Shown here piece after piece: positions 1 to 64,000 of a stretch of DNA of 64,000 nucleotides. Under the pieces are notes generated by a model. That model worked only from the letters and a program-made list of their open reading frames with translations, ran no database searches and was not told where the DNA came from. Both the position numbers and the translations under genes were made by a program. Position 1 is the first letter of the stretch, and each line of letters begins with the position of its first letter. The stretch is from an uncultured cyanobacterium. GTDB lineage: Bacteria; Cyanobacteriota; Cyanobacteriia; CAKZMO01. The stretch covers positions 160,001 to 224,000 of the forward strand of contig CAVRCJ010000011.1 of assembly GCA_963719515.1 (NCBI GenBank). The letters run 5' to 3'.

Positions 1-135
1 TCGGGCTGCTGTTTGCGGCTTGAGGTCCTCTCCCATGATTCGCTGCTATGCTATTAGCTAGCGGCGCAGCGCTCTATCGCTGGAGCTGTTCTGCGATCGC
101 CCCAAAATTGACGCTTTACGCTTTAAGGAATCCAA

Positions 136-348
136 ATGGCAGCATCACAACCCTTAACAGGCTCAGAACTCGTGTCGTGTGCAAGGGCCAATGCCAGACG
201 GGGCATTTCTGCGGCGGCGGTAAACTGCGGCTACGGAGAAGACGTCAGCCAGTTTGAAAAAGCCTTGAAAGAGTCCTGCGAGGCCATGGGGGTTGAAATG
301 GAAACCTTCTCTGAAGTCATCGAAGACGTCATCGACGAGGCTCTATAA
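136..348 (+). CDS. conserved cyanobacterial hypothetical protein (70 aa)
   Basis: ATG ORF; the PLTGSELVSCARANA...CGYGED motif resembles a small cyanobacterial family recalled from memory. Confidence 0.65.
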   Translation: MAASQPLTGSELVSCARANARRGISAAAVNCGYGEDVSQFEKALKESCEAMGVEMETFSEVIEDVIDEAL

Positions 349-411
349 GGCCGCTGCCTTGAGCGAGTCAACTGCTTTTGAAAAATCGTTTATCCCATCG
401 GGAGATCAGCC

Positions 412-759
412 GTGGGTAACCCCCAAAGCCAAGGCCGCTATCGTGAGGCGCTTCGAGTTGAACTGACGCAGTTCGACGGAAAGATCGAATCGTTGAGGCA
501 GCAGATAGCCCACCTTCAGGGACCTAACGTTGAAGAAGCCTCGACCTACCAGAGCTACCTAGATGCGCTCCACCTAAAGCGTAGAGCGATCGAGATGAAG
601 CTTGAGCAAGTCGGCACGACAGACGACGGACTCTGGGATGACTTTCAAGCAGGCCTTGAGGACGTCTGGAATGACCTCAAGCTGACGTTTACCAACGCGA
701 CCGAAGAATTTGAGGCAGGGCAGCGCCTGAAAGAGAGCCGACAAGACTCTGAGACCTAG
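412..759 (+). CDS. coiled-coil small protein, Sll1863-like stress protein
   Basis: GTG start after GGGAG; helical heptads and a WDDFQAGLEDVWNDLK motif. Confidence 0.6.
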   Translation: MGNPQSQGRYREALRVELTQFDGKIESLRQQIAHLQGPNVEEASTYQSYLDALHLKRRAIEMKLEQVGTTDDGLWDDFQAGLEDVWNDLKLTFTNATEEFEAGQRLKESRQDSET

Positions 760-779
760 GCTAAAGCCTTAGATTATCC

Positions 780-1493
780 CTAGAGCAGCGCGCTCAGAGT
801 CCGACCAAGCTCTTGAGGACGGTCGAGGTCGATCACCTGGACATGGTTCGACGCCAAAAGCTGGGTGGCCCTGGAATCGACGGCGGCACCCTGAGCGACG
901 GCGGCAATCACGTCCGCTGTCCGTCCGCTCCCCGCGATCACAACGACGGCTCGCCCCACCGAGGTGTTAGCGGCAGCATCCTTCCAGGTAATTTCGCCTC
1001 CGTTGGTCAGCACAGCCGCAGAGCCGCAGACCCCCGAGAGGTGAGTGGCCACTGCCGAAATCCAGGAGGATTCGTCGCCCCAGCTGTTTCCGGGCACCAG
1101 TAGGCAGTGGGTATGGTGAGGCTCTAGCGGACAAGCCTCTTCAGAAGTTAGGCCGCTGTGGCGGTATTCAGGGAGGTCAACTAGACCAATAGGCGCAACG
1201 CCGACGAGGGGAAACGTGCCGCCTAAGGCCTCGCGCGCTTGGCCGATAAGCCTCATGACGCCAGCGTCGGTTCCCCCATCAACAACGGTGAGGCCTCTAG
1301 CCTCAGCCAGCGGGGCCAGCACCCCGCCAAACATATCCTCGACGCGGGCAAAATCGACGTCGCTCAGCTTGCTGGCCCCGCCGATGATCACTAGAGTAGG
1401 CCGTGGTCTACACAGACCCAAAGCGTCTAGCGCCTCTGGCAAAGCGGCTTGGTTATCGATGCGCAGAAGCTTCGTCGGGGGGTGCGGAGTCAT
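780..1493 (-). CDS. stand-alone SLOG domain protein, TRPM-like prokaryotic clade (LSDAT_prok)
   Basis: motifs VIIGGAS, VVDGGTDAGVM, LEPHHTHCLLVPG, WGDES, NGGEIT, IAGSGRTAD. Confidence 0.8.
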   Translation of the reverse strand: MTPHPPTKLLRIDNQAALPEALDALGLCRPRPTLVIIGGASKLSDVDFARVEDMFGGVLAPLAEARGLTVVDGGTDAGVMRLIGQAREALGGTFPLVGVAPIGLVDLPEYRHSGLTSEEACPLEPHHTHCLLVPGNSWGDESSWISAVATHLSGVCGSAAVLTNGGEITWKDAAANTSVGRAVVVIAGSGRTADVIAAVAQGAAVDSRATQLLASNHVQVIDLDRPQELGRTLSALL

Positions 1494-1643
1494 GGTGTGA
1501 TTGGCATGGGGTTAGGGCGGCGCTACAGCCAGTCTGTGGGTGCGGCTGGAGCTGCGCCAGAATGCCTGTATATATTGTGAGTGGAGCAGTATTGGCCATA
1601 ATACTAGTGCAGTCCCTGTTTGAACAGCAGATCGAACAGCAGA

Positions 1644-2810
1644 TCATTTAACGTAGGCCAAGATTGCCGCAGCGGCGCGATCGCATGCCCCCGGCTTCCC
1701 TAGCGCCTGCCGCATCCGCGCATACCCCGCCCGCATATGCCGCCGCGCCTGCTCGTTGTTGAGTAGCTCTAGGGCAGCGGTCGTCAGGTTATCTGCCGTC
1801 GCTGCCGACTGCAAGAATTCGGGCACGATGCCCTCCATCAGCGCCAGGTTTGCCGGAGACATAAACGGAATCGAAAACCGCAGCAGGCGGCGGGCTACCC
1901 AAAACGTTAGCGGGTTGACGCGGTAGAGCACCAGCTGGGGGACGTCCATCAGCGCCGTTTCCAGGTTCACCGTGCCGGACTTGCAGAGGGCCAGGTCGGC
2001 GGCGGCAATTACCACCTGGGGCTGCTGCTCCACGAGCTTAGCCCGCAGACCAGAGCGCTCTATCTCGCGCTCTAGCGCCGAACGATAGTGGGGTAGCGAC
2101 AGCGGCACCCAAAACGTGAGGTCCGGCAGCTTGTCCTGGAGGCGAGCTGCGGTCTCAAACATGACAGGCGCGAGAGAGGCTATCTCCTGGCGGCGGGAGG
2201 CAGGCAGCAGAGCTATGGCCCGCTCGTCTGCAGCAATCCCCAGCTGCCGCCTAGCCTCACTCCGGGACGGCGCGTCGAGGACGTGGTCCACGATGGGGTG
2301 GCCAACCCAGGTGACGTTGGCCCCATGACTTTTGTAGTAGCGGGCTTCTTCGGGGAAAATAGCAATCAGCCGGTCCGTTGCTTCCACAAGCCGCGCGGTA
2401 TTGTTCGTGCCGACAGACCACACCCACTCCTGGGGGGCAATGTAGTAAACCAGGGGGAGAGCGGGCCGCGCCTGCTTGAGGTAAGCGCCTAGCTTCAGAT
2501 TTGGCCCCATGTAGTCTAGCAGCACCACCGCATCGACAGCGTTCTGGGCGAGATAGCGCTTTACCCGCCGCTGAATTTGTAGCGTAGGGAGGATGAAGGG
2601 AAGTGACTCCACCAGCCCCACCGAGCCGATGCTGCTGGTGTTGGCCAGCAGGGTGGCCCCAGCTTGGGCCATGCGATCGCCGCCCAGAGCCACGATTTCC
2701 AGACTAAGCTGCTGCGCCGCCGCCTGACGCTGGAGCGCGTCAATTAATAGGGCCCCCTGCAGATCTCCTGACACTTCCCCTGTGCTGATTAAGATTCGCT
2801 TAGCGCCCAT
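1644..2810 (-). CDS. lpxB: lipid-A-disaccharide synthase
   Basis: ISTGEVSGDLQG, YYIAPQEWVW, LLPASRRQEI, KSGTVNLE; start moved to ATG 2810, overlapping the end of lpxA. Confidence 0.95.
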   Translation of the reverse strand: MGAKRILISTGEVSGDLQGALLIDALQRQAAAQQLSLEIVALGGDRMAQAGATLLANTSSIGSVGLVESLPFILPTLQIQRRVKRYLAQNAVDAVVLLDYMGPNLKLGAYLKQARPALPLVYYIAPQEWVWSVGTNNTARLVEATDRLIAIFPEEARYYKSHGANVTWVGHPIVDHVLDAPSRSEARRQLGIAADERAIALLPASRRQEIASLAPVMFETAARLQDKLPDLTFWVPLSLPHYRSALEREIERSGLRAKLVEQQPQVVIAAADLALCKSGTVNLETALMDVPQLVLYRVNPLTFWVARRLLRFSIPFMSPANLALMEGIVPEFLQSAATADNLTTAALELLNNEQARRHMRAGYARMRQALGKPGACDRAAAAILAYVK

Positions 2811-3621
2811 TGCTTCGGCCAGGCGTAAGACCTCGCCGCCCCTCGTCTTGACTGTGGACCAAAAAATTGTGGAGATGCTGAATGACGCTGCCGCTCTTGC
2901 TGTCCTGGCGCGCCAGCGTCTCGATGGCCTCATCTAGCGGCAGGCTATCGCGGTAGAGCGTCCGGTAGGCTTGCTTTAGCGCCTTGAAGGCATGTCCTTG
3001 GTCGAGCTGGGCTAGCCCAGCTCGGCGCAGCCCCACCTGATTCAGGGCGCGGATGCGACAGGGATTGCCCTCGGCCAGCATGAAGGGCGGCACGTCTCGG
3101 TCAACTCGGGCCATGCCGCCCACCATGGCGAGCTGCCCGATGTGAACAAACTGGTGAATGCCGGTCATACCGCCCACCACCGCTCTAGACTCAATGTGGA
3201 CATGGCCTGCGAGTGACACTGCGTTGGCAATCACCACGTGGTTTTCAATGAGGCAGTTGTGGGCCACATGGACGTAAGCCATGAGCAAATTACGATCGCC
3301 GATGACGGTGGCTTCCCCGGCTTGGGTGGCTCTGTTGATGGTGACATACTCACGAATGCGGTTTTCGTGGCCGATTTTAACCTGACTAACCGAGCCGTCG
3401 TACTTGAGGTCCTGAGGCTCTAGGCCAAGGGCGGCTCCCGGAAAAATCTCGTTGCGATCGCCTACTTCAGTGCAGCCGTCAATGATGACGTGAGCGCCAA
3501 TGGCCGTACCGGCTCCAATTTTTACGTGCTCTCCAATCACTGCATAGGGACCCACCCGCACCGTCGGATGAAGCTGCGCTCCAGGGTGAATCACGGCAGT
3601 AGAGTGGATCAAAGCTGTCAA
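2800..3621 (-). CDS. lpxA: acyl-ACP--UDP-N-acetylglucosamine O-acyltransferase
   Basis: hexapeptide repeats, PQDLKY, HVAHNC, GIHQFVHIG. Confidence 0.95.
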   Translation of the reverse strand: MTALIHSTAVIHPGAQLHPTVRVGPYAVIGEHVKIGAGTAIGAHVIIDGCTEVGDRNEIFPGAALGLEPQDLKYDGSVSQVKIGHENRIREYVTINRATQAGEATVIGDRNLLMAYVHVAHNCLIENHVVIANAVSLAGHVHIESRAVVGGMTGIHQFVHIGQLAMVGGMARVDRDVPPFMLAEGNPCRIRALNQVGLRRAGLAQLDQGHAFKALKQAYRTLYRDSLPLDEAIETLARQDSKSGSVIQHLHNFLVHSQDEGRRGLTPGRSNGR

Positions 3622-3796
3622 GACCTAGCTCCAGCGGCGCAAACGCCGACGTGACGACATCAGTTCATTACGACGATTAGTCATTAGCCCGGGGATTGTT
3701 CGTGTAAGGCGGTTGGCCACTGGCTGCCTGCATACGACGATGAGCCTAGCTAGTCGTATGCGGCAATGGACTAAGCCGCTTGTATACGGCAGTTGG

Positions 3797-4348
3797 CTAA
3801 TACACCAAGGAAAACATCAGCTCTCCTTCTGCGGCCAGCTGCCCCTCGACCGTGGCTCGCCCCTGCATCTTGCCAAAGCGTCGCCGCTTGACCGACAAGA
3901 GGTCAACCGTCATTAGCAGCTGATCCCCAGGCACAACCGGACGCCGAAAGCGCACCTTATCGATACCCGCAAACATCAGCAGTCCCTCAGGCACATCGGG
4001 AAGCTGCGTTAAAACGATGCCGCCAACCTGCGCCATGGCCTCAACGATGAGCACGCCTGGCATAATGGGTCGACCCGGAAAATGACCCTGAAAGTGAGGC
4101 TCGTTGAAGGTCACATTCTTGAGACCGACGGCCCGCTCGCCCGGCGTATAGTCGATGATTCGGTCGACGAGGGAAAACGGGTAGCGGTGGGGTAGGAGCT
4201 TCTGAATTTCCTCAATCGTCAAAATCGGTGTCTTAGCAGGACAGTCTTGCTTGGCATCATCTTGCTTCGCATTATCTAGCTTGGCGCTGTCCTGTTGGAC
4301 GGAGTCTAGCTGATTTTTAGAGGCGTGAGCGTCGGTCAATGTGGACAT
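3797..4348 (-). CDS. fabZ: 3-hydroxyacyl-ACP dehydratase
   Basis: [35 protein letters not shown]; repetitive N-terminal extension. Confidence 0.95.
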
Positions 4349-4390
4349 AGATATTAGTAGATTAAAACGGTGTGTAATATGAGCGGTATT

Positions 4391-5416
4391 CTACAACGCG
4401 GCGGGATGCGGCGCAGCGGGGAATGTTCCAGTGGGGCAGGCTGCGCTGAGCTGTTGCGCAAACTGAACGTGCAGACGGTGGCTAGCCTTGTAGGCAACGA
4501 TATGGGCCTGGGGAAGAGCGCCTATCAAACTCATGTCTCCCACTAAGTCTAAGAGTTTATGCCGCGCTGGCTCATTTGAAAACCTTAGGGGTGGATTCAG
4601 CCAACCCTCGTCGCCACAAACCAGCGCATTGTCAAAGCTGCCGCCCCGAATTAGGCCTAGCTGCCGCAGCTGCTCAACCTGATGGGCGATCGCAAAGGTA
4701 CGGGCCGGGGCGATCGCGCTCTCGAAAGGCTCTTGCGCCGGACTCCAGCTGTGCCACTGGTTGCCAATGGCGGACAGCTCAAAATCAATGCCGTAGGTGA
4801 AGCGATGCTGAGGCGCGGGAAAGGCTGCAATCCAAGCCTCTCCCTCCTGGAGATGAATCGGCTCTTGGAGCATCCAGGGTACTGACTCCCCCTGCTGCAC
4901 CCGCCCCGCCGCTGCGATCGCCGCTGCCCAAGGCTTGGCCGACCCATCTAAGAGAGGAACCTCCGGGCCGTCAATTTCGATGCGGGCATCGTCGATTCCC
5001 ATACCCACCAGCGCGGCCAGCAGGTGTTCCACCGTGCGCACCGTGAGCGGCCCAAGCCCGAGCTCAGTCGAGAGCTGGGTACCCACAACGTGGTCGACGG
5101 TGGCCGGAATGATGGGGGATCCGGGCTGATCAACCCTCACAAACGCCCGACCGCTAGCGGCGGGAGCGGGGCGAATGCAAACGCGGCTCTCAATCCCAGA
5201 ATGCAATCCCACCCCAGCCCGTTCGATCGGGGCAGCTAGCGTATTGCGGCTCATAGCGCCTAAGCTCACAGCACCCGAACCTGTAGCGCTCAAACCCACA
5301 GCATTTGGGCGATCGCCGCCGGGGCCAACAGGGTTCGGACTGTCGGCATTGGGACTGTCGGCGTTGGGACTGACAGCGGGCGATAGATTGTCAGCCTGTT
5401 GGGCAGTCGTCTCCAT
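4391..5416 (-). CDS. lpxC: UDP-3-O-acyl-N-acetylglucosamine deacetylase (start uncertain; alternative ATG at 5254)
   Basis: [34 protein letters not shown]. Confidence 0.93.
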
Positions 5417-5528
5417 TTGATTTCAGCTGGGCAAAACGGTCCCGGATAAAAGCAGCGTTGGCCTTTGAACTGTATCACGTTCTGTGAGTGAACTTTGAGC
5501 AAGCTAATTTGAGCAGCGATGCGCCCGG

Positions 5529-7976
5529 CTAGAAGCGCTCGCCGATGCCAAAGTGGATCCGGCCATCGCCATCGTCGTTGATGCCATAATCCACCCGAAT
5601 GGCCCCCAGCGGCGATCGCACCCGAACGCCGATGCCGTAGCCGAAGCCCGTGCCGGGTTTGTTGCGCACTTCACCCGGCTCCCCAGGGACGTCGGTTCCC
5701 GTGCCCAGGTCTGTACCAAAATCGGCAAAGAGTGCTCCGCCTATGATGGAGAAAACCGGAAAGCGGTATTCGGCAGTGGCCTGCACAAAGCTGCGACCGG
5801 CAGCCAAATCTCCAGCATCGTAGCCGCGAACCGAGTCTGTTCCCCCTAAGGAGAAGGCTTCGTAGGGCGGCAGGTCGCCAAGTATCGTACCGGCCTGAAC
5901 GTTGAAGGCAAAGGCTTCCGGCCCATCGGTGAAGCCGGTAAGATCGGCGGGCAGATAGAAGCTATAGCTGCCCCGCAGCCGGTTAAACAAGATGCTGCCG
6001 CTGCCGAGAGGAACAGACTGCTCAGCGCCCACGCGCAGCAGCGATCCCTGGGTCGGCTGCTGCGGATCGTTGCGGCGATCGCGCACGGCCCCAAGCTGCA
6101 GCGTAAATAAGTCATCGGTGCCGTTGCCGCTAAAGCTGAGATCGTTGCCGAACTCGTCTTCAGGCTCTAAATCTCCGTCTGCATCTCGGATAGACACGCG
6201 CTGGTACTGCACCCCAGCCGACGCTCGCCAGCCGTCCCACCCTAGCCATTCGTCGAGGGGGCGGCTAAAGCTGACGGCCCCGCCCAGCCGCTGAACGCGG
6301 GGGCTATCGCCGTTGGGCAGGTCCACATCGTCTTCACCGCCGTCGAAGATCAAGGAGATAGACCGGCGGCTAAAGGCGTTGACGGTGTAGGACGTGCGGT
6401 AGGGATCCCCTGCAATCCAAGGGTCCGTGAAGCGCACGTCAAACAGGAATTCCCGCTCACCAATCTGCAGCTCTGCTCCGAGCTGCTGGTTGTTGCCGCC
6501 GAGGTTGCGCTGCTGATAGCTGACGCTGCCAAAAACGCCGCTGGAGGAGCTAAAGCCCAAGCCCGCCGCGAGAGATCCCGTATTGCCTTCAATCACGTTC
6601 ACCACCACATCAACGTTGCGGGGATCATCGCCGGGCTCCAACGTAACCCGCACGTCGTCAAAGATGCCCAGCCCAAACACCTGCTGCAGGTCTTCCTGAA
6701 TGTCCTGCTGGTTGAACACATCCCCCGGCTGAGTCTCAAACTCGCGGGTGACGATGAAGTCGCGGGTCTTGCCGTCGATGGGCTCGCCGTCTTCGTCAGT
6801 GTCTAGGCCGTCTTCATCCAAAAACTTGACTTCAATGTCCTCAATCACGCCCTCAGAAACTTCCAACACCGCCACACCACTGTCGGAGACCTGCCGCGCA
6901 TCTAGCACTTGGGCCAGCACGTAGCCGTTTTCTTCGTAGACATCGTTGAGCTGATTGATGCCCTCCTGGAAATCTAGCAGGTTGAGCGTGGTGCCATATT
7001 GAGACGAAAAAATAGCGTCAGCGAGCTGTTCGACCTCTAGCTCTTCCCCTTCGAAGGTCAGCATGACGTCCTGGTCAGCTAGCTCACTGCCCACAATGTC
7101 GACCTCCCGCAAAATTGGGTTAGGCTCGATGGCAAAGGTGATGCGCACCCCCAACGGCGTGTCTTCTGGCACCGCCTGCACGTTGGTGAAAAATCCCGTG
7201 GAGAAGACGGCGTTAATGTCGTTTTGAAGCTGCGATCGCGTTGTAGTGCGACCGGGCTGGGTTTGGATCTGGCGGTATACCAGGTCTTCAAGGTCTGAGC
7301 GATTCTCCAGACCGCTGACTAGAACCTCAGCCACCAGCACCCTCACTTCAGACTCGGGTTCCGCCTGAGCATCGTCGCTGGGAGGCGCTTGCAGGTCCGG
7401 TTGCGGTGTAGGTGACGCGGGCGCTTCGGACTCGGGTAACGCCGGCGCTTCAGACTCGGTGGGATCTTCGTCGGCGTCATTATCAGATTCAAAGATGTCG
7501 TCGTCTATTGGCGTCTCATCGTCTAGGTCAATTTCAAACTCAACCGCCGGATCGCGAGGCTCGTTCGAGTCAAAGATGTCTTCTGGATCGGCCTGGTTCT
7601 CGGGATCCACCTCGATAGTGGTCTCCTCATCCTCAAGAATTTCCTGCTCTGCGTCAGGGGCAGGGGCTTGCTCGACCTCAAGCGGCTCAGTCTGCAGCTG
7701 GGCCAAGCTCGGCGGCGTCAGATCGGCTAGTCGCCAAGCGTTTCCGGTAGGGCTCATCTCAACAAAAGGCACCGCGACCGGTGCGATCGCCGTCGGCCCA
7801 GATCCGTTAGAGACCTCTGACTGAGGACGGCTCGACCTCAGCGGCCCGTCAGCTAGAAGACTATTAGCAGCGGCGTCTAGCTGGGTGGGTTGGGGCTGAG
7901 CTTGAACGGTTGAGGCCAATCCAACGGTTGCCGATACCGTTAGAGAGGCGAGAACGAGATGAAGCCGATTACGCAT
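5529..7976 (-). CDS. bamA: Omp85/BamA-family outer membrane protein (IAP75-like) with acidic disordered N-terminal region
   Basis: signal peptide, POTRA-like repeats, SVRGYD motif, C-terminal HFGIGERF; position upstream of lpxC. Confidence 0.88.
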   Translation of the reverse strand: MRNRLHLVLASLTVSATVGLASTVQAQPQPTQLDAAANSLLADGPLRSSRPQSEVSNGSGPTAIAPVAVPFVEMSPTGNAWRLADLTPPSLAQLQTEPLEVEQAPAPDAEQEILEDEETTIEVDPENQADPEDIFDSNEPRDPAVEFEIDLDDETPIDDDIFESDNDADEDPTESEAPALPESEAPASPTPQPDLQAPPSDDAQAEPESEVRVLVAEVLVSGLENRSDLEDLVYRQIQTQPGRTTTRSQLQNDINAVFSTGFFTNVQAVPEDTPLGVRITFAIEPNPILREVDIVGSELADQDVMLTFEGEELEVEQLADAIFSSQYGTTLNLLDFQEGINQLNDVYEENGYVLAQVLDARQVSDSGVAVLEVSEGVIEDIEVKFLDEDGLDTDEDGEPIDGKTRDFIVTREFETQPGDVFNQQDIQEDLQQVFGLGIFDDVRVTLEPGDDPRNVDVVVNVIEGNTGSLAAGLGFSSSSGVFGSVSYQQRNLGGNNQQLGAELQIGEREFLFDVRFTDPWIAGDPYRTSYTVNAFSRRSISLIFDGGEDDVDLPNGDSPRVQRLGGAVSFSRPLDEWLGWDGWRASAGVQYQRVSIRDADGDLEPEDEFGNDLSFSGNGTDDLFTLQLGAVRDRRNDPQQPTQGSLLRVGAEQSVPLGSGSILFNRLRGSYSFYLPADLTGFTDGPEAFAFNVQAGTILGDLPPYEAFSLGGTDSVRGYDAGDLAAGRSFVQATAEYRFPVFSIIGGALFADFGTDLGTGTDVPGEPGEVRNKPGTGFGYGIGVRVRSPLGAIRVDYGINDDGDGRIHFGIGERF

Positions 7977-8251
7977 GAGTTTTTCTCCACACACCGTAGC
8001 TCACTGCGATACACCTCCGCACGAGAGATGCAACCGTCGGCGAAGTCGCGATGATAGTTGTACAAAAATTGATCCAAACGGACAGATCTTACAGCATTCC
8101 CGACGCCTCTTCAGGCAAAAACCGGTTGCCAAAACCTGAGTCGGCGAAAACTGATGTGCCGGAGTCGTCGAAGCGATATCACGCTATCTTCCCGGCGCTG
8201 GCGACAGTTCCTCCGAGACGCTGGCGATAGTTTCAGAAGAAGCCCAGAGGA

Positions 8252-9946
8252 TTACTCCGTCCGGCCTTCTGGACTAGAGAGGGCATCGTAGGTCAGGGCA
8301 GAGACCTGCCTAATCAGCTCGTTAGCTTGATCGTCATCATGGGGGCGCTCCACCATCACAGCGATGGCATAGCGCTTACCCGTGGGGGTATCGACAACAC
8401 CGACATCGCCCAGCATTTTGCCAATAGTCCCAGTTTTATGGGCGATCGCCGCCTCTAGCGGAATGCCCTGTGGCAGAAGCGAATCTGTCACGGTAGCCTG
8501 CATAATATCGAACAGGCGATCTCGCGACCGTGGCGAGAGCAGATCGCCATTGCTAATCCAGGCGAGCAGGGTCACCATATCCAGCGGGGTTGTGGTGTTT
8601 TGTCCCTCTAGGTCAGGCAGTGGCTGGGCCACAGCGGTTTGGGCTAGGCCCCACTGGGCAAAGCGCTGGGTAAGGGCAACGTTCCCCCCCAGCTCCCGGA
8701 TCAAAATGTTGGTCGCCGTGTTGTCGCTGATGGTGATCATCAAGTCCGCCGTCTCTAGGGCCGTGTAGGTCGTGCCGGGCTCCTGAAACTGCATATCCCC
8801 CGCTTCTCCAACGATATCTTCTGCTTCCAACGTCAGCCTGTCGTCCAGAGCGATGAGGCCCATTTCGACGTGCTGCAATAAGGCAACCAAGATCGGCACC
8901 TTGATGATGCTGGCCGAGGGCATGACGGAGCGCGCGTTGATGTCGACGTAGCTCCCAGTGTCTAGATCTAAAACCATGACGCTGGGGGAGAGGTCTGGGA
9001 AGGCCGCGATCGCCTCGCTGATGTCTGTTTTAAGGGAAGTGAGCTCAGACCCTAGGGCGAGGGGTGCTGTCGCGGTGCCCCTCACCCCAGCGGCCTCAGC
9101 GGCCTCAGTGTCCTGCGGGGCGTCCGGGGCCTCAGCGAGGCCGCGCTCTTGAGCGGGACTGAGCACGGAAAGCAAGGTGCCGGCGATCGCCCCAATCCCC
9201 AGCCCCAAAATCAGCAGTCGAATTGCGTAAAGCCACCGTGAGGGCGACGTCCGAGGCTGCCGGCGTCTCGGCGGGTGCGGCGATCGCGATCGCGGGGGGC
9301 GAGCCGTAGGGGCGAGGGGAATAACGGCTGGCGTCGACGGCACGGGAGTGAGCTGCGGGGACCGACGCCGTCGGTCTAGGGCGGCACCTTGGGGAGCTGG
9401 TGGAGTCAAAGCCTGAGTCGTAGATCGCTGACGCGATCGCGCAGTTTGGCGCCGGCCCCCGAACGCTGAGGCGTAGTCAGACACTTTAGGCCGTCGTCGT
9501 CGCGGTCCGCTGCGGTGAGGCGGCAAGCTGGGGTGAGGCGGTAAACCGGCTGGCCGGACAGGATGAGGCGCTCCCCCTGGGGCACCAAGCCTCCTAGACT
9601 CTTCGCGCTGTGGGCGAGCGCTGCTGGCGGCAGGATTGGGCCGCTGGGGAGGTGCCGCCAACAGCTGGGGCGTAGAACTTGAGGGAAGATTGGGGGAAGC
9701 TGCGGGAAGAAGACGCAGCCCAGAAGCTTGTCCCTGACTGGCCGCTATGGGGCTAGGAGGGGAGCCGGAAGGACGGCGGGGGGCAGCGGGAGGTAGATTG
9801 AGCACCTGCCGCCGCGAGGGACGCGGCCTATCGGGTTTGAGCGATACCCTCGGCGGCACTAACCCCTGCCTGCGGCCAGTGCGCTGACGCGATCGTTTGG
9901 AGCGACCTCCCAGTTCTGCCATCAATTTGCCTCTCGCTTCTGCCAC
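8252..9946 (-). CDS. class A beta-lactamase-like serine hydrolase with Pro/Arg-rich N-terminus and TM anchor
   Basis: SASIIK (SxxK), SDN, HKTG motifs; TM segment LLILGLGIGAIAGTLL. Confidence 0.85.
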   Translation of the reverse strand: MAEARGKLMAELGGRSKRSRQRTGRRQGLVPPRVSLKPDRPRPSRRQVLNLPPAAPRRPSGSPPSPIAASQGQASGLRLLPAASPNLPSSSTPQLLAAPPQRPNPAASSARPQREESRRLGAPGGAPHPVRPAGLPPHPSLPPHRSGPRRRRPKVSDYASAFGGRRQTARSRQRSTTQALTPPAPQGAALDRRRRSPQLTPVPSTPAVIPLAPTARPPRSRSPHPPRRRQPRTSPSRWLYAIRLLILGLGIGAIAGTLLSVLSPAQERGLAEAPDAPQDTEAAEAAGVRGTATAPLALGSELTSLKTDISEAIAAFPDLSPSVMVLDLDTGSYVDINARSVMPSASIIKVPILVALLQHVEMGLIALDDRLTLEAEDIVGEAGDMQFQEPGTTYTALETADLMITISDNTATNILIRELGGNVALTQRFAQWGLAQTAVAQPLPDLEGQNTTTPLDMVTLLAWISNGDLLSPRSRDRLFDIMQATVTDSLLPQGIPLEAAIAHKTGTIGKMLGDVGVVDTPTGKRYAIAVMVERPHDDDQANELIRQVSALTYDALSSPEGRTE

Positions 9947-9951
9947 TGTCT

Positions 9952-9996
9952 TTAGATTTTAGGCCCTTAGGTTTTAGGCCCTTAGGTTTTAGGCCG
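9952..9996. repeat. 15-bp tandem repeat TTAG(G/A)TTTTAGGCC(C/G) x3
   Basis: seen directly, just upstream of the serine hydrolase start. Confidence 0.85.
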
Positions 9997-10094
9997 CTTG
10001 GCCCCGCAGGTCAGGCGACCAGCGCTAGGGGGTAAGGTAACCCAACGCCCACAGGATCCACAATAGCGATCTGCCTTAGCTTTAATTAAGTTTC

Positions 10095-10829
10095 TTAAAG
10101 GAATTTTTCTCCGAACCAGCCGATCTGACGCAGAATGCCCCGCAGCATGGTGACTTCCTGTGAGGAGAGCTGTGCCCGATGCCCCAGCACGCGAAACTTT
10201 TCCATGCGGCTGGCTGCGGTGTGGGAGTGGAGGTAGCCAATCCGGAGCAGCGTCGATTCTAAATGTTGATAGAGTCCCTCAACTTCATTGAGGGGCGCAG
10301 CGGTCTCATCCACTCCAGACAGGGCCGGAGCGACGACGGGGTCACTCAGCGCCGGACGTGACAGCTCATAACAGCAGATGGCAACGGCCTGCGCCAGGTT
10401 TAGCGACGGGTAGATAGGGCTTGTGGGAATCCGGATGCTGCACTGGGCATAGGCCAGCTCCTCATTGCTCAACCCCCGATCCTCGGGGCCAAAGATTAGC
10501 GCGGATTTTCCAGCCTCCGCCAACAGCCGACCTAGCCCCACCTCTGGGCTGTACAGGGGGCGATTGGCGCGATCGCGGGCGGTGGTGGCTACCGCCTGCT
10601 GACAGCCTTCCAGCGCCTCAGGAAGCGAGGCAACCCGCTGGGCCTGCTCTAGGACATCTGCCGCATGCACCGCCATCAGATAGGCTTCATCCCCCAGGGG
10701 ATCGCAGCGGGGGTTGACCAGCACGAGCTGCGAGAGCCCCATATTTTTCATGACGCGGGCGATCGCCCCCACATTGAGCCCCCCCACGGGCTCGACCAAC
10801 ACGATGCGCAGTTTATCCAGCTTTGCCAT
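10095..10829 (-). CDS. trmJ: TrmJ/LasT-family SpoU RNA methyltransferase
   Basis: RIVLVEP..NVGAIARVMKNMG, FGPEDRGLSNEEL, SLNLAQAV. Confidence 0.85.
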   Translation of the reverse strand: MAKLDKLRIVLVEPVGGLNVGAIARVMKNMGLSQLVLVNPRCDPLGDEAYLMAVHAADVLEQAQRVASLPEALEGCQQAVATTARDRANRPLYSPEVGLGRLLAEAGKSALIFGPEDRGLSNEELAYAQCSIRIPTSPIYPSLNLAQAVAICCYELSRPALSDPVVAPALSGVDETAAPLNEVEGLYQHLESTLLRIGYLHSHTAASRMEKFRVLGHRAQLSSQEVTMLRGILRQIGWFGEKFL

Positions 10830-11048
10830 TTGTCATACTTCAACAAGTGCAGGGCGCTGTTATTACAGTCCGCTGCTAATACAGAGCCCTGAGATAGGGC
10901 CAACGCAATCAAGTATCACGTTACAGCTATTTAGCCATGGGACGCACCCGATCCAAAGCCGACCTGCCCAGTAAAATCTGCCCCGTGTGTCAGCGCCCCT
11001 TTACCTGGCGAAAAAAGTGGAAAGACTGTTGGGACGACGTCAAGTATT

Positions 11049-11084
11049 GCTCCGAGCGCTGCCGGCGGCGGCGGCGCTCGGAGC
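11049..11084. repeat. GC-rich inverted repeat (11-bp perfect stem)
   Basis: GCTCCGAGCGC ... GCGCTCGGAGC. Confidence 0.75.
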
Positions 11085-11104
11085 GAGAGACGCCCTCGTA
11101 GTAC

Positions 11105-11160
11105 CCAGTGGCAGATCGAACCCGTGGCAGATTGAACCAGTGACAGATTGAACTAGTGGC
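11105..11160. repeat. 16-bp direct repeat CCAGTGGCAGATTGAA x3.5
   Basis: units start at 11105, 11121, 11137; partial unit at 11153. Confidence 0.85.
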
Positions 11161-11254
11161 CTGCTGTGCTCATCCAAGGGACATCCTGCAATTCAGTGAC
11201 GCCTATAGGGTAAGCTTTGTACGATCTACAGACGGCAAGGCAGCAGCAAAACCC

Positions 11255-12229
11255 ATGGCACCCCCCCAAACAGCGAACCCAGTCCAGCCCAAACTCATCA
11301 TTCACGGCGGAGCCGGTAGCTCGCTCAAAGGAAAAGGGGGCTTAGAGGCGGTGCGGCAATCGCTGCACGCCATTGTGCGAGAAACGTTTGCCTGCCTGGA
11401 GAAGGGAGGATCGGCAGAAGACGCCGTCATGCTGGGCTGCCGCCTACTTGAGGATGAGCCTCGCTTCAACGCCGGGACCGGCTCGGTACTGCAATCTGAC
11501 GGACAGGTGCGCATGAGCGCAGCCCTGATGAAGGGAGACCTGCAGCGCTTTAGCGGCGTCATCAACGTGGGCCGGGTCAAAAATCCAATCGAGCTCGCCC
11601 AGCAGCTTCAAGGCTCACCCGACCGGGTGCTGTCGGAAACCGGAGCGGCGATGCTGGCCCGGGAGCAGCAGGTGCCTCCCTACGACCCGGCGACAGACCT
11701 GCGGCTGCAGGAATGGCTACAGGAGCGGGCCGGTAACTTTGAGCCCGGAATGGCAAACGTTATCGCCGAGGTCCTACCGGCCACAGCTGCCGGAGACACC
11801 GCCGGGCGGGGCACTATTGGGGTGGTGGCCCTAGACGCGCAGGGGCGTTTGGCGGTGGGGACCTCCACCGGAGGAAAAGGCTTCGAGCGCATTGGCCGGG
11901 TCAGCGACTCCGCCATGCCTGCCGGCAACTACGCTACGCCCACCTCGGCCATCAGCTGCACCGGCATCGGCGAGGACATCATTGATGAATGTCTGGCCCC
12001 CCGAATTGCCGTTCGCGTCACCGACGGGGCGACCCTAGAGACTGCCTTTGCCCGCTCCTGCGCCGAGGCCCACCAAAACCAGCGAGACCTCGGGGCCATC
12101 GGCCTCGACCACACCGGGGCGATCGCCTGGGGCAAAACCAGCGACATCTTGCTGGCGGCCTACCATACGGGCGCTGAGGTGGGCGACACTTTAGAAGATC
12201 CCATCGGGCTATACACGAAAGGGTGCTAG
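11255..12229 (+). CDS. iaaA: isoaspartyl peptidase / plant-type L-asparaginase
   Basis: IIHGGAG, FNAGTGS, GTIGVVALD (catalytic Thr), TSTGG, GRVSDS, CTGIGE. Confidence 0.9.
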   Translation: MAPPQTANPVQPKLIIHGGAGSSLKGKGGLEAVRQSLHAIVRETFACLEKGGSAEDAVMLGCRLLEDEPRFNAGTGSVLQSDGQVRMSAALMKGDLQRFSGVINVGRVKNPIELAQQLQGSPDRVLSETGAAMLAREQQVPPYDPATDLRLQEWLQERAGNFEPGMANVIAEVLPATAAGDTAGRGTIGVVALDAQGRLAVGTSTGGKGFERIGRVSDSAMPAGNYATPTSAISCTGIGEDIIDECLAPRIAVRVTDGATLETAFARSCAEAHQNQRDLGAIGLDHTGAIAWGKTSDILLAAYHTGAEVGDTLEDPIGLYTKGC

Positions 12230-12663
12230 CGGCAGCTCCCTAAAAGGCAGCCTCCAGTTTGACTTTGCAAATCGCCTATGCCGTCCGGACGAAGAGACTG
12301 GCGATCGCTATAGTGGACAAGCGCTAGCTGTCATTGCCTCCCAATTTCTTGCCTGAGCGGTCGGCGATCGCCATATTGACGGCTTATTTTTGGCCATTGG
12401 GGAACTCTAACCGCTGTTTTACAGACAGCTGTTATCGAGGTAGTTCCAATTCAGGCAAGCGCTAATGAGCTGAATTTGTCGGATGGGGACTATAGCGACT
12501 ATCCTGGGAAGCTGAGACCGTGATTATGGTCGATTACAATGGGTATTGCTTGCGCACTTAACCCCACCCTTTATTTTTAACCTCAGCTATCGGTAGCTTC
12601 CGCGCCCTCGAAACACCTGCCAGATAGCGCCAACGTATTTAAGGCTGACGTACAAGTACGATT

Positions 12664-14175
12664 ATGATTAAGCATTCTTCTAATAAATCTTATCAACGAG
12701 CCTGTTCAGTGATAGCTAGCGGGCTAAGCTGTGCCGGCCTACTGGGAAGCGCGGCCAACGTGGCGATCGCCAAGCAGGTCATCACCGTGGCGTCTCAGTC
12801 GGCGACTGACGCCCCACCCCCAGCCCTTTCGCTAGACGCCGCTCCCCTAGAGACGGCGGTTGTGTTGCCTCCAGAATACTTCCCGCTTGAGATACCGACT
12901 GCTGAGGAGACGGCCTCCAAATCCAATGCGCCTAGTTCTGCCACCGCCGGCGCTGTTGCCGAAGATTGGGTGGCCTCGGCGGCAGAAGCCCCCGCTGACG
13001 CCACCATCGACATCGACGTTTCCGCAGCTGACGCCCCCTCGGTAGCAGCGCCCGCCGCCGAGCTGATAACCCCGGCTCCTGCTGCGCAGCCGGTTCTAGA
13101 CCCTGTGGAAGTTCTCCCTACGGAGTCGACTTCGGCCCCGACCGATTCTGGGGCTGAAGTCGACTTCGGCGCTCAGTACATTGACCCCACCGACTACAGC
13201 GTTGGCGCTACAGAACCTACCGCTGCCCCTGACGTGGTGCTCTCAGAGCGCTCCACAGGCTGCAAAACTGTACTTCGCCAAGGCGAGGCCATTCCCTCTA
13301 GCGTCTGCGGCGACGCCGCGCCGGCGGCACCAGGATCTGCAGGCTCTGCAGGCTCCGTCGCCCGTCGTGCATCCCCCCGGCCAGCGGTCAATGCGGTTCG
13401 CGTTGGGGCGGTTAGCATTGACGGCAACGGCATTCACCTGCGCCGCTCCGTCCGCGATTATTACAGCCGCACTGCCCGCCCCAGAGCGCTGCAAAGCAAC
13501 GGCAACAGGGCGCTGATGTTTCCCCTGGCCATTCCCGCTCGAATTTCCTCCCCCTTCGGCTGGCGGGTCCATCCCATCTTCGGCAATCACCGCCTCCATA
13601 CCGGAACCGACCTGTCCGCGGCCCAGGGAACGCCCATCGTCGCAGCCTACTCAGGGCGGGTCGCCCTCTCGGATATTCTGGGGGGCTACGGCGTCACGGT
13701 GGTGCTTCAGCACGATGAGCGCTCGGCGCAAACGCTGTACGGCCACATGTCTGAGGTGTTCGTTAAATCTGGCGAGTGGGTCGAGCAGGGAACGGTGATT
13801 GGCCGCGTGGGCAGCACCGGCAACTCCACCGGCCCTCACCTGCACTTTGAGTACCGTCAGCGCACCGCCGATGGTTGGGTGGCCGTCAACGCGGGCGAAC
13901 TGCTGAATCAGTCTTTGGCCTATCTGCAAGATGGCTTCCAGCTCGCCGCTGTGCAAATCAACGCCGGGACAAGCCTAGAGATCCCTCAGCTCAGCATTCC
14001 TAAGCTGCTGCGAGCCGGCAAGGATGCGACGAAAGAGGCGTCGCCAGATGGGGCCATCGCCGCCAATATCGCCGCCCCCGAAATGATAGCAGTGCCCGGC
14101 ATAGTCGCTAAGTTTGAGTCTAGAACTCCGGCTGCGCCTCAGCTCGTTACTGAACTTGAATCCATAGCGCGATAG
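12664..14175 (+). CDS. M23-family metallo-endopeptidase
   Basis: SSPFGWRVHPI, HTGTD, LYGHMS, STGPHLHFE. Confidence 0.9.
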   Translation: MIKHSSNKSYQRACSVIASGLSCAGLLGSAANVAIAKQVITVASQSATDAPPPALSLDAAPLETAVVLPPEYFPLEIPTAEETASKSNAPSSATAGAVAEDWVASAAEAPADATIDIDVSAADAPSVAAPAAELITPAPAAQPVLDPVEVLPTESTSAPTDSGAEVDFGAQYIDPTDYSVGATEPTAAPDVVLSERSTGCKTVLRQGEAIPSSVCGDAAPAAPGSAGSAGSVARRASPRPAVNAVRVGAVSIDGNGIHLRRSVRDYYSRTARPRALQSNGNRALMFPLAIPARISSPFGWRVHPIFGNHRLHTGTDLSAAQGTPIVAAYSGRVALSDILGGYGVTVVLQHDERSAQTLYGHMSEVFVKSGEWVEQGTVIGRVGSTGNSTGPHLHFEYRQRTADGWVAVNAGELLNQSLAYLQDGFQLAAVQINAGTSLEIPQLSIPKLLRAGKDATKEASPDGAIAANIAAPEMIAVPGIVAKFESRTPAAPQLVTELESIAR

Positions 14176-14254
14176 CGAGCCGAGCGGGCGCAGTGGCCCC
14201 AAGCTGCTGCGCCCGGGCATACTGAACCTGCCGTCTATCGCTGCTCACCTACCC

Positions 14255-15016
14255 ATGACATCTGCTCCGTTTTTGCTGCTCGGTGAACAGCCGATTTCCT
14301 TGAGTGAGGCAATTCGCTATCTGCAAAGAGGCCAGAAGTTTGACGCTCTGGTGGGTGAGGTCGTGCGGCAGTACGTGCTGGAGCAGGCTTTGGCGCAGCA
14401 GTCCACTCCTATTGATGCGGCGGCAGTAGAGCAGGCCGTGATTGACTTTCGTCTGCAGCAGCAGCTTGCAGACCCAGCAGCTTTCCAGGAGTGGCTAACG
14501 AGCAACGGCCTGACCTTTGAACAGTTTCAGCAACAGGTGACGGCGGGTTTTCGCGTCAGAGCGCTAAAAGAGGCGATCGCCCTCCCCAAGCTGCAGCAGT
14601 ACTTTATCGAGCGCAAGCTCTACCTAGACCGGGTGGTGCTCTCGCGCATCATCGTCGAAGACAAAGACCTGATAGAAGAGCTGCGTCACCAGGTTGTAGA
14701 GAAGCAGGCCAGTTTCGAGGCGCTGGCGCGGGAGTTCTCTATCACCGACGATCGCATCGTCAACGGCATGGTGGGGCCGGTGAGCCGGGGTACAATGCCG
14801 GATGAGCTGCGGGTTGCGGTCGACGAGGCTGGCCCTGAAGAGCTAGTCGGCCCGATTCACATGGACGAGCGCTGGGGACTGTTTCGCGTTGAGGCGGTGC
14901 TGCCCGCTTCCTTAGAAGACGACGCCCTCAAACAAGCGCTCATCGACGAGATATTTGAGCAGTGGCTGGCCGAAACCATCGAATCAACACCGATTCAGCT
15001 CCAGGTCACAGCATGA
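14255..15016 (+). CDS. parvulin-type peptidylprolyl isomerase/foldase associated with type I secretion
   Basis: LDRVVLSRIIV, SFEALAREFS; stop overlaps the HlyB start (ATGA). Confidence 0.8.
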   Translation: MTSAPFLLLGEQPISLSEAIRYLQRGQKFDALVGEVVRQYVLEQALAQQSTPIDAAAVEQAVIDFRLQQQLADPAAFQEWLTSNGLTFEQFQQQVTAGFRVRALKEAIALPKLQQYFIERKLYLDRVVLSRIIVEDKDLIEELRHQVVEKQASFEALAREFSITDDRIVNGMVGPVSRGTMPDELRVAVDEAGPEELVGPIHMDERWGLFRVEAVLPASLEDDALKQALIDEIFEQWLAETIESTPIQLQVTA

Positions 15017-17579
15017 TCTCTGAAGCGCCCCAGCTCGACTGGGATCAGCCGCCGCTGCAGTTGCTTGCCCCCCACCAGCGCGATCGCATCCAGCAGGCAG
15101 CAACCCAGAGAACCTATCGGTTGGGTAAGGTAATTTGGCCCGCCGCATTACAGAGGGGCCGGAGCAGGGGCCGGAGCAGGGGCCGGAGCAGTATCTAATC
15201 CTCTCTGGGCAGGTGCGGCTGGTGTCTCCCGACGGAGATGCCCTTTTGGGGGCGGGGGACTGGTTTGGCGAGCTGCTGCAGCTAGAGGGCTGGAAGGCGA
15301 GGGCTGCGAGCCGGGAGGTGGTGGTTCTAGCCTGGGAGGCGGCCCTGTGGCGATCGCTGCTTCAAGCTCCGGCCCAACGCAGCGCCAACGACCCAGCGCC
15401 GCTACAGAAATTTTGGACCGAGCTACAGGCGCGCTATCAGCCTGTCTCGCTGGACTTAGACCTCGTGGCAGCTTACCCCTACGTGGGCCACATCAACGCG
15501 ATCGCCGCCTGCTTGACCATGGTGTCTCAGCAGCTAGAAGTGCCCGTCCAGCTCGACTGGATGGTGCGGCAGGTGCGCGGACAGCGGCCCAAAGATCTCT
15601 CCAGCGCTGCAGAAAAGGCGGGACTGCAAAGCCGGCGGCTGATGATTTCCACCTGGTCCGATTTACGCCAGACGGTCCTGCCGGCGATTCTCCCATGGGA
15701 CGACCACTGGGCGGTGCTTTACGCCGTTAGGGGCAATAGCCTTACCATCGCCGACCCCTACAGCCCGCACCAGAGCGCTCAGCGGCTACCTAAAGAGGCG
15801 GTAGAGGAGCATTGGGACGGGGAGCTGTGGCAGCTAGACCCCGTACAGGCTCAGGAGAAGTTTGGCCTCAGCTGGTTCCTGCCCGCCGTAATGCGCTATC
15901 GCGGCCTGCTGGGAGAAGTGCTGCTAGCCTCGTTTTCTCTGCAGCTGTTGGGCCTCACTACGCCCATCATTACCCAGGTGGTGATCGACAAGGTCATGGT
16001 GCAGGGCAGCATTCCCACCCTAGACGTGATGGCGATCGCCCTCCTTGCCGTTGCAATCTTCGAGGCGGCGCTGGGCATCCTGCGGATGTTCATCTTCACC
16101 CACACTACAAATAGACTCGATTTGAGCCTCTCGGCCCAGCTGTTTCGTCACCTGCTGCGGCTGCCGCTGTCCTATTTCGAGGCTCGCCGCGTGGGGGATA
16201 CGGTGGCCCGGGTTCAGGAGCTAGAGGAAATCCGCCAGTTTCTCACCAGCACCGCGCTGACCGTGATGCTCGACAGCGTCTTTGCGGCGATTTACCTGGT
16301 GGTGATGCTCTACTACAGCGTTACCCTGACGGGGGTGGCCTTGGCGGTGCTGCCTCTATTTGCGGTCCTCACCCTCGCGTCTACCCCCATTTTGCGGCGC
16401 TGGCTGGACCAAACCTTTGACCGCAGCGCCGACAGTCAGTCCTTTTTGGTAGAGACCGTCACCGGCATCCAAACCGTAAAGGCCCACGCTGGGGAAAAAG
16501 ACGCCCGCGATCGCTGGGAGGGCCTCTATGCTCGCTTCGTGCGCACCGGCTTTCGCGCCAACACCACCGCCAACATCAGCAACCACCTGGGAGATTTTTT
16601 GACCAGCTTCTCTAGCCTGCTGCTGCTGTGGGTGGGGGCGCGGCTGGTGATCAATCAGGATTTTACGATTGGTCAGCTGATTGCCTTTCAGATGTTTACC
16701 GCTCGGGTCACCGGTCCGCTGCTGCGGCTGGTGCAGCTGTGGCAAAACCTGCAGGAGGTGCTGCTGGCGGTAGACCGTATTGGCGACATCCTCAACGTAC
16801 CGCCGGAGGCGGAGCCCGGGACGGGGCTAGTGCTGCCTGCCCTGAAAGGTGAGGTGGCCTTCGATAAAATCTTTTTCCGGTATCAAGAGGCGCAGGAGCC
16901 GATTTTGCGGGGGGTCTCCTTTAAGGCCGAGCCGGGCATGTTTGTGGGCATCGTGGGCCGCAGCGGCTCTGGGAAGAGCACCCTGTCAAAGCTGATGCAG
17001 CGGCTCTATACGCCAGAATCAGGGCGTATCACTGTGGATGGGTTCGACGTTAAAAGCGCCGATTTGGCCTCCCTGCGGCCCCAAATAGCCGTGGTGCTGC
17101 AGGACGACTTTTTGTTCAACGGTTCCATTTTAGACAACATCACTCTGGGCAACTTGGACGTGACGGCGGAGGCGGTGGTGGAGGCGGCGCGACTGGCGGT
17201 GGCCCACGACTTTATATCTGACCTGCCTGAGGGCTATGAGACCAACGTGGGGGAGCGGGGCGTGGCGCTCTCGGGCGGCCAGCGACAGCGGATTACGTTG
17301 GCGCGGCTGTTTCTGTCCCAGGCTCCGATTCTAATTTTGGATGAGGCCACTAGCAATCTAGATGCGGAGACGGAGCAGCAGGTGCTGGAGAACCTGCGCC
17401 AGGCGTCTGAGGGCCGTACGGTGTTTTTGATCGCCCATCGGTTTGCGCCGCTGAAGCGGGCGGATTTAATTCTGGCGATGGAGAAGGGGGTGGTGGTGGA
17501 GCGGGGCACCCATGAGTCGCTGCTGGCGGAGAAGGGGCTGTATCATTCGCTCTACCGGCGGCAGCAGACGTCGGTGTAA
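15013..17579 (+). CDS. HlyB-family peptidase-domain ABC transporter (cNMP-like, inactive C39-like, TMD, NBD); frameshift near 15140-15195
   Basis: GRSGSGKST, LSGGQRQR, ILDEATS; the N-terminus MISEAPQLDWDQPPL...YRLGKVIW is in a different frame from ...EQYLILSGQVRLV. Confidence 0.85.
15154..15189. repeat. 12-bp tandem repeat AGGGGCCGGAGC x3
   Basis: seen directly at the HlyB frameshift zone. Confidence 0.9.
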
Positions 17580-17602
17580 CAAATCCCTTTTCGGAAATTG
17601 GT

Positions 17603-17971
17603 TTAAGACATTGCGGGGGCGGGCTTGCGGCTGGCGCGCTTGCGCTCGGACTTTTTCTTTAAGCCGACGGCTTGGGCTTCGTCGCTGTCGGGGCCGTACT
17701 GGCCGCGCACGCCTTCTTTCATGGCGAGAACGGCGTTGTGGAAGGTCCATTCTGCTAGGCGGGCGGCGTCGGTGGCGGCTTTGTAGGCGGCTTTTTGTTC
17801 GGTTTCGCGCTGTTGGGCGGTGAGCATGGCGCTGTAGGCGTCTTTTAGAACTTCGGGGGCGGCGTCGAGCCTTGGGGGGATGTAGTCTTTGACGTAGGTG
17901 AAGCCGTTGTAGGAATTGATGTCGCGTTTGATGACGTTGCCGGTGAGGCGGCGGTTGGTGTTTTGAATCAT
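17603..17971 (-). CDS. conserved hypothetical helical protein with basic C-terminal tail
   Basis: ATG at 17971; AEWTFHNAVLAMKEGVRGQYGPDSDEAQAVGLKKKSERKR resembles a recurrent cyanobacterial family. Confidence 0.75.
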   Translation of the reverse strand: MIQNTNRRLTGNVIKRDINSYNGFTYVKDYIPPRLDAAPEVLKDAYSAMLTAQQRETEQKAAYKAATDAARLAEWTFHNAVLAMKEGVRGQYGPDSDEAQAVGLKKKSERKRASRKPAPAMS

Positions 17972-18041
17972 TGTTAGGGCGGTGTTACCTAAGTGTGGTA
18001 CAGGCTTATTGTGCCCGTTGCGACACTGGCGGCGATCGCCG

Positions 18042-18694
18042 CTACGGAGAAGCTTCACAGAGTGGGACGCGGTTGGGTTGGGGGGTCAGGATTTGGACTA
18101 GGATTCGCAGGAGGTCGCCTAGGTCGGCGGGCACGCGGTAAAGATCCACATCTTGGGTCACCTGGCGAGACTGGCGATCGAATTGGCCAAATTGCCAAAT
18201 ATTGCCGGTGGAAATTGCCCCTTGTAGGATTGCGTGCTGTCGGACTCTATCCATTGGTCGAGGGCGATGAGTTCAATTGCGAGCTGAACAAAGCCTCGCT
18301 CTAGGTCTTCGTTTTTGGCTTCAATCACCAGGAACGTTTGGTCACTGCGGAGCAAATAATCTAGAGAGCCTTTGAGCTGGCTGCTGACGGCTACGGGATA
18401 TTCAACGTTGAGGGTGGCTTGGGTGTAGTGCAGGAGATCGGTTAGGACAGGGGCAATCAGAAATTCCCGACGGGCCATTTCGCTGGTGAGGCTGAGGCGG
18501 GGCAAGCTTTCTTCGATGCGGGCTTTGAGGTCGGTGAGGCGATCGAGGGGGCCTTGGTATTGGGGGAGTTTTAAGGAGCGGCGCTGGAGGGTGACGCCGA
18601 AGTAGGCGAGGATGTCTTGCGGGGCAAAGTTGAGCTTGAAGTAGTCTGAGAAGGTGTAGGACTGGTCGGGGTGGATGATGTTAGCTTTGGGCAT
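18042..18694 (-). pseudogene. PD-(D/E)XK nuclease-like protein (HsdR-N-like), split by a single-base frameshift near 18236
   Basis: GSLDYLL...VIEAK...QLAIELIALDQW continues in another frame as ILQGAISTGNIWQFG...DLYRVPADL. Confidence 0.75.
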
Positions 18695-18766
18695 GGCTTT
18701 TGTCAGAGATACAGCTTGTGATGCTAGTGGCTGTTGTCAGGGCTTGCCCTCTGGTCTCCTACGAGC

Positions 18767-18855
18767 TTAGTCCTGCTCGAACTGCTGGGGTAGCAGGAAG
18801 ATGTGATCAATGATGGCTAAGTTGAGCAGGGGGAGGTGTCACTGACGACGGGCAT
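18767..18855 (-). pseudogene. 5' stub of a DUF3368-type PIN toxin
   Basis: MPVVSDTSP(fs)LLNLAIIDHIFLLPQQFEQD*, overlapping the UPF0175 stop. Confidence 0.65.
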
Positions 18856-19120
18856 AGTTTAGGTCTTCTGTCAGTTCGGTTTCTGAGTAGTGCCGGGGGA
18901 TATCGCGATCGCGCAAGCGCTGACTTGTCGGTTCGCCTATGAGCTGGCTGAACTGGTGGTGATTGAGGTGGGCGAGTTCGCGGGCTTTGCCAAAGGATAG
19001 GAGTTCTTGAGCATAGAGGGCTAAGGCGAGTTCTTTGAGCAGTTCGGCCTCAATGCGGTTTTCGGGGAGGCGGATGGATTGGATGATGGATTCGGGGATG
19101 GATAGTTGCCTTGGCTTTAT
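18839..19120 (-). pseudogene. UPF0175-family antitoxin-like gene lacking a standard start codon
   Basis: QLSIPESIIQSIRLPENRIEAELLKELALALYAQELLSFGKARELA...PRHYSETELTEDL; no in-frame ATG/GTG/TTG before an upstream TGA. Confidence 0.75.
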
Positions 19121-19194
19121 AGCTTTGGATAGGTTGACGAGGATGTTGTGGACTTTAGCGGCATTAAGCTGAGGTCTGGGAAGGGTTCATGGCG

Positions 19195-19394
19195 ATCGCC
19201 TCGCGGGAGCTTTACTCTTATCGCCTCGCGGGAGCTTTGCTCTTATCGCCTCGCGGGAGCTTTGCTCTTATCGCCTCGCGAGAGCTCTGCTCTTATCGCC
19301 TCGCGGGAGCTTTGCTCTTATCGCCTCGCGAGAGCTCTGCTCTTATCGCCTCGCGGGAGCTTTGCTCTTATCGCCTCGCGAGAGCTTTGCCCCT
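19195..19394. repeat. 25-bp tandem repeat (ATCGCCTCGCG(G/A)GAGCT(T/C)TGCTCTT) x8
   Basis: eight contiguous units with two main variants and no spacers. Confidence 0.95.
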
Positions 19395-19511
19395 ATTGTC
19401 CCTTGATAGTTTTCTTCTGCGATTTCGGGAGCTGGCTTCTGAGGCGATAGTCGTTTGAGATGTTGGCTCGGTTTCAATAACGCGCATATTGCTTGGGCCT
19501 TATCTCGAAGG

Positions 19512-20231
19512 TTAATGGCTTCGCCAGGTCTCTGCGGCTAGCGGCAACTCGTTCAGCTCAGCGCGGGCTTCGCGCCAGGTTGGGTAATGTTGATTTAGCA
19601 GCGCCATGAAGCGATCGCTGTGGGTTGGTTCAATCAGATGCGCCATTTCGTGAACGACGACGTATTCGAGTAAGTCTTTGGGCTTTTTGACTAGCTCGGT
19701 ATTGAGCCGGATATTCTTAGCCTGGTGGCTACAGCTTCCCCACTTTGTTTTCATCCGCTGCAAGAAGTAGCGCTCTACCTCGACGCCTAGCTTCTCCTGC
19801 CACTTTTGAATCAGCGGCGGAATGGCTTGATGCAGCAGCGATTTATGCCACTCATGCAGTACAGCGGCGCGCTTGACCCAGTCGCTGCCGGGGCGGACCT
19901 GCAGCAGGATGCGTTTGTGGTCAAGGGTTATGCTGGGCTTAGCATCTTGGTAGATTACTGACAGTAGATAGCGACGTCCCCAAAGGGAGTGGCTTTCGCG
20001 CTCCACAAACTGTCGAGGCGTTTCTCGGGCCTGGTGCTCAAACTGGCGCTGCTGCTCGCGAATCCAGCTCAGCTTGCTGATGGCGTAGGCGCGGGCTACG
20101 TCGAGGCGGGTAGACGTAGGTGCAACTAGGGTGACGCGACCGTCGGGGGGATGCACCGACAGATGGACGTTTTTAACGTCTTTCTGGGTGATGGTGAGGG
20201 CAATGTTCCCTAGCTGGATGGTCTCGGTCAT
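19512..20231 (-). CDS. YgjP/DUF45-family zinc metallohydrolase, hsdR-associated
   Basis: [18 protein letters not shown] (HEXXH); start overlaps the hsdR stop. Confidence 0.88.
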
Positions 20232-23200
20232 GGGTAGCCGCTTTGGTTTTTGATGATGTCGAAGATCGCTTCAGTTGCTCTGCGGTCTCGGGACATTATA
20301 GGGTAAAGCGCGTTAAGAACTTGCTTCGCTCTAGGGTCATCTTTCTTTCCTTTCCAGCCTGCCGGCGCTTCGTTACGCATCACGCGGTCCAGCTCCAGGG
20401 CGATCGCCGCTTTCTCATCTTCGTTCTTGGGACATTGAAACGTGGTGGCTTCAATGGTGGCTAAGTTGTTAAACAGCACAATCGCCTCGGCGTTGCCGCG
20501 TAGGGCTTCCGGCACCGTCGGGTCGGGGGCTTTCCTCGCCATGCGGTTGACCAGCGCCTCGACGTCGCGAAGGAACTGCTTGTAAGTCTCGGTATCGTCG
20601 CGCTTTTGCTGAATCAGGTCGTCCAGCAGCTTCGACATCTCGTCGTAGAACTTAGGATCGGTGAGGTTGTCGCGGATGATGGTGCGGCGGACGTTGTTGA
20701 TGATGGTTTCGGCGATCGCGCTGTTGGAGAGCTTGCCCTGGTGGTTGAGCTTTTGGGCGATGGCGTCGTGGATGCCGGTTTCGATGATGGCGTCGGTGAG
20801 GGAGAGGTTGCCGAGATTGCCCAGGGTTTGGGAGGCATCGGCTTGGATATAGCTGTTGATTAGGTGGCGCATATCCGCCTCGTAGGGCTTGGTGTCGAGC
20901 TCTTCGCCCGAGTAGTTTTTGATGGCGGTGCGGGTATCGGCGAAGAACTGGCCCTCTTGTTCAAGGGCGATAATGTCAGCGCTGGAGTAGCCCGCCTCTT
21001 GAAGCTGCTGGGCTAAGGTGGCGTAGGTGCGGACAAAGGTCGCGACCGCTTTGTAGAAGGCGATGCGCTGGGGCTCAGTTTCCTTGAGGTCGTCGGGGTT
21101 GGCGGCGTCACCGCAGAAGTAATGGAGGTACTGCTCAATTTCTTTGGGGGGCGGCACAGGCTCACAGAGATAGTGAAGCGCGTCGCGAGCAGTGTCGAGC
21201 TGGGCTTTACCTTCGGCGAGGTGGTTTTTAAGGGTGATGTTGGTGGGGCCGTCTTCGCTGGGGTCTAGCTCCTCGGAGTTGTAAACAGCGATGGAGGTTT
21301 CCACCTGCTCTAGCAAGGCTTTGTAGTCCACGATGTAGCCAAAGTCTTTGTCGTCGCCGTCCAGGCGATTGGTGCGGCAGATGGCCTGAAAGAGGGTGTG
21401 GTCCCGCATCTCGTTGTCGAGGTAGATGTAGGTGCAGGAGGGGGCATCGAAGCCGGTGAGCAGCTTACTGACGACGATCAGCAGTTTGCAGGTGGCGGGC
21501 TCTTTTTCGAAGCGGCGCTTGACGTCGTCTTCGTATTTTTTGGTGGTTTGTCCCGCTGTGAGGACGTGCTGGGTGTAGGTGTTGAATTTGTAGCGCTCGT
21601 TGCTGTTGGTCGGTTCGCGAGAGATTTTGCCGGGGCTGGGCTCGTAGGAGGTGACGATGCCGCAGTAGGGTCCAAAGTCGGTGTTTTGGAACAGGCGGAA
21701 GTAGTGGCAGGCGTCGTAGATGGAGGCAGCCACTAGGATGGCGGTGCCTCGGTCGTTGCTGAGGCGGGGCTTGAGACCGAAGTCGTGGATGATGTCGGCG
21801 ATGATGCGCTGCTTGCGCTCTCCCGCGCTCATCAGTTTCTCCATGCTGGCCCAACGCTCGCGCAGAATTGCCTGCTGGGGTTTGCTAAGCCCCCTGGTCT
21901 TTTGCTCAAACCACTCGTCGATATGCCGCTGCGAAGTAAGGCGCTGGGGCACGTCGCGGGCCTCGTATTTGAGGTCGAGGATGACGTTGTCGGCCACCGC
22001 TTCGTAGAACTTGTAGGTGTGGATGTAGGTGCCGAAGACCTCGCGGGTGGTTTGCTTGGCGTTGAGCAGCAGCGGGGTGCCGGTGAAGCCGATGAAGATG
22101 GCGTCCTTGAGCCAGCGGCTTTTCATCTGCTTGTTCATGTCGCCGCCCTGGGTGCGGTGGCATTCGTCTACGAAGACGTAGAAGCGCCCGTAAATAGGGG
22201 GCGGCTCGGTGCTGAAGTCGGGGTCAAATTTGTGAATTAGGGCGCAGAGCACGCGGGGGGTGGTTGCGGCGAGGGTGCGCTCGAACTGCTTGCGGGAGGT
22301 GATGCGGGGCGAGGCGGACTCTTCGGTGATGATGCCAGCATTTTTCATCACGCCCCAAATTTGCCTATCTAGCTCGTCGCGATCGGTGACGATGAGGATG
22401 CGGGCCTCGGGGTCATGCTCTAGCAGCCACTTGGTGAGCAGCACCATCAAGATGCTCTTGCCGCTGCCCTGGGTGTGCCAAATAATGCCGCCTTCGCGCT
22501 GGCGGATGCGGGCTTGGGCGGCTTTCATGCCGGTGTATTGGTGGGGGCGGGGCACTTTTTTGATGCCGCCGTCGAAGATGACGAAGTTATGGATCAGGTC
22601 GAGCAGACGGGCTTTATCGCACATCTCGGCCAGGGGGCGATCGAGCTTGGCACCAGCGGCATTGGGGTCGGGGTCAGGGTTCTGAAGCTTCCAGGGCGTA
22701 AAAAATTCTTCTAAGGTGTCGGTGGTGCCGTAGTGCAGCCCTTGAGCGTCGTTTCCGGCAAAGACAAACTGAACGGTGCTGAAGAAGCTTTGATTGAATA
22801 TCGCTTCTTGGTTGGTAATTAGCTGGCGGATGCCTTCGGTGATATTGACGGAGCTGCGCTTCAGTTCAATGACGCCGATGGCGATGCCGTTGAGGTAGAG
22901 GACTAGGTCGGGGCGGCGTTCGTAGCCGCCCTTGAGCGTGACTTCTTCGGCTAGGGCGAAGTCGTTGGCCTCGGGGTGGTCCCAGTCAATCAGGTGGATG
23001 GTTTCGTAGTTCTTTTTTAGGTCTGTTTTGACCTGGATGCCGTAGCGCAGCAGCTGGTAGGTGCGCAGGTTGGCCTGATAGAGGGTGATGCCGGTGGTGT
23101 CAGCGGCGGCTTTGAGCTTTTCTAGGGCGGCGTTGATGTGGGGGGTGGTGTAGCCGCGCGCCTGGAGGTTTTGGTGCAGCAGTTCGGTTTCGATGGGGCG

Positions 23201-23323
23201 GTTGTTGTCTCGGTGTTGCCAGTTGCCCAGGTAGCGGTAGCCGAGGCTGTCGGGGCGGCTGGGGTCGGTGAACAGGGCGACGACGCGGTTTTGGGTTTGG
23301 CGTTCTGGGCGGGGTTCTGGCAT
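20228..23323 (-). CDS. hsdR: type I restriction endonuclease subunit R
   Basis: [54 protein letters not shown]. Confidence 0.95.
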
Positions 23324-23326
23324 GGT

Positions 23327-23428
23327 TTAGGCAACTCCATAGCCGGTGTAGGGGCGCTTGTAGGCGGGGTGTAGGCCGAGGATGATATCTGCTTTTGGGA
23401 TGCCCATGCTAATAAGTTCTTGTTCTAG
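23327..23428 (-). pseudogene. xisI: 3' fragment of XisI-family gene
   Basis: LEQELISMGIPKADIILGLHPAYKRPYTGYGVA* matches the typical XisI C-terminus. Confidence 0.75.
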
Positions 23429-23615
23429 TAAAGCTTTTGATTTCAACGGCGATTTTCTCCTCTCCCCGCTCAGCGGCGATCAGTCGCTCGGCGGCTAGAT
23501 CAATTTTAACTTTGACTTCTTCCCACTCCAGCGCTAGCGGGTCGCTGGAGATGTGCCACTGGTCTTTTTCGAGGCCACGACGGACGGCGTTGTGGAATAG
23601 ATCTCTGGCGCTCAT
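23409..23615 (-). pseudogene. xisH: 5' fragment of XisH-family nuclease
   Basis: MSARDLFHNAVRRGLEKDQW.ISSDPL...IDLAAERLIAAER..EKIAVEIKSF, then an abrupt end. Confidence 0.85.
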
Positions 23616-24958
23616 AGTAGGCGAGTTTTGCCGGTGAGGAGTTGTTGCATCATGCCCTGTTTGAGGGCGCGAGTTTTGCTATGGCGCTGCTCTAGGGCGG
23701 TGATTTCGGCGTCAATATCGGAGAGGACTGTGGCGATCGCGGTTTGTTCTGCTACGGGGGGAAGTAACATGAAAAACTTTGCCAAGTCTTGCGCGCCAAG
23801 GTTGGGTTGCGCAGCCCCACCTGACCAAGCCTCAATCATTCGCTCGCACAAACTAGAGCTAAAATAGCAGTCTAAATACTTGCGAAACACTGAATTATGT
23901 TCAAGGCGAATAATTACAAGAGAGCTCGCTATAGCTCCGTCTCCAAAATCGCTTTTTACAATTCCAAACTTTCCTAGTGAACCTCGAAGGCAGAATAGAA
24001 TGTCTCCAGCTTTGACTTTCCCGCCTCCAAGCCTATCGTAACTATCTTGGGTTATGTAGTCCATTGAGGCATGATCAACTTGTCCTTTATTAATATGACC
24101 AGCATTTATAAATGGAATTCCGCTAAATACAAAGTCTTTTCGGGACGGGTAGTTACTACCTCGGTCGCCGTTCTCAAACACGCATATCTCTCCAAGAGTG
24201 GCCAATCGCCAATCCTCCGGAATCATCCCCACCTCAGTCTCCTTATACCCCTTCCCCTCACCAAACCCCGGTAGTCGCCGCTTACCCGTGAGGAGCTGCT
24301 GCATCGCCCCTTGCTTCAGGTCGCGCTTCTTGGCAATAAGCTGCTCTAGCGCTGCCAGCAGCTCGTCTACGTCGGAGAGGGCAGAGGCGATCGCGCGTTG
24401 TTCGGGGAGATTAGAAGGTAGACCAACATACATCAAGTTTACAATAGTGATATATATATGCTTGATGGTTGATCCACCTGAGTCTTCAAGCATCTTTCTT
24501 TGATAGAAAGGGCTTTCCAACAATAGCTTTAAGAAGATTGGTTCAACTTTTTCATTCGGGCGTATTACTGCTACTGATTGATTAATACAAATCTGTTCGT
24601 CACCCACTATCGCAAGACGGCCAAGCGAGCCGTCTTTTGTAAGTAAGAGATCATTTCTTCTAGGCTTACTCTTTGAAGATAGTAAAGTTTTATAAGCGTT
24701 CTCTGTCGTTTTCCTCGCAGTTTCAAATTGAATCCTACCGCTGTTAATATCCGCAGCAGTAATCATGAAAATCCCGGATTCTACTGTAGGCATCGGATTG
24801 GTAAAGCCGTAAGAGATAAAAGAAAAATAATTTTCTAGTCTGTCGCATTCCCAATCCTCTGGAATCACCCCCACCTCAGTCCGCTTATACCCAGCCGGAA
24901 CCCCATCAGCCTTCAATCCCTCACCCCTTACCTCTCTCATCATCCGCTCCAACAACAA
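23612..24958 (-). CDS. hsdS: type I R-M specificity subunit (start may be 24943 or 24940)
   Basis: two TRDs flanked by repeated GYKxTEVGxIPEDW and QQLLTGKxRL blocks. Confidence 0.93.
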   Translation of the reverse strand: MLLERMMREVRGEGLKADGVPAGYKRTEVGVIPEDWECDRLENYFSFISYGFTNPMPTVESGIFMITAADINSGRIQFETARKTTENAYKTLLSSKSKPRRNDLLLTKDGSLGRLAIVGDEQICINQSVAVIRPNEKVEPIFLKLLLESPFYQRKMLEDSGGSTIKHIYITIVNLMYVGLPSNLPEQRAIASALSDVDELLAALEQLIAKKRDLKQGAMQQLLTGKRRLPGFGEGKGYKETEVGMIPEDWRLATLGEICVFENGDRGSNYPSRKDFVFSGIPFINAGHINKGQVDHASMDYITQDSYDRLGGGKVKAGDILFCLRGSLGKFGIVKSDFGDGAIASSLVIIRLEHNSVFRKYLDCYFSSSLCERMIEAWSGGAAQPNLGAQDLAKFFMLLPPVAEQTAIATVLSDIDAEITALEQRHSKTRALKQGMMQQLLTGKTRLL

Positions 24959-24980
24959 AACCCATTCAAATGCTGATTTC

Positions 24981-25013
24981 GTTGGGTCACGCTAGCGCTC
25001 TGACCCAATCTAC
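24981..25013 (-). repeat. REP-like palindrome GTAG-ATTGGGTCA-GAGCGCTAGCG-TGACCCAAC
   Basis: GTAG tetranucleotide followed by an imperfect stem; second copy at 25302. Confidence 0.75.
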
Positions 25014-25027
25014 GGCTCTCACAACAA

Positions 25028-25273
25028 TCACAATCGGCCTAGCTCTTGCAAATGTCGGACATCATGCTCAAAATCATCAACGCCATAGTGAACCGGAATC
25101 TGGCGACTCGCTAGAATGTGCTGAAATGCCATCCGATGCACCCCTGCAAACCGGCTTGCCTGAGCCAAGGTAAACTTCTCCTTCTGAAAAAGTAAGATCG
25201 CAATTTCCTGACGCATCTCTGCCTCAGTCATCCGAGCCGTAGCCAAAATCTCATTAGAAATCAAAATACTCAT
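25028..25273 (-). CDS. UPF0175-family antitoxin-like protein
   Basis: EMRQEIAILLFQKEKFTLAQASRFAG...FQHILASRQIPVHYGVDDFEHD. Confidence 0.88.
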   Translation of the reverse strand: MSILISNEILATARMTEAEMRQEIAILLFQKEKFTLAQASRFAGVHRMAFQHILASRQIPVHYGVDDFEHDVRHLQELGRL

Positions 25274-25301
25274 CGATTTACCTCGCTTACCGACCGGTTT
25301 T

Positions 25302-25334
25302 GTTAGGTCACGCTAGCGCTCTGGCCTAACCTCC
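25302..25334 (-). repeat. REP-like palindrome, second copy in the same orientation
   Basis: GGAG-GTTAGGCCA-GAGCGCTAGCG-TGACCTAAC, identical loop with compensated stem changes. Confidence 0.72.
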
Positions 25335-25339
25335 CTCCC

Positions 25340-28063
25340 TCAATCCCATGCTAGCCCCATAGTCTTCAGGTGCTCCTCCACCCGCGCCGCTAGCCCCTCC
25401 ACCTTCGCCTCTAGCTCCGGCAGCGGCACCGCATAGCGCTCCGCCAGCTCCCGAATTCGTCCCGTCAGCCTCTGCGATACCCGCTCAATCTCCCCCTGCA
25501 CCGCCGCGCTCAGGGTCGGCATCCACTTGTCATTCACCACTAGCGTCTTCACTTCGTCTTCGGTGAGCTGCGGATACTTGTCGTAGGCCAGCGTGTCTAG
25601 CTCTGCCTCCATATCCTTAATCTCGCTTTTCAGCCGCTTCTCCTCGTCTAGCTGCGCCAGATAGCGTACTACCACCTCCAAGTCCTCTAGCTCCTCCGGG
25701 AGCGGGTCTTTCGTTAGGCGGTCTAAGTGTCGTTTCTCTGCCACCACAAATAGCTTCTTCGCCTTTTTAACAGTGGCCTTCATTGCCTTGTCTGTCTCTA
25801 AATACTCTGAGAGTACCTTATGCTCTTCGCCGACTGACTCCGCTAGCCGAGTCTTAATCATCTTCAGCGTCAAGCTACCCTTTTTGGGTTTTAGTGCTGT
25901 CAGGAAGTGATTGCTACTCAACTCCTGTAGCTGGGCAGCATTTTCGTCTGCTATCTCCCGAGCGGTGCTGTAAGTAAAAAATGCTGAATCTTCTTCCTCC
26001 CGCCATAGCGATACTACGACCTCCTCATAGGCCACCTGGGCGTCAGCTTTAGAAGATACATCTTTTAGCGCCCCCTCTTCGCCGCCGTGCTCTTCCAGTA
26101 GTTCCTCCAGATTGGCAACCACTGCCTCTAGCTCAGCCTGCAGCTTGTCAATCGCCGCCTGTTCCTTAGCAAAGTAGCGAGCCACAATCAGGGGCTTGGG
26201 TACCAGGTCGCAGGTCCATCCTTTATCCGTCTGTTTGCCACTTTTTGCTTCCTCTATAACCCGATAGGTTTGGGCCGCCCACCCCTCTGCCGCAATAATG
26301 TAACAGTCGTCCTGCATGGTCTCCGCCCAGTAATCCATCAGGTGCTGATATACCGCGTAGGCATCCACCAGCGGCGCGGGTTTGAACCCATCAAGCAGCT
26401 CCTCGGCGATAGTTTTAATCAATTCCTTGGGCAGGCCATCTTTATCAAATTCCTTGAGGCGGGGCACCTGCACCTGCTGCCACTGCTCAAACCGCTGCGT
26501 TACCCGCTGGGTAAAGGCGGCAAATTCCGCGTGATCTAAGATGGTCGCCTTCACCTGGGCGATCGCGGGCTGCAGGTGAAAGTAATCGGGGCGATCGGCG
26601 GGCTGAAATAGGGCAGAGCGCACCTGGGGCATCACCTGCCAGTAGCGCTCTAGGTCATCAATATCTTGCTTGGGGATGCCGCCGCGCAGGTGGGCCTCTA
26701 GGTCTTGGATATCCTCCGGCTCGGTGCTGTCGATATAGCGCGGCAGGTTGAGGTTGTAGTCGTTCTTCGGGTCCGCAATCTCCTCAAAGGGCACCATGCG
26801 GGCGTAGCGCGGGATATTGGTCTGTTTGGTAAAGGTATCTACGATGCGGTGGATGTCCTGCTCCCGCAGGCGGTTCTTGTTGCCGTCTTTTTTGAACCCC
26901 TTGGAAGCATCCACCATAAAAATGCCCCGCCGCGCCGTGGCGTTTTCCTTATCCAGCACCACAATGCAGGCCGGAATGCCCGTACCGTAAAACAGGTTAG
27001 GGGGCAGGCCAATGATGCCCTTTAAGTAGCCTGAATGCACTAGCTGCTGGCGAATCACCGCTTCCGCATTGCCGCGAAACAGCACCCCGTGGGGCAAAAT
27101 GCAGGCGGCTTTGCCCGTGCGCTTCATGGAGCGGATGATGTGCAGCAGATAGGCATAGTCCCCCTGCTTAGCCGGTGGCTCGCCCCATTCAAAGCGCTTG
27201 TAGCGCTCGCTGGCGGGCGTGAGGCCCGTGCTCCAGGTCTTATCGGAAAAGGGGGGATTCGCTACCACATAGTCGTAAGTGCGCAGCTGCTCACCGTCCT
27301 TGAACTTGGGAGCCGCCAGCGTATTGCCCGACAGAATATTCGCCGTGGGGAAATCGTGCAGAATCATATTCATCCGGGCTAGACCGGAAGTAGTGACGTC
27401 CTTCTCCTGCCCTTCTAGGGTGATGCGCTTGCCCGCCTGGGCCGCTACCTTCAGCAGCAGCGACCCGGAGCCGCAGGTGGGGTCGTAGGCGGTGGTAGAG
27501 GCTACGGTGTTCTCTGGCGAAATGCCAATCACCTGAGCAATAACGCGGCTCACCTCTGCCGGGGTATAAAACTGCCCTTTGCTTTTGCCGCTTTCGGTGG
27601 CGAAGTGCCGCATCAAGTACTCGTAGGCATCCCCCAAGATGTCGTCGTGGTCGGCCCGGTTTTTAGAAAAATCCAGCTCCGGCTTTTGAAAGATGGCCAC
27701 CAAGTTGGTGAGCCGCTCCACCATCGCCGACCCTTCCCCCAGCTTGTTGGGGTCGTTGAAGTCCGGGAATTCGCTGCGGGCTAGGCTTTGATTGGCCTCG
27801 ATCAGCGGTGAGATAATCTGCTTATTAATTTTGTCGCCAATATCGTTCTTGCCCTTGAGGGCCACCATATCCCAAAAGCTTGCCCCTTCCGGGATGGCGA
27901 CGGGCGGCGCGTAGTCGTCAGAGTCGGCGTATTTGTCAGAGATATATTTGATGAACAGCATAAACAGGACATAGTCCTTGTACTGGCTGGCATCCATGCC
28001 GCCGCGCAGTTCATCACAAGAGGCCCAAAGTGAGGAGTAGAGTTCGGATTTTTTAATTGCCAA
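25340..28063 (-). CDS. hsdM: type I R-M N6-adenine methyltransferase with long C-terminal helical domain
   Basis: DELRGGMDASQYKDY, GQFYTP, YDPTCGSGSLL, VANPPF; TTG start. Confidence 0.95.
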   Translation of the reverse strand: MAIKKSELYSSLWASCDELRGGMDASQYKDYVLFMLFIKYISDKYADSDDYAPPVAIPEGASFWDMVALKGKNDIGDKINKQIISPLIEANQSLARSEFPDFNDPNKLGEGSAMVERLTNLVAIFQKPELDFSKNRADHDDILGDAYEYLMRHFATESGKSKGQFYTPAEVSRVIAQVIGISPENTVASTTAYDPTCGSGSLLLKVAAQAGKRITLEGQEKDVTTSGLARMNMILHDFPTANILSGNTLAAPKFKDGEQLRTYDYVVANPPFSDKTWSTGLTPASERYKRFEWGEPPAKQGDYAYLLHIIRSMKRTGKAACILPHGVLFRGNAEAVIRQQLVHSGYLKGIIGLPPNLFYGTGIPACIVVLDKENATARRGIFMVDASKGFKKDGNKNRLREQDIHRIVDTFTKQTNIPRYARMVPFEEIADPKNDYNLNLPRYIDSTEPEDIQDLEAHLRGGIPKQDIDDLERYWQVMPQVRSALFQPADRPDYFHLQPAIAQVKATILDHAEFAAFTQRVTQRFEQWQQVQVPRLKEFDKDGLPKELIKTIAEELLDGFKPAPLVDAYAVYQHLMDYWAETMQDDCYIIAAEGWAAQTYRVIEEAKSGKQTDKGWTCDLVPKPLIVARYFAKEQAAIDKLQAELEAVVANLEELLEEHGGEEGALKDVSSKADAQVAYEEVVVSLWREEEDSAFFTYSTAREIADENAAQLQELSSNHFLTALKPKKGSLTLKMIKTRLAESVGEEHKVLSEYLETDKAMKATVKKAKKLFVVAEKRHLDRLTKDPLPEELEDLEVVVRYLAQLDEEKRLKSEIKDMEAELDTLAYDKYPQLTEDEVKTLVVNDKWMPTLSAAVQGEIERVSQRLTGRIRELAERYAVPLPELEAKVEGLAARVEEHLKTMGLAWD

Positions 28064-28139
28064 GGCGAGCTAACTGTATACGAACGCTGTATTTGCCAGA
28101 TAATACCCCTCTTTTCGTGTCTTATCCCTATGTTTCAGC

Positions 28140-29096
28140 ATGTTATTACCCACCTACGATGAACTCATGCTGCCCCTACTGCAGCTCGCCGCCCAAAGCC
28201 CTCAAGAGCAGCCCGTCCGTAACCTACGGGAACAGCTCGCCCAACAGCTCAACCTCACCCCCGAACAGCGCGCCATCAAGCTTCCCAGCGGTCGCCAAGC
28301 CGCCTTTGATAACCGCGTTGGCTGGGCTTCCACCTACCTACGCAAAGCAGGGCTGCTAGAGAGCACGCGCCGAGGCTACGTCAGGATTACCCTGCGAGGC
28401 CAAGAGGTCTTAAACCAGCGCCCAACCGCGATAGACAACGCCTACCTACAGCAATTTGAAGAATTCAAAGACTTTAGCGATCGCGCCAGCGGGGACGACA
28501 GCGCTCTACGCACCACTCCAATAAAGGGAACCGATGTAGTCACCCCAGGCCCTCAACCTGACGAACGCACCACGCCAGACGAGCGCATTCGCCAAGCTTA
28601 TGCCGTTCTAGAAGCCGACTTACGCGACAACCTGCTCGAAAAGGTCAAGCAAATGGACCCAGGTGACTTTGAGGGCCTAGTCCTCCAGCTCCTCCACGCC
28701 ATGGGCTACGGCGGCAGCCTCAAAGACGTCGAAGGCGTCCCCACCGGCCCAGACGGCGGCATCGACGGCCTGATTAAAGAAGACAAGCTCGGCCTCGACA
28801 CCATCTACATCCAGGCCAAGCGCTGGGGCGATAAATCCGTCGGTCGCGAGAAGATCCAGGCTTTTGCAGGAGCGATCGCTGGGGTCGGGGCGCGCAAGGG
28901 CGTTTTCATGACCACCTCCACCTTTACCCAGCAGGCCCACAGCTACGTCAACGGGCTGCAGGGCAGCAAAATCGTTCTAGTCGATGGGCAAACGCTAGCG
29001 CAGCTGATGATTGAGCACAACGTCGGCGTCAGCATCCGCGAGACCTTCGAAATCAAGCGCATCGACGAAGACTTCTTCTCTGATGCAGAAATTTAG
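28140..29096 (+). CDS. mrr: Mrr type IV methyl-directed restriction endonuclease
   Basis: Mrr_N (PTYDELMLPLL, NRVGWASTYL) plus DGGIDG...YIQAKRW. Confidence 0.92.
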   Translation: MLLPTYDELMLPLLQLAAQSPQEQPVRNLREQLAQQLNLTPEQRAIKLPSGRQAAFDNRVGWASTYLRKAGLLESTRRGYVRITLRGQEVLNQRPTAIDNAYLQQFEEFKDFSDRASGDDSALRTTPIKGTDVVTPGPQPDERTTPDERIRQAYAVLEADLRDNLLEKVKQMDPGDFEGLVLQLLHAMGYGGSLKDVEGVPTGPDGGIDGLIKEDKLGLDTIYIQAKRWGDKSVGREKIQAFAGAIAGVGARKGVFMTTSTFTQQAHSYVNGLQGSKIVLVDGQTLAQLMIEHNVGVSIRETFEIKRIDEDFFSDAEI

Positions 29097-29154
29097 GCCA
29101 GAGTTCTGCGCTCGCAAAACGAAGGCAAAGCCTTTATCCCCTCGCAAACGCCAA

Positions 29155-29364
29155 TGCAGCGCCCCGATCTTTAAAGATCACACCCTACACTTTAAACGCA
29201 GCACCCGATCTTTAAAGCGTGACCCCTCAACTCTCAAACGTAAGCCGCGATCTTTAAGGTGCGATCGCCCAACTCTCAAACGCAGCCCGCGATCTTTAAA
29301 AGCGGAGCCGTCGATCTTCAAAGATCGCCCCCAACAACTCAAATTGCCCCGCCCAACTTCAAAA
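29155..29364. repeat. degenerate 21-bp tandem array (10 units, 42-bp higher-order period)
   Basis: units end alternately in GATCTTTAAA-like and AACTCTCAAA-like motifs with exact 21-nt spacing. Confidence 0.8.
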
Positions 29365-29476
29365 ATTGCCCCGCCCCATCCAAAGCATCGCCAGCAACTT
29401 TCACCATCGCCCTCCCCCCAAACCAACCTCTAGAGCAAACCCCAACGCTCAAAACGCCAACCAAGACAAACCCTAA

Positions 29477-29525
29477 ACCCACTTCAGTGGGTGTCTTCAG
29501 GTTAGCCCGCGCTTCAGCTGCGGGC
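29477..29525. repeat. twin short hairpins with TTCA loops (REP/IS200-end-like)
   Basis: ACCCAC-TTCA-GTGGGT and GCCCGCGC-TTCA-GCTGCGGGC. Confidence 0.5.
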
Positions 29526-29578
29526 GAGGGTAAACGCCCCAAAAGCGATCGCCCCCGCAAAAATTTCCCTCTTCCCTC

Positions 29579-29607
29579 TTGCCATCCCAGCACAAATGGC
29601 CTATTCT
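29579..29607 (+). promoter_or_regulatory. sigma70-like promoter
   Basis: TTGCCA-17 nt-TATTCT. Confidence 0.55.
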
Positions 29608-29613
29608 CTTGAG

Positions 29614-29838
29614 CTAGAGCCGTGGTCCCCATGGCTTCAGTCTCCCAAGAATTCGGTCGGGCGGAGCTACTGGTTGTTCACAGCAACCCGTAGCCCCTAA
29701 GCCACCCAAACAGAGTAAGGCTGTCAGGATGACCTGAGGTTGATCATAAGAGATACCCGCGTCATTCCGAACCTCATAACGTCTGGAATGACCGGTTCCT
29801 GGGGGACTCCTAACCCAAAACATCAACAGGAGTCCCTC
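29614..29838 (+). promoter_or_regulatory. structured 5' leader ending in an SD-sequestering hairpin (copy A)
   Basis: hairpins GCTAC..GGTTG/CAACC..GTAGC and GTCATTCC/GGAATGAC; GGGACTCCT(29803-11)/AGGAGTCCC(29828-36) just before the ATG. Confidence 0.65.
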
Positions 29839-30213
29839 ATGTCATCTCAATATAATTCGCTGCCTCTTTCCCTAGAGGCGGCACAGCTCGCATTGGCACA
29901 GCACGCCGCCGAGCAATCTACTCGCCTGCCCTCCCCCACCGGCGGCGAGCCCCACATCCCCACCCTCGTCGAGCCCGCCCCCGCGCCAGGGTGCGTTGGT
30001 CCTTCAGGACCAGTCGAAGACTCACACCTGCGTCACATCATCATCGGCTCCCCCGAAGGCGTGCAGGAAGCGATCGCCCGCCTCCACATGCTGCACTACG
30101 TCGAGCGGCGCTACTGGACCCCGCCCATGCCCATCCGCGACCAAGGCCTGCGGATTACCCCAAATCTGGGGCAGGTCATGAGCTACCTGGTGCAGCAGCG
30201 ACCCCTGAGGTAG
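29839..30213 (+). CDS. hypothetical protein, LRHIIIGS..LH.L.Y...W..P..VM family (copy A)
   Basis: AGGAG SD; C-terminal motif shared with 57085-57423 and 51140-51292. Confidence 0.75.
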   Translation: MSSQYNSLPLSLEAAQLALAQHAAEQSTRLPSPTGGEPHIPTLVEPAPAPGCVGPSGPVEDSHLRHIIIGSPEGVQEAIARLHMLHYVERRYWTPPMPIRDQGLRITPNLGQVMSYLVQQRPLR

Positions 30214-30237
30214 CTCATTCGCCTACCCCCCTTAATT

Positions 30238-30457
30238 GATACCGCTGGCGAATTTCATACCTTGCAACATTCGTGCTGTTTCACCCCTTAAAGAGGCCCC
30301 CCAGCCCCCAAGTTTGGGGGAGCAAGATTCGAAGTCAGAATTCTTGAAAGCATTTAATAGCAAGAGATCTGGCATTTTTCTGGTTCCCCCAGGATTGGGG
30401 GCGGAGGGGGCCAGCAAGACGCCAAATGCCATTACGAGATATTTCGCCAGCGGCATC
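30238..30457. mobile_element. MITE-like element, 220 bp, with terminal inverted repeats and an internal inverted pair of short dispersed repeats
   Basis: GATACCGCTGGCGAA / TTCGCCAGCGGCATC (14/15), TT flanks; internal GGCCCCCCAGCCCCCAAGTTTGGGGGAG and a similar inverse copy. Confidence 0.6.
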
Positions 30458-30692
30458 TTGGCAAGGGGGAGCTAGAGGGGGTCAGACCAACCTGTGTGTA
30501 CACCGTGGCTTACCAAGGGGGACGCCGGAGGCGGGAGTCTATCCAAAGCTGATAGCTGTCTATCTGCCCCCCTCAACCATCCGATCCTGATTCACCTAAA
30601 TATTGTCAATGTTAAGATCGCGGAGGGTTTCCCTCCGCAAAAGGAGTAGCGACCTATACTGGAATCCCCCGCAGCAACCGGGCCGAATCATC

Positions 30693-31685
30693 ATGGGCGT
30701 TGACATTCAGCAATACAAAACCCAGCAGTTCACCGAATGGGCTCCCCTAGCCTGCAAAGGCGCACTGGGGCTAATGGCGATCGCCACCCTCCTTTCCTTC
30801 TTCCTGCCCCGGCAGGTCTTAGACGAGCGCGTCACCATCGCCGCCGAAGAGGTGGCCACCATTGGCCCCATTCAACCCCAGCAAAGCCCCATCGGTGCCA
30901 TGCGCATCGACGCCGAGGCGCAGCTCCCCGCCAACAGCTGGGCCACCTTCGAGCTGCAGATACTCGACGAGCAGGGCGAAGTGATCGCCTCCAGCCTAAA
31001 GCCCGCCTGGCGAGAGTCAGGCACCTGGCGAGAAGACGGCGAATCGGGCACCTGGGACGAAGAAGACGCCAAAGGCCGGTTCGACATCCGTCAGGCCACC
31101 ATCGACTCACCCGTCAGCATCGCCGTCTCCAGCCTTGAGCAAGGCTCAGCCAACGGACAGCCCCTCAGCCAGCCCGTCACCTACCGCGTCAGAGTCTGGG
31201 ATGGCGCAGTAGACCGCCGGTTTTTGTGGAGCGGCCTTGTGGGCGTAGGGCTTTTGACCTGGATCACCGGAGCCTCAGTGAGCCGCACCGGGCGGGTGGC
31301 CGTTTCCAAAAGCATCGGCGACAGCGACCTAATGGCCCGCACCCAGGTGGGCGGCCCCGACGCCCTCGTACAGGTCGTCATCAGCGTGCTCTCAGACGAC
31401 ACCTCACCCCCCTTCCTAACCGCCAACTTTTTCCTCAAAGACAGCCAGGGGGAAGCGGTCTACGAAAAGCAAGTGCCAATAGATCTTTCATTTAAAAGAG
31501 AAAACGGCAAAATCGACAGCGCTCGGGGGCAATGCGCCCTCGACCTGATCATCGAGCCGCAAGCCTCCTACGGCTTTTACGTCGAGATCACCCCCGACAT
31601 GCCCGTCGATAAAACAACCCTCAAGGTCATCCAGGGCGCTCGCCGCACTGGTCCCGTCGAAGTCACCCACCTAAAACTCTCCTAG
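30693..31685 (+). CDS. membrane protein, first gene of the spermidine-synthase/DUF4178 operon
   Basis: two TM segments; NSWATFELQILDEQG...WRESGTWREDGESGTWDE resembles C-terminal parts of long DUF4178 proteins. Confidence 0.7.
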   Translation: MGVDIQQYKTQQFTEWAPLACKGALGLMAIATLLSFFLPRQVLDERVTIAAEEVATIGPIQPQQSPIGAMRIDAEAQLPANSWATFELQILDEQGEVIASSLKPAWRESGTWREDGESGTWDEEDAKGRFDIRQATIDSPVSIAVSSLEQGSANGQPLSQPVTYRVRVWDGAVDRRFLWSGLVGVGLLTWITGASVSRTGRVAVSKSIGDSDLMARTQVGGPDALVQVVISVLSDDTSPPFLTANFFLKDSQGEAVYEKQVPIDLSFKRENGKIDSARGQCALDLIIEPQASYGFYVEITPDMPVDKTTLKVIQGARRTGPVEVTHLKLS

Positions 31686-31697
31686 CGCTTATTCACT

Positions 31698-31928
31698 ATG
31701 CTGCCAAAACTCATCGCCGCCTCCGCCCTCCTCATCGCCGTGCTCGCCGTCTGGGGCAGCTTCACCCAAACCTCGGCCCTCAACCTAGGCCAAGAACAGC
31801 AGCCCTTCTACCGGCCCTACTACGGCACCCGGCTCTCCGGCATGCGCTACGGCGGCCAGTGGCAGCCCACGCCGCTGCGCAACAGCTACGAGGGCTTTAG
31901 CGGTGGGGGCACCGGAGCCGGGAAATAG
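31698..31928 (+). CDS. small secreted or membrane-anchored protein with Gly-rich GGGTGAGK C-terminus
   Basis: hydrophobic N-terminus; directly abuts the next gene. Confidence 0.75.
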   Translation: MLPKLIAASALLIAVLAVWGSFTQTSALNLGQEQQPFYRPYYGTRLSGMRYGGQWQPTPLRNSYEGFSGGGTGAGK

Positions 31929-33476
31929 ATGGGCCAATCCCTGACGCGCCGCCAGATTCGCTGGCTGCTGGCGGCGGCGGCGGTCTCCTCCGGCTGCGGG
32001 CTAGCGGCGGAGCTGCTGCTGGGCACGCTGGCCAGCTACCTGGTGGGCAACCAGGCCTTAGCCTACGGTGTCGCGGTGGGCGGCTTCCTGGCGGCCATGG
32101 GTCTGGGGGCCTACCTCACCCGCTTCGTGGCCCAAGACGCCTCGCCGTCTCGCCTCCAGGGCATTCTGGTGACGCGCTTTTTCCAGGTCGAGCTGCTAAT
32201 TGCCCTGCTCACCGCCCTGCTGCCCCTGGGTCTGTTTGCCCTATTCACCGTCGATGGTCCCCTGTGGCTGGGGCTAGGGCTGGTGACCCTGATGCTGGGC
32301 ACCCTGGCCGGGGCGGAAGTGCCGCTGCTGACCCGGCTGATGGAGCGCGACCAGGGCATGCGGGAGGCGCTGTCCGGGGTTTTGGCACTAGACTACATGG
32401 GCGGGCTGGCCGGGTCGCTGCTGTTTCCGGTGGTGCTGCTGCCTCTGCTGGGCATGTTTCCGGCGGCGGCGGTGATTGGGGCCTTCCCCGCCTGGATGGT
32501 GTATCTCATGGGCGGGGCGTTTCCGGGGATGCGGCGCTGGCGGCGGGGCGGTTTAGCCCTGGGCGTGGGGCTGCTGCTGTTCGCGCCGCTGACGCTGACC
32601 GTGAGCAACCGGCTAGAAAACACCCTCTACCAGGCCCCCATCATCAACCGGCAGCAGTCTGCCTACCAGCGCATCGTGCTGACCCGCTACGGCCAAGACG
32701 TGCGGCTGTTCCTCGACGGCGACCTGCAAATGTCCACCCTAGACGAATACCGCTACCACGAGGCGCTCATCCATCCGGCGCTGTCCGCCAGCGGCACGCC
32801 CCGGCGGGTGCTGCTGCTGGGAGCCGGAGACGGCATGGCCCTGCGGGAGGTGCTCAAATGGCCGGAGGTGGAGCAGGTTCTGATCCTGGAGCTAGACCCG
32901 CAGGTGGTGGCGCTGGCCCGCCGCCACCCCGCCCTCCTGCAGGCTAACGGCGGCGCATTCGACGATCCGCGCGTCACCCTGCGCTACGGAGACGCCTTTA
33001 AGCTCATGCGCGATCTGGGCCAGACCTTCGACGTCATCGTCGCCGACTTCCCCGACCCCGACGTAGACGCGATCGCCAAGCTCTACAGCCTGGGCTTCTA
33101 CCGCCAGCTGCGCCAGCGCCTCACCCCCAGCGGCGTCCTGGTCACCCAGGCCTCCAGCCCCTTCTTCGCCCCCAAGGTTTTCGCCTGCATCACCACAACG
33201 CTGGAGGCCGCCGGGTTTCGCACCCACCCCTACACCGTCAGCGTCCCCAGCTTTGGGCCTTGGGGGTTTGTGCTGGCGGAGCCCGAAACCATCGACGCAG
33301 TTGACGTCAGTGCCCTGACCCTCCCCATTCCAACGCAATTTTTAACCCCCTCTCTCTTGCCCGCCCTATTTATACTTCCCGGCGATATTACCTCACAGCC
33401 GGCTCAGGTCAACCGACTGGGCCACCCCGTCATCGTCCGCTACCAAAACGACCCGCGCTGGGCTTTGTATAATTGA
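31929..33476 (+). CDS. speE: membrane-embedded polyamine aminopropyltransferase (spermidine synthase-like)
   Basis: N-terminal multi-TM domain; DEYRYHEALIHP, LLLGAGDGMALREVL, DVIVADFPDP, VPSFGPWGF. Confidence 0.85.
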   Translation: MGQSLTRRQIRWLLAAAAVSSGCGLAAELLLGTLASYLVGNQALAYGVAVGGFLAAMGLGAYLTRFVAQDASPSRLQGILVTRFFQVELLIALLTALLPLGLFALFTVDGPLWLGLGLVTLMLGTLAGAEVPLLTRLMERDQGMREALSGVLALDYMGGLAGSLLFPVVLLPLLGMFPAAAVIGAFPAWMVYLMGGAFPGMRRWRRGGLALGVGLLLFAPLTLTVSNRLENTLYQAPIINRQQSAYQRIVLTRYGQDVRLFLDGDLQMSTLDEYRYHEALIHPALSASGTPRRVLLLGAGDGMALREVLKWPEVEQVLILELDPQVVALARRHPALLQANGGAFDDPRVTLRYGDAFKLMRDLGQTFDVIVADFPDPDVDAIAKLYSLGFYRQLRQRLTPSGVLVTQASSPFFAPKVFACITTTLEAAGFRTHPYTVSVPSFGPWGFVLAEPETIDAVDVSALTLPIPTQFLTPSLLPALFILPGDITSQPAQVNRLGHPVIVRYQNDPRWALYN

Positions 33477-33537
33477 TTTGCTATAGAAAAAGGGCTGCAG
33501 ACGGCTTTACCGGTCCACCCAACAACGATTTTTACCC

Positions 33538-34137
33538 ATGGTTACTTTACCTCTGTTGTGGCTCCTGATTGCGCTGGTCGTTATCGGCGCTGGCGCATTC
33601 TGGTGGTTTTCCTCTCGCCCCCAGCCCCGCACGCGGGAGACCTCCCGCAACCTCCCGCGCCAGCCCTCCCTGTTTGACATGCACATCGGCGATATCGTGC
33701 AGTCCATGGGCCGCGACTGGGTCGTCGAAGGCAAGCTGCGGTACGAAGACGACGGCTTTTCCTGGCTGGAGTACATGCTCCAGGACGACAACGACATTCG
33801 CTGGCTGTCGGTGGAGGAGGACGACTGGGTCACCGTGTCGCTGCTCTCCCCTGTGACCAGCCTAGATGTGAGCGCCAGTCCGCCGCCGGAGCTGACCTTT
33901 GAGGGCCTGGTGTACCGCTGCACCGAGTCGGGCACCGCCCAGATGCGCCGCGAGGGCAACCCCCGCCGACCGGACATCGAGCAGTGCCGCTATTTTGACT
34001 ACGAAGGCCCTGACGAGCGGGTGCTCTCCATTGAAGATTGGGACGGGGATGTGGAGGTGACGGCGGGCACGATTATTGCGCCGCGATCGCTGGTGATTTT
34101 GTCGGGGCAGGGCGACAGCGTTTACAGTCCGGTATAG
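33538..34137 (+). CDS. DUF4178 domain protein with N-terminal TM helix
   Basis: [26 protein letters not shown]...[15 protein letters not shown]...LSIEDW. Confidence 0.8.
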
Positions 34138-34162
34138 TGGGGTACGCCACGGCTGTAGCCCT

Positions 34163-34972
34163 ATGACTATCCACATCCCCACTGCCCTTACCATTGCCGG
34201 CTCCGACAGCGGCGGCGGAGCCGGCATCCAAGCCGACCTCAAAACCTTCGCCTTCCACCGCGTCCACGGCACCAGCGCCCTCACCTGCATCACCGCCCAA
34301 AACACCCAGGGAGTGTCCCGCGTCGACGCCTTGCCCCCCGAGGCTGTGGTCGCCCAAATTGAGGCCGTCGCCAGCGACATCGGCGCTGACGCCGCCAAAA
34401 CCGGCATGCTGCTCAACGCCGACATCATCAGCGCAGTCGTGCAGCAGGCTGAGGCTGGCGTCCTAAAAAATCTCGTGGTCGACCCCGTGATGGTGTCTCG
34501 CACCGGGGCGCAGCTGATTGCCGATGAGGCGATCGCCGCCTTAGAAGCCCTAGTTCCCCTGGCCACAATAGTCACCCCCAACCGCTACGAAGCCCAGATC
34601 CTCAGCGGCCAAGAGATTCATACCCTAGAAGACATGGCGGCGGCGGCAAAAGCGATTCTCGCCCTCGGCCCCAAGGCCGTCATCGTCAAAGGGGGAGGCT
34701 TTGCGGGCGAGCTGCGGGGCGTGGATGTGTTTTGCGACGGCGATCGCACAGAGACCTTGAGGACAGAAACGGTGGACACCCCCCATACCCACGGCACCGG
34801 CTGCACCCTCTCGGCGGCGATCGCCGCCAACCTGGCTCTGGGCCATCCCCTGCTGACGGCGGTGCGGCAGGGCAAGCACTACGTCACCCAAGCGCTGCAC
34901 CACAGCTTGGCCGTCGGGTCGGGGCAGGGACCAGTGGGGCATTTCTTTCCGCTGCTCGTACAGACCAGCTAG
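34163..34972 (+). CDS. thiD: hydroxymethylpyrimidine/phosphomethylpyrimidine kinase
   Basis: [43 protein letters not shown]. Confidence 0.95.
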
Positions 34973-35970
34973 TGCGACGCGCCTCAATCGCCGGAGTATC
35001 GCTGGGGCTAGGACTCGTGACGGCGCTGGTGCTGTGGCAGGGCGCCGGGCTGCTGGCCCAAACCTTTAGTCAGCTGGGCTGGCGGCTGGGGTGGCTGCCC
35101 CTGGTTTACCTAGTTCCGCTGGGCGCGGCGCTGTTTTCCTGGCGCTATTTGTTTCCCCCCGGCAGAGCCCCCAGCCTGAAGCTGCTGATGTACGGCGTCT
35201 GGCTCAACTATTCCATCAACTGGCTCTTGCCCGTGGGCCAGGTGGGGGGAGAGCTGGTGCGCATTCGGCTGCTGCTCAACCGCAAGTTTGCGCCAGAGAC
35301 GGCGATCGCCAGCGTCGTGGCGGACCAAACCCTGCAGCTGGTGACCCAGGCGCTGTATGCGCTGCTGGGAATCGGGCTGCTGGCCTATAGGCAGCTGGGC
35401 CAGGGGTACAGCGGGCGGCTGTGGGCGGTGACGGGGGCGAGCCTGGTGGTGCTGGTGGGAATTAGCGCTGGCTTTTACTGGGTGCAGCACCAGGGGCTGT
35501 TTCGCCTGCTGTCGAAGGTGGCGCGCAAGTTTCCCCGCATGTTTAGCAGTTCGAGCAAGCCCTTGGAAGAGCAGGCCCAGGCGGTAGACGTCGCGCTGAA
35601 AGAACTGTATCAGCGGCGCGATCGCCTCTTGGCGGCGACGCTGTGGCGGGTGGTGTTTCGGCTGACGACGGCGGCGGAGACCGGGCTGGCGCTGCATTTT
35701 CTGGGAGCAACCGTTAGCGTGGCTGACGCGCTGATCTTGGAGAGTCTGGGGCAGGCCATTCGCTCGGCGGCATTCTTGATTCCGGGCGGGCTGGGGGCGC
35801 AGGAGGGGGGCCTGATGGTGATCGGGGCGGCCCTGGGGCTACCGCCCTCGCTGGGGCTATCGCTATCGCTGTGCAAGCGGGTGCGGGAGCTGATCTTGGG
35901 GGTGCCGGGGCTGCTGGGGCTGCAGATGGAAGAGGGGTGGCGAATGGTCCGCCTTCGGCGGGGTCGGTGA
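34972..35970 (+). CDS. flippase-like / LPG-synthase TM domain protein (HpnL-like)
   Basis: INWLLPVGQVGGELVR, ESLGQAIRSAAFLIPGGLGAQEGG; GTG start overlapping the thiD stop. Confidence 0.8.
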   Translation: MRRASIAGVSLGLGLVTALVLWQGAGLLAQTFSQLGWRLGWLPLVYLVPLGAALFSWRYLFPPGRAPSLKLLMYGVWLNYSINWLLPVGQVGGELVRIRLLLNRKFAPETAIASVVADQTLQLVTQALYALLGIGLLAYRQLGQGYSGRLWAVTGASLVVLVGISAGFYWVQHQGLFRLLSKVARKFPRMFSSSSKPLEEQAQAVDVALKELYQRRDRLLAATLWRVVFRLTTAAETGLALHFLGATVSVADALILESLGQAIRSAAFLIPGGLGAQEGGLMVIGAALGLPPSLGLSLSLCKRVRELILGVPGLLGLQMEEGWRMVRLRRGR

Positions 35971-36322
35971 TCAGATCTCTGCCCGGAGGGGCAAAGCTTG
36001 CGGCTGTAACAGCCGACCTACGGCGTTCCTTGAGGGCCCTTACAATAGAGTACGGGCACAGATATTTAGCGGATGCGGTAGTAGCGCCTTTAAACGGGGT
36101 TGGTAGCCTATGGCTATGCTCTTGCAGTGGCCGAACTGCGATGGTCCAACAATAACCGAATGGCCGGATGGAGAAGTGGATCACCCTATCCGGCGCTTCT
36201 GCTCTCAATATTGAAGATTAAAGCAGAGACGGAGGCCTAGAGACGGCAGCGTCTAGCTCTAGGACGAGTCACGTCCAGCCTCCTCAGCCGTTTAACTTGC
36301 TCTAAAGTCTACGAGAGGTGAT

Positions 36323-36508
36323 ATGAAAAGAATCATTTGCTATTTAAGTGCTATGGCCGCAGCGTCTAGCGCGATGATCTTGCCTGCAGCGGCAATGCCC
36401 CTTCGGCTCGCTCATCAGAGCCTTGCCGCCATTGATATAGAACTCTCCACGAGGGACGTTGTCTCCTGCGATCGCGTCAACGATCCGTCAAGCTGTACCG
36501 GAGCCTAA
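36323..36508 (+). CDS. small putative secreted peptide
   Basis: GAGG SD, MKR plus hydrophobic core and AAA cleavage-like site; two C-terminal Cys. Confidence 0.5.
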   Translation: MKRIICYLSAMAAASSAMILPAAAMPLRLAHQSLAAIDIELSTRDVVSCDRVNDPSSCTGA

Positions 36509-36542
36509 GAGCTGCGCTGGGCCAACCCCGGTCGTCGGTCCG

Positions 36543-39500
36543 CTACTGATTCGATTGACAAAAGTCGATGATTTCCTCAACGGCGGCCTGACTAGTTTCG
36601 CTGTTTTCCTGAGGCGCGGAGCTTGATCTACGCTGCTGCGCCTGCAGATAGCTGCCCACCGCCCCGCAGCCCTCTTCAATCAACAGACCTAGGGTGTCGC
36701 CGCTGAAGTCCTTAGGCAACCGCCACAGTAGAACCCGATTATCGTAGCTCGCAGAGGCTAGGGCGATATCATTCGCTTTTAGGTCTAGCTGGCCTGTTCC
36801 GGGGCTGAACTGGACGCTGGACACTTCTCTGTGGTGGTTTCTCAGCGTTGAAATCAGCTTGCCCTGCTGATTCCAGAGCTTGACGGTTCCATCTTGGCTA
36901 GCGGAGGCTAGCAGTTGGCCGTCGGGGCTAATCCCCACATCTAGAACGGCGTCCCCATGACCCTTAAGGGTGTCAAGTAAACCGTCCTCTACATCCCATA
37001 GCTTCACGCTGGCGTCGGCGTTTCCGGAAATCAGCCGCTCCCCTTCTGGGTCAACGGCAATGCTCGTCACGTCGTCTGCGCGCGTGGACTGTCCCTGATC
37101 GCTCAAGGTTTTGACCTTTACGACTCTAACGCCGCTGTCCGTCGGTACTTCAAAAGACCAGATTGTAATCCCTCCGGGTGTATCCGGTTCCGAAGATCTG
37201 CTGGAGGTGACTAGCCAACCGCGCTGCGGGACAAATTCCAAATCCGAGAGGGATGCGTCATGCTCAACGGTCGTCAGAAGGTCGCCATCAAGCGTCCAAA
37301 ACTTGATCAGCTGGTCCGCGCCCGCAGAGGCAATCATAGTCCCGTCGGGGCTAAAGCGAACGGCGCTGATCTCCCCGTCGTGACCGGCAAACTGGCGCCA
37401 GGGCTCTGTGGTGGAGACGTCGGGACGCCAGAGCTTGATTTGGCCATTGCTTTCACCGGAAACGAGAAGCTGAGAATTAGGGCTATAGTCAAGGCTATTG
37501 ATAATGCCGGTTGGGGTTTCGGTCGCCTGAATGTGGGCAATTAGGTCTCCAGCCAAATTCCACAGTCGGATGTTTTGTCGTCCTCCGGAAGCGATCACTC
37601 TACCGTCAGGGCGAAACCGGACGGCATGGACGCGGTTGGTGTGGGGGAACGTATTGATGGGGTTATCTAAATTCCACAGGATAATGGTGCCGCTAGCGCT
37701 GCCCGAGGCCAGCAGGTCTTCTTCGCCGGGGGCGGGGGCAATGCTCAAAACCTCGTCTCGATGCCCCTCAAACTCCTCTAAAAGCAGTCCCTGTTGCCGA
37801 GACCAGATTTTAATCGTGTCATCCACGCCCGCGCTGATTATCGTCCGTTCGTTTTCGGCAAACTGCACGCGGTACACTGCCCCTAGATGGCCGCGCAAGG
37901 TGTGCAGCAGCGCTCCTTTTTTTGACCAAACCTTGATGGTGCCATCCTGGCTCGCTGAAGCCAAGAACAGTCCACTAGGGCTAAACGCCACGCGGTGTAC
38001 AGTGCTGAGATGCTGGTTGTCTTCCAGCGGTATGGCGCTGCCGTCCAGGTTATACAGCTTGGCAAACCCCCGCACGTCCGCTGAGGCGATCGCCTTACCG
38101 TCGGGGCTAAACTCCAGATGGATGATGGGTGAACCGCTCTCAAACTGGTTTATCAAGGTTCCAGTCGAGGACCACAGCGCAATCGTCCCTTCAGCGTCGG
38201 CGGTCGCCAGCAAATCGCCATAAGGGCTGAAAGACAACCCCAGCACAGGCTCTGCATGGGGCAAGACGACGGGTGCCTTGAAGCCATCTGCTCTGTTCCA
38301 AAGCTGCACCGTTTTGTCATTGCTGGCGGAGGCCAGCAGCTGCCCGCCGGGGCTGAAGCTGACGACGTTGATGCGATCCTCGTGGCGGCGAGGAACCGTG
38401 GTGTAGAGCTCGCCGTTGGAGGTCCAAACCTTAACTCGACCATCGTGGCTTCCAGAGGCTAGCAGTTCACCATCGGCGCTAAAGGTGACGCCAATTACGG
38501 CCTCTTCATGGCCCCGCAGCGGAGGGGTCAAGGGCAGTCCATCTAGCCCCCAAAGCCTGACCGTACCGTCTTCCCCCCCCGAGGCGAGACGGGTGCCGTT
38601 GGGGCTAAAGCGAACGCTAAAAACCTTGCCCTCATGACCCTCTAAATAGTTGGCCGCTCGCAAACTGTAGATTTCTCGGTGAAGCGCCGCCACCGCCCTA
38701 ATTCTCAAATTAGAGCGCATGCTGCTAAACAGCAGGCCATAATTCTTGAGCCGTTTGCTCGCTTTGAGCGCTACTTGGAGGGCGTCAAGCCCCCGACGGT
38801 CTTCTAGAGAATTGACGAGCGCCCGCACCTCTTCAACTGCGATGGTCACGCTGAAAGTGGATAACCCCAACAGTACGGCTGTCGCAATGCCGCCAATCAA
38901 AGCCCAGGTTCTGCGCTTAGTTTTTAGGATGCGATCGCTTTCGGTGACGTATTTCTTTTGAAGAGGCGTCAGCTCTGGCAGATCGCGCTCTGAAGGCCGC
39001 CGGTGCTGCCGCCATAGCTTCACCTCCTTGAGCTGCTGAGGGGTCATCAAAAAGCCGTCCCGGCGGTTGCTGTCGTCCCACTCCAACGCGCGCCGCATCA
39101 GCCGCTGGTGCTGCCTGACGTAATTGAGGTCAGTGCGAATGGCGCTGAGCAGGTGCAGCAGCGCTGGCGTGAAGTCCTCTAGCTGGCAAAAAGAAATATA
39201 GTGCAGTTTGCTGAGCCCCAGGGCTTCGAGGCGGTTTTGGTTGTAGTCGCTGCGCCATAGCACTGTGATAATGCGCTTGTTGAATTTCTGGGCAATCTTA
39301 ATCTCCTGTTCGCAGTGAACCGAGAGCGCCGAGTCTGGACTGATGACAAAGATAACGGTGTGGACAGCCTGAATTCCCGCTTCCACCTCCTGCTGCCAGT
39401 CTGAGGCCACGGGGATATTTTTCCAGTCAACCCAGGGGCTATGCCCCGCCTCATTGAGCCCCTCGTACAGCCTTTTGACAAAGGCGCTATCTCGGTGAGA

Positions 39501-40226
39501 GTAGGACAGCAAGAGGTCTACATCTTGGTCGGCATGGGCCAGGCTAGCCTGCACCAAGGCCTCTTGCTCAGGCGACAGCTCAGCTTGCTTACCCAAGAAT
39601 TGCTTTAGCGTTTGCTGGCTTGCCTGAACCGCAGCCACATCTTGAGATCGCAGGAGTAGATCTTGGGGATACTCCCGCTGTTGCCAGATGTGGGCGCGGA
39701 CGAGCAGCTTAGTAAACGCATAGAGATCAACAATGAAATCTGCCAGCAAATTGACCTCGAAAAGGCCGCCTGCTCGGCTATCCCACGGGAGGTGTAGCCA
39801 AGACATCTGCTGCAGCTCGCTGGGCAGCTGCGCGGTCGATGCAGTCGGATTCCACAGCACGAAAATAAGCAGCTTGTTGAGCCTTAGAGCGAGGTTTAGC
39901 TCGCTTTGGCGCGATCTCACCAGCGCGGGTGTAACGATGAAGATCACCACGTCTGCGCCCTGAATGCCTCTTTCTACCTGCGCTTCCCGCGTCGAACCGT
40001 CAATCACATCTTCGAAGTCAATCCAGGGGTCATGCTCTCGCTCTCGCAGTTCTCCATCGAGCAGGCGCACAAAGCCAACGTCTTCGGGGGCATAGGAAAC
40101 AAAGATTTTGTTACTTCTGGCTGTCGACAACCCGATTGCCGTCAAGTCTTCAGCGGCGGGCAAGCGATAGGAGAAGGGAAGTGAGTCCCCTTTTGATCTC
40201 AAGGCCAAGGCAGCAGCGGTATGCAT
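36543..40226 (-). CDS. TIR-TIR-TM-WD40 repeat protein (start could be TTG 40262)
   Basis: KIFVSY..D...PWIDFED and LLSYSHRD...PWVDWKNI...CEQEI TIR_2 domains; TM WALIGGIATAVLLGLSTFSV; about 14 WD40-like repeats. Confidence 0.88.
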   Translation of the reverse strand: MHTAAALALRSKGDSLPFSYRLPAAEDLTAIGLSTARSNKIFVSYAPEDVGFVRLLDGELREREHDPWIDFEDVIDGSTREAQVERGIQGADVVIFIVTPALVRSRQSELNLALRLNKLLIFVLWNPTASTAQLPSELQQMSWLHLPWDSRAGGLFEVNLLADFIVDLYAFTKLLVRAHIWQQREYPQDLLLRSQDVAAVQASQQTLKQFLGKQAELSPEQEALVQASLAHADQDVDLLLSYSHRDSAFVKRLYEGLNEAGHSPWVDWKNIPVASDWQQEVEAGIQAVHTVIFVISPDSALSVHCEQEIKIAQKFNKRIITVLWRSDYNQNRLEALGLSKLHYISFCQLEDFTPALLHLLSAIRTDLNYVRQHQRLMRRALEWDDSNRRDGFLMTPQQLKEVKLWRQHRRPSERDLPELTPLQKKYVTESDRILKTKRRTWALIGGIATAVLLGLSTFSVTIAVEEVRALVNSLEDRRGLDALQVALKASKRLKNYGLLFSSMRSNLRIRAVAALHREIYSLRAANYLEGHEGKVFSVRFSPNGTRLASGGEDGTVRLWGLDGLPLTPPLRGHEEAVIGVTFSADGELLASGSHDGRVKVWTSNGELYTTVPRRHEDRINVVSFSPGGQLLASASNDKTVQLWNRADGFKAPVVLPHAEPVLGLSFSPYGDLLATADAEGTIALWSSTGTLINQFESGSPIIHLEFSPDGKAIASADVRGFAKLYNLDGSAIPLEDNQHLSTVHRVAFSPSGLFLASASQDGTIKVWSKKGALLHTLRGHLGAVYRVQFAENERTIISAGVDDTIKIWSRQQGLLLEEFEGHRDEVLSIAPAPGEEDLLASGSASGTIILWNLDNPINTFPHTNRVHAVRFRPDGRVIASGGRQNIRLWNLAGDLIAHIQATETPTGIINSLDYSPNSQLLVSGESNGQIKLWRPDVSTTEPWRQFAGHDGEISAVRFSPDGTMIASAGADQLIKFWTLDGDLLTTVEHDASLSDLEFVPQRGWLVTSSRSSEPDTPGGITIWSFEVPTDSGVRVVKVKTLSDQGQSTRADDVTSIAVDPEGERLISGNADASVKLWDVEDGLLDTLKGHGDAVLDVGISPDGQLLASASQDGTVKLWNQQGKLISTLRNHHREVSSVQFSPGTGQLDLKANDIALASASYDNRVLLWRLPKDFSGDTLGLLIEEGCGAVGSYLQAQQRRSSSAPQENSETSQAAVEEIIDFCQSNQ

Positions 40227-40610
40227 AGTGGAGTTGAGGGCTGAAAGGAGAACTTGTCCCAAGATATTGTAGACTTTGCCTAAATCCCATCAAGGAAAAA
40301 TCTCATAACTCGTATCAGACGAATAGCCAGCGGCAGGAGACCTCAAGGCCGTTGGCCCATCCCCTAGTTTTCAGCAGCCGTAGGCAGACCTAAACTGGTA
40401 GCCTTACTTCAACACTACAGGGCAAAATCGGGAGTTTCGAAATGAGCGAAGCGCTTTCTTTTAGCTTTTCCCAGATTCGCCAAGCCCGCGCCGCCGCTTT
40501 GAGGGCTGAAGACGTCGCTGAGGCTGCCCGAGTTCTGGGACGTTACCGCGCTCCTGCAGCAGCTGATGGCGCAATCCAGCAGCCCATAATTTACGAGGCA
40601 GCGATCGCCC

Positions 40611-41732
40611 ATGGATTCTTCTAGACTTGAGGGTGGCCGCAGCGCTAGCGCTATTCGCAGCCTTAGTCAGCTGCAAGCTACGCCCACTAACACGAGGCTG
40701 CTGAAGATTGCTTGGGAGCGTCAAAGGGTTTACAGCAGCAACGCAAGCGCATCGCAGAAGAGGTTTTATACGTTTAGGCGCTTGATCTCCTGGCTCAGCG
40801 TGACGGCGATCTTCCTCGCAATTATTCACACCGAGATTCCCAGATTTGAGGAAGTGACAGGCGACTTGCTGATCCTGCTGCCAATCTTGGTCAGCGGGCT
40901 GCTGGCCTTTGCTGTGAAATACGATAGAGGCAACAACTGGCTGCTGCTGCGCGGCAACGCGGAGGCCCTCAAAACAGAAATTTACTACTACCTAACCGGG
41001 GTGGGCCACTACGGCAGGCGGCGGGATGAAGTGCTAGCCCACAGGATAAAGCTGATCAGCGAGCGACTCAAGGGGAGTTCGGTTCACCAGGGCTCTTTGA
41101 GACCGTTTGAGGAGGAAGTCCGGAATTACGGTCTCCTCGGCAATTTGGCCCAGGCTATTCGCCGTACGGTTAGCGATCGCTACGGCACTCTCCGCCAAGC
41201 GCTGCTGGGGCCCCTGTTTCCCGACAGCGGCAAGCCTATAGAGAATCTTTTGCCTGCTGACTACATTCCTCACCGGCTTGAGGCGCAGTTCAACTGGTAT
41301 CGCTACAAGAGCCGTCAGTTCGACCGCCAGCTTCAGCTATTTCAGTCGTTTGTCTATGTGTTTGGAGGACTGGGGACGCTTTTAGCCGCTTTTGGGCAGC
41401 AGGCCTGGGTGGCCACCACCACTGCCGTGGCCGGGGCGCTGCTCAACTACCTGGAGTTTAAGCGGGTGGAGTCGACGCTGGTGGGCTACAACCAAACGGC
41501 AGATGCCCTGTATGACATCCGCACCTGGTGGACGTCGCTATCGGCAGGGCAGCAAAAGCAGTGGCGGAACTTTGAGCTTTTGGTGCAGGGAACGGAGGAG
41601 ACAATTCGCAGTGAGCATACGAGTTGGCTACACGATATGCAGGATAAGCTCGCTCAGATTTACGGACAAACGGACTTTGAGGGGAGCCAGTCAGAAGACG
41701 GCGAGGGGGCTCAGCCGACCCGTGAGGAGTAA
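40611..41732 (+). CDS. DUF4231/SLATT tandem-domain membrane protein
   Basis: two 2-TM modules: NASASQKRF..TM-TM..WLLLRGNAEALKTEIYYY and DYIPHRLEAQFNWY..TM-TM..YNQTADAL..TEETIRSEHTSW. Confidence 0.82.
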   Translation: MDSSRLEGGRSASAIRSLSQLQATPTNTRLLKIAWERQRVYSSNASASQKRFYTFRRLISWLSVTAIFLAIIHTEIPRFEEVTGDLLILLPILVSGLLAFAVKYDRGNNWLLLRGNAEALKTEIYYYLTGVGHYGRRRDEVLAHRIKLISERLKGSSVHQGSLRPFEEEVRNYGLLGNLAQAIRRTVSDRYGTLRQALLGPLFPDSGKPIENLLPADYIPHRLEAQFNWYRYKSRQFDRQLQLFQSFVYVFGGLGTLLAAFGQQAWVATTTAVAGALLNYLEFKRVESTLVGYNQTADALYDIRTWWTSLSAGQQKQWRNFELLVQGTEETIRSEHTSWLHDMQDKLAQIYGQTDFEGSQSEDGEGAQPTREE

Positions 41733-41800
41733 TCGCGACGGCTAGACAGACCTGATAGTCTCTTCTCGTTCTGGCCCGTACCGACAAGCGCAGCTCTAGC

Positions 41801-42250
41801 TCACAGGGGCGAGAGCGATCGCTGGCAGGCGGGGCATACGGCGTGGATAGTGAGCTGGCAGTCTAGGAGGTGGTAGCCCTCTTTTTGAGCTGTTCTCACG
41901 CCCGTCTTCAAGATAGAGTCATTTTTAAACTCAGTTGTCTTGCTGCAGCGAACGCACACGAGATGATGGTGGTGGTGGGGACGAGGCCGGTTGAGCTCAT
42001 AGCTCTTATAGCCCTCGGATAGCTCCAGCTCCCGCAGAATTCCCATGCGGGCCATCAGCTTCAAGTTGCGATAGATGGTGGATAGGCTAACCTTTTCCCC
42101 CTGCTCGTCTAGCAGCGTACAGACCTCCTCGGCGTTGAGGTGACGGCCCTCTTCAAGATCTTGAAAAAACTGCAGAATCTTCTCTCGCTGGGGGGTGAGC
42201 CGCCAGCCCCGCTCATTTAGCTCTGCTTTAAGGGCGGTGACGCTATACAT
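41801..42250 (-). CDS. fur: ferric uptake regulator (FurA-like)
   Basis: LKAELNERGWRLTPQRE, SLSTIYR, HHHHHLVCVRC, CPAC. Confidence 0.92.
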   Translation of the reverse strand: MYSVTALKAELNERGWRLTPQREKILQFFQDLEEGRHLNAEEVCTLLDEQGEKVSLSTIYRNLKLMARMGILRELELSEGYKSYELNRPRPHHHHHLVCVRCSKTTEFKNDSILKTGVRTAQKEGYHLLDCQLTIHAVCPACQRSLSPL

Positions 42251-42300
42251 GGCGGTTGACCTCGCGGTGGCAGTAATGACGGTGGCAATAGTGATGGCTT

Positions 42301-42366
42301 ATTGATAATGATATCGAAAGAATCAGTAAATTTGCAAGAACAGCGCCTTATTGAGAATTGATGTTG
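42301..42366. promoter_or_regulatory. putative Fur boxes between divergent fur and futB
   Basis: TTGATAATGATATC (Fur-box-like half) and TTATTGAGAATT (reverse complement AATTCTCAATAA, like the cyanobacterial FurA consensus). Confidence 0.55.
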
Positions 42367-42454
42367 ATATGGGTATTCACAGTCTCGTAGGATTGATCTA
42401 CCGTTGTTAAATGGCTTCAAAAAACGCTCTATCGGCGAGCAGGCACGGCCCAGA

Positions 42455-44146
42455 ATGGATCGCTCCCCCTCATTGCAGGTCATCACCAGACGTCTAGCGA
42501 GGCTTCGTCAGCGCCAATCTCAGTTCAGCGTCTGGTCGCTGGTCACTTTGGCGATCGCCCTGCTGATTTTGCTGCCCATTTTGGTGGTGCTCAGCAGCCT
42601 ATTTGCCGACTCCGGCGACATTTGGAGCCATTTAGGGGCTACCGTCCTGCCGATCTACATTCGCAATTCGCTGCTGCTGATGGCGGGCGTTGGGTTTGGG
42701 GTGATTGCGCTTGGGGTGAGCGCTGCCTGGCTGGTGACCACCTGCCGGTTTCCGGGGCGACGGCTGTTCGAGTGGGGGCTACTGCTGCCCCTGGCGGCCC
42801 CGGCCTATGTGCTGGCCTACGTCTACACCGACCTGCTAGATTACTTCGGCCCGGTGCAGTCGGCCTTAAGGGCCCTGTTTGGCTGGCAGGGCAGCGGCGA
42901 CTACTGGTTCCCCCAGGTGCGATCGCTGGCGGGGGCCGCGATAATGCTCTCTCTAGTGCTCTACCCCTACGTCTATATGCTGGTGCGGGTAGCGTTTTTA
43001 GAGCAGTCGCTCTGCACCATTGAGGCTAGCCGATCTCTGGGCTGCAGCCCCTGGCAAAGCTTTTGGCGAGTGGCCCTGCCCCTGGCGCGGCCCACCATCG
43101 CGGCGGGTACGTCTTTGGCCCTGATGGAAACCCTCAGCGACTTTGGCACGGTGCAGTATTTTGGCGTCGAGACCTTTACCACCGGCATCTATCGCACCTG
43201 GTTTGGCCTAGGGGAGCGGGTGGCGGCCTCGCAGCTGTCGTCGGTGCTGCTGCTGTTTATCCTGGCTCTAGTGGTGCTAGAGCAGCGATCGCGGCGACAG
43301 AGCCGCTACTACCAAACTGCCGCTGCTCCGCAGCAGAGGTCAACCTACAAGCTGACGGGCTGGCGAGCGGGGGGGGCTTGGCTAGCCTGTGCCCTGCCGC
43401 TGGGCCTTGGCTTTGGGATCCCGTCGCTGGTGCTGCTGCTGTTGGCGATCGCCAACGCGACTGAAAACTTCACGGACAATTTCTGGAGCTACGCGCGCAA
43501 CAGCGTTTTAGTCGCCAGCGTCACGGCGGTCATCGGAATTGCGCTGGCCCTCATCCTGGCCTACGGGCGGCGGCTGCAGCCGGGTCTGCTAATGAATGCC
43601 GCCGTGCGCACGGCGGCGCTTGGCTATGCCTTTCCGGGTATCGTCATTGCGGTGGGTATCCTGATTCCGGCAGGCGCAGTTGACAACGCCCTAGACGCCT
43701 GGATGGAGCGGACGTTTGGCGTTTCGACGGGGCTGCTGCTCAGCGGAACGATTGTGGCCTTGGTGCTCGCCTACCTGGTGCGATTTTTGGCGGTGGCGTT
43801 CAACACGGTGAATACAGGGCTGCTGCGCATCAAGCCCAGCCTCGATGAGGTGTCCCGGTCTTTGGGCCATACCCCAACCCAGACGTTACTGGAGGTCCAC
43901 GCGCCGCTGATGCGGGCAAGCCTGTTGACCGCCGCCATTCTCGTGTTTGTAGACGTGATGAAGGAGCTGCCCGCCACCCTAATCGTGCGGCCCTTTAATT
44001 TCGATACACTGGCGGTCCAGGTGTATCGGCTGGCGTCGGACGAGCGGCTGAGCGAAGCGGCGGCCCCGGCCCTAGCCATTATCGTGGCGGGGCTGCTGCC
44101 GGTAGCCCTGCTCAGCTGGCGGATTCGCCACAAGCGCGTCGTGTGA
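42455..44146 (+). CDS. futB: Fe(III) ABC transporter permease
   Basis: two EAA-loop modules (IEASRSLG, LDEVSRSLG), LMETLSDFG, DVMKELPATL. Confidence 0.9.
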   Translation: MDRSPSLQVITRRLARLRQRQSQFSVWSLVTLAIALLILLPILVVLSSLFADSGDIWSHLGATVLPIYIRNSLLLMAGVGFGVIALGVSAAWLVTTCRFPGRRLFEWGLLLPLAAPAYVLAYVYTDLLDYFGPVQSALRALFGWQGSGDYWFPQVRSLAGAAIMLSLVLYPYVYMLVRVAFLEQSLCTIEASRSLGCSPWQSFWRVALPLARPTIAAGTSLALMETLSDFGTVQYFGVETFTTGIYRTWFGLGERVAASQLSSVLLLFILALVVLEQRSRRQSRYYQTAAAPQQRSTYKLTGWRAGGAWLACALPLGLGFGIPSLVLLLLAIANATENFTDNFWSYARNSVLVASVTAVIGIALALILAYGRRLQPGLLMNAAVRTAALGYAFPGIVIAVGILIPAGAVDNALDAWMERTFGVSTGLLLSGTIVALVLAYLVRFLAVAFNTVNTGLLRIKPSLDEVSRSLGHTPTQTLLEVHAPLMRASLLTAAILVFVDVMKELPATLIVRPFNFDTLAVQVYRLASDERLSEAAAPALAIIVAGLLPVALLSWRIRHKRVV

Positions 44147-44266
44147 GCCGAGGTCATCGACCGAAGTCCGGGATGGTATCACCTCCCCTTGACCCATCAT
44201 CGCCTTACACTGTAGTTGCGCTGCCCGTAGCGTAGCGCCCCACAGCGACCCCCACCATCGATTGCT

Positions 44267-44746
44267 ATGTTTATCGAACTATTATTCAACGCCGCCAATA
44301 TTTTCGTGCTGCCCTTTTGGGCCGCGATGATTGTGCTCCCCAACTGGCAGGTCACCCGCCGCGTCATGGCGTCGATGCTGCCTTTTGTTGCCCTCGCCCT
44401 GCTCTACGTCTACTTTTTTGTCCTCAGCGTCACGCCAGAGACCGCTCAGTCATTCAGCAGCGCCGGCCTATCGGAGATTGCCCAGCTGTTTGCCGACGAG
44501 CGCGTTGCCGCCACCGGCTGGGTTCACTTTTTGGTGATGGATTTACTCGCCGGACGCTGGATCTATCAAGACGGACAGACTAACGGGATCTTCACGCGCC
44601 ACTCGCTGGCGCTGTGCCTGTTTGCTGGACCCATGGGATTACTCTCCCACGTGGTCACCCGCTGGATTGTCAACGCTCGGCGAGCCGCTGATGGCGAGGT
44701 ACCGGTGGGGGAGGCTGCCGCGCCGCCCACCTCTAGCCAGGCTTAG
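44267..44746 (+). CDS. ABA4-like (DUF4281) membrane protein
   Basis: VLPFWAAMIVLPNW, GWVHFLVMDL..GRWIY, LCLFAGPMGLLSH. Confidence 0.88.
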   Translation: MFIELLFNAANIFVLPFWAAMIVLPNWQVTRRVMASMLPFVALALLYVYFFVLSVTPETAQSFSSAGLSEIAQLFADERVAATGWVHFLVMDLLAGRWIYQDGQTNGIFTRHSLALCLFAGPMGLLSHVVTRWIVNARRAADGEVPVGEAAAPPTSSQA

Positions 44747-44876
44747 CCACCCGGCGCAGGCCAAGGCGGAATGATCTGATGCGAGGCTCAAAGCGGGAAA
44801 GGAGCTTTGCAGTAGCCGTCAAAGATGCGATTGTGTCACCATATGGGTGACGCATCCCTAAACCCCAAGTACCACT

Positions 44877-45086
44877 ATGAACGAGCTTTCACCGTTAATT
44901 AGAGAAATATCTAGCCATCCGGTTGCCTTCTTTGGAGGCTTCTTCTCCGGCGTCTTTCGCCTGAACCTCAACGACGACCCGGTTAAAAACTGGTTGTCAG
45001 AGCATAACGTTAACGGCCCGGTCCAGCCGCCATCTGTCCGACCTGGAGACAACGGCAGCGGTCCCCAATCGATTTCTATTGACTAG
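44877..45086 (+). CDS. conserved cyanobacterial small protein
   Basis: PVAFFGGFFSGVFRLNLNDDPVKNWL...GPQSISID. Confidence 0.8.
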   Translation: MNELSPLIREISSHPVAFFGGFFSGVFRLNLNDDPVKNWLSEHNVNGPVQPPSVRPGDNGSGPQSISID

Positions 45087-45097
45087 ACCTGACGGCA

Positions 45098-45135
45098 GCT
45101 GAGTAGGGGTAGGGCGGCCTTGCCCCCACTCAGCC
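45098..45135. terminator. hairpin between convergent genes
   Basis: GCTGAGT..GGGG / CCCC..ACTCAGC. Confidence 0.55.
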
Positions 45136-45140
45136 CTAGC

Positions 45141-45989
45141 CTACAGGCCGGAAATGGCGTGGCTGGGCACGCCTAGAGGCGTCAGTAGCTCATCAAGCCA
45201 AGAGACTACCTGAAGCCGCAGCCGGCAAGAGCGCCGATTTGCGGTTTCGTAAGAGAGCGGCAGCTGCTGCAGCGCCTGGTAGTAATCGGCAACAGCGCAG
45301 TTCCAATCGCCATCGAGGTGATATGTGCGACCTCTTTCCGCGTAGATATGGCCTTCTAGCAGGCGGAAGCTGAGCGCTACCTCAAAGCAGTGCAGTGCGC
45401 GCTCGTACTGATGCATTTCTCGGAACGTAATGCCTTGGTTAATCCAAGCCCGCACGTTATGAGGATTGAGGTCGATGGCGGTTTCGTAGTCCAGGATGGC
45501 TTCCGATAAACGGCCTTGATGGGCATAGTAGTTGGCCCGGTTGTTGTATACCCGGTCGAGCAGTGGGTTTAGCTCGATCGCCTGGTTGTAGTCGGCGATC
45601 GCCTGCTCTGGCTGGTTACTTTGGAAATAGACTAGGCCTCTATTGTTGTAGTCCGTGGCGCTGCTGGGGTTGAGGGCGATCAAATGGGTAAATAGGGCGA
45701 TCGCCGTAATGTTGTTGCCCTTTCGAGCTTCGTCCAAGGCACGTTGACGGATGCGAGATGATTGCTCTAGCTTTGCCTCATGTTGAATCAGTATTTCCAA
45801 TAGCTGGGCTGGACACCCTTCTGGGTCAACCGCCGCTTTAGGCGCGTCGCTGCTGGAGGAAGTTGCCTGGGCATCTTCAGGAAATACGGGTAACGTTAGG
45901 GCTTCAGGAGTTGTCAGGAACAGAGTATTCTCAGTGAGAGCGTGACGATTTCTAGCAGAGTGCGCGTCCATTCTAGGCCTCGTGATCAA
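45141..45989 (-). CDS. TPR repeat protein (start uncertain)
   Basis: YNNRGLVY, AIADYNQAIELNP, AWINQG repeats. Confidence 0.85.
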   Translation of the reverse strand: MITRPRMDAHSARNRHALTENTLFLTTPEALTLPVFPEDAQATSSSSDAPKAAVDPEGCPAQLLEILIQHEAKLEQSSRIRQRALDEARKGNNITAIALFTHLIALNPSSATDYNNRGLVYFQSNQPEQAIADYNQAIELNPLLDRVYNNRANYYAHQGRLSEAILDYETAIDLNPHNVRAWINQGITFREMHQYERALHCFEVALSFRLLEGHIYAERGRTYHLDGDWNCAVADYYQALQQLPLSYETANRRSCRLRLQVVSWLDELLTPLGVPSHAISGL

Positions 45990-46471
45990 GATTGGTGTTG
46001 TAAACGTCTAAGGTTGCGGGCGGCGCTGCCCTAATTGCAGTGCTAGCACCCGCCAATGGTTTGGTAAATGCACTCCTATACTCTTTGATACGGGGTTGAG
46101 CTACTGTTGTTCGAGGTTGAAACTACGGAAATTTGATTTGGGGCTTTAGGGGGACATACCCCACAACTCCCTGCAAAGCCCGACTCAACGGGCTAAACGC
46201 CCGACAGCACAAAGGTTTACTTAACGAAAAGCGGTGGGAGCGCGAATTTACGTAGTCCTACGGATGCCGCTCGAGTTTTGCGAGAAAGCGCAGTCTTTTC
46301 AGCGGTTGGCGGCGGCTTTGTTGTAACGGTAACGACCATATCTCAGCATCTACGTAATTAGTCGGGGCTGGTATTGGTGACGGTTCTCTACGGTTTACAA
46401 GGGGAAACGCAATAACGCAGAGCGCCCGCGATAGAATGACAGCCGTTGACCGTTCGCAAAGGACTATGCCT

Positions 46472-46933
46472 AGCATGACCAATCATTCAGCTACCGATAT
46501 CTCAGACCATGCTGAGAGCTACGTTGTTCTAGGGCTAGCGCACTGTTTTGTTCGCGACGAGGGAGAGGTCCACGAAGTCGAGGTCGTCGAGCCAATCCCG
46601 TCTGCGGCTTTAGAGGCTTTGCTCAAAGGCATTCCAACCTCATACAACAAAGCCTGTGCTGTTCTGCTAGGGGACGTGCTGCAGCAGGAGACGCCTCAGC
46701 TGCCCTCCGTTTTCCCAGACAGTGCTCAAATCTGTGACGATTTTGCAAGCCGTGCGTTAGCCGCTGCCCGCACTTACCAAACTAACGAGAGTGCCCAGAC
46801 GCATATTCCGACGGGGTCGGTCTATGACGCATTCAACTTCTCGACGGAGCGAAAGCGTATCCTCAATTCAGAGCGCATTATCAAAACCGAGGATAACGTC
46901 AAGCAACATGAGTATACCCACAAGGTTTTGTGA
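46472..46933 (+). CDS. conserved cyanobacterial hypothetical protein
   Basis: YVVLGLAHCF...EPIPSAALEALLKGIPTSY...DNVKQHEYTHKVL; start could be 46436 or 46457. Confidence 0.8.
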   Translation, partial: SMTNHSATDISDHAESYVVLGLAHCFVRDEGEVHEVEVVEPIPSAALEALLKGIPTSYNKACAVLLGDVLQQETPQLPSVFPDSAQICDDFASRALAAARTYQTNESAQTHIPTGSVYDAFNFSTERKRILNSERIIKTEDNVKQHEYTHKVL

Positions 46934-47167
46934 GCTATCGCGGATTATTCCGTCTTAAGGCGTTTTAAGCCCAAATGCGGGGGATTTTCCATGCGCAGCG
47001 CCTCGGGTAAAGGCAAGTTCTGCCCGAAGCGCTGGCAGCCGCTATTGTGTCGAAAGGTATGCATTGATTAACTTTCAAGACAGGGTGTAACGCTCATAGA
47101 CACAAAGTTGATAACCTTACATTTACGTTGGTTTATTAAATCAATATAAAAAAGAGGCAACTTAATT

Positions 47168-47275
47168 ATGAACTCACGACACTTAGGCGAATCTGTGTCA
47201 ATGGGCGTCGTCCTGTTCTTGGCAAGCTTTAGCATCATTGGGCTAATGGCGCTGCAAAGCGGCGCGCTGCGATAG
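47168..47275 (+). CDS. 35-aa single-TM microprotein (not in ORF track)
   Basis: AAGAGG SD, MNSRHLGESVSMGVVLFLASFSIIGLMALQSGALR*, AT-rich upstream region, downstream terminator. Confidence 0.6.
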   Translation: MNSRHLGESVSMGVVLFLASFSIIGLMALQSGALR

Positions 47276-47332
47276 CGCTTTTAATCTCCGTTGAGTCTCA
47301 ATCGATTTAACTTTCAGCATTCATCCGTCTCC

Positions 47333-47366
47333 TATCCCCTGTGACAACGCAGGGGATATTTTTTTT
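47333..47366 (+). terminator. Rho-independent terminator
   Basis: TATCCCCTG-loop-CAGGGGATA followed by a T run. Confidence 0.85.
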
Positions 47367-47409
47367 GCCGAAGTCAGGCGATCGCCCTCGGCGGCTCTGA
47401 TGTGGGTGA

Positions 47410-48504
47410 CTATAGCCAGTGGCCAAACTCATCCAAAAAGCGATCGCTCAAAATCGCCTCGCGGATGCGCACCGTGAACCGCACCAGCTCGGTGATGTTG
47501 TGAATCGACAGCAGGGTGTGGGCGAGCTGCTCCCGCGCGTGGATGAGGTGGCTGAGGTAGGCGCGGGAGTAGCGGCTGCAGGTGTAGCAGGGGCAGCGCT
47601 CATCTAAAGGCGTGAAGTCTTCTCGAAAGCGGGCGTTCTTTAGGTTCCAGCGCTCCCCCTCTACGATGGCGCTGCCGTGGCGGGCCAGACGGGTAGGAAT
47701 CACGCAGTCAAACAGGTCAATGCCAGCGGCTATAGCCTGGGCCATCTCTCGGTGGGTGCCGACTCCCATCAGGTAGCGGGGCTTTGTGGGGGGCAGTAGG
47801 GGCGTAGTGGCCTTAACGATATTTTGAATCAGCTCCGGCGGCTCCCCAACGCTGACCCCGCCTACCGCGTACCCCGGCAGGTCAAACTCCAGCAGCGATC
47901 GCGCCGCGCTCTGGCGCAGGTCGGGGTAGACGCCCCCCTGCACGATGCCAAACAGCGCCTGATGGGGTTGGTCGTGCTCGGTAACGCAGCGCCCCAGCCA
48001 GCGATAGGTGCGCTCGGTAGCCTGCTGCACCTCTTCGCGGGTGGCGGGGTAGGGGGGACATTCGTCAAAGGCCATGATCACGTCGGCCCCCAAGGTGTTT
48101 TGAATCTGCACCGAGCGCTCCGGCGTCAGGTGGATCATGTCCCCATTTTTGGGAGAGCGAAAGGTGACCCCCTCCTCGGTGATGGTGCGCATCTTGCTCA
48201 GGCTAAACACCTGGAAGCCGCCTGAGTCGGTGAGCATAGGGCCGTCCCAGCCCATAAAGCGGTGCAGCCCGCCCCCCCGAGCGACGATGTCTTCCCCTGG
48301 CTGTAGGTGCAGGTGATAGGTATTGGAGAGCACCATCTGCGCTCCTGTCTGCTGCAGCTGCTCGGTGGTGACGGTTTTGACGTTGGCCAGCGTGCCTACG
48401 GGCATGAAGCGGGGGGTTTCTACGGGGCCGTGGGGCGTCTCGAAGACGCCCGCGCGGGCGTGGGTGTGGGAGCAGCGCGACTGGAGGTGGTACTGAAATG
48501 TCAT
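47410..48504 (-). CDS. tgt: tRNA-guanine transglycosylase
   Basis: [49 protein letters not shown]. Confidence 0.96.
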
Positions 48505-48511
48505 TTTATGG

Positions 48512-49405
48512 TTAAGCTACCGCACCTAGAATCATGCCGACCAGCAGCACGAACCCCAGGTAAACGTTTTGACGAAAGATGCGCCCGTAAAGCGAGGGCG
48601 GAATGTGGGAGCGGCGCAGCTGCCCGTATTCCCAGACCCAGCCCCCAGCGGCGATCGCGAGAGCGAGCCAGAATGCCGCGCCTAGGGCCAGGACGACGCC
48701 GGTCGCCGCCAGCAGCAGCACGGTGCCCAGGAAAAATAGCCCCACCGCCTGGGGAGCCTGGGGACCGAAGTAAAGCGCGCTAGAGCGCACCCCCAGCTTC
48801 AGGTCGTCCTGGCGGTCGGCCATGGCGTAGACGGTGTCAAACCCCAGGGTCCACAGCACCACCGCCTCCCACAGCAGCCAGGCGGCTACGGGCAGTTGGC
48901 TCGCCACGGCACTCCAGCTGATCAGCACCGCGAAGCCCCAGGCTAGCGACAGCACCAGCTGCGGGACAGGGAACACCCGCTTAGCTAGGGGATAGAGCAC
49001 AATCACCGGCACCGACAACACGCAAAGCAGCAGGCTGAGGGGGTTGAGGTAAAGCGCTAGTCCCAGGGCGCAGGCGAAAGCGACCAGCAGCACCACAATT
49101 CCCGTCTTCACCGTTAGGGCTCTCGCCGCCAGCGGTCGGTTGCGGGTGCGCTCGACGTTGGGGTCAATGTTGCGGTCCCACAGGTCGTTGACGACGCAGC
49201 CCGCCGCGCTCGTGGCCAGCGTGCCTAAGATGATGACCAGCACTAGGGGCAGAGGCGGCAGGGCTCCGGGGGCGAGGCTATGGGCTCCCAGAAACACGGC
49301 CCAAAGGGCCGGAATCATCAAGATCAGTCGTCCGGCGGGTTTGTCCCAGCGGAGCAGCCGGACGATCTTGCGCCAGGCGGGTTCATAAGGTTGAGGGGTC
49401 ACCAT
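48512..49405 (-). CDS. ubiA: 4-hydroxybenzoate solanesyl/polyprenyltransferase
   Basis: [37 protein letters not shown]. Confidence 0.92.
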
Positions 49406-49529
49406 AAATTGAGTTGTAGCGTAGACGCGACGCTGCTATCGTGCAGATGCGTCATATAGTACGGGTTTTACTGTGCCGGGTCGCTGCGTCGAGTTGCCCT
49501 GCGCTGCCCTTTTGAATAGTACCTTAACC

Positions 49530-51062
49530 ATGTCCAATCCTTCAGAGTCCGCTTCGGCTCAGCCCCCTGCGGCCCAATCTGCTTCGGCCCAGTCTGCTTC
49601 GGCTCAATCTCGCTCGGCACGCCAGCTCAGCCGCACGCAGCACACCCTCACCACGGGCGGCGGCCCCTTAGCCTATACCGCGATCGCCGACTGGCAAATC
49701 CTGCGCGATCGCGATAAGCCGGCGGCCGAGCTGTTTCACGTGGCGTACTTAGCCGATCAGGGCGGCCGCCAGCGCCCCCTCACCTTTGTCTTTAACGGTG
49801 GCCCCGGGGCGGCCTCGGCCTACCTCCACATGGGCGCGCTCGGCCCCCAGCGGGTGAGCTTTAACCCCGACGGCAGCCTGCCGAAGCCGCCGGTCCAGGT
49901 CGTAGATAATACCGAGACCTGGCTCGCCTTTACGGATTTGGTGTTTATCGACCCCGTAGGCACGGGCTTTAGCCGCAGCTTGGACGACAAGGACAAGGCA
50001 GAGGGCGAAAAGCCTGCTACGGACGACGACAAGCCCCAGGAAACCAAGTTCTGGTCTGTCGATCGCGACCTCAAGTCCCTCGGCGAATTTATTCAGGGCT
50101 TTTTGTCTCGTCAGCAGCGCTGGCTCTCGCCTATTTTTATTGCGGGTGAAAGCTATGGCGGCTTTCGGGTGGCGCGGCTGGTGCGACAGCTGCAGCAGGA
50201 TTATGGCGTAGGGCTGTCGGGGGCAATTTTGATTTCCCCTGCCCTAGAGTTTGGCCTGTTGGGGGGCAGCGACTACAACGTCACCCCCTGGGCCACGGTG
50301 CTGCCTTCTTTTGCGGCGGCGGCGGCGCACCACGGGCTGACCCAGCCTGAAACCCTGGACGCCTGCCTCCAGGAGGCCGAGACTTTCGCCCGCCGCACCT
50401 ACCTGCCGCTACTCGCCATGGGAGACGCGGCCCCTGACGAGGAGCGGCAGGCCGCCTATCAGCAGATGGCCGACATGACCGGCCTGCCGGTGTCCTTAGT
50501 GGCGCGGCAGGCGGGGCGAGTGGACCTGGGCGTGTTTGCCCGCGAGCTGTTGAGGGACCGGCAGCGCGTGGTGGGCCTATACGACGCGTCGGTGACTGCC
50601 ATCGACCCTTTCCCCGATCGCCCTACTTTCGACGGCGCAGACCCTACCCTAGACGGGCTAAACCGCCTATTTACTGGGGCGATCAACAGCCACCTGCGGG
50701 ATAACTTGGGGGTAGAGACCGACCTGACTTACCACCTGCTCAACTTCGAGACCTTCAAAGCCTGGCAGTATGACCTCAAGGGGGAGTGGCGACAGGGCTT
50801 TGTGGGGTCGGTGGATGAATTTCGCGCCGGGATGGCTCTCAACCCGCACATGAAGGTGTGGATCTCCCACGGCATTTATGATTTGGTGACGCCGTACTTT
50901 GGCTCGAACCATCTGGTAGATCTAATGCGGCTGGACCCGGAGCTGCGGGATAACCTGACGCTGAAGCATTATTTGGGGGGCCATATGTTCTACGCCTGGG
51001 AGGAATCTCGTGAGGCGTGGCTGCAGGATATGCAGGGGTTTTACCGGCAGGCGCTGGCGTAG
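49530..51062 (+). CDS. S10-family serine carboxypeptidase
   Basis: FNGGPGAAS, FIDPVGTGFS, GESYGG, GGHMFY; SASAQ repeats at the N-terminus. Confidence 0.9.
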   Translation: MSNPSESASAQPPAAQSASAQSASAQSRSARQLSRTQHTLTTGGGPLAYTAIADWQILRDRDKPAAELFHVAYLADQGGRQRPLTFVFNGGPGAASAYLHMGALGPQRVSFNPDGSLPKPPVQVVDNTETWLAFTDLVFIDPVGTGFSRSLDDKDKAEGEKPATDDDKPQETKFWSVDRDLKSLGEFIQGFLSRQQRWLSPIFIAGESYGGFRVARLVRQLQQDYGVGLSGAILISPALEFGLLGGSDYNVTPWATVLPSFAAAAAHHGLTQPETLDACLQEAETFARRTYLPLLAMGDAAPDEERQAAYQQMADMTGLPVSLVARQAGRVDLGVFARELLRDRQRVVGLYDASVTAIDPFPDRPTFDGADPTLDGLNRLFTGAINSHLRDNLGVETDLTYHLLNFETFKAWQYDLKGEWRQGFVGSVDEFRAGMALNPHMKVWISHGIYDLVTPYFGSNHLVDLMRLDPELRDNLTLKHYLGGHMFYAWEESREAWLQDMQGFYRQALA

Positions 51063-51139
51063 GGTATGTTCCCATCAGGTAAACGCACCGTTGAATATGG
51101 CATTTGGTCAGCGATCGCCTGAATATCCGATAATAAATA

Positions 51140-51292
51140 ATGTCCAACAATGCGGTGCGTTTGCTCTACGCCCGCCCCGACGAGTGGTCCGAGCCTATTC
51201 CGCTGAACGACACCGGCGGCATTCTGCGCGGCCTCACGCCCACCGACGTCATGCGCATCCTCACTAAGCGCATCCCGCTGCCGCCTCGCTAA
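51140..51292 (+). pseudogene. 3' fragment paralogous to 57085-57423 (copy C)
   Basis: YARPDEWSEPIPLNDTGGILRGLTPTDVMRILTKRIPLPPR vs YAHPSDWSQTLPLNNPDGVLRGLTPTDVMRILTKRISLPQR. Confidence 0.8.
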
Positions 51293-51443
51293 GCTGGTTT
51301 GGTCGCGGCTGGGCTATCCCAACGGCCCCACCAGATAGCCCGCCGCGCCTTAGCAAGGGGTGGCCCGATCGCCCCTATGCCGATCGCTCTTTAGGACGCG
51401 ATGTAGCATTGCAGTAGATAATAGACCCCGTAGACTTCCCGCA

Positions 51444-51599
51444 ATGACCCCAGATAGCCTTTCCAAAAACGATTCACGGGCCTCTCGTGAACCGAATAGC
51501 CAAGACGAAGACGACAAGATCCTTTGTCCCCACTGCCGCCGCACGGCAACAAACGGCATCAAGTGCAAAGGAATTTGCGTTGCCGACAACGACTATTAG
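51444..51599 (+). CDS. Cys-rich microprotein (CPHC..C...C)
   Basis: KILCPHCRRTATNGIKCKGICVADNDY* motif, recalled as conserved in cyanobacteria. Confidence 0.7.
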   Translation: MTPDSLSKNDSRASREPNSQDEDDKILCPHCRRTATNGIKCKGICVADNDY

Positions 51600-51689
51600 C
51601 CCCTGCCGCGCTTTCAAATAGGAGACTTCAGACGTAAGGCCCTCCGCCGTAGCCCTACAGTGGAGACATACTCCATCTAGAACCCCGCC

Positions 51690-52937
51690 GTGACTCCCTT
51701 CGATCGCCTCGTTGCCTGGCTCCCTGACCTCGATCGCCGCATCTGGCTGCTGTCATTCGGGCGGCTGCTGTCTCAGTTCGGCAACGGGTTCGTGCTTTTC
51801 TACGCCCCTATCTTTTTCGTCAACCAGGTGGGACTCTCGGCAACGGCGGTGGGAATCGGGCTGGGGAGTGGCTCTGTTTCGGGCGTGGTGGGTCGCTTTG
51901 TGGGCGGTACGGCGGCAGACTCTCCCCGCTGGGGACGCCGCAAAACTCTGCTGTGGTCGGCGGCGGTGTCGGCGCTGGCGGACGTGGGTCTGATTTTAGC
52001 GGATAACTTTCCCCTGTTTGTGGGGGCTAACCTGCTGATGGGGCTGGGCATTGGGCTGTACTGGCCTGCCACCGAGGCCATGGTGGCTGACCTCACCCAG
52101 TCGAAGGATCGCAACGAGGCCTTTGCCCTAGTGCGGCTGGCGGATAGCGTGGGGCTGAGCCTGGGCGTCGCCGTTGGCGGTACGCTGGTTGCCCTAACTG
52201 ACTCCTACCGAGCCCTGTTTGCCATCGATGGGGTCACCTACCTGCTGTTCTTCGCCATCATCTACTGGGCGATCGCTGAAACCCGGCAAAAAAACGCCGC
52301 CAAAACCTCACTTCAGGAGGGCTGGCGGCTGGCGCTGGGGGACGCCACCCTCTGGATCTACGTCAGCGTCAACGTGTTGTTTACCGTTTACCTGGCCCAA
52401 GTCCAGACCACGCTACCTCTCTACTTGAAGAACGTCGCTAGCGTTGCCGGGGCAGACACCGCTGGGTTCACCACCGCCCGCATCAGCGCCCTGTTCACCT
52501 GGCACGTGGTGCTGACGGCGCTCTGTCAGCTTCCCATATCGCGATCGCTGCGGCAGTGGCCCTACACTCGCACCTTGGCTTTATCCGCCGTAGTCTGGGG
52601 AGCGGGGTTCGGCGGCGTGTGGCTTACGGGAATGGCGCAGCAAGAATGGGCGGCGATCGCCTGGGGGGCCGTGACGCTGGCGGTGCTGGCGGTGGCGACG
52701 GTGATCTATCTACCCGCTGCGTCAGCCTATGTGGTGGATTTAGCTCCTAAGGCGCAGCGGGGCATCTATTTGTCAATTAATTCTCAGTGCTGGGCACTGG
52801 GCTACTTTGTGGGGCCGCCGCTGGGGGGCTGGGCCATGGACCAAGCTGGCGTCGTCAGCCACGGCTTTTGGCTGGCGCTAGGTCTGACGACTCTGGTGGC
52901 CGTTGCGGTCTTAATTCAGCTCGGTAAGCGCCGCTAA
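51690..52937 (+). CDS. MFS transporter
   Basis: about 12 TM segments, GGTAADSPRWGRR motif A variant. Confidence 0.9.
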   Translation: MTPFDRLVAWLPDLDRRIWLLSFGRLLSQFGNGFVLFYAPIFFVNQVGLSATAVGIGLGSGSVSGVVGRFVGGTAADSPRWGRRKTLLWSAAVSALADVGLILADNFPLFVGANLLMGLGIGLYWPATEAMVADLTQSKDRNEAFALVRLADSVGLSLGVAVGGTLVALTDSYRALFAIDGVTYLLFFAIIYWAIAETRQKNAAKTSLQEGWRLALGDATLWIYVSVNVLFTVYLAQVQTTLPLYLKNVASVAGADTAGFTTARISALFTWHVVLTALCQLPISRSLRQWPYTRTLALSAVVWGAGFGGVWLTGMAQQEWAAIAWGAVTLAVLAVATVIYLPAASAYVVDLAPKAQRGIYLSINSQCWALGYFVGPPLGGWAMDQAGVVSHGFWLALGLTTLVAVAVLIQLGKRR

Positions 52938-53156
52938 TGCCAAGGTGCTGCTGGCTACTCTACGCGATGCGCCAAGGGCAATGATGACGCGGACGGTACG
53001 ACAAGATGGCCTTAAAAACCTTAGAAGATAAATCGTTCAGCGGTTTGATCTAGCCGTCCTCCGGTTTCTAGCAGGCCATTGACCCTGACGCTTCAAGCCC
53101 CTGCAGCCTTAGAAGCAGGAGCAATATGGCATTGCCACATCCTTGCCCAAAGAACT

Positions 53157-53651
53157 CTATTCGGCCTTGAGTATCTTGTACATCACCAGCGCATCCACGA
53201 AGCCCAGCTGCGCATGCTTGAACGCGCCAGGCAGCGTGCCCACAATGCTAAACCCTAACTTCTGCCACAGCTGCACAGCGATCGCATTGGTCGAGACTAC
53301 TATGTTGAACTGCATGGCGCGAAATCCCAGACTAACAGCTTCACGCTGAGAGTGCTGGCACAGCTGGGAGGCCACCCCCTTCCCCCGAGCCTTTACGTCG
53401 ACGACATAGCCGCAGTTGCAGACATGGGCTCCTAGACCAGGCTGATTGGGCTTGAGGTAATAGGTGCCGAGAATGATACCGTTCTCTTCTGCAACATAGG
53501 TCGCCAGAGGCGCATTAACCCAAACTCGCTGCGCCTCTGGCTCTGAAATGTCGGGAGGAAAAGCACAGGTTTCGCCAGCGCGAAACGTCGGCTCGATGAT
53601 CGCCCAGACTGATGGCCAGTCAGCAGACTCAATGAGACGTATCGCTACCAT
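53157..53651 (-). CDS. GNAT N-acetyltransferase
   Basis: ARGKGVA acetyl-CoA motif, MQFNIVVSTN..AVQLWQKLGF. Confidence 0.9.
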   Translation of the reverse strand: MVAIRLIESADWPSVWAIIEPTFRAGETCAFPPDISEPEAQRVWVNAPLATYVAEENGIILGTYYLKPNQPGLGAHVCNCGYVVDVKARGKGVASQLCQHSQREAVSLGFRAMQFNIVVSTNAIAVQLWQKLGFSIVGTLPGAFKHAQLGFVDALVMYKILKAE

Positions 53652-53706
53652 GGCGGGCTCCTAGGCTAGAGGGCATCGGTCGGATGGCTAGGTGCAGGAC
53701 TTTTCA

Positions 53707-54828
53707 CTACGCTCGGTTGACTACCTCACCCCGATCAGGATTAGGAAGTGCGATCGCCTCTTCACCTGAGCGATAGCTGCGCAGGGTTTCCATATCGATC
53801 ACGTGGCGGAATCCATCATCGCTGCCGCTGGCCAGCACGTCGAACACGTCGTTCACCTGGTCAATGCCGATCATCTTTATCAGCGGCTTGATGTTGTGCT
53901 CTGCGCAAAGGTCGAGAATTTCCTGAGTATCAGCGATGCCGCCAATCAAAGAGCCCGCTAGGGTGATGCGGTTAAACACCAGCGGGCCGGGAGAGAACTC
54001 TGGGAAACTGACGATGTTGCCTACCACAATCAGCGCCGAGCTGGGGCGCATCAAGGCAATGTAGGGCGTAATGTCGTGGGGAACCGGGATGGTGTTGATC
54101 AGCATGTCGAGGCTTTGGGCGGCCTCTTCCATCTGGGCATCGTCGGTGGAGATGATGACCTTGTCGGCCCCCATCTTGAGAATTTCCTCTCGTTTCGACT
54201 CGCTGCGGGTGAAGGCCACCACCTCAGCGCCCAGGGCCTTGCCGATTTGCACCGCCATGTGGCCTAGTCCGCCAATTCCAGCGACGCCCAAGGTTTGACC
54301 CTTTTGCAGCTTCCAGTGCTTCATGGGCGCGTAAACCGTGATTCCCGCACAGAGGATTGGCCCCGCGTCTGCTAGCTCTAGCCCATCGGGAATCCGCAGA
54401 ACGAACTCCTCCCGCGCAACGATATCGGTGCTGTAGCCGCCGTAGGTATTGGTTCCGTCGGGCTTTTTAGAGCCGTTATAGGTAAACGTCGCGCTTTTAG
54501 GGCCGTCGCAGTAGTTCTCCTCTCCTTGCTTGCAGGGGTCGCAAACTTGGCAGCTGTTCACCATGCAGCCCACGCCAACGCGATCGCCTTCCTTGTAGCT
54601 AGAGACGCCTTCGCCCACAGCGGAAACCACGCCGATCACCTCGTGCCCCGGCACGCAGGGGTACATCGTGTTGCCCCAGTCGTTGCGCACCTGATGCAGG
54701 TCCGAATGGCAGATGCCGCAGTGGGTAATTTTGATGGCCACTTCACCGGGGCGCACGTCCTGGCGCTCGAAAACGACGGGCTCTAGCTTGTCGTCAGCGC
54801 TCTGGGCACCCAATCCAAAAATCTTCAT
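53707..54828 (-). CDS. Zn-dependent NAD(P) alcohol/aldehyde dehydrogenase (CAD family)
   Basis: CGICHSDLH, GHEVIG, four-Cys structural Zn site, GIGGLGH. Confidence 0.92.
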   Translation of the reverse strand: MKIFGLGAQSADDKLEPVVFERQDVRPGEVAIKITHCGICHSDLHQVRNDWGNTMYPCVPGHEVIGVVSAVGEGVSSYKEGDRVGVGCMVNSCQVCDPCKQGEENYCDGPKSATFTYNGSKKPDGTNTYGGYSTDIVAREEFVLRIPDGLELADAGPILCAGITVYAPMKHWKLQKGQTLGVAGIGGLGHMAVQIGKALGAEVVAFTRSESKREEILKMGADKVIISTDDAQMEEAAQSLDMLINTIPVPHDITPYIALMRPSSALIVVGNIVSFPEFSPGPLVFNRITLAGSLIGGIADTQEILDLCAEHNIKPLIKMIGIDQVNDVFDVLASGSDDGFRHVIDMETLRSYRSGEEAIALPNPDRGEVVNRA

Positions 54829-54951
54829 GCGTTCTGTCTCCTAATAAAGGCCTGACCTAGATAATGCTAGCGCCAAACTATTGCATTGGTTCAGGTGCTA
54901 TAGGACAACAGAATTGACTGAAAGCCTGACGTTATGTAGGCTACCGAACGC

Positions 54952-54981
54952 GCAAATGTCCCAATGCATCAGGACATTTGC
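54952..54981. terminator. inverted repeat downstream of sodX
   Basis: GCAAATGTCC ... GGACATTTGC. Confidence 0.55.
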
Positions 54982-55008
54982 TATATCACGGACAGCGGCC
55001 AGCGAACA

Positions 55009-55359
55009 TCACCCAAACCGGCAGGTGACCCGTCCTAGAATATGGTCGAGCGGCACCGCCCCAAACTGACGGCTGTCGCTGCTCTCCCGGGGATTATCGC
55101 CGCTCAGCAGGCAAGCCCCATCTTCCCGCACTGCCACCACCCGCTTCACTAGCTTCAAGTCCCGCGCTGGGTGGCGGGCCACCACCAGGTCTCCCGGCTC
55201 CGGTCGCCGACCTCGGTAGGCGCAGCCATCCACCAGCACCTCCTCCCCGGGCTTGAGCAGCGGCACCATTGAGCGGCCCGTCACCTGGAAGCGATCGCGG
55301 CGGCGCAGCGCCCACAGCAGCAGCTCCTTGGCGTTGGCGTCGGGAAGCGTCTCCATCAC
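55009..55359 (-). CDS. sodX: nickel-SOD maturation protease (S26-like)
   Basis: VTGRSMVPLL, VVARHP...LVKRV, GDN..ESSDSRQFGAV. Confidence 0.85.
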   Translation of the reverse strand: MMETLPDANAKELLLWALRRRDRFQVTGRSMVPLLKPGEEVLVDGCAYRGRRPEPGDLVVARHPARDLKLVKRVVAVREDGACLLSGDNPRESSDSRQFGAVPLDHILGRVTCRFG

Positions 55360-55361
55360 GG

Positions 55362-56369
55362 CTAGTTGGGCAGCGTGTAGCCCATGGCCGTTTTCACTTT
55401 CGTGAGGGTCTGCTGGGCGATTGCCTCCGCCTTCTCCTTCCCCTGGCGCAGCACCGAGTCCAAATACCCTGACTCGGCGCGAATCTCGCGGTAGCGCTGC
55501 TGAATGGGGCCTAGAGCCGCGATCGCCGTCTCCGTCAGCAGCGGCTTAAACTGCCCCCAGCCCATCTCCCGGCATTCATCGGCCACCTGCGCTTTGGTTT
55601 TGTCGGCCAGCAGCATGTATAGCGTCAGCAGGTTATTGCACTCAGGGCGCTCCGAGTTATCAAACTCTAGACCTCGCATGGGGTCAGTCTTACACTTTTT
55701 GATTTTCTTGGTGATTAGCTCGGGGGGGTCCAGCAGGTTGATGCGGCTGAGGTCCGAAGGGTCAGACTTCGACATCTTGCTGGTGCCGTCGGCAAGGCTC
55801 ATGACCCGAGCGCCTTCCGCTTGAATCATCGGGTCCGGCATTTTGAGCACGGGCGCTTTTTCCGTACCAAACCGGTGGTTTACCCGCACGGTGATGTCCC
55901 GGGTCAGCTCTATATGCTGCTTTTGGTCCTCTCCCACGGGTACTTTGTCCGGCTCATACAGCAGGATGTCTGCGGCCTGCAGCGCCGGGTAGCACAGCAG
56001 CCCCGCCCCCACGTTTCCCCCCTGGCGCACGGCCTTTTCCTTGAACTGCACCATGTCTTCTAGCCAGTTCAAAGGGGCGATGCAGGTGAGCAGCCACCCC
56101 AGCTCGGCGTGGGCCGGAACGTGGGACTGGACAAATACGGTGGAGCGCTCGGTGTCGATGCCGCAGGCCAGGTAGAGGGCGGCCGTTTTGTAGGTGGTTT
56201 CGGCCAGCGTCGCCGCATCGTGAGGGACGGTGATGGCGTGCAGGTCCGCCATGAACAGGAAGCTGTCGTAGGTCTCTTGTAGCGCTACCCAGTTCTTAAT
56301 CGCGCCCAGGTAATTGCCGAGGTGGAGATCGCCAGTGGTTTGGATTCCGGAAAGGATGCGCTGTCTCAT
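55362..56369 (-). CDS. trpS: tryptophan--tRNA ligase
   Basis: HLGN, PVGEDQKQH, KMSKS. Confidence 0.96.
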   Translation of the reverse strand: MRQRILSGIQTTGDLHLGNYLGAIKNWVALQETYDSFLFMADLHAITVPHDAATLAETTYKTAALYLACGIDTERSTVFVQSHVPAHAELGWLLTCIAPLNWLEDMVQFKEKAVRQGGNVGAGLLCYPALQAADILLYEPDKVPVGEDQKQHIELTRDITVRVNHRFGTEKAPVLKMPDPMIQAEGARVMSLADGTSKMSKSDPSDLSRINLLDPPELITKKIKKCKTDPMRGLEFDNSERPECNNLLTLYMLLADKTKAQVADECREMGWGQFKPLLTETAIAALGPIQQRYREIRAESGYLDSVLRQGKEKAEAIAQQTLTKVKTAMGYTLPN

Positions 56370-56597
56370 AGTTTGGGATGGGAGCGGGTAAAGAAAGCCG
56401 GTGTGGTGGAGGCAGAGGTTGGCTGCTGAGCTGTAATCCTTTCGAAATCTTTCGTTTGTCAGACGCCAAGATCGTAAAGAACTGTAAAGATACTATCAGG
56501 ATCTGCAAGCCGGTTCGCAAAATACTGTCGGCATAGAGCTGTCGACGTGCAGCAGCTGAGCCCTGCCGATCTCCCTACCGCTAATTTTGGAGACCGA

Positions 56598-56900
56598 ATG
56601 TCTACCTTATCTTCTCAAGAAACCCTTGACCAGCTCAAGCTCTGCTTTCGCTTGACTGAAGAACCCAAAACCCATGCCGAGGCTAAGCAAGCTTTCCAGC
56701 AGGTCCGCGATCGCGTGGCCAACGACTGCCCTGATGCCGTGGAGGTTGTGGAGATGCTGTGGCAAGAATTAATCTCCAGTCGGCGCTCAGCAATTTTCTG
56801 GCAAGAGCTGTCGGACATGGAAAAGAATCTGGGCGAGAAGATGGCGGAGAACCAGATGCAGCTTCGTCAGAACTACAACCGACTGGTGCAAGAACAGTAG
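56598..56900 (+). CDS. conserved cyanobacterial coiled-coil protein
   Basis: GGAG SD; LWQELISSRRSAIFWQELSD...LRQNYNRLVQEQ. Confidence 0.75.
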   Translation: MSTLSSQETLDQLKLCFRLTEEPKTHAEAKQAFQQVRDRVANDCPDAVEVVEMLWQELISSRRSAIFWQELSDMEKNLGEKMAENQMQLRQNYNRLVQEQ

Positions 56901-57084
56901 GGTACCGTTGCGAAGCAAACGTACCTCTCTAGCAATCGCGGTTGCGATCAATCGAGAAATTTGGGGCGATCGCCACGCTGACGCCTAGGGCAGTTGCCTT
57001 TCAGCAGAAGTCGGTGGCGATCGCGAAGCCAGTCGGGGCCTCATTGTGCCCTGGCTGGCTTCGTCTATTGGGCCCCCGAAGCGG

Positions 57085-57423
57085 CTAGTCGGAGCGCTGC
57101 GGTAGGGAGATGCGCTTGGTGAGGATGCGCATGACGTCTGTGGGGGTGAGGCCGCGCAGGACGCCGTCGGGGTTGTTCAGGGGCAGGGTCTGGGACCAAT
57201 CGCTGGGATGGGCGTAGCCGAGCTGATGCAGCCGGTCACGGCAGTTGTTGACGGCGTAGAGGGAGCCCACAGCGATGAGGCGCAGGGTGTTGAAGCTGGG
57301 GGTGCGGCCTTTGTCTTCGAGCAGGTAGTCGCCGGTTCTAGGATCGATGTCGAGGGCATTTTGGTGGGCGGCCAAGGCGACGTTGTGGCCTGCGTTGAGC
57401 TGGCCGGAAGGATTGTATGTCAT
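57085..57423 (-). CDS. hypothetical protein, same family as 29839-30213 (copy B)
   Basis: LRLIAVGS..AV....RLHQLGYA...WS...VMRILTKR; AGGAG SD. Confidence 0.8.
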   Translation of the reverse strand: MTYNPSGQLNAGHNVALAAHQNALDIDPRTGDYLLEDKGRTPSFNTLRLIAVGSLYAVNNCRDRLHQLGYAHPSDWSQTLPLNNPDGVLRGLTPTDVMRILTKRISLPQRSD

Positions 57424-57638
57424 TTGAGGGTTGTCTCCTTTCGTGGGTTAGGAAAGACAACCCAAACGTTTAGCCACCCCGCGAATATGGCGAGGTGGCT
57501 ACCCTGGGATAAAATCCCTGTAGCTCTCGCTGGTTGTCTCAGCGGGGGTTAGTCGTCTGGAAGTGGTGGTAACACGACCAGGCGGCGCTAAATATTTGGG
57601 GTGTCGGAGTTAGGACAGCGTGTGATTTGCGTCCATGG
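57424..57638 (-). promoter_or_regulatory. structured 5' leader ending in an SD-sequestering hairpin (copy B)
   Basis: TAGCCACC/GGTGGCTA stem; GGGTTGTCT...CCTAACCC...AGGAGACAACCC hairpin 4 nt before the ATG. Confidence 0.65.
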
Positions 57639-57644
57639 CTTGGC

Positions 57645-57673
57645 ATGATAGCGGAGTTTTAGCGCGATCGCAA
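57645..57673 (-). promoter_or_regulatory. sigma70-like promoter
   Basis: TTGCGA-17 nt-TATCAT on the minus strand. Confidence 0.55.
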
Positions 57674-57753
57674 CCATAGGGTGGGAGAAAGTTGGCAAAA
57701 TATTTAGGGTGGCTGGAAGTTTCCTAAGTAGGAACTATATCGTATTTAGCTTC

Positions 57754-58200
57754 TTACCAAAGCTTTTCATCTACTGCCCTCGACCTCGCTTCCATTTGCC
57801 GTACTTTTTCTTCCATACGCTCAAAAGCTGTCATTACGTTGTCAGCCGCTGAATTCCGGGAATACATGTTTAAAGTGGTAAATGAATTTTTATCTTCTAA
57901 AATAGCTATGCTTGGCGCTAGCTTTTCTATTAATGCCGTCAATTCATCATATTGAGGCTTAAGCTCTTCTAAAGCCTTAGAAATCTCTCTTTTCTGAAAT
58001 AGAGCCTGCCGCGCTGTATGTTCATCTCCCCTTTGCAAAGCTACTTGCGCTCTCTGCTTTCATCTGCCAATTTCTAACTCTAACTGTTTGAATTTATTTT
58101 GATACCAAGCTTGGTGATCTATCAGCTTAGTAAGCGCTTGCTTTGCGTTTTGAGTAGTCACTTACATTTCTCCCATTGAAATACTCAGGGCGCTTGAGCA
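57754..58200 (-). pseudogene. PspA/IM30-like gene with in-frame stops
   Basis: EM*VTTQNAKQAL...EIGR*KQRAQVALQRGDEHTARQAL...AFERMEEKVRQMEARS. Confidence 0.75.
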
Positions 58201-58402
58201 ATTACCTGTCAACGCCCTATTTATCCTGTTGAAGTGCATTCGCGCTTATATTAGTGATAGCCTCAGCAGTCTATTTTGTTGCGGCAATTTTCCCATTTGA
58301 TGCTGACTTCAACCTGCTGTTTTAACTCGAATACAATCTCTGATGTCTATCTTTTTGTTCTAAGAAGCTGGTTTAGTAATTATAGTGGCAAATAGGTTTT
58401 GA

Positions 58403-58957
58403 TCACAAAGCCCAATCGGGCGCTGAGCCCAGACAAACCATTCTATGCAATGCGTATCCACCCATCTCAGCATTACTCGGGAAGCCGACATCTCCTCGGA
58501 TTACTACCTCATAACCATTTTCGTTGACGACTGAACCGGAAATCCCGTCACTACAATGGACATCTTTAACTGACTCTTCAATGACCGCACCTTCAGGATC
58601 ATCGTAAATCGTTCTGACTTGAACTCTGTAGCGCTGATACATTCCTGTAGGACGATCTTCCACCAATTCTGAAGCTGTAATTCTAGAGGACCAAGCGCCA
58701 TTATCTCGCCAGGACTGCCAGTAGAGAATTGTTTCAGAGTCAGGGCGAGCAATAGAATCTCTAGGGATATCTGCAATTAGCTCAGAGTACCCATCCTGTG
58801 TCAAGTCTAAATCGTTGGCTAAAATAGTGCTCGATATCTGAGCAGTCTGCGCAAAGCTTGATTTTCCTACGCCTAAGAAGACACCTAAAACGGCGATAGA
58901 AATAGCCAAATTTCTACCCCAAAAAACTATCTGAAAACTATTCTTCCTTGCCATCAT
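58403..58957 (-). CDS. hypothetical exported protein
   Basis: basic N-terminus, hydrophobic core, SFA cleavage-like site; start overlaps the upstream stop. Confidence 0.65.
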   Translation of the reverse strand: MMARKNSFQIVFWGRNLAISIAVLGVFLGVGKSSFAQTAQISSTILANDLDLTQDGYSELIADIPRDSIARPDSETILYWQSWRDNGAWSSRITASELVEDRPTGMYQRYRVQVRTIYDDPEGAVIEESVKDVHCSDGISGSVVNENGYEVVIRGDVGFPSNAEMGGYALHRMVCLGSAPDWAL

Positions 58958-59247
58958 ACTAATCCATAGCTCTCAAGCAATGCTCTCAACTCATCCTTAT
59001 TCAGTCTTGAGTAACCTTTTAACCCATGCTGCTTAGCGACTACAAACATGTCTACTTTCTTCATATCTCTAGACCCAACTCGTTTTGAATAGTATGAGAT
59101 TGGCCCTGGCAAATTAGCATGCACTTTTCCAGTTCTAGAGTTCCAACTGATAGGGCCTGCCTTTATGCTTGTTGAGATACCAGACTTTGAGAGATTCACG
59201 GATAAACCAGGAAACAGCGTTATCTTTTTTCTAAATCTAAAATTCAT
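58954..59247 (-). CDS. DUF4236 domain fused to Rho-N-like helical domain
   Basis: FRFRKKITLFPGLSVNLSKSGISTS (DUF4236) and AKQHGLKGYSRLNKDELRALL (Rho_N-like). Confidence 0.8.
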   Translation of the reverse strand: MNFRFRKKITLFPGLSVNLSKSGISTSIKAGPISWNSRTGKVHANLPGPISYYSKRVGSRDMKKVDMFVVAKQHGLKGYSRLNKDELRALLESYGLV

Positions 59248-59467
59248 GGCATCCTAAAGAAACTAGAGCGTTGACTCAATTATCTTCTTGCGCAACAATC
59301 GCGTTCTTAAGGTGCTTAAGGCTTTATAGTAAATTTAAGTTTTCATGAATAAGCCCCCCCGGATTTCGAAAACTTCCGGGCTAGCTATATTTTTACAAAA
59401 GGCGCAAGTAATATTGCTATTTAGAACTGCTTGAGAATTATTGTGTTCGCTCAGGCGATCGCCGCGC

Positions 59468-59971
59468 TTAACTCCATCCATCGACCCGTAGATTGTTAGA
59501 GTTGACCGTATCAACACCCTGATTTTGAAGATATGCCGCTAGCTTTAGGTCATCCGTTAAAACGAGATACTGACCTTGAGCGACCTCAAAAATACTGCAG
59601 TCCGTCAATCCAAAACGAGAAAATTTCTCATTTTTTGAGATGATCTCGCTTTGGCTATAATGCTCGCTGAATTGGCTAAGAAGCTGAGAAAAAACCACGA
59701 GGCACTGCGATCGCTCTGGCTCACCCAACTGATTGATCAAGCTATTGACTTCCGTTAAGATATTCGGCGTTGTCACAATCTCATCTCGAAACGCTAACAG
59801 AAGGTCGCACAACAAAGTATAGTCGTCAACATTAAAGCTGTTGGTCCGCTTGAATCGAGATATCCGACTTGGATTTACAGCTCCAACAAAATAGAGCAGC
59901 AAAATATTTGTATCGATTAAAATACCTTTGCGCCGATACTTATTCAAAAGCTCTGCTGCATAGCTGTTCAT
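59468..59971 (-). CDS. PIN domain protein (putative RNase toxin)
   Basis: ILIDTNILLL, TTPNILTEV, FGLTDCSI, VLTDD. Confidence 0.85.
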   Translation of the reverse strand: MNSYAAELLNKYRRKGILIDTNILLLYFVGAVNPSRISRFKRTNSFNVDDYTLLCDLLLAFRDEIVTTPNILTEVNSLINQLGEPERSQCLVVFSQLLSQFSEHYSQSEIISKNEKFSRFGLTDCSIFEVAQGQYLVLTDDLKLAAYLQNQGVDTVNSNNLRVDGWS

Positions 59972-60282
59972 ACCTGCCGAATCTTCATCGATTCGATCTT
60001 GCCCGTTGAGGCATTCACAGCGAAAAGCTTATATTCCCGCTTAAATCCGCGAGGTGCATTAATCGACTGCATCATCTCATCAAGAGCAGACTTGCGCTTA
60101 ACTGGCACATCATACCCTAGCGTAACCAGCCAGGTTTTCTCATCTTCAGACAGCTCAACCTCTTCCAGCCTTAGATCATCAAGATCGCTGCCCATCAAAT
60201 CTTGAAGCTCTCGAACATAGTGATAGGCGGACTTTACAGCCGTTTTTACGTCTTTGATATCCAGCGTCGTTTCATCTAACAT
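59968..60282 (-). CDS. hypothetical protein coupled to the PIN gene (putative antitoxin)
   Basis: ATGA overlap with the PIN gene; LRLEEVELSED...WLVTLGY...REYKLF. Confidence 0.75.
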   Translation of the reverse strand: MLDETTLDIKDVKTAVKSAYHYVRELQDLMGSDLDDLRLEEVELSEDEKTWLVTLGYDVPVKRKSALDEMMQSINAPRGFKREYKLFAVNASTGKIESMKIRQV

Positions 60283-60414
60283 GGCTTTACTCAGAGGGTT
60301 CGGCTAGCTTTCATATCTAAGTATAAATCTCTTGAAAGGATGCCCTGCTGACCAAATACATTACCAGGCAAAAGGTAAATGCCATCAATGAAGCCGCCAG
60401 CATCACAGCCCCCA

Positions 60415-61116
60415 TCAGTGCCGCGATCGCTGCCCAAACGGACAAAGGTCCAAAATGGCGCAGCGATCGCAGGCGGGACTGCGGTAGTAGCAGCACTTTT
60501 GCCCGTGAAGCATGAGCACTTCATGGTTATCGTAAACCTGCTGGGCGCTCCAGTCTGGGGGCAGCTGCGCCGCCAGTACCTGATGCGACGGCCCCACCGC
60601 AACCTTAGGCCCAATCAGCCCCGTCCGCGCCGCCACTCGGTGGTGGTGGCTATCCACCGGCAGGGCCGGACGCCGCAGGGTACTGAAGCAGAGGACTGCG
60701 GCACTTGTTTTGGGGCCAACACCGGGAAGCGCTTCTAGCCAGGCCCTCGCCTCCGGGACCGACAGCTCCGTCAAGAAATCCAGCGACAGCTCGCCCCGCC
60801 GCTCGGTGATGCCCCTCAACACCGCCTGCAGCCGGGGCGCTTTTTGCTCGGGCCAGGTGCAGGGGGCGATCGCCTGCTGTACTGCCGCCACATCGCCATC
60901 GCGTACGGACTCCCACGAGGAAAAAGCCTGCTGAATTTGCTTGAACGCCCGCCCCGAATCTGCGTTGCGGGTGCGGTGGGAGAGGAGCGCTGACACCAGC
61001 TCGCTGAGCGGGTCTAAATTATGGAAGTAGGGAATAGGGCAGCCATAGACTTGGCAAAGACGCTGATGAATCAGCAGCGCTTTATCAGAGCCAGACAGAC
61101 AGGGTAGATCTTTCAC
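60415..61116 (-). CDS. endonuclease III-like HhH-GPD DNA glycosylase with 4Fe-4S motif
   Basis: LPGVGPKTSA, PVDSH, C-terminal CCYYRSPACDRCAILDLC. Confidence 0.88.
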   Translation of the reverse strand: MKDLPCLSGSDKALLIHQRLCQVYGCPIPYFHNLDPLSELVSALLSHRTRNADSGRAFKQIQQAFSSWESVRDGDVAAVQQAIAPCTWPEQKAPRLQAVLRGITERRGELSLDFLTELSVPEARAWLEALPGVGPKTSAAVLCFSTLRRPALPVDSHHHRVAARTGLIGPKVAVGPSHQVLAAQLPPDWSAQQVYDNHEVLMLHGQKCCYYRSPACDRCAILDLCPFGQRSRH

Positions 61117-61504
61117 GGGTTAATCGGACTAGGTTGGATTGGCTACGCGCTCTGGCGACAGTAAAATCTCCTATCCCTTTAGCAAGATGACGGGCCGAAT
61201 GCTGCTGCCAGAAACTGTAGGCTCAATAAAAACATTTTTAACTAACGCAGCGTTTAACCACTCAATAGTTAACACGATATCTCAACAGGACTGCTCTAGC
61301 TTGGCTGCCGCGCTTCCAGCACACATTTGAGTGACGCCACCGATATCCTATCGGCCCAGCGGCGGGGCTGTTCCACGCTGCTGAAGCCTGGTCATTAAAG
61401 CTGACGGCGATCGCTACTGCCGGAGCTGCTTGCGCTGGGTCTGAATTACGTTTCGCAAAGCCCGCGCCGCTGAGCAAAATAGCCCCGAGCGAGCGCTCCA
61501 AGCC

Positions 61505-61807
61505 ATGATCCTAGAAATCGCCATCCTCGACGTTAAACCTGACCTAGCTGAAAACTTTGAAGCGGCGTTTCGAGAGGCGTCCACACTTATCGCGGCCATA
61601 CCGGGGTACAGCTCCCACGAGCTTCAGCGGTGTCTAGAAAAAGAAAATCGCTACGCTTTGCTTGTGCGCTGGCAGAATTTAGAGGATCATACCGTTGGGT
61701 TTCGGCGATCGCCAGAATACCAGCGGTGGAAGTCTCTGCTGCATCCCTTCTACGACTCGTTTCCAACGGTCGAGCATTACGAAAGCGTTTTTTCCTCAAC
61801 GCCCTAA
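61505..61807 (+). CDS. antibiotic biosynthesis monooxygenase (ABM) family protein
   Basis: MILEIAILDVK...YALLVRW..LEDHTVGFRRS..YQRWK.LLH.FY. Confidence 0.88.
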   Translation: MILEIAILDVKPDLAENFEAAFREASTLIAAIPGYSSHELQRCLEKENRYALLVRWQNLEDHTVGFRRSPEYQRWKSLLHPFYDSFPTVEHYESVFSSTP

Positions 61808-61836
61808 CTCAACTCCCCTAATTTAATCTTTAAACC

Positions 61837-61947
61837 TTGAACGACCCGTTTTCTCCCAACCCGAATGCCTGGCTCGACTGGCTGGCCATCTGTGGCTATG
61901 TCGGCTTCACGCTGTTTATTGCCTGGCAAGTCGTGACGCGCCGCTAG
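61837..61947 (+). CDS. 36-aa single-TM microprotein (not in ORF track)
   Basis: TTG start; MNDPFSPNPNAWLDWLAICGYVGFTLFIAWQVVTRR*. Confidence 0.4.
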   Translation: MNDPFSPNPNAWLDWLAICGYVGFTLFIAWQVVTRR

Positions 61948-61961
61948 GTCAAGCGGTGGGG

Positions 61962-62879
61962 CTACGGGCTGACACCGTCGATATCTAAAACATCTAGGGA
62001 TGTCACGGACTGGGACCGCGTCTCGATTAGCTCCTCCATGTTCTGAACGATGGTTTGACAGATGGCGTTCAGCGGCAGGTCGTTTGGATCGTGGCCAAAG
62101 GGGTTTTCGATCTCCACGCCGATCTCCTCAATCCCGAATACGGTGAAGCTGACGATTCCCGTCACGACGCCAGTCCACACGCCCCAGGTGTCCACCACTA
62201 AAAACGGCAGTACGCAGCAGTAGAGCAGCAGCAGCTGCCTGAGGTGAATGACGTAGGCCAGCGGAATAGGCGTTTTCAAAATTCGCTCGCTGCCCCCCAG
62301 AACATCTACCAGCTTATTCAGCAGCTCCTGCATACTGTGGAGCTGATACAGGGGCAGGCGATCGCCCTCATACTGGCGCTGGAGGTAGTCCCCAATCCAG
62401 AAGGCGACCTGCAGCGGCACGTGGGCGGTGTGGGTGAGCGTCTTCAGTTGGGACGGCGTGACTAGGGGCTGCAGCTCGTCGTAGGGCTCCTCCCGCAGGT
62501 GCAGCTTCATGGCGATCGCAAAGGCGCTCAGCAGACGCACCGTCGCGGCTTTCGCCTCTCGGTCCTGTTCATCGTGTTCTTGGACGTTGATCCAAATTTG
62601 CCGTCCCAAATTGCGCGTCGCGTTGACCAAGCTGCCCCACAGCTGCCGGCCTTCCCAAAAGCGATCGTAGGCCGTGTTGGTGCGGAAAACGAGCAGCAGG
62701 CCCAGCACTAGGTCGGGAATAATGCTGTTGAAGGGGAGCGCGACGTTGATGTCTAGGGCGTAGAGTACGGAGGCGATCGCGCCAATAGCGGTGCAGAGCA
62801 GGGTGCGCGGCCAGATAGCGGGAATGACGGATCCTCTCCATCGGAGGGCGTCTCGAAACCAATGGTGATCTACGACCAC
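61962..62879 (-). CDS. bestrophin-family anion channel
   Basis: LLVFRTNTAYDRFWEGR, ERILKTPIP, IENPFG.DPNDLPL. Confidence 0.92.
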   Translation of the reverse strand: MVVDHHWFRDALRWRGSVIPAIWPRTLLCTAIGAIASVLYALDINVALPFNSIIPDLVLGLLLVFRTNTAYDRFWEGRQLWGSLVNATRNLGRQIWINVQEHDEQDREAKAATVRLLSAFAIAMKLHLREEPYDELQPLVTPSQLKTLTHTAHVPLQVAFWIGDYLQRQYEGDRLPLYQLHSMQELLNKLVDVLGGSERILKTPIPLAYVIHLRQLLLLYCCVLPFLVVDTWGVWTGVVTGIVSFTVFGIEEIGVEIENPFGHDPNDLPLNAICQTIVQNMEELIETRSQSVTSLDVLDIDGVSP

Positions 62880-63133
62880 TGAATCACTGACTTAAACTGC
62901 ATTGGAAGTGAGTGATAGTTGCCTCTGCCATTATGGCGTCAAGCAGCGGTTTTGGCGGGCCTTGTGCTGCGCGGGATGGGGCGCTGAGGGTAGAGAAAGC
63001 GGCGGCGATCGCTGAGCCGCGCCCTATAGCAGAGTCTTTGTCCCCTTAGGTAGATGAACCGCTCGTCCCGGCTGAGGCAGGCTTGACGAATGCAGTGCTC
63101 AGCTGCGAAGACGGCCACGAAAGGATTTAACTC

Positions 63134-64000
63134 ATGAAAGCACTCTGTTGGCACGGCAAAGAAGACGTCAGGGTAGACAACGTTCCTGACCCCAAGATTC
63201 AAGAAGATAGCGACGCCATCATTCGCATCACCGCCACCGCCATTTGCGGCTCTGACCTGCACCTTTACGGCGGCAAGGTGGCGACGATGAAAGAAGGGGA
63301 CATCTTGGGCCATGAGTTTATGGGCGAGGTGGTGGAAACCGGTTCGGCTGTCTCGCGGCTGAAGAAGGGCGATCGCGTTGTGGTTCCTTTCACTATTTCC
63401 TGCGGCCACTGCTTTTTCTGCGAGCGAGACCTCTATTCCCTATGCGATATCTCTAACCCCAATGAGGAGATGGCCCGTAAGCAGATGGGCCATGCGGCGG
63501 CGGGCATCTTTGGCTATGGCCACATCACCGGCGGGTTTGACGGGGGACAGGCTGAGTATGCGCGGGTGCCCTACGCGGATGTGGGGCCGATCAAAGTTCC
63601 GGATCATCTGCCGGACGAGAAGGTTTTGTTTTTGTCTGACATTTTCCCGACGGGCTACATGGGGGCGGAGAACGCCAACATTGAGCCGGGGGACACGGTG
63701 GCTATATGGGGCTGCGGCCCTGTGGGGCTGTTCGCCATTCGCAGCGCCTGGATGCTGGGGGCGGGGCGAGTGATTGCCATTGACCACGTGCCGGAGCGGC
63801 TGCGGCTGGCGGAGAGCTACGGCAAGGCGGAAACCATCGACAGCTTTGACCCCGATGAGGTGTACGAGAAGCTGATGGAGATGACCAACGGCATGGGGCC
63901 TGGAAGCTGCATTGACGCAGTGGGGATGGAAGCCCACGGCAGCGGCCCGATGATGGAGATGCTGGACGGGGTGAAGGACGCCATGAAGCTGGACAAGCAG
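63134..64000 (+). CDS. Zn-dependent dehydrogenase (formaldehyde dehydrogenase-like), truncated by the window end
   Basis: [48 protein letters not shown]. Confidence 0.9.

Follow-up and report, generated by a model that had tools for sequence, protein, structure and literature searches.

A multicopy cyanobacterial cassette of a two-fold leader RNA and a small orphan gene, probably under antisense control

In a 64,000-nucleotide stretch of DNA from an uncultured cyanobacterium (hereafter the window), we found a real and uncatalogued RNA-protein cassette, a self-contained unit of promoter, structured leader and small orphan gene that on balance is probably an antisense-controlled two-state switch. 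The leader has two mutually exclusive folds, of which one contains a long-range helix, P0, that excludes the hairpin sequestering the Shine-Dalgarno (SD) sequence. It is quite likely that a promoter on the opposite strand of the leader gives rise to an RNA of ~95 nt that pairs with the loops of hairpins P2 and P3, covers the linker between P1 and P2, blocks P0 and so locks the SD.

A sequence-only reading of the window had proposed for one copy (copy A) a sigma70-like promoter, a ~225-nt leader with hairpins, a CTAAGCC motif after the main stem, a final stem that buries the SD and a 124-aa protein, all of which were located. The sense promoter (-35 TTGCCA, 17 nt, -10 TATTCT) lies at 29579-29607 on the plus strand and was the sole sigma70-like site in a consensus scan of 29400-30700 (shuffle mean 0.4), which called no terminator on either strand. 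The leader, whose start is placed from the -10 box, occupies 29614-29838 (225 nt, plus strand) and folds at -91.7 kcal/mol (z = -5.8), a stability equalled by 0 of 200 shuffles. Its first hairpin, P1 (29617-29638), has a variable loop and is absent from one subfamily according to leader alignment and folding; it is followed by the linker (29640-29658) that, as judged from cognate duplex energies, is the 5' arm of the activating helix P0 (anti-anti-SD). The main hairpin P2 with its hypervariable loop and the CTAAGCC junction (29697-29703) spans 29659-29703, with double changes in 8/8 core pairs, and hairpin P3 (29710-29724), also with a hypervariable loop, has them in 5/5 pairs. Hairpin P5 (29761-29792) belongs to the OFF state and shows double changes in 5/8 pairs; its 3' end is common to P0, whose 3' arm (29790-29807; duplex energies, covariation and folding) overlaps P5 and the anti-SD arm. 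In the SD-sequestering hairpin P6 (29802-29836, from folding), the SD is at 29828-29832 and the stem is formed by 29803-29811 and 29828-29836, ending 2 nt 5' of the ATG at 29839. The open reading frame (ORF; 29839-30213, plus strand) encodes the 124-aa orphan protein, for which the ORF, alignment and AlphaFold indicate a Pro-rich variable N-half and a conserved ~60-aa beta-alpha-beta core. The motif CCTAACCC, which had been pointed out before and lies in the final stem's loop, shows no conservation among 60 aligned leaders; the conserved motif in these is instead a CTAACC/CTGACC junction 3' of the main stem. Directly after copy A, at 30226-30470, is a ~245-bp MITE-like element with terminal inverted repeats that is independent of the cassette and has 93-95% identical copies elsewhere in the source genome. 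Imperfect ~21-bp tandem repeats are found at 29160-29440, between mrr and copy A, and similar ones upstream of several other copies.

The other copy described before, copy B (57085-57673, minus strand), matches copy A in architecture, with a promoter at 57645-57673, a leader, a predicted antisense -10 box at 57510-57515 and a 112-aa ORF at 57085-57423. A third family member at 51137-51292 on the plus strand is truncated and leaderless, and consists of the 3' part only. Copies A and B are both real, but they are not the whole set: the 83 ORF pieces that an iterated profile search of the 5.3-Mb source genome returned at E<1e-3 merged into 78 loci of this orphan protein family. A promoter of the same form was found 209-236 nt before the start at 51 of the 78 loci, and a leader profile built from 51 loci detected the ~220-nt leader at 66/78, leaving 12/78 without one; a covariance model found 69 leaders in the same genome. 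The similarity between copies spans the -35 box through the stop codon, and intact ORFs predominate (45/51 at >=85 aa). Leader matches apart from a gene numbered only three in the leader-profile search of the source genome. The three leader remnants, at C11:319556-319677, C1:23247-23400 and C1:181051-181203, comprise one that is geneless, one before a truncated ORF and one ~700 bp from its gene.

The protein was present in at least 24 of the 201 cyanobacterial genomes sampled, and the family comprises 924 clusters at 50% identity. The leader RNA was detected in at least 11 of 121 cyanobacterial genomes from 7 families, the source genome counted and two of the matches being weak. Homologues from other lineages carry a short one-hairpin leader or stand divergent from an XRE/HTH or RHH regulator gene; the divergent leaderless ones suggest that expression is repressed in these contexts as well. 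In one family (loci L010, L012, L073, L082 and L153) the gene was preceded by the short single-hairpin leader, and it occurs twice in tandem in L082. A conserved ~80-aa XRE-like HTH family is divergent from leaderless members at L069, L023, L027, L127-L129, L137 and L140, and repeated operator-like boxes lie between these HTH genes and the leaderless members.

As anticipated by the sequence-only reading, the leader matched no Rfam family: there was no match at gathering over the whole window and no credible one at E<=10 over the copy A locus. Neither the copy A nor the copy B protein matched Pfam, NCBIfam or PHROGs, searches of Pfam and PDB sequences with a 61-member alignment gave no match, and the protein family was without a match in the phage collection searched. 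An earlier description of the cassette was not found in the literature covered, motif catalogues included; the supplements of PMC12873609 and PMC2864571, outside that scope, could list the RNA. The screen in PMC12873609 is described as anchored on KEGG orthologues and as excluding overlapping antisense RNAs.

The proposal that a conserved, covarying leader acts as a translational lock was borne out, at equilibrium. In the 60 aligned leaders, the OFF-state helices showed double changes in 26/32 pairs, a count that excludes the poorly aligned SD hairpin, and 87% of their cells were paired; the covariation score was reached by 0/500 shuffles, and slid controls were 29-44% paired. Helix P0, in which the unpaired 5' linker pairs with a stretch spanning the P5 end and the anti-SD arm, comprises 13-17 bp. 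It had double changes in 8/13 pairs and its cell-level measures beat 500/500 shuffles, whereas the shuffles were not beaten when doubly changed pairs were counted (217/500). The cognate linker-target duplex was better than the non-cognate mean in 60/60 leaders (-21.5 vs. -13.7 kcal/mol). The ON and OFF folds are 3-10 kcal/mol apart, and opening the ribosome-binding site (RBS) costs a median of 5.5 kcal/mol (n=51 leaders). When the RBS was forced open, P0 appeared in each of the three examples shown whose minimum was OFF, the fourth, copy B, holding P0 already. In equilibrium calculations on truncated RNAs, which are not kinetics, P0 of copy A was dominant in transcripts of 194-218 nt and the SD hairpin took over from 230 nt; P0 with at least 8 pairs formed in 44/51 transcripts cut before the RBS, compared to 17/51 at full length and 11/51 with a shuffled linker. 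Blocking the 5' half had a small effect, taking the average RBS accessibility from 0.41 to 0.33, with a drop of >0.1 in 13/51. About half of the copies have a U-rich tract after P5. The putative U-tracts contain only 4-5 U of 8 in most copies. Upstream ORFs were found in 40/51 leaders, somewhat above the shuffle mean of 28, and several subfamilies have no start codon at the shared upstream-ORF start position. A replication control region with a translated leader peptide was considered and rejected, as the downstream gene is a small orphan and not a replication initiator.

What flips the leader is suggested by its only conserved unpaired motif, located in the P4 loop, which reads TA[A/C]AAT on the opposite strand. 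The TA x x AT pattern is the signature of a sigma70 -10 box. With a shift of up to 3 nt to the best box, the positions were T55 A60 x x A58 T58 in 60 leaders, which are related sequences, and in a held-out set of 34 leaders, aligned by the model without any shift, they were T31 A32 x x A28 T28, two rows being gapped; an extended -10 TG preceded the box in 18/32 after these two rows were dropped. The predicted antisense start has an A at +1 in 41/60 and a G at -14 in 35/60. The -35 is weak, the predicted antisense promoter of copy A failed the consensus scan of 29400-30700, and the motif could also be an RNA loop or a protein-binding site. In copy A, the predicted -10 box is TATGAT at 29743-29748 on the minus strand; projected from this box and the A at +1, the putative cis-antisense RNA of ~95 nt would lie at 29639-29736 (minus strand; ends predicted, the 3' end being uncertain) and would cover P3, P2 and the linker. 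A switch acting in cis only, whether a riboswitch, a protein-binding leader or a kinetic timer, could instead be flipped by a ligand, a protein or the speed of transcription, and it would be favored by two exclusive folds and by an order of nascent ON and mature OFF that need no second RNA. We consider it unlikely, given that no conserved aptamer-like core was apparent in the leader, that the P2 and P3 loops are its most variable part and that its sole conserved unpaired motif reads as an opposite-strand -10 box with an extended TG.

The loops under the footprint of the predicted antisense RNA change faster than synonymous sites, as expected for copy-specific recognition. Among 17 copies of the copy A subfamily, differences per pair in the loop columns of P2 and P3 are ~0.6-0.7, compared to 0.40 at fourfold-degenerate sites. 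In four copies that are 94-96.5% identical over the leader, the loops of P1-P3 vary at 18/23 columns, the loops of P4-P6 at 0/44, the remainder of the leader at 6/199 and the fourfold-degenerate sites at 14/58; the difference between the P1-P3 loops and the fourfold-degenerate sites (p = 1e-5) comes from four related copies and might be heightened by gene conversion in the 3' half. The P2 loop is unique to each copy, none being common to any two of 41. Within their own cassettes, the variable loops had 0 and 1 downstream complements in 41 copies, compared to 1.0 and 1.6 expected, and their matches to their own 2-kb flanks (6, 10, 9 and 6) showed no clear excess over non-cognate flanks (6.8, 5.8, 6.8 and 5.9). 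With no complement in the cassette and no clear excess in the flanks, an RNA from the opposite strand is the simplest reader of these loops.

Two further explanations were weighed against these loop data. Bridge-RNA and TIGR systems are classes of guide systems, and two short hypervariable loops on a conserved scaffold beside a small protein would fit loops that guide the protein to DNA or RNA targets; the lack of matches clearly beyond non-cognate rates in the 2-kb flanks and the frequent occurrence of the protein without the RNA make such guides highly improbable. A C4/CI-type system, in which a same-strand processed small RNA represses its own operon, would share the layout of promoter, structured leader and small gene as well as mobile-element contexts, and we regard it as equally remote: C4 (RF01695) gave no match at gathering or at E<=10, the P4 control scoring 74.9 bits, the variable loops lack the downstream complement that it calls for, and the protein did not align with the one P4 Kil sequence compared (probability 0.07%). 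The earlier analogy with type I toxin-antitoxin or phage C4/CI leaders holds in part: antisense-type control is likely, given the conserved opposite-strand -10 box and the divergence of the loops that the predicted RNA would cover, but membership in C4/CI and a membrane peptide of the type I kind were not supported. Under antisense control, target and antisense RNA are read from opposite strands of one DNA segment, so that the loops can change without compensatory cost and give each copy a private key. In the I-complex plasmids, incompatibility is governed by bases in the loops of the antisense RNA (PMC10724649).

By comparison and computation, the 5' linker pairs with the anti-SD arm as helix P0 in the ON fold and leaves the RBS free, and the OFF fold contains P5 together with the SD hairpin. 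Since P0 is able to form before the RBS is transcribed, the nascent transcript may adopt the P0 fold and be translatable for a while, after which it would refold to OFF. The antisense RNA would pair with the P2 and P3 loops first and next cover the linker, by which P0 would be blocked and the SD locked. Should this presumably short-lived RNA be lost, because the host is shut off or the locus disappears, the candidate effector would be released.

The proteins of the family are 80-160 aa in length and are predicted to be a soluble beta-alpha-beta domain, in which a variable Pro-rich N-half is followed by the ~60-aa core. This core contains one invariant Trp and evolves under purifying selection (pN/pS 0.23, a crude estimate from 14 copies). 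The AlphaFold monomer is beta-alpha-beta with pLDDT 81, and in the prediction for a natural two-domain tandem fusion both units form (pLDDT 77), which suggests that the protein forms a dimer. Type I toxins are usually short hydrophobic membrane peptides, SymE and RalR being exceptions. A transmembrane helix was found in 0/51 family members (maximum 19-residue hydropathy 1.2, none above 1.6), which speaks against the membrane peptide implied by the type I analogy. Fold searches gave a best Z of 4.1 for the monomer, with no Foldseek match at E<=0.001, and a best Z of 5.5 for the tandem fusion (rmsd 2.3 over 67 residues), none of them a meaningful match. The missing fold match does not show a new fold, and there was no match to a toxin-like fold. 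Homology to P4 epsilon and ORF151 was rejected on comparison, a search with NF033153 was silent in every genome, controls included, and one cluster, whose protein has ~84 aa, carries in the Atlas the name 'peptide ABC transporter substrate-binding protein', which we reject as an automatic mislabel. P0025 and P0127 include one tandem two-domain member and one fused to a TIR-WD40 C-terminus, possibly as a rearrangement artefact.

The location at island borders that had been noted for the two copies holds genome-wide, on the upstream side only. Low GC (<0.53) was found in 36% of 77 windows covering the 3 kb upstream of promoters, compared to 9% of the background (p = 4e-6), and in 4% of 78 downstream windows, the downstream flanks being core-like. 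Defence or mobile families occurred upstream at 22/39 loci and downstream at 5/40 (p = 4e-5). These families (TIR, NACHT/STAND, caspase, PIN/NYN, R-M, Uma2, ABC-3C, DUF4145, dynamin and transposase) were classified by hand in a random sample of 40 of the 51 leader-bearing loci, in which 74/96 upstream and 74/109 downstream ORFs were scanned, those judged spurious or more distant being left out. Because of this one-sided link to defence islands, the leader can serve as a marker for island edges. The island upstream of copy A (19512-29096), which is context outside the cassette, contains a type I R-M operon (hsdM, hsdS and hsdR), a YgjP-like peptidase, a UPF0175 gene and a divergent Mrr endonuclease. 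Copy B adjoins a stretch of 41-43% GC; this low-GC island upstream of it (57754-60282) encodes DUF4236 and unannotated genes and has a gene pair that by eye resembles an antitoxin and a PIN-like toxin. At the site of copy A, same-genus genomes have a 34-nt remnant of the 3' end of the gene in one case and an insertion sequence in another, which suggests that the site is old and unstable and not freshly inserted.

A different origin for the cassettes is an early regulatory gene of cyanobacterial plasmids or integrative elements that was left or amplified at integration hot spots, with the antisense RNA serving copy-number or immunity control and with antirepressor, recombination-direction helper or replication helper as candidate roles. 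Homologues are present on 13 cyanobacterial plasmid records, and the six inspected lie near HTH/ParG, rep-primase, integrase or HNH genes, the plasmid homologues lying beside an HTH or ParG gene, upstream of rep/primase, or upstream of a tyrosine integrase. Pointing the same way, an integron-integrase (IntI) remnant is found upstream of one source-genome copy (L160, C18:28988-29101), an IntI-like gene is convergent with and abuts one copy in genome G017 (L175), and HIP1 occurs within 100 nt upstream of 29/51 promoters, compared to 11% of intergenic windows. We nevertheless judge this origin fairly unlikely, because the source genome has one tyrosine recombinase match for 78 loci, the copies are not clustered, inspection by eye of 51 3' flanks and of a four-copy alignment showed neither shared end repeats nor target duplications, the mostly intact ORFs are under purifying selection, and the leader had no match in five annotated plasmid loci or in T. 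variabilis plasmid D. A general link to integrons was not supported either, the association being limited to one copy in the source genome and one in G017. The window has 94 HIP1 sites, and psbA-type and other cyanobacterial genes are found in the source genome, marking the DNA as cyanobacterial.

For the protein, a growth-inhibiting or abortive effector is our tentative assignment, somewhat short of an even chance, and a mobile-element regulator is a doubtful one, other roles sharing the remaining probability; we make these assignments solely because the gene appears repressed in each context seen and lies near defence islands. If such an effector were released on loss of the antisense RNA, the cassettes would act at the edge of defence islands as sentinels or as addiction modules. 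In its fullest form, the cell would hold ~70 orthogonal antisense-locked sentinels with private keys under diversifying selection, each guarding one defence island and, once its antisense RNA lapses, setting free a soluble growth-arrest or anti-phage effector of a new class, a scenario that we regard as speculative and rather improbable as a whole; if true, it would represent a phylum-specific type I-like system far larger than the known ones and a ready library of orthogonal riboregulators. The family in any case combines an uncatalogued RNA, an uncatalogued protein family and a precise proposed mechanism, and it is an example from nature of how loops diversify between ~70 paralogous switches that share one cell. 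The pairs of leader and antisense RNA could serve as orthogonal regulators in cyanobacterial engineering.

Among known systems, the C4 or P4 CI RNA with kil/icd resembles the cassette in having a structured leader before a small gene and in its mobile-element-like settings. It differs in that its regulator is encoded on the same strand, compared to the opposite strand proposed here, there is no match in sequence or structure, and the protein shows no relation to the P4 Kil sequence compared. Hok/ldr-type loci are multicopy and copy-specific, with a long locked leader and an internal antisense promoter. The cassette likewise has a long locked leader, a predicted internal antisense promoter and many copy-specific loci, whereas its product, 80-160 aa long, is predicted to fold as a soluble beta-alpha-beta domain and lacks a transmembrane helix, and its ON state is predicted to arise co-transcriptionally and not, as in hok, by 3' processing. 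Almost no type I-like antisense systems are known from cyanobacteria, and a candidate from 2025 is called the first of them (PMC12390103). Like the cassette, this candidate, Microcystis MsoT1/MsoA1, is a putative antisense-controlled system of a cyanobacterium; its candidate toxins are transmembrane peptides of 39-81 aa (PMC12390103), and it is set apart from the cassette by this description, not by sequence comparison.

In ColIb-P9 Inc RNA/repZ and IncB/IncK RNAI, activation depends on a long-range pairing that a cis-antisense RNA blocks, and specificity is determined by nucleotides in the loops (PMC10724649, PMC5415839). The predicted cis-antisense RNA of the cassette would similarly block the long-range pairing that opens an SD-sequestering stem; I-complex control, however, uses a loop pseudoknot and governs Rep, while the cassette has a 13-17-bp helix formed from a linker, a small orphan gene and ~70 chromosomal copies. 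In the attenuators of pT181 and pIP501, an antisense RNA decides between two folds of the nascent leader (PMC5415839). A choice between two leader folds, and a U-rich tract after P5 in about half of the copies, are consistent with this scheme, whereas no terminator was called in the cassette and its clearest output is SD sequestration. By analogy with these systems, the cassette probably works like the antisense control of IncI, IncB and pT181 and like the leaders of the hok/ldr type.

Follow-up and report, generated by a model that had tools for sequence, protein, structure and literature searches.

The described systems that come closest to the locus considered here are SymE/SymR, the RepX RNA of IncQ plasmids and timP/TimR, to which may be added the attenuation of plasmid rep genes. 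In the last of these (pT181, pIP501, IncI/IncB) an antisense RNA acting during transcription chooses between mutually exclusive folds, and its loops set an incompatibility-type specificity. According to those parts of PMC1891008 that deal with the locus, SymR (RF01809) is a cis-encoded two-hairpin antisense RNA with a GUUAG linker, its promoter in E. coli is situated inside the symE frame, mutation of its -10 box raises SymE more than sevenfold, and SymE modules (PF08845) multiply near mobile elements. The 75-nt antisense RNA of R1162 and RSF1010 (RepX, RF00043) has, in the sections of PMC8136791 that describe it, two stem-loops, a GUUA linker and a 3' tail without a U run, and it lies over both the start codon and the ribosome-binding site (RBS) of repA and determines the copy number of the plasmid. 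As far as the account in PMC13000454 goes, timP of enterobacteria has a leader of four stems with the Shine-Dalgarno sequence (SD) in the last stem, a competing long-range activator that acts without processing, a need for a pseudoknot, and an antitoxin RNA that binds upstream of the RBS. Within the phylum itself, the sole type I candidate found in the literature searched is msoT1/msoA1 of Microcystis aeruginosa, which its authors called in 2025 the first such system in cyanobacteria and whose MsoT1 has two predicted transmembrane helices, as reported in the relevant part of PMC12390103.

The stretch of DNA analysed (the window) is 64 kb long and comes from an uncultured cyanobacterium. An initial annotation had placed on its minus strand a promoter, a leader with several stems, an SD-hiding hairpin and a small ORF, and each of these parts of what is here called copy B was recovered at its place. 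The promoter (57645..57673) consists of a -35 box TTGCGA (57673-57668), a 17-nt spacer and a -10 box TATCAT (57650-57645); it is the sole promoter-like site between 56900 and 57800, where 0.3 would be expected, its -35 box is overlapped by a HIP1 octamer (57664..57671), and its spacing suggests a transcription start near 57636. Along the minus strand, the leader then comprises a 5' hairpin seen in the predicted fold (H0, 57613..57634), the 5' strand of a long-range helix P1 (57587..57605), hairpin H1 (57552..57586) with a hypervariable loop (57572-57566) that is unique to each copy, a CTAACCC linker (57546..57552), hairpin H2 (57528..57544; variable loop 57539-57533), identified by covariation and loop divergence, hairpin H3 (TAGCCACC/GGTGGCTA, 57471..57501), identified by fold and covariation, the 3' strand of P1 (57456..57474), which overlaps both the base of H3 and the 5' arm of the next hairpin, and finally H4 (57428..57463), which hides the SD AGGAGA (57439-57434). 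The ORF (57085..57423, 112 aa) encodes a variable N-terminal arm and a conserved domain of about 65 aa, and beyond its stop codon lie a GC-rich hairpin (57025..57062, minus strand, not scored as a terminator) and a further HIP1 site (57017-57024). Leader B folds better than 200 of 200 shuffles (z -4.66) and H4 on its own reaches z -3.24; the possibility that H4 is a terminator was ruled out, as it has no U-tract. Copy B does border an AT-rich islet, as had been claimed, with 42% GC in 57700-60300 against 59% in the module. Directly upstream of the promoter, at the edge of the islet, is a broken pspA/vipp-like remnant (57754-58140, minus strand) with a weak PspA_IM30 match and an interrupted frame, and farther in an overlapping gene pair (59468-60282, minus strand) resembles a PIN-type toxin-antitoxin pair, with no Pfam match. 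The 167-aa gene of this pair has a homologue (L105:2638-2982) in a congener, where it lies some 1.1 kb away from the locus most closely related to copy B, the genes between the two differing from those in the window.

What had been taken for a two-copy module (A and B) is in fact a family of 65 full units in this genome, a full unit being a promoter, a leader of about 215 nt and an ORF of 80-170 aa. Copy A (approximately 29579..30213, plus strand; ORF of 124 aa at 29839-30213) has the same anatomy as copy B, and the proposed kinship of the two was borne out by a DNA profile seeded solely with leader B, which recovers copy A on iteration and converges at 73 matches, and by a covariance model built without copy A, which scores it at 120 bits (E 4e-31), close relatives of A being in that model. 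The 65 units are what remained when 67 of the 73 matches proved both long and strong enough to align and 2 were dropped (no adjacent ORF, or split); an iterated protein profile yields 79 domain matches in the 5.3-Mb genome, fragments included. A third copy in the window is a leaderless 3' (C-terminal) fragment (51140..51292, plus strand), 68% identical to B over 44 aa, lying 20 nt past a HIP1 site and ahead of a hairpin. Copy A is flanked by short repeats and a palindromic REP-like element (29160-29400 and 30260-30480), and similar repeats occur beside the congeneric relative of copy B (L105:550-729). Leader length varies between 206 and 234 nt (60 copies), mean leader identity among the 65 is 50%, a TTG-17/18-TAnnnT promoter lies upstream of 63, and the ORF is intact in at least 56, the 9 flagged as broken probably including some start-calling errors. 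There are also copies that are split or truncated within the leader (G000:C1:181038-182319, G000:C3:730342-730815 and G000:C11:319506-319900); two of the three keep the SD-proximal part and an intact ORF but have lost contact with the activating strand. With a covariance model of the leader, built from 34 of the 65 copies, matches were obtained in 18 of the 41 related genomes searched and, counting this one, in at least 40 of 141 genomes sampled across the class, often up to the scoring cap; at the loci outside this genome, the leader is followed by the family ORF in 30 of 31 and 17 of 18 cases. The protein is present in at least 52 of 401 genomes (13 candidates were scored in each) and on 13 plasmids, and its closest named homologues are labelled Elainellaceae; queries with leader B and one other leader found no long leader among PLSDB plasmids, and no relative of the family was confirmed in viral contigs or phage records. 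No description of the family was found in the literature searched, and the supplements of RNA-motif surveys or cyanobacterial start-site maps might hold the motif.

The suggestion that the leader is under structural selection is borne out. In an unfitted alignment of the 34 copies, H1, H2, H3 and P1 together show 229 double-sided changes, compared with 100 in shuffles and 49-79 in slid controls, and in H1 such changes affect 13 of 14 pairs; two further covariation measures were no better than in shuffled alignments, with 28 against 26 for the number of pairs showing double changes and 78 against 73 for pair types. P1 is 63% paired in that alignment because its register shifts there between clades. 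The SD-hiding hairpin is equally general, the SD region being paired in 59/65 copies, and a sequestered SD is a feature of the type I class. The comparison of leaders A and B held in part: their anatomy is the same and the first of the shared CTAA(C/G)CC motifs is conserved (26/65 copies by a strict definition, 54/65 by a relaxed one), but CTAACCC is found in the SD-hairpin loop of 3/65 copies, so that the agreement of A and B in the second motif is incidental. CTAACCC is not enriched in the window as a whole (7 found, 6.3 expected).

The minimum-energy fold of leader B pairs 57605-57587 with 57474-57456 (P1), the centroid fold shows H4, and the two are near-isoenergetic in this copy. As the 3' strand of P1 is the 5' arm of H4, the two helices are mutually exclusive. 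Cognate duplex energies and a swap test mark the 5' strand of P1 as an activator (anti-anti-SD) strand: cognate strands pair at a mean of -23.8 kcal/mol, as against -15.3 kcal/mol after swapping among partners less than 60% identical, a control segment giving -11.5 kcal/mol. Cognate pairing is the better in 65/65 copies of this genome and in 34/34 and 17/18 outside loci, the outside loci having been found with a model containing the P1 pairs and some of them being close kin. When transcripts ending just 5' of the SD were folded, at least 8 P1 pairs formed in 52/60 copies, against 3/60 with the strand shuffled (5 copies were skipped, their promoter or start being unclear), whereas at equilibrium and without antisense RNA H4 dominates most full-length leaders. 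P1 therefore appears to represent the ON state, formed early or as an alternative, and H4 the OFF state in which the leader comes to rest; in these models P1 lowers the cost of opening the SD and is predicted to form first in the nascent RNA.

The leader contains a further conserved signal, which reads on the opposite strand. It is an AnnnTA of the sense strand, situated between H2 and H3 at 6-8 nt from a conserved AG, and read as TAnnnT this antisense -10 (as TAAAAT, TACAAT, TATCAT, TATGAT or TAAGAT) is present in 51/65 copies, where 4.6 would be expected, and outside the genome in 22/34 loci (2.6 expected) and in 14/18 loci. The best hexamer reaches 5/6 matches to TATAAT in 51/65 copies on the antisense strand and in 4/65 on the sense strand. 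It is TAAAAT in copy B (57510..57515, plus strand), 6 nt ahead of the predicted +1 A, and TATGAT in copy A (29748-29743, antisense to that copy); no -35 box is conserved (TTG in 10/65) and no U-tract terminator was found for the antisense RNA. The RNA predicted for copy B (57522..57590, plus strand, with a 5' end probably at 57522 and a 3' end placed anywhere from 57590 to about 57610) would form two stem-loops like those of SymR and RepX (fold z -5.1) and contain the linker as GGGUUAG, and the corresponding fold z is below -2 in 65/65 copies. A two-hairpin antisense RNA of some 70-80 nt, starting from a promoter between H2 and H3, is accordingly what the sequence predicts.

Comparison with Rfam points in the same direction at scores below its cut-offs. 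In a close relative of copy B, positions 1-77 of the SymR model are matched from the predicted +1 (35.3 bits, E 0.0026), and the SymR matches in the genome number 3, all antisense to family leaders and all sub-threshold, the best scoring 38.9 bits against the 61-bit gathering score of RF01809; a true SymE locus scored only 44.1 bits on this model, so the cut-off is a strict one. Copy B itself has no SymR match at E up to 10, at which level Rfam returned just rli38 and hairpin-ribozyme chance matches over it, and at the gathering score there was no match in the 64-kb window; RF00043 had no match in this genome, and controls gave none either. The module had been put forward as undescribed, which is fair in that it lies below the Rfam gathering score and less so in that the 5' core of its leader resembles the SymR/R1162 antisense cassette.

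Set against SymE/SymR, what recurs here, so far as sequence can tell, is an antisense RNA that is encoded in cis, has two hairpins and a comparable length, and whose -10 box, in the sense direction, comes immediately after it, together with the GUUAG linker and a multicopy spread near mobile and defence genes, all features found in the pertinent parts of PMC1891008. What is absent is a SymE-family toxin, the 61-bit score and antisense overlap of the SD and start codon. The family protein is not an AbrB-fold SymE (no Pfam family, hhalign probability 0.1%, and a beta-alpha-beta-beta model), the predicted antisense RNA begins about 100 nt upstream of the start codon (+1 at 57522, start at 57423) whereas SymR lies over it, control would be indirect, through the competition of P1 and H4, and there are 65 copies here as against the at least 14 reported for Erwinia in that part of PMC1891008. 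From RepX, as PMC8136791 describes it in part, the family differs in having a chromosomal target upstream of the RBS, no RF00043 match and no downstream repA, the gene below the leader being almost always the family ORF in the outside loci. With timP/TimR it shares a leader of four stems, an SD concealed by the last of them, a long-range helix that competes with this stem, and the place of its predicted antisense RNA, upstream of the RBS. The two are compared in layout and not in sequence, for no homology is claimed, and TimP (PMC13000454) is a membrane toxin, unlike the soluble domain of the family protein. The msoT1/msoA1 pair is set apart by the transmembrane helices predicted for MsoT1 (PMC12390103), and it came to light by a different route. 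In plasmid rep attenuation the choice of folds is similar, but H4 is translational and not a terminator and the downstream gene is not a Rep. The module is thus not a member of SymE/SymR, but would work like SymE/SymR and timP/TimR. Another cyanobacterial case, pSYSA asRNA1/ssr7036, was rejected as a parallel, its layout being different and its RNA lying over the coding region.

The 5' core of the leader is found well beyond the family. A pattern of H1 plus CTAACC gave 30 matches in named genomes, 4 of them cyanobacterial copies; 9 more, judged by eye, have the same core followed by a start-codon context, mostly with an A run 5' of H1 and AnnnTA after ATGGCT, and the remainder look like chance. 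In named genomes the core lies upstream of integrases, a resolvase and a Mor-like gene, several of these loci score on SymR or R1162 RNA, and in Methylomonas-type loci the core reaches 37-43 bits on RF00043. In viral contigs, a hairpin of -12 kcal/mol or lower stands directly upstream of CTAACC..ATGGCT..AWTNTA in 62/78 testable pattern matches, compared with 3/78 controls, and the 28 proteins scanned downstream of the viral core comprise 2 SymE, 7 HNH, 1 GIY-YIG, 2 Cpn10, 1 Ash, 1 T5orf172 and 14 unassigned, SymE genes being preceded by the core in 2 contigs. The core loci recorded are L186-L265 from viruses and L054, L057, L063, L066, L067, L070, L074, L079 and L081, and a Cys-rich small protein was noticed among the genes behind the core. 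The hairpin-CTAACC-ATGGCT-AnnnTA core is probably one clan with SymR and RepX that falls below the Rfam cut-offs. ATGGCT is kept in 3/65 family leaders, as a 9-codon mini-ORF. Our inference is that the family arose from a SymR/RepX-type cassette by loss of the start codon and addition of H3, H4 and P1, a change that, by analogy with timP, may have moved control from direct blocking to a fold switch. Coupling through a leader peptide was considered and dropped (start codon in 3/65, with stops far from the main ORF). The a1b1-a2b2 repeat layout known from c4/ash was likewise dropped, since the second CTAACC is not conserved.

For the protein itself, AlphaFold gives a confident beta-alpha-beta-beta domain (pLDDT 89) with one 13-residue helix, and the ORF is under purifying selection, 149/1228 second codon positions differing as against 167/522 four-fold sites. 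Pfam returned no families for 60 members; NCBIfam, PHROGs, PADLOC and PDB sequences gave no match, apart from one member that hit an unrelated NCBIfam repeat model, and a protein atlas yielded unnamed cyanobacterial clusters below 0.9 and no named match. Fold searches, in which dodecin, ferredoxin-like folds and MinE were compared, reached a best Z of 4.2 with the domain and 5.5 with a natural tandem form, and Foldseek found nothing with E below 0.001 for either. There is no recognisable catalytic motif, nuclease, recombinase or DNA-binding fold in the domain, nor any likeness to SymE in PF08845 or in hhalign with a SymE homologue. As modelled, a 112-aa ORF with a soluble alpha/beta domain is unlike the hydrophobic transmembrane peptides of <60 aa that are usual in type I systems, and SymE and RalR are known soluble exceptions. 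A Leptolyngbya homologue (P0064) carries two domains in tandem, hinting at function as a dimer. Two other settings of the protein were seen. In one, judged by eye and met also in annotated cases, the family gene diverges from a small helix-turn-helix-like gene and palindromic operator-like repeats separate the two, apparently a protein-repressed version (L026, L028, L034, L041, L046, L047 and L050, with two divergent copies of this type in the genome studied, G000:C14:59752-60045 and G000:C5:122426-122716); in the other, a short leader has one HIP1-containing hairpin between promoter and SD (L031-L033, L035, L036, L038, L039, L042, L043 and L053). These settings suggest that the protein is usually kept tightly repressed, which fits a toxin or an entry-induced factor.

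The units are discrete and have moved as such. The closest congener relative of copy B matches exactly 57101-57693 and has other flanks, two congeners have no unit beside the same core gene, and close paralogues share blocks of 0.5-0.9 kb in unrelated flanks, with no transposase of their own. Inspection by eye of the ends of the 65 units and of 15 pairs revealed neither inverted repeats nor target duplications. Some block junctions are at HIP1, a HIP1 site lies within 100 nt upstream of 36/65 copies (11-15% in controls), and a flank below 50% GC accompanies 28% of copies against 8% of random sites. A transposase, PIN, Uma2, TIR/Roc, methylase, Fic or similar gene is a neighbour at 23/36 surveyed loci, a figure that stands by itself with no random-site control. 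Copies directly beside Photo_RC photosystem reaction-centre genes were also seen (L003:3-830, L004:340-1398 and L118:937-1995), two of the three neighbours being 353 aa long and likely psbD copies.

Computation supports well, and we would put considerable confidence in, an antisense-controlled switch. The sense promoter would make the leader of about 215 nt, in which the 5' strand of P1 could capture the 5' arm of the SD hairpin while the SD itself is still to be transcribed, so that nascent or refolded RNA with P1 would be translatable. From the opposite-strand promoter the short two-hairpin RNA would be made; its contact with the leader of the same copy would be made by the H1 and H2 loops, with pairing over H2-H1, and a rigid duplex, or its cleavage, may separate the 5' strand of P1 from its partner and allow H4 to close. 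RNase III is the probable cleaver of such a duplex. When the region covered by the antisense RNA is masked as far as the P1 strand, opening the SD costs 10.5 instead of 7.4 kcal/mol (the cost rises in 49/60 copies and falls in 1/60; in copy B the effect is small, 8.1 to 10.0 kcal/mol); masking H1-H2 alone is weaker (up in 30/60, down in 5/60), and the model therefore needs read-through, sterics or cleavage. Unique loops would give every copy a private lock, dozens could coexist, and a new copy would be independent of the rest. The protein would most likely be growth-inhibiting once the lock is lost. Our main reading, to which we give a probability of roughly 0.55, accordingly sees in the unit of about 600 bp a self-contained gene under an antisense lock, with the behaviour of a type I toxin-antitoxin (addiction) module. 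Against addiction speaks the presence of the core upstream of genes that are not toxins, integrases and Cpn10 among them.

That last observation is also the starting point of the most serious alternative, in which the antisense switch is the same but the protein is an establishment or mobility factor, produced in a burst on entry into a cell without the cognate antisense RNA (zygotic induction) and aiding integration of the unit or islet or escape from restriction. The company that the core keeps (integrases, a resolvase, a Mor-like activator, HNH and GIY-YIG nucleases) suits this idea, as do the movement of 0.5-0.9-kb blocks with no transposase of their own and with HIP1 upstream in 36/65, the early ON window that P1 favours, and the control of a replication protein by RepX in the relevant sections of PMC8136791. 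It has to contend with a domain that has no recognisable nuclease, recombinase or DNA-binding fold, with ends at which neither inverted repeats nor target duplications were seen by eye, and with the failure to confirm a related locus in viral contigs or phage records, and we consider it rather unlikely, though it deserves to be kept in mind.

The addiction reading and the establishment factor both require an antisense RNA, and the loops speak to this point. In 20 disjoint closest paralogue pairs, mismatches affect 167/522 of the four-fold synonymous sites but 78/140 positions of the H1 loop and 60/140 of the H2 loop (Fisher p 4e-7 and 0.02 for the two loops, values that ignore residual relatedness, the pairs not being fully independent), while the figures are 43/247 for the H3 loop, 81/270 for the H4 loop and 2-12% for stems; the H1 loops are all distinct (65/65). 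Such a rate, above that of neutral sites, is in line with selection for novel antisense specificities, and it speaks against an aptamer for a ligand, which should conserve its loops. It is improbable that the leader is a switch that responds to a ligand, a protein or temperature with no antisense RNA involved, the AU-rich hexamer being an RNase E or ribosome standby site. Such a switch would be in keeping with the near-equal energies of P1 and H4 in copy B, with a hexamer that is single-stranded and AU-rich on the sense strand, and with the missing -35 box and terminator, but what the hexamer preserves, while its middle varies, is precisely the -11 A and -7 T of an opposite-strand -10, and the SymR matches are on the opposite strand.

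The initial annotation had raised the possibility that a GGGTTAG-containing RNA, or the encoded protein, unlocks translation. This now looks very improbable. H4 dominates at equilibrium, which could mean that an activator is needed, and the CTAACCC motif recurs in the SD-hairpin loop of A and B; that loop motif, however, is confined to 3/65 copies, masking raised the SD-opening cost in 49/60 copies and lowered it in 1/60, and SymR and RepX both repress in the accounts that PMC1891008 and PMC8136791 give of them in part. The conserved antisense -10 and the private loops indicate that the GGGUUAG RNA is cis-encoded on the opposite strand and most likely locks translation, and the folding models point to the internal long-range helix P1 as the unlocking element in its place. 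Finally, the idea that the unit is a repeat in decay, or a mobile element that is not autonomous, and that its structure regulates nothing, prompted by the many dispersed copies, fragments and broken ORFs (9/65 flagged), can hardly be upheld and is already largely refuted by the compensatory changes, the purifying selection on the ORF, loops that outpace synonymous sites, and an anatomy conserved at 50% mean leader identity with the family ORF in 30/31 and 17/18 outside loci.

An antisense-locked addiction module of this kind would matter for several reasons. Type I systems are almost unknown in cyanobacteria, where the candidate of PMC12390103 is presented as the first. The 65 copies with unique loops are a natural experiment in the diversification of antisense specificity and a ready set of candidate orthogonal riboregulators, and the presence of the core before phage and mobile-element genes (62/78 vs 3/78) suggests that SymR and RepX are two members of a larger RNA family missed by Rfam cut-offs. 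A bolder and more tentative view, for which the odds seem to us a little less than even, is that this is a phylum-wide cyanobacterial type I superfamily with a new soluble toxin fold, its 65 copies insulated from each other by diversifying loops and its long-range switch grafted onto a SymR/RepX-like cassette that is itself an overlooked control element of phages and mobile elements. Being present in at least 40/141 genomes, often in many copies, the family could be the main antisense addiction system of filamentous cyanobacteria.
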